A DNA stretch of 20,000 nucleotides from an uncultured virus (IMG/VR IMGVR_UViG_3300048836_000416) (taxonomy: Duplodnaviria; Heunggongvirae; Uroviricota; Caudoviricetes). Below, piece by piece: positions 1-20,000 of this stretch (the stretch's first letter is position 1; each line of letters opens with the position of its first letter). The notes beneath the pieces are model-generated. The model was not told the origin of the DNA and ran no database searches. It saw only the letters and a program-made list of their open reading frames with translations. The stretch is from the IMG/VR virus record IMGVR_UViG_3300048836_000416. One strand, written 5' to 3'. Made by a program: the position numbers and the translations under genes.

Positions 1-2
1 AG

Positions 3-290
3 GACAAAGCGAGTACCCTGACGGCAGGGTACTCGAAGAACTGGAACGATGGAATGAGCGAGTCAATGCTTGTGTCAAGCAAAAGCAACCTTCGTCGCAT
101 CACCCCAGTCGAGGCAGAGCGGCTACAAGGTTTCCCTGACAATTACACACTGATCCCGTTCAAGAAAAAGAAAGCCGCCGACGGGCCCCGGTATAAGGCA
201 ATTGGAAACTCAATGGCCGTCCCTGTGATGAAGTGGCTTGGTGAACGCATCCAATTAGTTCAAGACTTAATCGACAACAAAGAGATATGA
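3..290 (+). CDS. C5-cytosine DNA methyltransferase, C-terminal part (gene starts upstream of the window)
   Basis: The frame is open from position 3 (DKASTLTAGYSKNWNDGMSES...). It contains the typical C5-MTase motif IX/X region RRITPVEAERLQGFPDNYT...RYKAIGNSMAVPVMKWLGERI. Confidence 0.88.
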   Translation, partial: DKASTLTAGYSKNWNDGMSESMLVSSKSNLRRITPVEAERLQGFPDNYTLIPFKKKKAADGPRYKAIGNSMAVPVMKWLGERIQLVQDLIDNKEI

Positions 291-616
291 ACCAACAAGA
301 AATGGATCAAACCCTCGCCCGGCAGAAACACCTGAAAGAGAAAGGCTTGCTGGAGAACGAGATCATGGGCGACTACTCCACCGACATTGCCGGTAAACGA
401 AAAACTCAGGGCTGCTTTTGCGGAGACTGCAAATACTTCAAGTCCGGCAGGGTTTTTGAGAATAAAGAAGTTGTCGCGTATGAGATATCAGGTAAGTGCT
501 CAAACTCACTTTCCGAAGAACAAGAAGTAATGGCCGATATTGGCCGCGATTGTCCACACTTTAAAGAACGCCGAATATGGAAAAAAACATCGTTACCCAA
601 TTCATCACCCCGGTAG
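287..616 (+). CDS. Hypothetical Cys-rich, probably metal-binding phage protein (109 aa)
   Basis: ATGA overlap with the MTase stop. Motif CFCGDCKYF...C...CPHF. Confidence 0.65.
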   Translation: MNQQEMDQTLARQKHLKEKGLLENEIMGDYSTDIAGKRKTQGCFCGDCKYFKSGRVFENKEVVAYEISGKCSNSLSEEQEVMADIGRDCPHFKERRIWKKTSLPNSSPR

Positions 617-762
617 AGGACCCATCTATCCCTTCCGACAAAGTAGTTTGCCGCGATTGCGGTGTACAAGTCCCTGCAACTTTTATCGAAATGACCACCC
701 ATCAACAGAACGAAGGGACCTATCCTGCTGACACTGTTGCAGGATTCAAACAAAAACCGTAA
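577..762 (+). CDS. Small hypothetical protein with CxxC...H (zinc-finger-like, 61 aa)
   Basis: VVCRDCGVQVPATFIEMTTHQQ. Fills the gap before the 760 promoter and overlaps the previous gene by 40 bp. Confidence 0.45.
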   Translation: MEKNIVTQFITPVEDPSIPSDKVVCRDCGVQVPATFIEMTTHQQNEGTYPADTVAGFKQKP

Positions 763-767
763 TTTTG
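737..767 (+). promoter_or_regulatory. Bacteroidota primary-sigma promoter (-33 TTG / -7 TAnnTTTG) for the secreted-protein gene
   Basis: TTG at 737-739, 20-nt spacer, TAATTTTG at 760-767, then an AT-rich leader without SD to the ATG at 801. Confidence 0.65.
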
Positions 768-800
768 CTCACTCTTTTTGTTAACAAAACAATTTTTTAA

Positions 801-1277
801 ATGAAACACCTGCTTTGCTTGGCCCTGACCTTGTTCCTGGCCGTCACGCTTTCCGCCCAAAGCGGTTCGGCGTTTTACCACAACCATACGGACACGAATG
901 ATACGCTCGGCGCTAATTCTACGTTCACGTATGACTTCAACACCCTGACCACTTTGTTCGGCGTATCGGCCGGCTCCCGCGACATCACGGATACGTGGTC
1001 GTATTCCGTCACCGTAGAGGCCGACTCGCTGAGTGGCGCCGCTGCCGACAGTTCGACGGTCTTTCTCCAGGTTTCCAACTCCCCGGTCACTGACGCTAAC
1101 CCGGTTTGGGTAAGTATCGAAGATGATGAAATCGACGGAACCACTACCCAAGTTTTCCATTATACTGGAGACATCGTGGAGCCGCGAATGCGCCTGCTCA
1201 TTTACTCCAAGTCCGGCACTAAAGCCATTGCGCTCCGCTCGTACATTACCGTAAAGCGGAAGTATAAAACCCGGTAA
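801..1277 (+). CDS. Secreted (Sec signal peptide) beta-rich protein, 158 aa
   Basis: MKHLLCLALTLFLAVTLSA|QSG has a basic N-region, a hydrophobic H-region, a small residue at -1 and Gln at +1. The mature part is S/T/D-rich with alternating beta-strand patterns (VFLQVSNS...WVSI...RMRLLI). Confidence 0.85.
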   Translation: MKHLLCLALTLFLAVTLSAQSGSAFYHNHTDTNDTLGANSTFTYDFNTLTTLFGVSAGSRDITDTWSYSVTVEADSLSGAAADSSTVFLQVSNSPVTDANPVWVSIEDDEIDGTTTQVFHYTGDIVEPRMRLLIYSKSGTKAIALRSYITVKRKYKTR

Positions 1278-1306
1278 ACGGAAAAAGATAATCAAGAACC
1301 GATCAG

Positions 1307-1342
1307 AAAGGGCGACACGAGGCGGTGTTGCCCTTTTGTTTT
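1307..1342 (+). terminator. Rho-independent terminator
   Basis: AAAGGGCGACAC-gaggcg-GTGTTGCCCTTT hairpin with a T-rich tail (TTTTGTTTT), 30 bp after the stop of 801..1277. Confidence 0.8.
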
Positions 1343-1346
1343 AAAT

Positions 1347-1565
1347 ATGGATACACTCTACTTCCTTTTCCCTCTTTCATTTATGCTGATCTGGTGCGGC
1401 TTCAAGTTGCTTGACATTGCACTTGTTGATCTCGCAATCAGTTTATCCCGGCCCCTGTCTTGGGAGTTCTGGGATATGGTAATTCAACTCTTATATGGGG
1501 TGTTTTATTTATTAACCGGATCGGCGATATTGTTTTTCTCGCTAAACGTTTTACCTTTGCAATAA
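1347..1565 (+). CDS. Small membrane protein with two predicted TM segments (72 aa)
   Basis: Two long hydrophobic stretches (LYFLFPLSFMLIWCGFKLLDIALVDLAISL; MVIQLLYGVFYLLTGSAILFFSLNVL). AT-rich leader (ttttaaat-ATG). Confidence 0.55.
   Translation: MDTLYFLFPLSFMLIWCGFKLLDIALVDLAISLSRPLSWEFWDMVIQLLYGVFYLLTGSAILFFSLNVLPLQ
1530..1559 (+). promoter_or_regulatory. Bacteroidota primary-sigma promoter for the groEL operon
   Basis: TTG at 1530-1532, 19-nt spacer, TACCTTTG at 1552-1559, 18 nt upstream of the groEL ATG. Confidence 0.7.
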
Positions 1566-1577
1566 AAATAACATTGC

Positions 1578-3287
1578 ATGAATAAAGAAGTATTAAACTA
1601 CGACGCAAAGCGTCTTGATGCTGTTACCGATATCGCCTCCCTTGTTGCCACCACCGCAGGCCCCTATGGGCAGAACGTGGAATTTATTGGCGGCGAATCC
1701 CCGTTGATGATCCGTGACGGATACAAGGTGCTCCAGAAATTCTCTCCGGCCGACGACCTTATGCTTGGCCTCAAATTCAGAATGCAGGAAGCAGCCTACC
1801 GGACTGTCCGTGCTGCCGGTGACGGCTCCACTACCACCACCATCTTAATGAGGTGGATTTACGAAAATGCGATTGACTGGATTCACGAACAAAAGGCAGA
1901 AGAGAATAACTCCCCGTTCCCTGTCTCTCGCCGGGACATCGCCAATGGTATCCGCCATGCCGGTAAAATCTGCGTGGAAGCGCTGGAGAACGCCGACAAG
2001 ATCGACATTACGACCGACAAAGGCAAGAGCCTCCTCCGCATGGTCGCCACCCTGGCCGGCTCCAACGACGCGCAGATCGGTAACGCCATCGCCGAAATTA
2101 TCATCGCTATCGGGAAAGACGGTTACGTAATGACCGAGTACGACCCCAACATTAAGGAGATGTCGTATGAGATCAAAAGCGGATACACAATGCCGTATGG
2201 CCTGATCCACAATACCATGCTTCCTCGCGGGCGGAAAGACATCACGATCCAGGACGCCTATGTTGCCGTCTGCAAAGACCTGATCAGCACGGTTGATACT
2301 CTCCGGCCAATAATTATGGCCTGGAAGGAATACTGTCAGAGGGAACAATCCATCTTCCCCTTGGTGCTGATTGTCCCCGGTATCGACGCCGACGCCATGG
2401 CTACTATTCTGAATCGGAGTATGACCGAGGACCGCAAAGGTTGGGAGAATCCAATCTGGTCCCTGCTTCCAGGCATACGCCTGCCCTGGTTCTGCGTAAA
2501 AGTCCAAGCGGTAAATGAAGTGTGGGAGGATATCGAGGCCATTACAGGGGCCAAAGTATTCTCCTCCCGGGAAAACCGGAGCGTGAAATACTTCAAACCA
2601 GACTCCGGGATCGTGATGCCTTCCATCGTTTTGTCGATGGAGCAATCTGTCCTTCACATCAACACCGAAGCGCTGGAAACCTCCGGCATCGTGAGCCGAC
2701 TGAAAGAATCCCTGGAAGGCGCTGAGGACCGCCAGGCGCTCGAATCACGCATCGCCCGGCTTGAGGGCCGCGTTGGTGTAGTTCGTATTCCTGTCCACTC
2801 TCAGGCGAAACGCTCCTGGACCGCCGAGGTATTTGAAGATGCTTACTTGGCCGCAATATCGGCCATCGAAAAAGGAATCGTGCCCGGCGCCGGGAAGAAA
2901 CTGATCTCGCTCGGCGAGAAAGTGGGGGCTACCCGTTTCAAAGCAGTCTCGCCTTCTTATGCTGCCGGACTCGCCGCAGTAGGCGCTTCGCTGTCTAACA
3001 TCTTTCGGACCCTGCTGGAGAACGGAGGTGTGCCGGTGAATCGTATTGAAGGTATTGTTAATGTGTTGTCCCAAAAAGATGACTGGTCAACCATATCATT
3101 AAACGACTCCATGCTGTCGAACCTCTGCGGAGAAGTACCTATCCAGGCGATGCTCGAAGATGGCCGCAAGACTGGGGTCATTGACTCCGCCGCCGCTGTT
3201 TCTGCTGCTATCTCCTCTGCCTGCGAAGAGGTTGCAGACTGGGTAGAGACAAGCAAGTGTGTTGTTCCCGCTTCTTACCGGGGATAG
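1578..3287 (+). CDS. groEL: Phage-encoded GroEL/Cpn60-family chaperonin (divergent)
   Basis: Cpn60 motifs in the correct order: TTAGPYGQNV (cf. TLGPKGRNV), MIRDGYKV (cf. ITKDGVTV), AAGDGSTTTT (GDGTTT ATP loop), RIARLEGRVGVVRI, EDAYLAAISAIEKGIVPGAG, GVIDSA. No GGM tail. Confidence 0.93.
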   Translation: MNKEVLNYDAKRLDAVTDIASLVATTAGPYGQNVEFIGGESPLMIRDGYKVLQKFSPADDLMLGLKFRMQEAAYRTVRAAGDGSTTTTILMRWIYENAIDWIHEQKAEENNSPFPVSRRDIANGIRHAGKICVEALENADKIDITTDKGKSLLRMVATLAGSNDAQIGNAIAEIIIAIGKDGYVMTEYDPNIKEMSYEIKSGYTMPYGLIHNTMLPRGRKDITIQDAYVAVCKDLISTVDTLRPIIMAWKEYCQREQSIFPLVLIVPGIDADAMATILNRSMTEDRKGWENPIWSLLPGIRLPWFCVKVQAVNEVWEDIEAITGAKVFSSRENRSVKYFKPDSGIVMPSIVLSMEQSVLHINTEALETSGIVSRLKESLEGAEDRQALESRIARLEGRVGVVRIPVHSQAKRSWTAEVFEDAYLAAISAIEKGIVPGAGKKLISLGEKVGATRFKAVSPSYAAGLAAVGASLSNIFRTLLENGGVPVNRIEGIVNVLSQKDDWSTISLNDSMLSNLCGEVPIQAMLEDGRKTGVIDSAAAVSAAISSACEEVADWVETSKCVVPASYRG

Positions 3288-3328
3288 ACTCCAAGTATTC
3301 GCTCACCATTATCAAATATTTTCTAATT

Positions 3329-3553
3329 ATGGAAGAATTGACCTTTGGCCAAAAGGCGGTTGGCCGCAATTTCAATCCGTCGAACGACCCATTTGTTGAC
3401 AAAATGAAACAGCATTACGCTGACATCATTGATCAACTGAATGAACTCCGCAATCAGACGCAGAACGAGGGAGTAAGGCGTCATGCTGAGCAAGCCATCA
3501 TTATGGCAGAAGATGCTCAAATGCGAGCCGTTAAGGCTATCACCTGGAAATAA
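3329..3553 (+). CDS. Small helical-hairpin protein resembling Acb2/Tad1-family anti-defence nucleotide sponges (74 aa)
   Basis: ATG at 3329 after an AT-rich leader (the longer 3257 start overlaps groEL). Sequence FNPSNDPFVDKMKQHYADIIDQL...RRHAEQAIIMAEDAQMRAVKAITWK. The C-terminal R-x-A-x2-A-x4-E-x-A-x-M-x-A-V-K-A pattern resembles the Acb2/Tad1 hairpin. The function call is an inference. Confidence 0.6.
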   Translation: MEELTFGQKAVGRNFNPSNDPFVDKMKQHYADIIDQLNELRNQTQNEGVRRHAEQAIIMAEDAQMRAVKAITWK

Positions 3554-3562
3554 CCAGGTGTC

Positions 3563-3633
3563 GCGGATCAAAGTAGTGTGGCTCTACTCCTGTCTACTAA
3601 GCAGGCAACACGGTTCGATTCCGGATTTCCGCG
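3563..3633 (+). ncRNA. Degenerate tRNA-like element (apparent anticodon ACT)
   Basis: Acceptor-like GCGGA(3563)/TCCGC(3632). D-arm GTAG-tgtggct-CTAC. Anticodon arm CCTGT-ctACTaa-GCAGG. T-arm CGG-TTCGATT-CCG. The T-stem has only 3 bp, the acceptor stem is imperfect, U8 is absent and CCA is not encoded. Confidence 0.5.
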
Positions 3634-3646
3634 CAAAATTGTTGAA

Positions 3647-3937
3647 ATGTTCTACGCAAAAAAATCAGTACCCATGCCCGGGCGCCTGCTCGTCGAAGTC
3701 ATCCAATCGGACGGCACAGACGACACCCTCGGGATCATACTACCTCACGCGCCTGCCGATACCGTGATGGCAAGGATTGTTCGGTCGTCGGATGAAGAGA
3801 AATTTCCTACCGGTTCGGTTGTGATGTACGACCGGCTTCACGGAAAGGAAATTACGCTCCTTGACGACGCCGGTGATCCGGTGAAGTACAAGGTCATCCA
3901 AACGGTTGACATCTCATTGATCCTTTCCGATGATTAA
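3647..3937 (+). CDS. groES: GroES/Cpn10-like co-chaperonin (96 aa)
   Basis: PMPGRLLVE (cf. PLHDRVIVK), mobile-loop GIILP (cf. GIVL), ARIVRS, PTGSVVMY (cf. KVGDIVIF), KYKVIQTVDISLIL (cf. VLIMSESDILAIV). ATG at 3647; the upstream in-frame extension overlaps the tRNA-like element. Confidence 0.8.
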   Translation: MFYAKKSVPMPGRLLVEVIQSDGTDDTLGIILPHAPADTVMARIVRSSDEEKFPTGSVVMYDRLHGKEITLLDDAGDPVKYKVIQTVDISLILSDD

Positions 3938-4556
3938 GATGCCACCCAACAAGGTCCTTGTTCGCCGCCTCGGCCTACAAGACTCGTTTGAAGGCATCCA
4001 GGCTTCCGACCATGAAGACCGGGAACACTGGATGCTTTCAAATGTTGGTGTTGTAGAGGCTGTCTGCGACTCGCTACACTTCACCAGAGACGAGGTGATG
4101 TGGCTCAAGCATATTGGCCGGCCGGCGCGAGAGATTGCGGAGGCCACCAGGGCATCGTGCCTTTTCAACGCCCACGTCGAAGCGAAGGTTGGCGACTTGG
4201 TAATCTTTCGCCGGGTGAATAATGTCAACGCCGACGAGGTGTTCGAGAAAGACCGGTTGGTTGTTCCGCACGATGACTTGATTGCCCGGGTAAACCCAGA
4301 TGGGTCCTTGTATCCGCTATGTGGTAATGTGATCATCGAGGATCGCCAGGAAGCCATCACAAAAGTAATCGCCGCTGGCAAACCGCTGCTTGGGTACTTT
4401 GACTTCCTTGGATACGCCGATCCGGACGTTGACCTGGTTGGCAAAACCGTCGCCCTGAATCACCGCCAGTCGGCGCCGGTATCCGATAATGTATTCTCTG
4501 ACTTCAAACTATTGGCCTACATCAAGCGCCGCCACATCTTACTGACTGTCGAATGA
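3930..4556 (+). CDS. Tandem two-domain GroES-like (Cpn20-like) co-chaperonin (208 aa)
   Basis: Domain 1: PPNKVLVRR...GVVEAV...EAKVGDLVIFRR...LVVPHDDLIARV. Domain 2: PLCGNVIIE...TKVIAAGKP...LVGKTVAL...AYIKRRHILLTV. Overlaps groES by 8 bp. Confidence 0.65.
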   Translation: MIKMPPNKVLVRRLGLQDSFEGIQASDHEDREHWMLSNVGVVEAVCDSLHFTRDEVMWLKHIGRPAREIAEATRASCLFNAHVEAKVGDLVIFRRVNNVNADEVFEKDRLVVPHDDLIARVNPDGSLYPLCGNVIIEDRQEAITKVIAAGKPLLGYFDFLGYADPDVDLVGKTVALNHRQSAPVSDNVFSDFKLLAYIKRRHILLTVE

Positions 4557-4870
4557 TAAAAGAACTGATCCGCCGCCACAAAAAGAAAGTCGAACTTTTG
4601 ATCCAGGAAATCGAGCGCCCAGTCCCGTACCGTAAAAAGTATTCTCCGGTTATTGCGCTGTATTCTTTCTTCGGCCTATTCGTTACGTATGTGCCCATAA
4701 AAAGAACTGATAATGGCTTTATGAAGCCAGAAACTGCTATCGCGTTCCACTGCTTTACCTCTGACGAGGTTGATACAGTTGAGGAGGCTACGGAACTTGG
4801 TGTGGAGTTTATGGAATGGTGGGATCAAAAACTTGCCTATTACGAGCGAAGGAGGTTCGTCAATAAATGA
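4553..4870 (+). CDS. Hypothetical protein (105 aa)
   Basis: ATGA-coupled on both sides within the operon. No recognisable motif. Confidence 0.7.
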   Translation: MIKELIRRHKKKVELLIQEIERPVPYRKKYSPVIALYSFFGLFVTYVPIKRTDNGFMKPETAIAFHCFTSDEVDTVEEATELGVEFMEWWDQKLAYYERRRFVNK

Positions 4871-5499
4871 GACACAATCCAGAGGCAGTCCCAGATGGGA
4901 TGAAGATATGGGAATACTTCTCTGAGTTTCGGCAGCGCCCGGAACTCTGTGGGAGCGATACGATTGGGTGGCAAGAAGGAGAAAGATATGTTTCCCCGGA
5001 CGATGACGACTTTGATCAGATGGTCCGGTTTGTGGTGTATATGGCAAGCCAAGAATCCCCGCACTATTTTGTCTCTGACTACAAATCGAGGGTAAAGGTC
5101 TGCCTTAACGCGGCAAATATTAAACAAAACGGTTATGTATCTGAATTGATCATTAACCACCATTGGTGGTATCGCCGGACATTAATGGTCTACCTCCAGA
5201 CCTTTGCGCCGACTGAGTTTTCGGACTGGTTGGTTTCCAAGGCGATGATTTATAACATGATGGAGATCATCATGGAGCGCCCCCCTACCGATGGCACAGA
5301 CCGAAAAGGGTACGTTAAGGCCCAGGCAGACGCCTCCTCGGAGGTAGAGAACCTGAGAAGCAAAATCACCCGGCTTGAGGCAATCCTGTTTCCGGTGGAT
5401 GAAATGCGCCAAGCGGTCGCTACCCAGGTTATGTTTGATGAAGTGAACACTGCGGAGTCTTATGCCCGCGATTTTGATAACAATGAAAAATTTGTGTGA
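4867..5499 (+). CDS. Hypothetical helical protein, candidate terminase small subunit (210 aa)
   Basis: Coupled ORF shortly upstream of TerL with a C-terminal coiled coil (ASSEVENLRSKITRLEAIL). The TerS call is positional only. Confidence 0.5.
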   Translation: MRHNPEAVPDGMKIWEYFSEFRQRPELCGSDTIGWQEGERYVSPDDDDFDQMVRFVVYMASQESPHYFVSDYKSRVKVCLNAANIKQNGYVSELIINHHWWYRRTLMVYLQTFAPTEFSDWLVSKAMIYNMMEIIMERPPTDGTDRKGYVKAQADASSEVENLRSKITRLEAILFPVDEMRQAVATQVMFDEVNTAESYARDFDNNEKFV

Positions 5500-5711
5500 T
5501 GCAACTATGGGACAACATAAATAAACAGTGGCTAACGATTATGTGGTTATTCCTTGACGATGACGGCAACCTATTCCATGTACGCGCAAAAGTCCCTGGC
5601 GAATCTCCTCTTGACCACGGTTGGTTCGACTTCAATGACGAGAAACTTGAGCACATCTCCATAAACGGCGCAATAAGCCACAACCCCAACATGGCGCCAA
5701 GGAATGCCTAA
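5496..5711 (+). CDS. Hypothetical protein (71 aa)
   Basis: Overlaps the upstream stop (GTGA) and the TerL start by 8 bp, filling the operon gap. Confidence 0.6.
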   Translation: MMQLWDNINKQWLTIMWLFLDDDGNLFHVRAKVPGESPLDHGWFDFNDEKLEHISINGAISHNPNMAPRNA

Positions 5712-7776
5712 ACTATATACCGCCACATATGAGACTAATCTCCGGGTCGAGAACGTAAATACCGAGATACTGATCCTGCTTCCGGATATGCCACCGGAAA
5801 GCGAGATGTATAATTACGGGCTACCCGAAGAAGATCAAGTATGGAAGGCGGTAAAAATCCCACCTGATTATCGCAGATGGCCATGGCAAAAGAAAAAGGA
5901 ATGGGCGGATGAAATGTGGCACCGCCGATGGAATGGGGAGTGGTGGCTGATCAAAGGTAAACCGGTCTACCTTACCGGGACCGCGTTTCTGTTTTTCAAC
6001 TTCTGGAAACTCAGCAAGTCGAAACTGCCTGACTTCAAGATGCAGTGCGTGTGGTGGTTCCAGGTGATGCGCCACGTCGAACTGGATATTAATGTGTTTG
6101 GCTGCATGGAGATAAAGCCTCGTCGCGCACATGCCACTGAGATGTCTCTGTGCTGGATGTGGGACACGGTGACAAAGTATCGGGACTCCAAGGGCGGGAT
6201 AATGTCAAAAGCCGATGACGAGGCAGAGAGCGCGTTTGACAGGCTTGTATTCAGCGCAATGGAGATGCACCCCATCTTCAAGCCAAAGAACACCGGCTCT
6301 GACCGGCCGCAGGCTCAGATCGAATACCAGTACCCGGCCAGGAAGATCGGAACAAGGAATGTGAACGAGGTCCACGAAGATCACGACACCCCGGCGCTCC
6401 ATTCAAAGATATGGTTTGAGCCCACCGTGGAAGGAAAGTTCGACGGCGAGAAAATGCGGGCGCTTGTGTTTGACGAACTTGGGAAGATCAAAGTATCGAA
6501 GATGAACGTCAAGTATCAGTGGGGCATTATGCGCGAATGTTTGTCATTGGACGTGATGACCAATATCATTGGCAAGGCCATCCTCCCGTCCACCATCGAG
6601 GAGATGGATGATGGCAAGTCGATTGCGATTGTTCAAGACTTCTGGGATGAATCAAACCCGAAGCGGTTGGATAAAGTAGGGAGAACTCAGTCCGGGCTGA
6701 TCAGGATGTTCCGCTCGTATTGGCAGATAGCCAAGCCTGATAAGTGGGGATACCCGGATGCAGATGATGCTCGCCGGGTCCGAAACGCCCAATTGCAGGC
6801 GCTTGAGGAAGCCGGGAAACACGAAGAAGCGGCCGACCTTCGGCGTAAATTTCCAGAGACAGTAGAAGAAGCCCTGGCGCCACCGGCCACCGAAGCCTCT
6901 ATTCCGACCGAGTTAATTGACAAGGCCAGGAAATATTTGGAAGAGGCTCCAAAGAATCTTTCTACCCGGGCGATTCAAGGGACCCTGCATTGGCAAGGCG
7001 GCGAGTTTGGCGGTAATGTAATGTGGACCCCGGACCCTAACGGCAAGTGGTTCATATCACGACACCCAGACAAGCCAAATAACCGGATCATATTACAGAA
7101 CAACAAAGCGGCCCCAGGAAACACCGGCGAGTTTGCGATGGGCGCCGACCCAATTGACTCTGTGAAGCCAAGGAAGGGCGGATCGGATGGCGCTTTTTGT
7201 GTAGGGATTATGCACGACTTTGTGCGTGACGCTGATATGCAGTTCGATGCCGACGACGTATTGCTTGACCACGGAATGTACACAGATGCTTGCGCCTGCG
7301 ACTACGCCTCCAGGCCGAAGATGCCGGAGGAGTTTTACGAGGACGCCTTGATGACTGCCATTTACTTTGGGTGCCAGATGCTTGTCGAGACAAACAAACC
7401 CGGCTTGGTGAACTGGGGATTTGAGAAAGGCTTCGGCGCGTACTTCTCTCAGAAACCGGTCAATGCCGACGTGAAGTGGATGTCTCGAATGAGAAGCGAC
7501 ACCATAGGAATCAGCGCCGTTGGGGCGACTATTGACAACTACTACCGGCATTTGAAGTCCCACGTAATTCGCCGCTGGCGGAACTACACTCACCCGAGAC
7601 TGTTGGCAGACCTAAGGAAGTTGACGCCGGATAACCGTACGGAGCGAGATTTATCTGTAGCCTGGGGATGGTGCCTGACCTTGATGTATGGCCTTGCGCT
7701 CAAGAAGAAGCGCGACCGATCCAAGCCCGATATAGGCGCCTCAAGGAAATCATTTCCGCTGTCTACGTATAAGTAG
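5704..7776 (+). CDS. terL: Terminase large subunit
   Basis: N-terminal YLTGTAFLFFNFW, Walker-A-like EIKPRRAHATEM, Walker B ALVFDELGK, coupling motif ILPST, RKFPETVEEAL, RNase-H-like nuclease motifs MGADPID, SDGAF, LVETNKPG and RDLSVAWG. Lies upstream of portal and MCP. Confidence 0.92.
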   Translation: MPKLYTATYETNLRVENVNTEILILLPDMPPESEMYNYGLPEEDQVWKAVKIPPDYRRWPWQKKKEWADEMWHRRWNGEWWLIKGKPVYLTGTAFLFFNFWKLSKSKLPDFKMQCVWWFQVMRHVELDINVFGCMEIKPRRAHATEMSLCWMWDTVTKYRDSKGGIMSKADDEAESAFDRLVFSAMEMHPIFKPKNTGSDRPQAQIEYQYPARKIGTRNVNEVHEDHDTPALHSKIWFEPTVEGKFDGEKMRALVFDELGKIKVSKMNVKYQWGIMRECLSLDVMTNIIGKAILPSTIEEMDDGKSIAIVQDFWDESNPKRLDKVGRTQSGLIRMFRSYWQIAKPDKWGYPDADDARRVRNAQLQALEEAGKHEEAADLRRKFPETVEEALAPPATEASIPTELIDKARKYLEEAPKNLSTRAIQGTLHWQGGEFGGNVMWTPDPNGKWFISRHPDKPNNRIILQNNKAAPGNTGEFAMGADPIDSVKPRKGGSDGAFCVGIMHDFVRDADMQFDADDVLLDHGMYTDACACDYASRPKMPEEFYEDALMTAIYFGCQMLVETNKPGLVNWGFEKGFGAYFSQKPVNADVKWMSRMRSDTIGISAVGATIDNYYRHLKSHVIRRWRNYTHPRLLADLRKLTPDNRTERDLSVAWGWCLTLMYGLALKKKRDRSKPDIGASRKSFPLSTYK

Positions 7777-8248
7777 CCTCGAACTCTTTCGAGATCATAT
7801 TCTTGAACACCTCGGCTTCGAGTTGGTTCTTGATTACGTGCCGGTGACTGACACCATGGCAGTTGTACCTCACAATATACTTGCCGCCGCCGAAATACAT
7901 TATCCCTTCCGTTCTTGTCTTGCGCTCGGTGTTCATCTTGCGAACGAAATTCTCCTTTGGCGTTATCCAGGATAAGTTCGACAACTCAAGGTTCGTTTCG
8001 GACCCATCAACGGTCGCCGCAATGAGTTGGCCGGCAGGCTTTTGTAAAAACTGTTCGGCAATAATTTTCTTGAGAAGGGATACCCGGCCTTGCTTGGTTG
8101 TGATCTTAACCTGGCTGTATTCGTACTCCATTGAGAGCATTTTCTCCCATCCAAATCCATATTTATGATGGGCATTTAGCCACTTAGATGCAAAATCGTC
8201 TACCGATACCACACAATTTGTGGTGGAAACTGGTATTTTTACGACCAT
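7763..8248 (-). CDS. Degenerate HNH (HNH_3-like) plus AP2-like homing-endonuclease derivative, probably catalytically dead (161 aa)
   Basis: Start MVVKIP at 8248 directly below a minus-strand -7 promoter box. LLKKIIAEQFLQKP...AATVDGSETNLELSNLSWITPKEN follows the HNH_3 pattern (HRLVAEAFIPNP...VDHIDGDKLNNRLSNLRWVTxxEN) but lacks the His residues. The C-terminal EGIMYFGGGKYIVRY...EAEVF resembles AP2. Confidence 0.7.
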   Translation of the reverse strand: MVVKIPVSTTNCVVSVDDFASKWLNAHHKYGFGWEKMLSMEYEYSQVKITTKQGRVSLLKKIIAEQFLQKPAGQLIAATVDGSETNLELSNLSWITPKENFVRKMNTERKTRTEGIMYFGGGKYIVRYNCHGVSHRHVIKNQLEAEVFKNMISKEFEATYT

Positions 8249-8263
8249 GTTAAAACTTTTTTG

Positions 8264-8293
8264 CAAAGTTATTGCCAATTTGGCATAACTTTG
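8264..8293. promoter_or_regulatory. Palindromic back-to-back promoter pair (two TAACTTTG -7 boxes)
   Basis: caaagttattgccaatttggcataactttg is a near-perfect inverted repeat. TAACTTTG lies on + at 8286-8293 (16 nt before the portal ATG) and on - at 8271-8264 (15 nt before the HNH-like ATG). Confidence 0.7.
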
Positions 8294-8309
8294 GGGCGAA
8301 TATTTCCGT

Positions 8310-10640
8310 ATGGCAGTAAAAGATTTTCTCCCACCGCAGAACTCTGCGACGCAGCCCTCGGCTATTGTGCCGGAGGTCATGGATAATGCGTGGTTTTTGC
8401 AGTGGGCAAAGTGGATGTATGGCCGGTGGAGGGGCAATGGGTGTATGGTTAATTACGATGGCCGGCCGCACAACTCGGAAGAAACAATCGAGCAATTAAG
8501 AGCCTACGGAAGAGGTCGCCAGGATGTCCGCAAGTACCGCCAGATACTTGACAAGGAAATCAAACTGGATGACAACCAGTCAGCAATGCTCCTGAATATC
8601 TCCTGGCGCCTTCCGCAAGTGTTTCCTACTTACCGGGAAAGAATCATTGACCGGTTGATGGAGATGCGGTACGAGCCGGCAGTTGTCGCCATCGACGAAC
8701 CATCCATCAAGAAAAAAGACTTGATGTATCTGCGCGACACTATCGCCGCCTCCCCTGGTGGCCGGCAGATGATCCAGAACGCAGGAATTACGCCAACCAA
8801 TATCACCGACAATGCGTTGGTGATGGACGAGATTGAACTCGAACAATACAAGGCCCTCGGCGGCTACCAGTTAGCCGCAGAAATAGCACTGTCGGAAGCC
8901 GTCATGGCGACCGTTGATTTGTGCAAATTATTCCCTTCGGTTTATCGGCAGACGCTTGAGGATTTATTCGACCTAGGCCATGCCCACATGGAGATTCGCC
9001 ATAACCCCGGCGACCGGATGCAAAGTGTAGAATACATCGACCCAGAGTATGCGGTTGTCCCGAATAGCCAGTATGATGACGGCCGGGACATTACTTGGGG
9101 CGGATACCTTCGCCCTACCACAATCCAGGCAGTACGCATGGAGAGTGGGTTTGGTGAAGCGCAAATGGCCCAGATTGCCAAGGCTTATGGCACCAGAATG
9201 GGCAACGAGAAATACGCTGGGATGGGCAATGGGTATGGCGAACGCGCTCAGTTCTCCTCTGGCGGACAGGTATGGGACCCGTTTGAGTGCATGGTATTTA
9301 CTGGGTACTTTGTAGCATCGAAAGTTGAATCCCACATTGTTGGCGTTCACGACTCCGGTTCCCGGGTGATGACGCCAGTAAAGTATGGCACCCAGATTTC
9401 CGAGCAATCAAAGAAGAAGGGCTTTTCTGTAAACAACGCTGCCATCCAGTGTGTATATAAATTCAACTGGGTCATAGGCACCGATATCGTTTACTCCTGC
9501 GGCGAAGATTCGGTTGTTACCCGCGACGGAGTTCCCGGCGCCATGAAAGCGCTTATCCCTATCGTTACATTCAGAACAAGCAAAATGTCTGTCACCGAAT
9601 CCTGCTTGGGAGTTATCGACGACATTGCTATCAATGTATTCAAGAAGCGGCACATTATTTCAAAGATGCCACCGGCGCCAAATATTCAGGTTGACCCGGC
9701 AGCGCTGGAGAATGTGACCCACCTGGGGAACATGCGCTTGATGCCGCAGGACCTTCTTGACATCTATACGGTCAGGGGCATCCTGTTTGCCACCTCTGCC
9801 AAGGACTACGACGACTCCTTCCCGGGGCAAGCGTCACCGCCGAGAGTTATTACAGAACTTCCTAATACGACACTTGACCAACTCCGGACTATTCAGATTG
9901 ATCTGGAGATGTCGATGCAGCAATTGATGGCCATCACTGGCACCAATGAGATTGCTGACGGCTTGGCGAATCCGACCAATGTAGTATCAGGAGTTGCGGA
10001 CATCGCATCGAAAGCGTCGAACCGGGCCCTGTCCTGGCTGTACACCGCGAACGAATCAATTCAGACGAACATATACACATTACTTGCCAAGCGTTACCAG
10101 GCGATAGCAAGCAAAGGCGAAATGAGTATCAAGTGGCTACCTATTGGCCTTGATACTGTTCGCGTGGTTACGCTTAACCCTGAGGTGTCATTATCTGACT
10201 TCATGGTGATGATCAAGCCCGGTATCGATGGCCTTGCCAAGCAGGCGCTTATCAACAGCGTCACGACATATAAGCAAGGTGGCCAGATATCGCCGGCCGA
10301 CGAGATGGCCGTGATCAACATGATCGCCAGGGCCCAATACAAAAAGGCCCAGTTCTACTTGAGTACGGCAGTGGCTCGGAAGATGAAGCAGGACGCGATG
10401 ATAAGCCAGGCGAACTCTCAGGCACAGGCACAGGCCCAAGGACAGGCCGGCGTCGCGGTGGAGCAAGCCAAGCAGCAGGCGGAGGCGATGCGGATCAATG
10501 GTGAGAAAGAATTATTGACCCTCGAATATCAACTCAAGAATAATTTTGCTGACCTCGATGCGGATCGGAAGATTCGGATTGCGGCTGCAACGAAAGCAAC
10601 AGATACCTTAATTCAAAATGCCACGGAAGTGGCTGCTTAA
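8310..10640 (+). CDS. Portal protein (776 aa)
   Basis: Large gene between TerL and scaffold/MCP. LRAYGRGRQDVRKYRQIL, LNISWRLPQVFP, VEYIDPEYAVVP and ITGTNEIADG resemble portals of crAss-like/Bacteroidota phages. Gln/Ala-rich C-terminal coiled coil (barrel). Confidence 0.85.
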   Translation: MAVKDFLPPQNSATQPSAIVPEVMDNAWFLQWAKWMYGRWRGNGCMVNYDGRPHNSEETIEQLRAYGRGRQDVRKYRQILDKEIKLDDNQSAMLLNISWRLPQVFPTYRERIIDRLMEMRYEPAVVAIDEPSIKKKDLMYLRDTIAASPGGRQMIQNAGITPTNITDNALVMDEIELEQYKALGGYQLAAEIALSEAVMATVDLCKLFPSVYRQTLEDLFDLGHAHMEIRHNPGDRMQSVEYIDPEYAVVPNSQYDDGRDITWGGYLRPTTIQAVRMESGFGEAQMAQIAKAYGTRMGNEKYAGMGNGYGERAQFSSGGQVWDPFECMVFTGYFVASKVESHIVGVHDSGSRVMTPVKYGTQISEQSKKKGFSVNNAAIQCVYKFNWVIGTDIVYSCGEDSVVTRDGVPGAMKALIPIVTFRTSKMSVTESCLGVIDDIAINVFKKRHIISKMPPAPNIQVDPAALENVTHLGNMRLMPQDLLDIYTVRGILFATSAKDYDDSFPGQASPPRVITELPNTTLDQLRTIQIDLEMSMQQLMAITGTNEIADGLANPTNVVSGVADIASKASNRALSWLYTANESIQTNIYTLLAKRYQAIASKGEMSIKWLPIGLDTVRVVTLNPEVSLSDFMVMIKPGIDGLAKQALINSVTTYKQGGQISPADEMAVINMIARAQYKKAQFYLSTAVARKMKQDAMISQANSQAQAQAQGQAGVAVEQAKQQAEAMRINGEKELLTLEYQLKNNFADLDADRKIRIAAATKATDTLIQNATEVAA

Positions 10641-10643
10641 CGT

Positions 10644-11732
10644 ATGGAAGAAAACTTAGATCAAAACTTAGCCGCTGCCCAGGTAGGGCCGGATACTCTA
10701 ATCAATGCAGTTCTTGGCAACAAGGCTCCCGAGTTGGGAAACCAAGCGCCACCTCCTGCGGCGGTAGAAAAATACGGTGATATCCCGGTAACGGATTTTA
10801 TGCCCGCATTCAAGGCGGCAACAGGATTTGAAACTATTGACGAGGTTATAGGACTTCGTGAACAGATTGCACAAGCAGAACAGTGGAAGGCGAAGGCTGC
10901 CGAGTTGGAAGCCAAAGTAACCTCCGCCCCTGGATTTGCAAGTCCGTTCGTGGAAAAACTTAACGCAGTTGTAGCCTCTGGCGCTGATCACGCCAAACTC
11001 AACGCCTGGTGGTCGCTGGCCAACACCGACTTGTCGCAGAAAAGCGACATCGAAGTATTGGTAATGCAAAAACAATTGCAGCACCCGAGCATGTCCCCGG
11101 ATATGCTAAAAGCCTACGTTCTTTCAGAGATGGGTATCGAAGCCGATGGCGAAATAGACCTCGCCTCTTTGCCGGCCCACAAGGTTGCCAAACTTCAAAT
11201 TGACGCTGCTGGAGCCCGCGCCGCACTTGACGCCGAGAAGGCGAAGATTGAAACGGTGAGTGCCCCGCAAGCCCAAGTTGATACCGGAGCCGCTGAAATG
11301 AAGAAAGTAGAGTCGCAGCAATCTGTGAACTTCTGGGGCCAGTTCCTCGGAGCCGTACCTGCGGTGATCCCTTTCAGTATCGAAGATGCGGAAAAGGGTA
11401 TTCCAAAGTACGACTTCTCTTTTAACCCAAAACCAGAGGCCATCGCAGGCGTGAAAAACGAAATCCTCGCGGCCATTGCACAGAATCCAAACTTGTTCCC
11501 TAAAACAGAGGAAGGGGCCCGGCAATTGCAGGACACCTTTAACCAAATGTTGCAGGCAAGGAGTATGGCAGATTTCCAGCGGGCTATGTTCCTGGATGTC
11601 TACAACGCAATGAAGCAGGAGTTTGTCGCCAAAAACGCAGGCCAAATTCCAACTCAAACCACACAACCTCAAAAACCGCAAGAGTCACGAGTCCCGGCAA
11701 TGGCCGATGTCATAGCGGGGCTTAAACGGTAA
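10644..11732 (+). CDS. Putative capsid scaffolding/assembly protein (362 aa)
   Basis: Between portal and MCP. Ala/Gln/Glu-rich and helical with coiled-coil segments and a low-complexity C-terminal tail. Confidence 0.6.
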   Translation: MEENLDQNLAAAQVGPDTLINAVLGNKAPELGNQAPPPAAVEKYGDIPVTDFMPAFKAATGFETIDEVIGLREQIAQAEQWKAKAAELEAKVTSAPGFASPFVEKLNAVVASGADHAKLNAWWSLANTDLSQKSDIEVLVMQKQLQHPSMSPDMLKAYVLSEMGIEADGEIDLASLPAHKVAKLQIDAAGARAALDAEKAKIETVSAPQAQVDTGAAEMKKVESQQSVNFWGQFLGAVPAVIPFSIEDAEKGIPKYDFSFNPKPEAIAGVKNEILAAIAQNPNLFPKTEEGARQLQDTFNQMLQARSMADFQRAMFLDVYNAMKQEFVAKNAGQIPTQTTQPQKPQESRVPAMADVIAGLKR

Positions 11733-11752
11733 ACCTAAAATCTTTTAAAAAT

Positions 11753-13282
11753 ATGCCTTTCGCAAGTGGAGCACCGCTCCAAACCGTATTACCGGCAGCA
11801 TTGCAAGGCCACCAATTCGGAAGTGTCGGCGGCGGAGTCGCCCATGCCAACGTAGTGGAAAGCCTTTATTCTGCCTACGATCCTTATTCCATCGAACGCC
11901 TGGCGTTCGAGCGCCACGGCCGTCGCCCTGGCTTTGCCAACCTTATGGACGTACTCGGCCCCGATTTCAATCAGGGTAAAAACGCGCCCACGACGGGCCA
12001 TTACGAGCGTAACAACTGGGTAGGACAACTCGTGAATATTGGCTCCATTATCACCGCTTCTGCCGGCGCCGGCAACTCCATGGTAATCGAAGTTGGCACT
12101 GCCAACATGACGACCACTGGCGTTGAAGTATCCGGTTCCGCCCGCAAGGGTAGCAATGGCCGGGTCAATGACCTGATCCTGCTTCCTGGCGGCAAGTTGG
12201 CCCGCATTACCGTCAAAAACGTTTCCACCGATCCGCACCGGTACACCATCGTCCCCCTGGACGCTACGGTTGACCTGGATGACTATGTGACCGCCGCTGA
12301 GTCGTACAGCATCGTGACGAACGCCTGGGCGCCTGGCTCCGGTCTTCCCGAAGGTTTGTTACCTAAAACATTCAGGTATACAAACAAATTCCAGATTGTC
12401 AAAGAGGCTCTGGCCATCACCGGCACTGAACTGACGAACGAAACGTTCGTACAAGTTGCCGGCACCCAAGGCAGCGTGGTTCACATTATGGACCAAGACA
12501 TGATGGACCGCTTCGACAATTCGCGTTCCGGCGCCCTTTTGTGGGGTGAAGAAAACGACAACAACGTGGATACGACGACCATCGTTGGTTACGACGTTGA
12601 CATTTCCTGGACCGAAGGCTTTATGGCTTTCCAGGCTGGAAACTCGTACCAACTGGATTACAACCCGGCCGCGTTCACTGTGGACGAGTTCGACGAAATC
12701 GCCGCTACCCTGGAGCGTGAAAACCTGGGCACTCGCTCGGTTCTCTCCCTGCAAGGCAACCAGTACCAGTATCTCCTGCAAGCAGCCCTCGAAGACAAGT
12801 ATGACCAGTCGTTGTCGTCTACCCTGATCGCTCAGGGCATGACAGACTACAACTTGTCGCTTGACGAGTGGCAGCCCGTCATCACAAACCAGGACTGGAT
12901 CGCTTGGTTGGGCTTCCAGGGCGTTCGCCGGTCGAACTTCCTGTTCCACTTCCGGATGATGCACGAATTTGTCAGACCTGACGGAGGTGGCGCAGATGCG
13001 TACTCCTATCCGTTCGATGCCATCTACCTGCCACTCTCGAAGAGCCGTGACCGTCAAAGCGGTGTGCAGCGCACGAGCATTGGCTATGAGTGGAAACAAC
13101 TTGGCGGTTACAGCCGCAAAGCCGTGTATGGCAAAATGGATGGCGCCGGCGTTGCTGGCAGCGGCGGCTTCTCCGCCATGGCTGTGAACGAATATGATTG
13201 GCAGCGTGGTTATGCCCTCTGTGAAATAGCATTTCATGGGGCATGCCCCAATAAGATTGTCTACCACACGCAAGAGTCGTAG
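11753..13282 (+). CDS. Major capsid protein (509 aa)
   Basis: Position after the scaffold, strongly AT-rich leader (aaacctaaaatcttttaaaaat), marked codon bias and a downstream GC hairpin. Segments YTNKFQIVKEALAITGTE, ALLWGE and WTEGFM resemble crAss-like/Bacteroidota HK97-fold MCPs. Confidence 0.85.
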   Translation: MPFASGAPLQTVLPAALQGHQFGSVGGGVAHANVVESLYSAYDPYSIERLAFERHGRRPGFANLMDVLGPDFNQGKNAPTTGHYERNNWVGQLVNIGSIITASAGAGNSMVIEVGTANMTTTGVEVSGSARKGSNGRVNDLILLPGGKLARITVKNVSTDPHRYTIVPLDATVDLDDYVTAAESYSIVTNAWAPGSGLPEGLLPKTFRYTNKFQIVKEALAITGTELTNETFVQVAGTQGSVVHIMDQDMMDRFDNSRSGALLWGEENDNNVDTTTIVGYDVDISWTEGFMAFQAGNSYQLDYNPAAFTVDEFDEIAATLERENLGTRSVLSLQGNQYQYLLQAALEDKYDQSLSSTLIAQGMTDYNLSLDEWQPVITNQDWIAWLGFQGVRRSNFLFHFRMMHEFVRPDGGGADAYSYPFDAIYLPLSKSRDRQSGVQRTSIGYEWKQLGGYSRKAVYGKMDGAGVAGSGGFSAMAVNEYDWQRGYALCEIAFHGACPNKIVYHTQES

Positions 13283-13297
13283 TCGATCTAAAATATC

Positions 13298-13330
13298 GGC
13301 GGCGCTCCAATCCGGGGCGCCGCCAATTTT
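13298..13330 (+). terminator. GC-rich hairpin after MCP (leaky terminator or mRNA stabiliser)
   Basis: GGCGGCGCTCC-aatcc-GGGGCGCCGCC (11-bp stem including one G-U), followed only by AATTTT. Confidence 0.7.
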
Positions 13331-13354
13331 CAAAACATATTAAACAAATAGCGT

Positions 13355-14644
13355 ATGCCTCTTATTATTAACGGAACGGTCGGTGGTCGTTTTTACAACG
13401 ACGAACAGATCAAGGCGTCAGTCTTAATCGACGCATTCAAGGTGCCGGCCATGAACGGTAAGCCGCGTACCTTCAAACTTATTGAAGGCACCCGGGTATT
13501 CCGCAAGGACCGGTCCAACCCAGGCGAAGTCTTGGTGACTCCAGGCAAGATGATCAACCCGGAGTTCACGGTTACGACCTCGGAGGGAACGATCAGCCTG
13601 CGGTACTACACGAACCGCACCCCGATCCCTGGAGGTGGCGGCACATACCGGTACATGCCCAAAAAGATGACCTTCATAAAAGGGGAGACGATGTTCTACT
13701 TTGGCCCTGAGCGGGTCGAAGAGTATGTATGGGCATATTTGCACCCACAAAACGCAAAGTCGCCTTTCAAGAAGGCGAACAAGCCGCCCGTATATTCCTA
13801 CTTCGACGCCGAAGAGTCGGCCATGGCACAGATGGATTTCCTTGGAAAGAAAGTGGATTTGATGCAGATCATTGCCACTATGAAGGAAAACGAACTCCGT
13901 ATGCGGGCAGCCGGCTTGACATATATTTTCAATACCCGTCGCATCTCTTTCAGCAACGCGGCCAACCCGAATATATCGGTAGCCATTATCCGCAATAACC
14001 TGATCACGGCGCTCACGCAGCACGAACAGAAGTTCATTGATGCCTGGGGCTCCGCAGATACGAGTGTTGTCGGTATTGCAAAAATGGCTGAGGCGCTGAA
14101 TATCGTTGAACAGAAGCCAATCAGCGGCGGCATCGAATGGCGTTTCCACCAGAACTACGGCGGCGCCAGGATTTGCACGGCTACGAAAGACCAGGACTCC
14201 TTGAGTGTTTTGGTTGGTGAGATCACCGGCCAGTACCAATTCTACGTCCCGAAGTTGAAAAACCTGATCGACGTGGTTGGTGGCGACACTCCGGAAGTTG
14301 AAGATAAAGCCGCAGTTGCCCCGGTGAAAGAAAAAGTGGTGGAAAAGGTCGTGGAGAAAATAGTTTACCGCGATGCTCAGCCTACCGGCCCGCTCGGAAA
14401 GAACGAAATCGATGCGCTGCCGAACCTTGAGTTTGTGGAGTACGCAGAAAAGAGAGAGATCATTGCTTTGGAGCGGACCCAAAGCAAGGTCTTCAAACTG
14501 AACAAAAAAGGCGATATCGAGCGACCCCTCTGCAAAATCGAAGACAAGCAGAGATGGAAAGAAGAGTTTGCCCAATATCTAAACGAAGAGCAAGGCAAGA
14601 CGGATCGGATTGATCTTACTGCCACGCTCATTAAATTGAAATAA
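13355..14644 (+). CDS. Putative virion-associated protein downstream of MCP (429 aa)
   Basis: Long ORF with an AT-rich leader in the structural operon. YLHPQN segment and a short internal EKVVEKVVEKIV repeat. Function is positional only. Confidence 0.7.
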   Translation: MPLIINGTVGGRFYNDEQIKASVLIDAFKVPAMNGKPRTFKLIEGTRVFRKDRSNPGEVLVTPGKMINPEFTVTTSEGTISLRYYTNRTPIPGGGGTYRYMPKKMTFIKGETMFYFGPERVEEYVWAYLHPQNAKSPFKKANKPPVYSYFDAEESAMAQMDFLGKKVDLMQIIATMKENELRMRAAGLTYIFNTRRISFSNAANPNISVAIIRNNLITALTQHEQKFIDAWGSADTSVVGIAKMAEALNIVEQKPISGGIEWRFHQNYGGARICTATKDQDSLSVLVGEITGQYQFYVPKLKNLIDVVGGDTPEVEDKAAVAPVKEKVVEKVVEKIVYRDAQPTGPLGKNEIDALPNLEFVEYAEKREIIALERTQSKVFKLNKKGDIERPLCKIEDKQRWKEEFAQYLNEEQGKTDRIDLTATLIKLK

Positions 14645-14648
14645 AGAA

Positions 14649-15620
14649 ATGGCAAGGGAAGTCACATTCCAATTTCAGACCACCAAGGGCAATGCAAATG
14701 ATGGCAACATCGTGGTGTCGCTGTTAAATTCCGACGCCTTGGCCGGAACGCCTTATGACTTTTACATTGGTATCACATCGCCGAGTGGGGAAGTAATCAA
14801 GGCAATTGATTCCGGAACTCCTGACGCCACGCTTGACGGCGGAGCAGATGCGACTGACACGTTCAATGTTGCAATCCCATTGGATTCAGATGGTGCGTAT
14901 CTTGGCGGAACGTATGTGTTTACGGTTCGCCGCGACGATGGCGCCTCTGATGACACGACCGTTGAAAAGGAATATCTGTATGTGGTTCACAACGCTGTTG
15001 ATCACTTCACAGGAACACCTTCCCTTGCCGTTACTTTCAATTGTAACACAGGAGTAATCCTGGCCACAGACACTACTGATTATGACGCGGCCGGAATTAC
15101 AATGGACGAGCGCGAGATTGAAATCACTCCACCCTCTATTGATCCGCAAGGGGCAGACGACACTACTGCTGCCTCGCTATCGCTGACGGTGGCGTACACG
15201 TATGTAACCTATGGGGTGCGAATGCTCTCTGAGTTCTCTACCGAGATAGGCCCGCTTGGCAACGACATAAGCGCCTACCTGGCCGGAAGTGTGGAGTTGT
15301 ATGACGAGGTGGAGATTACTTGCGAAACGGGCGGAATATGTGGAAGCCTTGGCTGCCTGAGCGATGAACTTACGAAGGTTTATAATCAAGCATGTGCCGC
15401 TGGCGGATACCCCAACCTCCCAAGCGTGACCAAGGACCGAATAGTTTGGTCAATGATGAACCTCACAATGGCAAAAATGCAATTCGATTGCGGAAATACC
15501 ACGTTATCGCAAACATACTTGACCCGGGCGAAAGAAGCAATTAACTGTGGCTGCGGATGCGCGGATGAATCTGATCCGACACCGGCACCTTACACACCTC
15601 CATACATCGTAAATGATTAG
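14649..15620 (+). CDS. Acidic structural protein with beta-rich N-part and Cys-rich C-terminal domain (323 aa)
   Basis: D/T-rich beta patterns, then CETGGICGSLGCL...C...C...CGCGC. Coupled to its neighbours. Confidence 0.7.
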   Translation: MAREVTFQFQTTKGNANDGNIVVSLLNSDALAGTPYDFYIGITSPSGEVIKAIDSGTPDATLDGGADATDTFNVAIPLDSDGAYLGGTYVFTVRRDDGASDDTTVEKEYLYVVHNAVDHFTGTPSLAVTFNCNTGVILATDTTDYDAAGITMDEREIEITPPSIDPQGADDTTAASLSLTVAYTYVTYGVRMLSEFSTEIGPLGNDISAYLAGSVELYDEVEITCETGGICGSLGCLSDELTKVYNQACAAGGYPNLPSVTKDRIVWSMMNLTMAKMQFDCGNTTLSQTYLTRAKEAINCGCGCADESDPTPAPYTPPYIVND

Positions 15621-16302
15621 CACCAACGAAGTATATCTTGATTGCCGGAAACTCCTTGGAAAGGACAAGGCCGGCTACTTCTCCAGCGACGAGTTCAACC
15701 GGTTCTCAAAATCGGCTGAGCAAATGCTATGGCGCTTCTACGTCAAGCACTTTGAGGAGCATGGCGCCATCGCCGATGCGATGCGCGTATTCAATGATAT
15801 CGCTGTGCTGTCACTTGATTCAAACAAACGGTTTACACTGCCAAGCGATTTTGGCCGGCGCAACATACTCTGGTGGAAGAAGATGAAAACCGTACAAGGT
15901 GCAGAGCCTACGGTGACACGAACCAAGATTGCATACCTCGAAAAAGAAGAGTTACAGGATACGCTTGACTCCGCCGTTCGCGGGCCCAACCTTACCAAAA
16001 ACCGGCTGTATTATTCATTCGTCGGTGGCAAGGCTCAAGTTTGGCCCGAAATTGGTGGACCGGTAGAGATGGATTATATCCGGAACCCGACGTATGGGGT
16101 TCGTGGTTATACCGTCAACGTAACGACACTCGAAGAAGACCTTGACTCCGGCGCCACAACCGATTACGAATGGCCGGAGAATGAACGACCAAACCTTATT
16201 GACCTTATCCTGCTCCAATATGGGCAGGTTTTACGCGAAACAAATGTCATTCAATTCGCTTTAGCCCAACAAGGCGAGGCGAAAAACCACAAAATGTTAT
16301 GA
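15613..16302 (+). CDS. Putative head-tail adaptor/tail ring protein 1 (229 aa)
   Basis: The N-terminus VYLDCRKLLGKDKAGYFSSDEFNRF...AEQML, LPSDF, AQVWP...MDYIRNP and YEWPE...LIDLIL match the pattern of tail tubular/ring proteins in Bacteroidota podoviruses. Confidence 0.65.
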   Translation: MISTNEVYLDCRKLLGKDKAGYFSSDEFNRFSKSAEQMLWRFYVKHFEEHGAIADAMRVFNDIAVLSLDSNKRFTLPSDFGRRNILWWKKMKTVQGAEPTVTRTKIAYLEKEELQDTLDSAVRGPNLTKNRLYYSFVGGKAQVWPEIGGPVEMDYIRNPTYGVRGYTVNVTTLEEDLDSGATTDYEWPENERPNLIDLILLQYGQVLRETNVIQFALAQQGEAKNHKML

Positions 16303-16808
16303 TTAATATTCCTTCTTTAGTCGCCGGCCTTGTTGCCCGCTTTCTGGACGCCCTGAAATTAAAATCGCAACGCACCTGGGCTATCGTTGGCGCCCTGGTT
16401 GTGACGATTGAAACGGTGTTGCTGTCTCGGGTCCTGCCCTTCGCGGACCAAATTCCGGTCATTGTAGTCGAAACGGTTGTGGCCATTGCGGCCATCTTCC
16501 TGAACTCGTCTTCTTTCACCCTGGCTACCTCGCAGGTGCCTACGAGCGGAGAGACGGTTGGCGACTTCATTAACCGGCAACTGGCCATCGCTATCGAAAA
16601 ATTCAAGGCTGGCTCATTGACTGCATTCACTGCCATCCAGGCGCTATTCGTAGGCTTCAAGTTCTACATCATATCCGATCCGACCCTGACTTGGCCGGAT
16701 AGTGTGATTAATGTAGCACTCTCGATTGCAATGCTGTTCCTTACTCCTAAGACCAAGCCGGTATTAGCAAAACTCGGCTTCATTAAAGCACAAGAACCTA
16801 TTGTATAA
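16299..16808 (+). CDS. Membrane protein with about four TM segments made of two similar halves (holin-like candidate, 169 aa)
   Basis: Half 1: LDALKLKSQRTWAIVGALVV...VVETVVAIAAIFLNSSS. Half 2: IEKFKAGSLTAFTAIQALFV...VINVALSIAMLFLTPKT. Confidence 0.6.
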   Translation: MINIPSLVAGLVARFLDALKLKSQRTWAIVGALVVTIETVLLSRVLPFADQIPVIVVETVVAIAAIFLNSSSFTLATSQVPTSGETVGDFINRQLAIAIEKFKAGSLTAFTAIQALFVGFKFYIISDPTLTWPDSVINVALSIAMLFLTPKTKPVLAKLGFIKAQEPIV

Positions 16809-17464
16809 TGACAAAGGGAGAAGCGGTTGACGTAATATACCTCCATGTGAATGGAGGTAAAGCATCCTCGGATAACAACATCAAGAGGGACGAGATCGCC
16901 GTGTATTTCCCAACGGCGCTCGGTGTCGCAATCAAGGGGCATATCTTTGAATTAAAGCAGATGGCAATGGCCGAGAAAAACTCTGGCGCCTTGCTTTATG
17001 AGAACTCCCTGCCGGAAGGGTTTTACACCACTTTCGAGGGAACCCCTGTGAACGACACCGAGCGCATGGTTTATAAATTGGTTCTGCCAAAGCTTATCGC
17101 CCTGCCGTATGGATGGGCAGTAAGAAACCCCAGGGCAAAAAAGAATCCTGGCGCCGACTTTATGCGGCTGCCAAACTCTTCGATTACCTCGGCCTTTGAA
17201 TCAGTATTCGCCGGCGTGTATTCGTACTGGACCGAAGATGCAGAGTCAGAGACTACTTTGTTCTTGAACAACCTGCCGGCGCCAATCTGCCCAATGCTCG
17301 TTTCGATCATCAAAGACCCGAGCGACATTGAAGATGACGACAAAATTGATGCGCCGGATGACGTGATTAATGGCGCTATCCGTATCGCAACCGAATATTT
17401 CCGCTCAACATCAAACGCCTCACGTCGTCACGACGACAAGGGCACAAAAGAAGGTGAGTCCTAA
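16808..17464 (+). CDS. Putative tail ring/adaptor protein 2 (218 aa)
   Basis: TAATG-coupled. N-terminal helix-GG-helix (YLHVNGGKASSDNNIKRDEI), LPKLIALP and C-terminal IDAPDDVINGAI are consistent with ring-protein paralogs. Confidence 0.55.
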   Translation: MTKGEAVDVIYLHVNGGKASSDNNIKRDEIAVYFPTALGVAIKGHIFELKQMAMAEKNSGALLYENSLPEGFYTTFEGTPVNDTERMVYKLVLPKLIALPYGWAVRNPRAKKNPGADFMRLPNSSITSAFESVFAGVYSYWTEDAESETTLFLNNLPAPICPMLVSIIKDPSDIEDDDKIDAPDDVINGAIRIATEYFRSTSNASRRHDDKGTKEGES

Positions 17465-18450
17465 TGAATGATCGTTTCACTTCCCCGGTAAGCATTGCGA
17501 AGCAGATGTGTGTCCTGAATGGCGACACCTCTTTCTCGCACCTGGCGCGCGTAATGGTTGCGGTCGGCCGGGCGACAACCGATGTGTATCAAGAGGCTAT
17601 CCCTTCGGTTAAGTCTGAGTTCGTACAAATTCAAGGCAACCTGACGGCTCCGATCCCAAATGGCGGCGCCCGGATATTAAAGGTTGGTATCTTGAATAAC
17701 CACGGCCAGATCATTCACCTGTATGAGGATAACCGTCTTCGCCGGTACAAGAAAAACTTTCTGGACCAACGCGCAGAAAACTGCGAAGATGATACGACTG
17801 ATATTGAAAACAGCATCATAGACAAACCAATCCCCAAAGAATACTATGATCCAGGCGAATGGTATCACGGCTGCCCGCACAACGTAGGCGACTACGGCGA
17901 GTTGTATGGCTACCGGTTCGATCCTGCCTCTATCGGCACCTGGCGGGCAAATGAAGTGGATGGAGTGATTGAATTTGGCACTGGCCCGTTCGTGCAAGAA
18001 GGTCGGTGGATTATTGTGGAGTTCAAGGACATGAGCGAAGGCCGGTTTGCTACCATTCCCTCGGAAGCGGTTGCCGCAATAATGACCAGGGCTGCATGGT
18101 GGTTAAACCCCAACCAAGGGCGGATGCAGGACTTCAAGCGCGAATATTTACAGTACCGCAAGAATATGCTCCGGCTTGATCCTCTTGAGTACCTGAGAGG
18201 CATAGGAAGCGATAAGCGGGCGCCGTATGCTACGGTATCCGGGTCAGCGTCCTCTACCACATCAACTACGGCTTCATCGTCAACTACGACGACAATTATA
18301 ACAACAGCGACATTAAATTATTACAACGACGACGCAGCGGCAATCGCCGATGGGTTGGAGCCCGGTGACGAGTATTTGCTCACCGACATTTCTTTGAACA
18401 ATTATTCCCTCCCTGGAGGGCTTCATAAAACAGTCTACGGCGGACCATGA
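17464..18450 (+). CDS. Putative tail ring/adaptor protein 3, fused through a Ser/Thr linker to a small C-terminal domain (328 aa)
   Basis: APIPNGGARILKVGIL...GVIEF...IIVEF...IPSEAVAAI fits a ring-protein pattern. It is followed by SGSASSTTSTTASSSTTTTIITT and YYNDDAAAIADGLEPGDEYLL. Confidence 0.6.
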   Translation: MNDRFTSPVSIAKQMCVLNGDTSFSHLARVMVAVGRATTDVYQEAIPSVKSEFVQIQGNLTAPIPNGGARILKVGILNNHGQIIHLYEDNRLRRYKKNFLDQRAENCEDDTTDIENSIIDKPIPKEYYDPGEWYHGCPHNVGDYGELYGYRFDPASIGTWRANEVDGVIEFGTGPFVQEGRWIIVEFKDMSEGRFATIPSEAVAAIMTRAAWWLNPNQGRMQDFKREYLQYRKNMLRLDPLEYLRGIGSDKRAPYATVSGSASSTTSTTASSSTTTTIITTATLNYYNDDAAAIADGLEPGDEYLLTDISLNNYSLPGGLHKTVYGGP

Positions 18451-20000
18451 GATATTTCCTTGCTATCGTTTTACTCCTCGGCGTATTCACCGCCTTTGCA
18501 CAAAAGAACAAATTTAAAGGCGCCGGTTTTGATTATACCAAGACGGCGCCAAATTATATCCCAGTTCGCGGAACCGAGTCGGAGATCGCTATTGACTCCC
18601 TTACCGGGAAGTGGATGCAGTATTCCTACCAATCCGCCGAATGGTGGCACCTGGGTTATTTCGTGACCGAAACCGGCACGTCAGGGTCCCCGTCATACAC
18701 CCCAAATAAAGTAAAAAGCGTCATGGCCATCAACGCCGGCGACTCTTTGTACCATTACCGCGCAGGCACCTGGCGGCTGATTGCCGGTGGCGGCGGAGGC
18801 GCAGGGATTGCCGATGGCGACAAGGGCGATGTAGATGTAACTGACGGTGGCGAAACCTGGACAATTGACACTGGGGCAATCACGATGATCAAAATTAACC
18901 AGGCTGGAGCCGCTGTTGGGCAGGTGATAAAATGGAACGGCACCGCTTGGGCGCCGGCCGATGATGAAACATCTGCAACGGGCGCTGGTGGAATATATGG
19001 TCCAAGTGACTTGGTTACATACCATCATACCGCCACGGTAGACTCCGGGCTCACTTTCTCCTCGGCAGAAGACACTGCGTACTTCAACATAATCATGGCG
19101 CCCGGCGCGTTTGGGTCTGCTGCATATTTCAACTCAGACTCTATCCGTCTTCGCCGGTATGACGTAGGGGGATCGAATGAGGTGATTCTTAATTCAGACG
19201 GCATTCTTTTAAAAACAACCACCCCTGACCGCGTAACTATTCAAGGCACCGATGCCAGGTCTGCCGCCGATTACCGGGCCACATATTCCGCTCGTAGTTT
19301 TATTGACAAGCAATACGGCGACGATTTCTACCTCCAGGAGGTAGACAGTCTCCGGGTTTCAAACGACACGCTTTACATCTCCCTGGCCCGGGACTCCGTG
19401 CCAGAGAAGTTTGTAGTGCTGCCGGCCAGCGATGATACCTCTGGGTATAATTTGGATTTCCGGGTTTCAAACGACACGCTCTACATCGAAGATGCCGATG
19501 GCGCATTGTTTGTTGACCTGGAGCCGTATAAAGATAACACGGACACCTCGGGGTATAACTTGGGCGCCAGGATATCGGGAGACACTTTGTATATCCGAGA
19601 TGGTGATGGTGAGGTATCCGTTGCCTTGCCCGCCGACGCCGATGGCCAAACACTTTCAATCGATAGCGTATCATTGGTGAGTGGCGAGCGCTTTCAGATT
19701 ACGATCTCAGGCGGCAATTCTGTTTACTTTGATGTACCGGCTGATACCGACAATCAGACATTGGACACTTTCGAGATCGTCTCTAATGTCCTTAGAGCCT
19801 CTTTAACTGACGATGGCGTTCCATTTAAGTCGGTGAGCCTGGCTCCTTATCTTGACAATACCGACGCGCAAACACTTTCGGTTGACTCTACGGACATAGG
19901 CGGGATCATTGAACGTTTTGAGGTTTCTATCTCGAACGGAAACTCAGTCTACATTGACGTTCCTCAAGTGTCCGGGTCCGGGGCCGGGCAGAACAATGTC
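18447..20000 (+). CDS. Signal-peptide-bearing tail-fibre/adhesin-like repeat protein, N-terminal 518 aa (runs off the window; absent from the ORF track)
   Basis: The ATG overlaps the previous stop (ATGA). Manual translation is open to the window end: MRYFLAIVLLLGVFTAFA|QKNKFKG...GGGGGAGIADGDKGDVDVTDGGETWTID...GQVIKWNGTAWAPADD...RVSNDTLYI...DNTDAQTLSV...ISNGNSVYIDVP. Confidence 0.88.
   Translation, partial: MRYFLAIVLLLGVFTAFAQKNKFKGAGFDYTKTAPNYIPVRGTESEIAIDSLTGKWMQYSYQSAEWWHLGYFVTETGTSGSPSYTPNKVKSVMAINAGDSLYHYRAGTWRLIAGGGGGAGIADGDKGDVDVTDGGETWTIDTGAITMIKINQAGAAVGQVIKWNGTAWAPADDETSATGAGGIYGPSDLVTYHHTATVDSGLTFSSAEDTAYFNIIMAPGAFGSAAYFNSDSIRLRRYDVGGSNEVILNSDGILLKTTTPDRVTIQGTDARSAADYRATYSARSFIDKQYGDDFYLQEVDSLRVSNDTLYISLARDSVPEKFVVLPASDDTSGYNLDFRVSNDTLYIEDADGALFVDLEPYKDNTDTSGYNLGARISGDTLYIRDGDGEVSVALPADADGQTLSIDSVSLVSGERFQITISGGNSVYFDVPADTDNQTLDTFEIVSNVLRASLTDDGVPFKSVSLAPYLDNTDAQTLSVDSTDIGGIIERFEVSISNGNSVYIDVPQVSGSGAGQNNV
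19351..19630 (+). repeat. 108-bp (36-aa) tandem intragenic repeat, about 2.5-3 copies
   Basis: tccgggtttcaaacgacacgct is identical at 19351-19372 and 19459-19480. gatacctctgggtataatttgg (19434) matches gacacctcggggtataacttgg (19542). Both offsets are 108 bp. Confidence 0.85.

Follow-up and report, generated by a model that had tools for sequence, protein, structure and literature searches.

A leader-bearing fibre gene in the virion operon of a crAss-like phage points to a probable Sec-exported, host-glycosylated fibre added to particles at lysis

In the textbook view, all components of a tailed phage are put together in the cytoplasm. In the 20,000-nucleotide stretch of an uncultured virus analysed here (IMG/VR IMGVR_UViG_3300048836_000416; in the following the window), a fibre-like open reading frame (ORF) at the end of the virion genes starts with a signal-peptide-like leader, which raises the question of whether such a fibre is exported and, if so, how it could reach the virion. 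The features of the window are collected in Table 1.

Table 1. Features of the window discussed in the text
Feature	Coordinates	Strand	Basis or remark
Second gene with leader (MKHLLCLALTLFLAVTLSA) and following Gln; small beta-sandwich protein	801..1277	+	Phage-only clusters; relative in L006
Terminase large subunit (TerL)	5704..7776	+	phrog_6681, E 4e-37
Portal protein	8310..10640	+	phrog_6547, E 5e-25
Probable major capsid protein (MCP)	11753..13282	+	phrog_13704 'virion structural protein', E 3e-11; capsid label from position
Virion structural protein, putatively ring-type	15613..16302	+	phrog_14543, E 2e-7
Leaderless 328-aa protein, probable tail ring protein	17464..18450	+	Putative ring label from position and size
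C-terminal ~45-residue module, YxDDxAAxAxGLxxGxxY...NxYxLPxGxxK	18313..18447	+	After variable Ser/Thr linker; candidate fibre dock
Fibre ORF	18447..20000	+	ATG start; 3' end open; 518 aa
18-residue Sec/SPI-type leader, then Gln	18447..18500	+	MR, hydrophobic core, A-F-A
~95-residue N-domain, two ~44-residue beta-hairpin units	18501..18785	+	Alignment; candidate virion-binding end
Fibre modules: Gly run, DGDKGD..WTID, GQVIKWNGTAWAP	18783..18980	+	Common to leaderless phage fibres (L004, L007, L010, L011)
Asp/Ser/Thr-rich shaft repeats (SNDTLYI, DxDxQTLS types)	19326..20000	+	7/11 sequons; gene runs beyond window

PHROG matches revealed a crAss-type order of TerL, portal, and capsid genes, and relatives were labelled Crassvirales sp. 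by their source, among them a ring-protein relative with 99% identity and the fibre relative P0003 (longest contig 74,622 bases). The placement of the fibre gene in the virion operon of a crAss-like phage thus appears supported. Among cultured phages, no match was obtained for P0001, the capsid protein, or the N-domain, and the viral contig collection contained no relative of the capsid or the ring protein. The host probably belongs to the Lewinellaceae/Saprospiraceae group of Bacteroidota; within the family of one Lewinellaceae MAG, 6/301 genomes contained the N-domain, versus 0 of 400 other Bacteroidota genomes.

The initial annotation had described the fibre gene as an ORF coupled to the preceding gene and equipped with fibre-type modules, and both points held. 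The ORF is real, with an ATG overlapping the TGA of the upstream gene (ATGA), so that we read it as translationally coupled to a virion gene, and the Gly run, DGDKGDV..WTID, and GQVIKWNGTAWAPADD are all present. Judging by its relatives, the ORF is the first fifth of a mosaic fibre of 2,300–3,100 residues (full-length relatives P0002–P0004, 2347–3057 aa). These full-length relatives are fibre/tailspike mosaics with tailspike domains: P0003 tracks the window fibre to about residue 474 and then continues with a beta-helix/pectate-lyase-like block, a divergence that points to a cassette swap typical of receptor-binding proteins, while K1-lyase_C (PF24146) forms the C-terminal end of four further relatives. 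As expected of a tail fibre or tailspike, the gene belongs to the tail module and combines a conserved N-terminal part with exchangeable receptor-binding/depolymerase domains; a long receptor-binding fibre/tailspike of the crAss-like phage appears to be the best explanation of the ORF. The N-domain always comes after the leader and was modelled by AlphaFold2 with a pLDDT of 82.8. In a fold search, all matches were weak and tied (Z at most 3.0, rmsd 2.8, 42 aligned) and included tailspike N-terminal parts and a collagen XV trimerisation domain; they establish neither that the fold is shared nor that it is new, and BFVD gave no match at E<=0.001. Sequence searches of the PDB with module, N-domain, and ring profiles yielded no credible match.

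The N-terminus of the fibre reads MRYFLAIVLLLGVFTAFA followed by Gln. Judged by pattern, a hydropathy heuristic, and conservation, it displays the layout of an SPI substrate, i.e., n-, h-, and c-regions, small residues at -3 and -1, Gln at +1, and no lipobox Cys. By these measures, the classic signal peptide proposed initially was borne out, and a survey of homologues suggested along with it gave the same picture: leader and Gln were kept in all 13 fetched proteins, in 16/16 aligned rows, where Gln at +1 was invariant, and in every locus ORF read, a scope that comprises every relative read with the ~95-residue N-domain. While tail fibres are usually leaderless and fold and attach in the cytoplasm, the relatives read all carry a leader and would be exported. 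According to PMC5837995, Bacteroidota Sec/SPI substrates carry Gln after the cleavage site (Q-rule). Sec export and SPase I cleavage of the window fibre, with pyroglutamate at Gln19 by the Q-rule, are very probable. A further leader-bearing gene of ~210–235 aa lies downstream of the fibre in loci L001, L003, L006, L012, L014, and L022.

With respect to glycosylation, recounting the D-[ST]-[ALVIMT] sequons reproduced the earlier numbers, namely 11 in the fibre (residues 50, 99, 209, 231, 300, 307, 316, 343, 379, 406, and 480, the first two inside the N-domain), 1 in the MCP, and 3 in TerL. Since 5000 residue shuffles led to an expectation of 3.63 (p=0.0004), composition alone does not account for the count in the fibre, and p stayed at or above 0.10 for each of the 21 further ORFs tested. 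As a caveat, some sequons are repeat copies (three in S-[NG]-D-T-L-Y-I, two in another repeat), and collapsing them to 8 sites left a Poisson tail of ~0.03 by hand calculation. An enrichment across homologues was not borne out: as plain counts without shuffle control for the relatives, the window fibre has 21 sequons per 1000 aa, compared with 4–8 in five IMG/VR relatives that share its N-domain, 0.7 in another leader-bearing fibre (L008), and 0–8 in four leaderless fibre-like proteins. As the density is not family-wide, selection for glycosylation is a weaker case than export. Nevertheless, once exported, the fibre is likely to be glycosylated, and from host biology it seems quite likely that the host periplasmic O-glycosylation system would then modify its D-[ST]-x motifs, which according to PMC12871550 are, with a hydrophobic third residue, nearly fully modified in noncytoplasmic Bacteroidota proteins. 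The fibre is like these SPI and O-glycosylation substrates in its Gln after the cleavage site and its D-[ST]-hydrophobic motifs, whereas the substrates as described are host proteins; the review mentions neither 'phage' nor 'Saprospir'.

From these features, we infer that the fibre would be exported, cleaved, glycosylated, and present on the virion, and on balance regard a virion fibre that is exported by Sec, probably glycosylated, and added to the particle at lysis as the probable reading. The sequences show a leader, an N-domain, a mosaic shaft, and variable tailspike or lectin-like tips. The protein would leave by Sec, SPase I would cut it, Gln19 would become pyroglutamate, and the host system would glycosylate its motifs in the periplasm. 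The fibre would then trimerise and wait there, and would join finished particles at lysis, when the inner membrane is breached by the holin, a course that we consider likely; having no outer-membrane secretion domain, it would stay in the periplasm until then. In a last step, its N-domain would bind the ~42-residue module on the flexible tail of the cytoplasm-built upstream virion protein. This hypothesis of N-domain/module binding is tentative, with the balance somewhat against it. The candidate upstream dock is the new element of this analysis; that the phage exports a glycosylated fibre had been proposed before. Of that proposal, the exported phage fibre is favoured by the phage operon, the conserved leader, the mosaic relatives, and a parallel in Cellulophaga phage phi18:3 (see below), while dense sequons proved not to be family-wide and surface display found no support.

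The upstream protein itself had no match in Pfam, PHROG, NCBIfam, or PDB and no detectable relation to the putative ring-type protein encoded at 15613. Its family comprises 13 relatives of 323–334 aa, and the C-terminal module is kept in 14/14 rows of it, more conserved than the preceding linker. The module aligns across phage types (structure model pLDDT 91.7) and ends the gene directly upstream of the fibre in 20 of 22 loci, including 6/8 loci outside model building, although nine of the 20 represent one siphovirus group, leaving about seven independent cases. Its carriers vary, with ring-type, hub, tail terminator, tube-like, and tiny proteins among at least five different fusion partners, yet it keeps its place beside the fibre gene; whole-record searches of five records located it nowhere else, and none of five records whose fibres lack the N-domain has an upstream module. 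At two N-domain places it is absent upstream. These sequence patterns make the module a candidate for a dock that is produced in the cytoplasm and receives the exported fibre. Its varied carriers, its confinement to this place in the five whole records, and its conservation relative to the linker tell against one alternative, in which an exported virion fibre joins otherwise, by membrane-associated assembly or through the downstream leader-bearing gene as adaptor or chaperone, and the module is a general C-terminal trimerisation cap travelling with the cassette. For it speak that downstream gene and the wide occurrence of the module, which was C-terminal in 10/10 unrelated phage loci. Short forms of the module frequently end proteins of other phages, with at least 120 viral loci, and none of the first 10 new loci among these had a leader-bearing ORF of at least 55 aa within 500 bases downstream. 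The link between module and fibre is thus one-way. Granted export, glycosylation, and waiting in the periplasm, we hold the chances evenly divided that the proposed binding is wrong in this manner. In addition, the module-bearing upstream protein of L006 has a leader itself, and in P0033 and P0035 the exported fibre itself terminates in the module, so that the module is not always cytoplasmic. Predicted complexes of three N-domains and three modules scored 0.25 and 0.00 (mark 0.32), which speaks neither for nor against binding. No relation between module and N-domain was detectable; a fold search with the module (best Z 2.8) likewise left no case for a shared or for a new fold, BFVD gave nothing at E<=0.001, and a 71-aa module protein produced only rows of E>=1 among cultured phages. 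If binding, the N-domain/module pair would fit one exported fibre to very different virion architectures. The widest form of this idea, in which Lewinellaceae/Saprospiraceae phages use a portable two-part coupling across the membrane, with a secreted, pyroglutamate-capped, glycosylated fibre captured at lysis by a ~42-residue tag that is fused to any suitable cytoplasm-built virion protein, and the pair adapted to crAss-like, siphovirus, lambda/Mu-like, and apparently tailless virions, we consider rather unlikely.

The distribution of the relatives bears on a second alternative, namely an accessory protein that is exported but stays off the virion and serves as a periplasmic or surface decoy, a superinfection blocker, or an adhesin for the infected cell or lysogen. 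N-domain fibres occur in several unrelated phage types, as found with degenerate patterns that catch only part of the family in contig collections. Several relatives sit in prophages or integrated elements, and the fibre is followed by small genes that encode a leader but match no known family, as an accessory role would allow. However, in the siphovirus loci read, the relative follows the tape measure, hub, and tail terminator, precedes probable lysis genes, and takes the single position for a fibre in the tail module; all places read adjoin phage-like or element-like genes, and the window gene is coupled to virion genes. Moreover, T9SS, autotransporter, and S74 domains were found neither in 19 proteins against Pfam nor in 22 against NCBIfam, a result that for the T9SS sorting domain rests on full-length relatives, the window fibre's C-terminus lying outside the window. 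Host-surface display, envisaged in the initial annotation, thereby gains no support, and the intramolecular chaperone or T9SS CTD sought with it was not encountered. Bdellovibrio bacteriovorus MAT (mosaic adhesive trimer) proteins, as described in PMC10769870, illustrate that bacteria do export phage-like fibres; they resemble the window fibre in signal peptide, conserved beta-rich N-domain, mosaic phage-like trimeric fibre, and varied tips, but are chromosomally encoded and located on the cell surface, whereas the window fibre is encoded in a virion operon. There, 13/21 MATs have the S74 chaperone, compared with 0/19 proteins here, although MAT also includes non-S74 members. After the signal peptide, MATs have an N-domain of ~130 aa; the N-domain of the window fibre gave neither a PDB sequence nor a fold match. 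Altogether, an accessory protein seems improbable. A point against the tail-fibre reading is that some relatives are located in seemingly tailless elements; there, export could be appropriate for a particle that contains a membrane.

That the leader is vestigial or a cytoplasmic membrane tether, with a fibre built in the cytoplasm and sequons that are merely Asp turns of beta-hairpins, is very improbable: D-[ST] does fall at predicted hairpin turns and leaderless fibre-like proteins reach 4–8 sequons per 1000 aa, but leader sequences diverge freely among relatives while length, hydrophobic core, small -3/-1 residues, and Gln at +1 are retained, and neither the leader nor the first residues beyond contain another in-frame ATG, GTG, or TTG. 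An ordinary host adhesin gene outside the phage boundary is scarcely credible: the window ends inside the gene, with the far flank outside, and the shaft repeats resemble those of Bacteroidota surface proteins, but the ATGA coupling, a GC content of 0.52 similar to neighbouring genes, phage neighbours at nearly every locus, and the lack of the N-domain in the 400 other Bacteroidota genomes all oppose it.

Returning to the exported virion fibre, a close parallel is the cultured Cellulophaga phage phi18:3 (Pachyviridae, KC821620), likewise a Bacteroidota phage, in which the consecutive genes gp085, gp086, and gp087 encode proteins with Sec-type leaders and Gln at +1. They are annotated as 'structural protein' from MS/MS proteomics in GenBank, which also argues against an accessory role, while the record is silent on leaders. 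They differ from the fibre in size (547–785 aa vs. 2,300–3,100) and lack sequence similarity to P0001, and no upstream module was found in that genome. According to PMC10172136, phiCrAss001 shares the order TerL, portal, capsid, ring-type genes, and fibre, and its fibres dock at the tail barrel region, there on the hub proteins gp38/gp39, whereas the candidate dock of the window is a putative ring-type protein; 'signal peptide' does not occur in that text. Neither the ring family nor the N-domain matched phiCrAss001 structures by sequence. Our literature search, with most subscription journals outside its scope, yielded no report of a tailed phage whose tail fibres are exported or glycosylated. 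Inovirus pIII is a Sec-exported virion receptor-binding protein and shares this export with the proposed fibre, but inoviruses are tailless and assemble in the membrane. The P22 tailspike can attach to preformed particles outside the cell, as proposed here for finished particles, but has no leader and reaches its fold inside the cytoplasm.

If a receptor-binding fibre is conserved and exported by Sec, a final assembly step would take place in the periplasm or the lysate. The virion would then bear host glycans, through which host range, self/non-self recognition, or stability could be adjusted. The upstream module reduces the question of how an exported fibre is attached to two small domains of 95 and 45 residues, which, if they bind, would constitute a natural tag-and-catcher pair. 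Annotation would change as well, since a leader on a gene of a Bacteroidota phage should be no reason to set that gene aside as an extra acquired from the host.

Family matches mark the window as a virion operon of a phage (see table), and Crassvirales sp. is the source label of both a 99% identical copy of the ring-type ORF upstream of the fibre gene and P0003, a relative of the fibre. The ring-type ORF revealed no match in Pfam, PHROG, NCBIfam, or PDB and none to ORF 15613; from its position and size we infer a ring protein. Its stop codon is overlapped by the ATG of the fibre ORF, which runs past the window end, so that the initial annotation, which had called this ORF real and coupled to the upstream gene, was borne out. 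The fibre N-terminus, MRYFLAIVLLLGVFTAFA followed by QKNKF, displays a basic start, a hydrophobic core, and A-F-A, with no Cys and with Gln at +1; by sequence pattern, the signal-peptide-like leader and Gln previously described are present. The 11 sequons (D-[ST]-[ALVIMT]) reported earlier were also recovered, whereas shuffled sequences would have 3.63 on average (p = 0.0004). Copies of repeats account for five of these sequons, and collapsing to eight sites gave a tail probability of about 0.03 by hand calculation. In the 21 further ORFs tested, no enrichment was seen (best p = 0.10).

Location of the features discussed, in the window and in compared loci
Feature	Location	Remarks
TerL	Window	phrog_6681 match
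Portal	Window	phrog_6547 match
Two virion structural proteins	Window	phrog_13704, phrog_14543 matches
Small beta-sandwich protein	Window 801-1277	Second gene with leader and Gln
GroEL-like chaperonin, phage-encoded	Window 1578-3287	Family match
Possible anti-CBASS/Thoeris sponge protein	Window 3257-3553	Weak match to Acb2/Tad1 hairpin domain PF24729 (25 bits, cut-off 27)
Two ORFs behind the chaperonin	Window 3578-3937, 3930-4556	GroES-like by eye; no family match
169-aa protein	Window 16299-16808	Several hydrophobic segments; among ring-type genes, predicted holin-like position; no family match
Ring-type ORF	Window 17464-18450	328 aa
Fibre ORF (P0001)	Window 18447-20000 (+)	518 aa, open at 3' end
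210–235-aa genes with leader and Gln behind the fibre	L001 15146-15799; L003 14634-15266; L006 15593-16225; L012 755-1387; L014 7-648; L022 7851-8558	
P0155, 2100-aa fibre relative	L043 9157-15459 (-)	Second leader and Gln internally, near residue 387
N-domain in integrated element	L040 (G290:C2:494000-512000)	
Module-positive	Window	
Module-positive	Nine siphovirus loci	Terminator, usually hub too; doubled in L003, L017, L024
Module-positive	L012/L015	71-aa gene
Module-positive	L021; L022	
Module-positive	L006	Four copies within one leader-bearing protein
Module-positive	Six places from genome profile searches	

For the small beta-sandwich protein, the nearest Atlas clusters were 98–100% viral and unnamed, and a relative (38%) was found in L006; it is a candidate exported capsid decoration. 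By eye, L022 harbored a similar-looking leader-bearing gene behind a probable capsid gene.

A representatives search with the fibre resulted in 1573 proteins at E <= 0.001, many via shared repeats. The best relatives comprised 2347–3057 aa (73–75% identity), and P0002, P0003, and P0004 shared a common start followed by block-wise divergence. Pectate-lyase-like blocks were detected in P0003 and P0004, a beta-helix also in P0003, and a K1 lyase C-terminal domain at the end of four other relatives; to go by these domains, the architecture is that of receptor-binding fibres and tailspikes. The intramolecular chaperone or T9SS C-terminal domain considered in the initial annotation was not found: neither an S74 chaperone, a T9SS sorting domain, nor an autotransporter barrel appeared in 19 proteins searched against Pfam or 22 against NCBIfam. 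In P0155, two exported genes appear to have fused, or a stop to have been lost.

Directly behind the leader lies a domain of about 95 residues (N-domain). Among the 150 matches listed, about 36 had their best match starting at the N-terminus, and all 13 short ones fetched carried leader and Gln. Gln at +1 was invariant in 16/16 aligned rows while the leader sequence itself varied, and every N-domain ORF read in the loci likewise possessed both. Fibre-like proteins sharing internal modules only (L004, L007, L010, L011) had neither N-domain nor leader, and the L008 fibre had a leader with a different N-terminus.

As far as neighboring genes tell, loci with an N-domain fibre span unrelated virion types. 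Some are siphoviral, encoding a tape measure, a major tail protein, and a terminator; one phage combines a lambda-type portal with a protease fused to the capsid protein; and in L021 and G102 the portals or terminases are of other kinds. In G290, which has two related N-domain copies, and G063 the N-domain sits in elements that look tailless. Such integrated elements (L040, L038, L042, L035), mostly with the upstream module as well, encoded a small P-loop ATPase and small membrane proteins, in L042 also an endolysin, and revealed no capsid match. An exact motif scan of 185,579 genomes resulted in two places, both adjoining phage genes and one in a Lewinellaceae MAG; the N-domain profile hit 6/301 genomes of that MAG's family versus 0/400 other Bacteroidota, a distribution suggesting that the phage studied here has its host in this group. 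L021, a phage-gene contig with the fibre cassette, lies in a bin labelled uncultured Coxiellaceae and is probably misbinned. L006 and L015 belong to a single 87.5-kb IMG/VR record, possibly a chimeric assembly, that contains two distinct phage modules, both with a pair of upstream module and fibre of their own; the pairs share a C-terminal part.

The last c. 45 residues of the ring-type protein, behind a Ser/Thr linker, match the ends of unrelated phage proteins. Of 22 distinct loci read, 20 had this module at the end of the gene that immediately precedes the fibre, among them 6/8 places outside model building; it was absent at G060:C197 and at the weak match G010:C183:3655. As nine positives represent one phage group, about seven cases are independent. 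In five records searched whole, it occurred solely beside a fibre gene, and it was not found in five further records, two of them at least 90% complete, that have fibres devoid of the N-domain. The ring family kept it in 14/14 proteins with a variable linker, and its predicted structure reached a pLDDT of 91.7. By pattern scan, viral loci with the module numbered at least 120; of the new loci, the first 10 read all had a shorter form at the end of a protein, and none had a leader-bearing gene next downstream. Since short forms are common and unaccompanied in this way, presence of the N-domain is predictive of the module, but the module does not predict the N-domain; by this comparison, it is the long-loop form that accompanies exported fibres.

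Published work describes Gln after SPI cleavage in Bacteroidota (PMC5837995) and motif-driven, noncytoplasmic O-glycosylation with nearly full occupancy (PMC12871550), so that O-glycosylation of the fibre is likely once it is exported. In raw counts, uncontrolled by shuffling for the relatives, sequons per 1000 aa numbered 21 in the window's piece versus 4–8 in L001, L002, L003, and L006, 0.7 in L008, and 0–8 in leaderless fibre-like proteins. Thus, of the family traits expected initially, the leader was conserved and sequon enrichment was not; dense sequons appear to be a trait of this branch's shaft repeats. Those at residues 50 and 99 occupy conserved positions, which may be structural turns.

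The fibre would work like a tail fibre or tailspike; those are leaderless and cytoplasmic, whereas it carries a leader and is predicted to be exported. In crAss001, fibres dock on hub proteins, and no signal peptide is mentioned (PMC10172136). The layout resembles that of Bdellovibrio MAT fibres (PMC10769870), but the present fibre is a phage gene and has no S74. Cellulophaga phage phi18:3 gp085, gp086, and gp087, annotated as structural proteins from MS/MS proteomics, are not homologous but share leaders ending before Gln, showing that leader-bearing proteins have been recorded in a Bacteroidota phage particle preparation. In our literature search, covering few subscription journals, tailed-phage fibres that are exported or glycosylated were not described.

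In the proposed mechanism, the fibre would undergo Sec export, cleavage, and capping in the periplasm, probably be glycosylated there, and, because it has no outer-membrane secretion domain, wait until lysis to meet finished particles. As a whole, we regard this course as reasonably probable. Alternatively, the exported fibre might be attached otherwise, e.g., via the small leader-bearing gene directly behind it in six loci, which occurs in several phage types, belongs to no known family, and is a candidate periplasmic chaperone or adaptor. That the protein is a decoy or adhesin outside the virion seems unlikely, an unused leader is a slim prospect with Gln at +1 invariant, and a host gene within a virion operon is hardly credible. 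The most economical account of the module's travels is that, for an exported fibre joining particles at lysis, it would be the dock, a flexible tail on a cytoplasm-made virion protein that binds the N-domain; granted the rest, we give this tentative reading at best an even chance.
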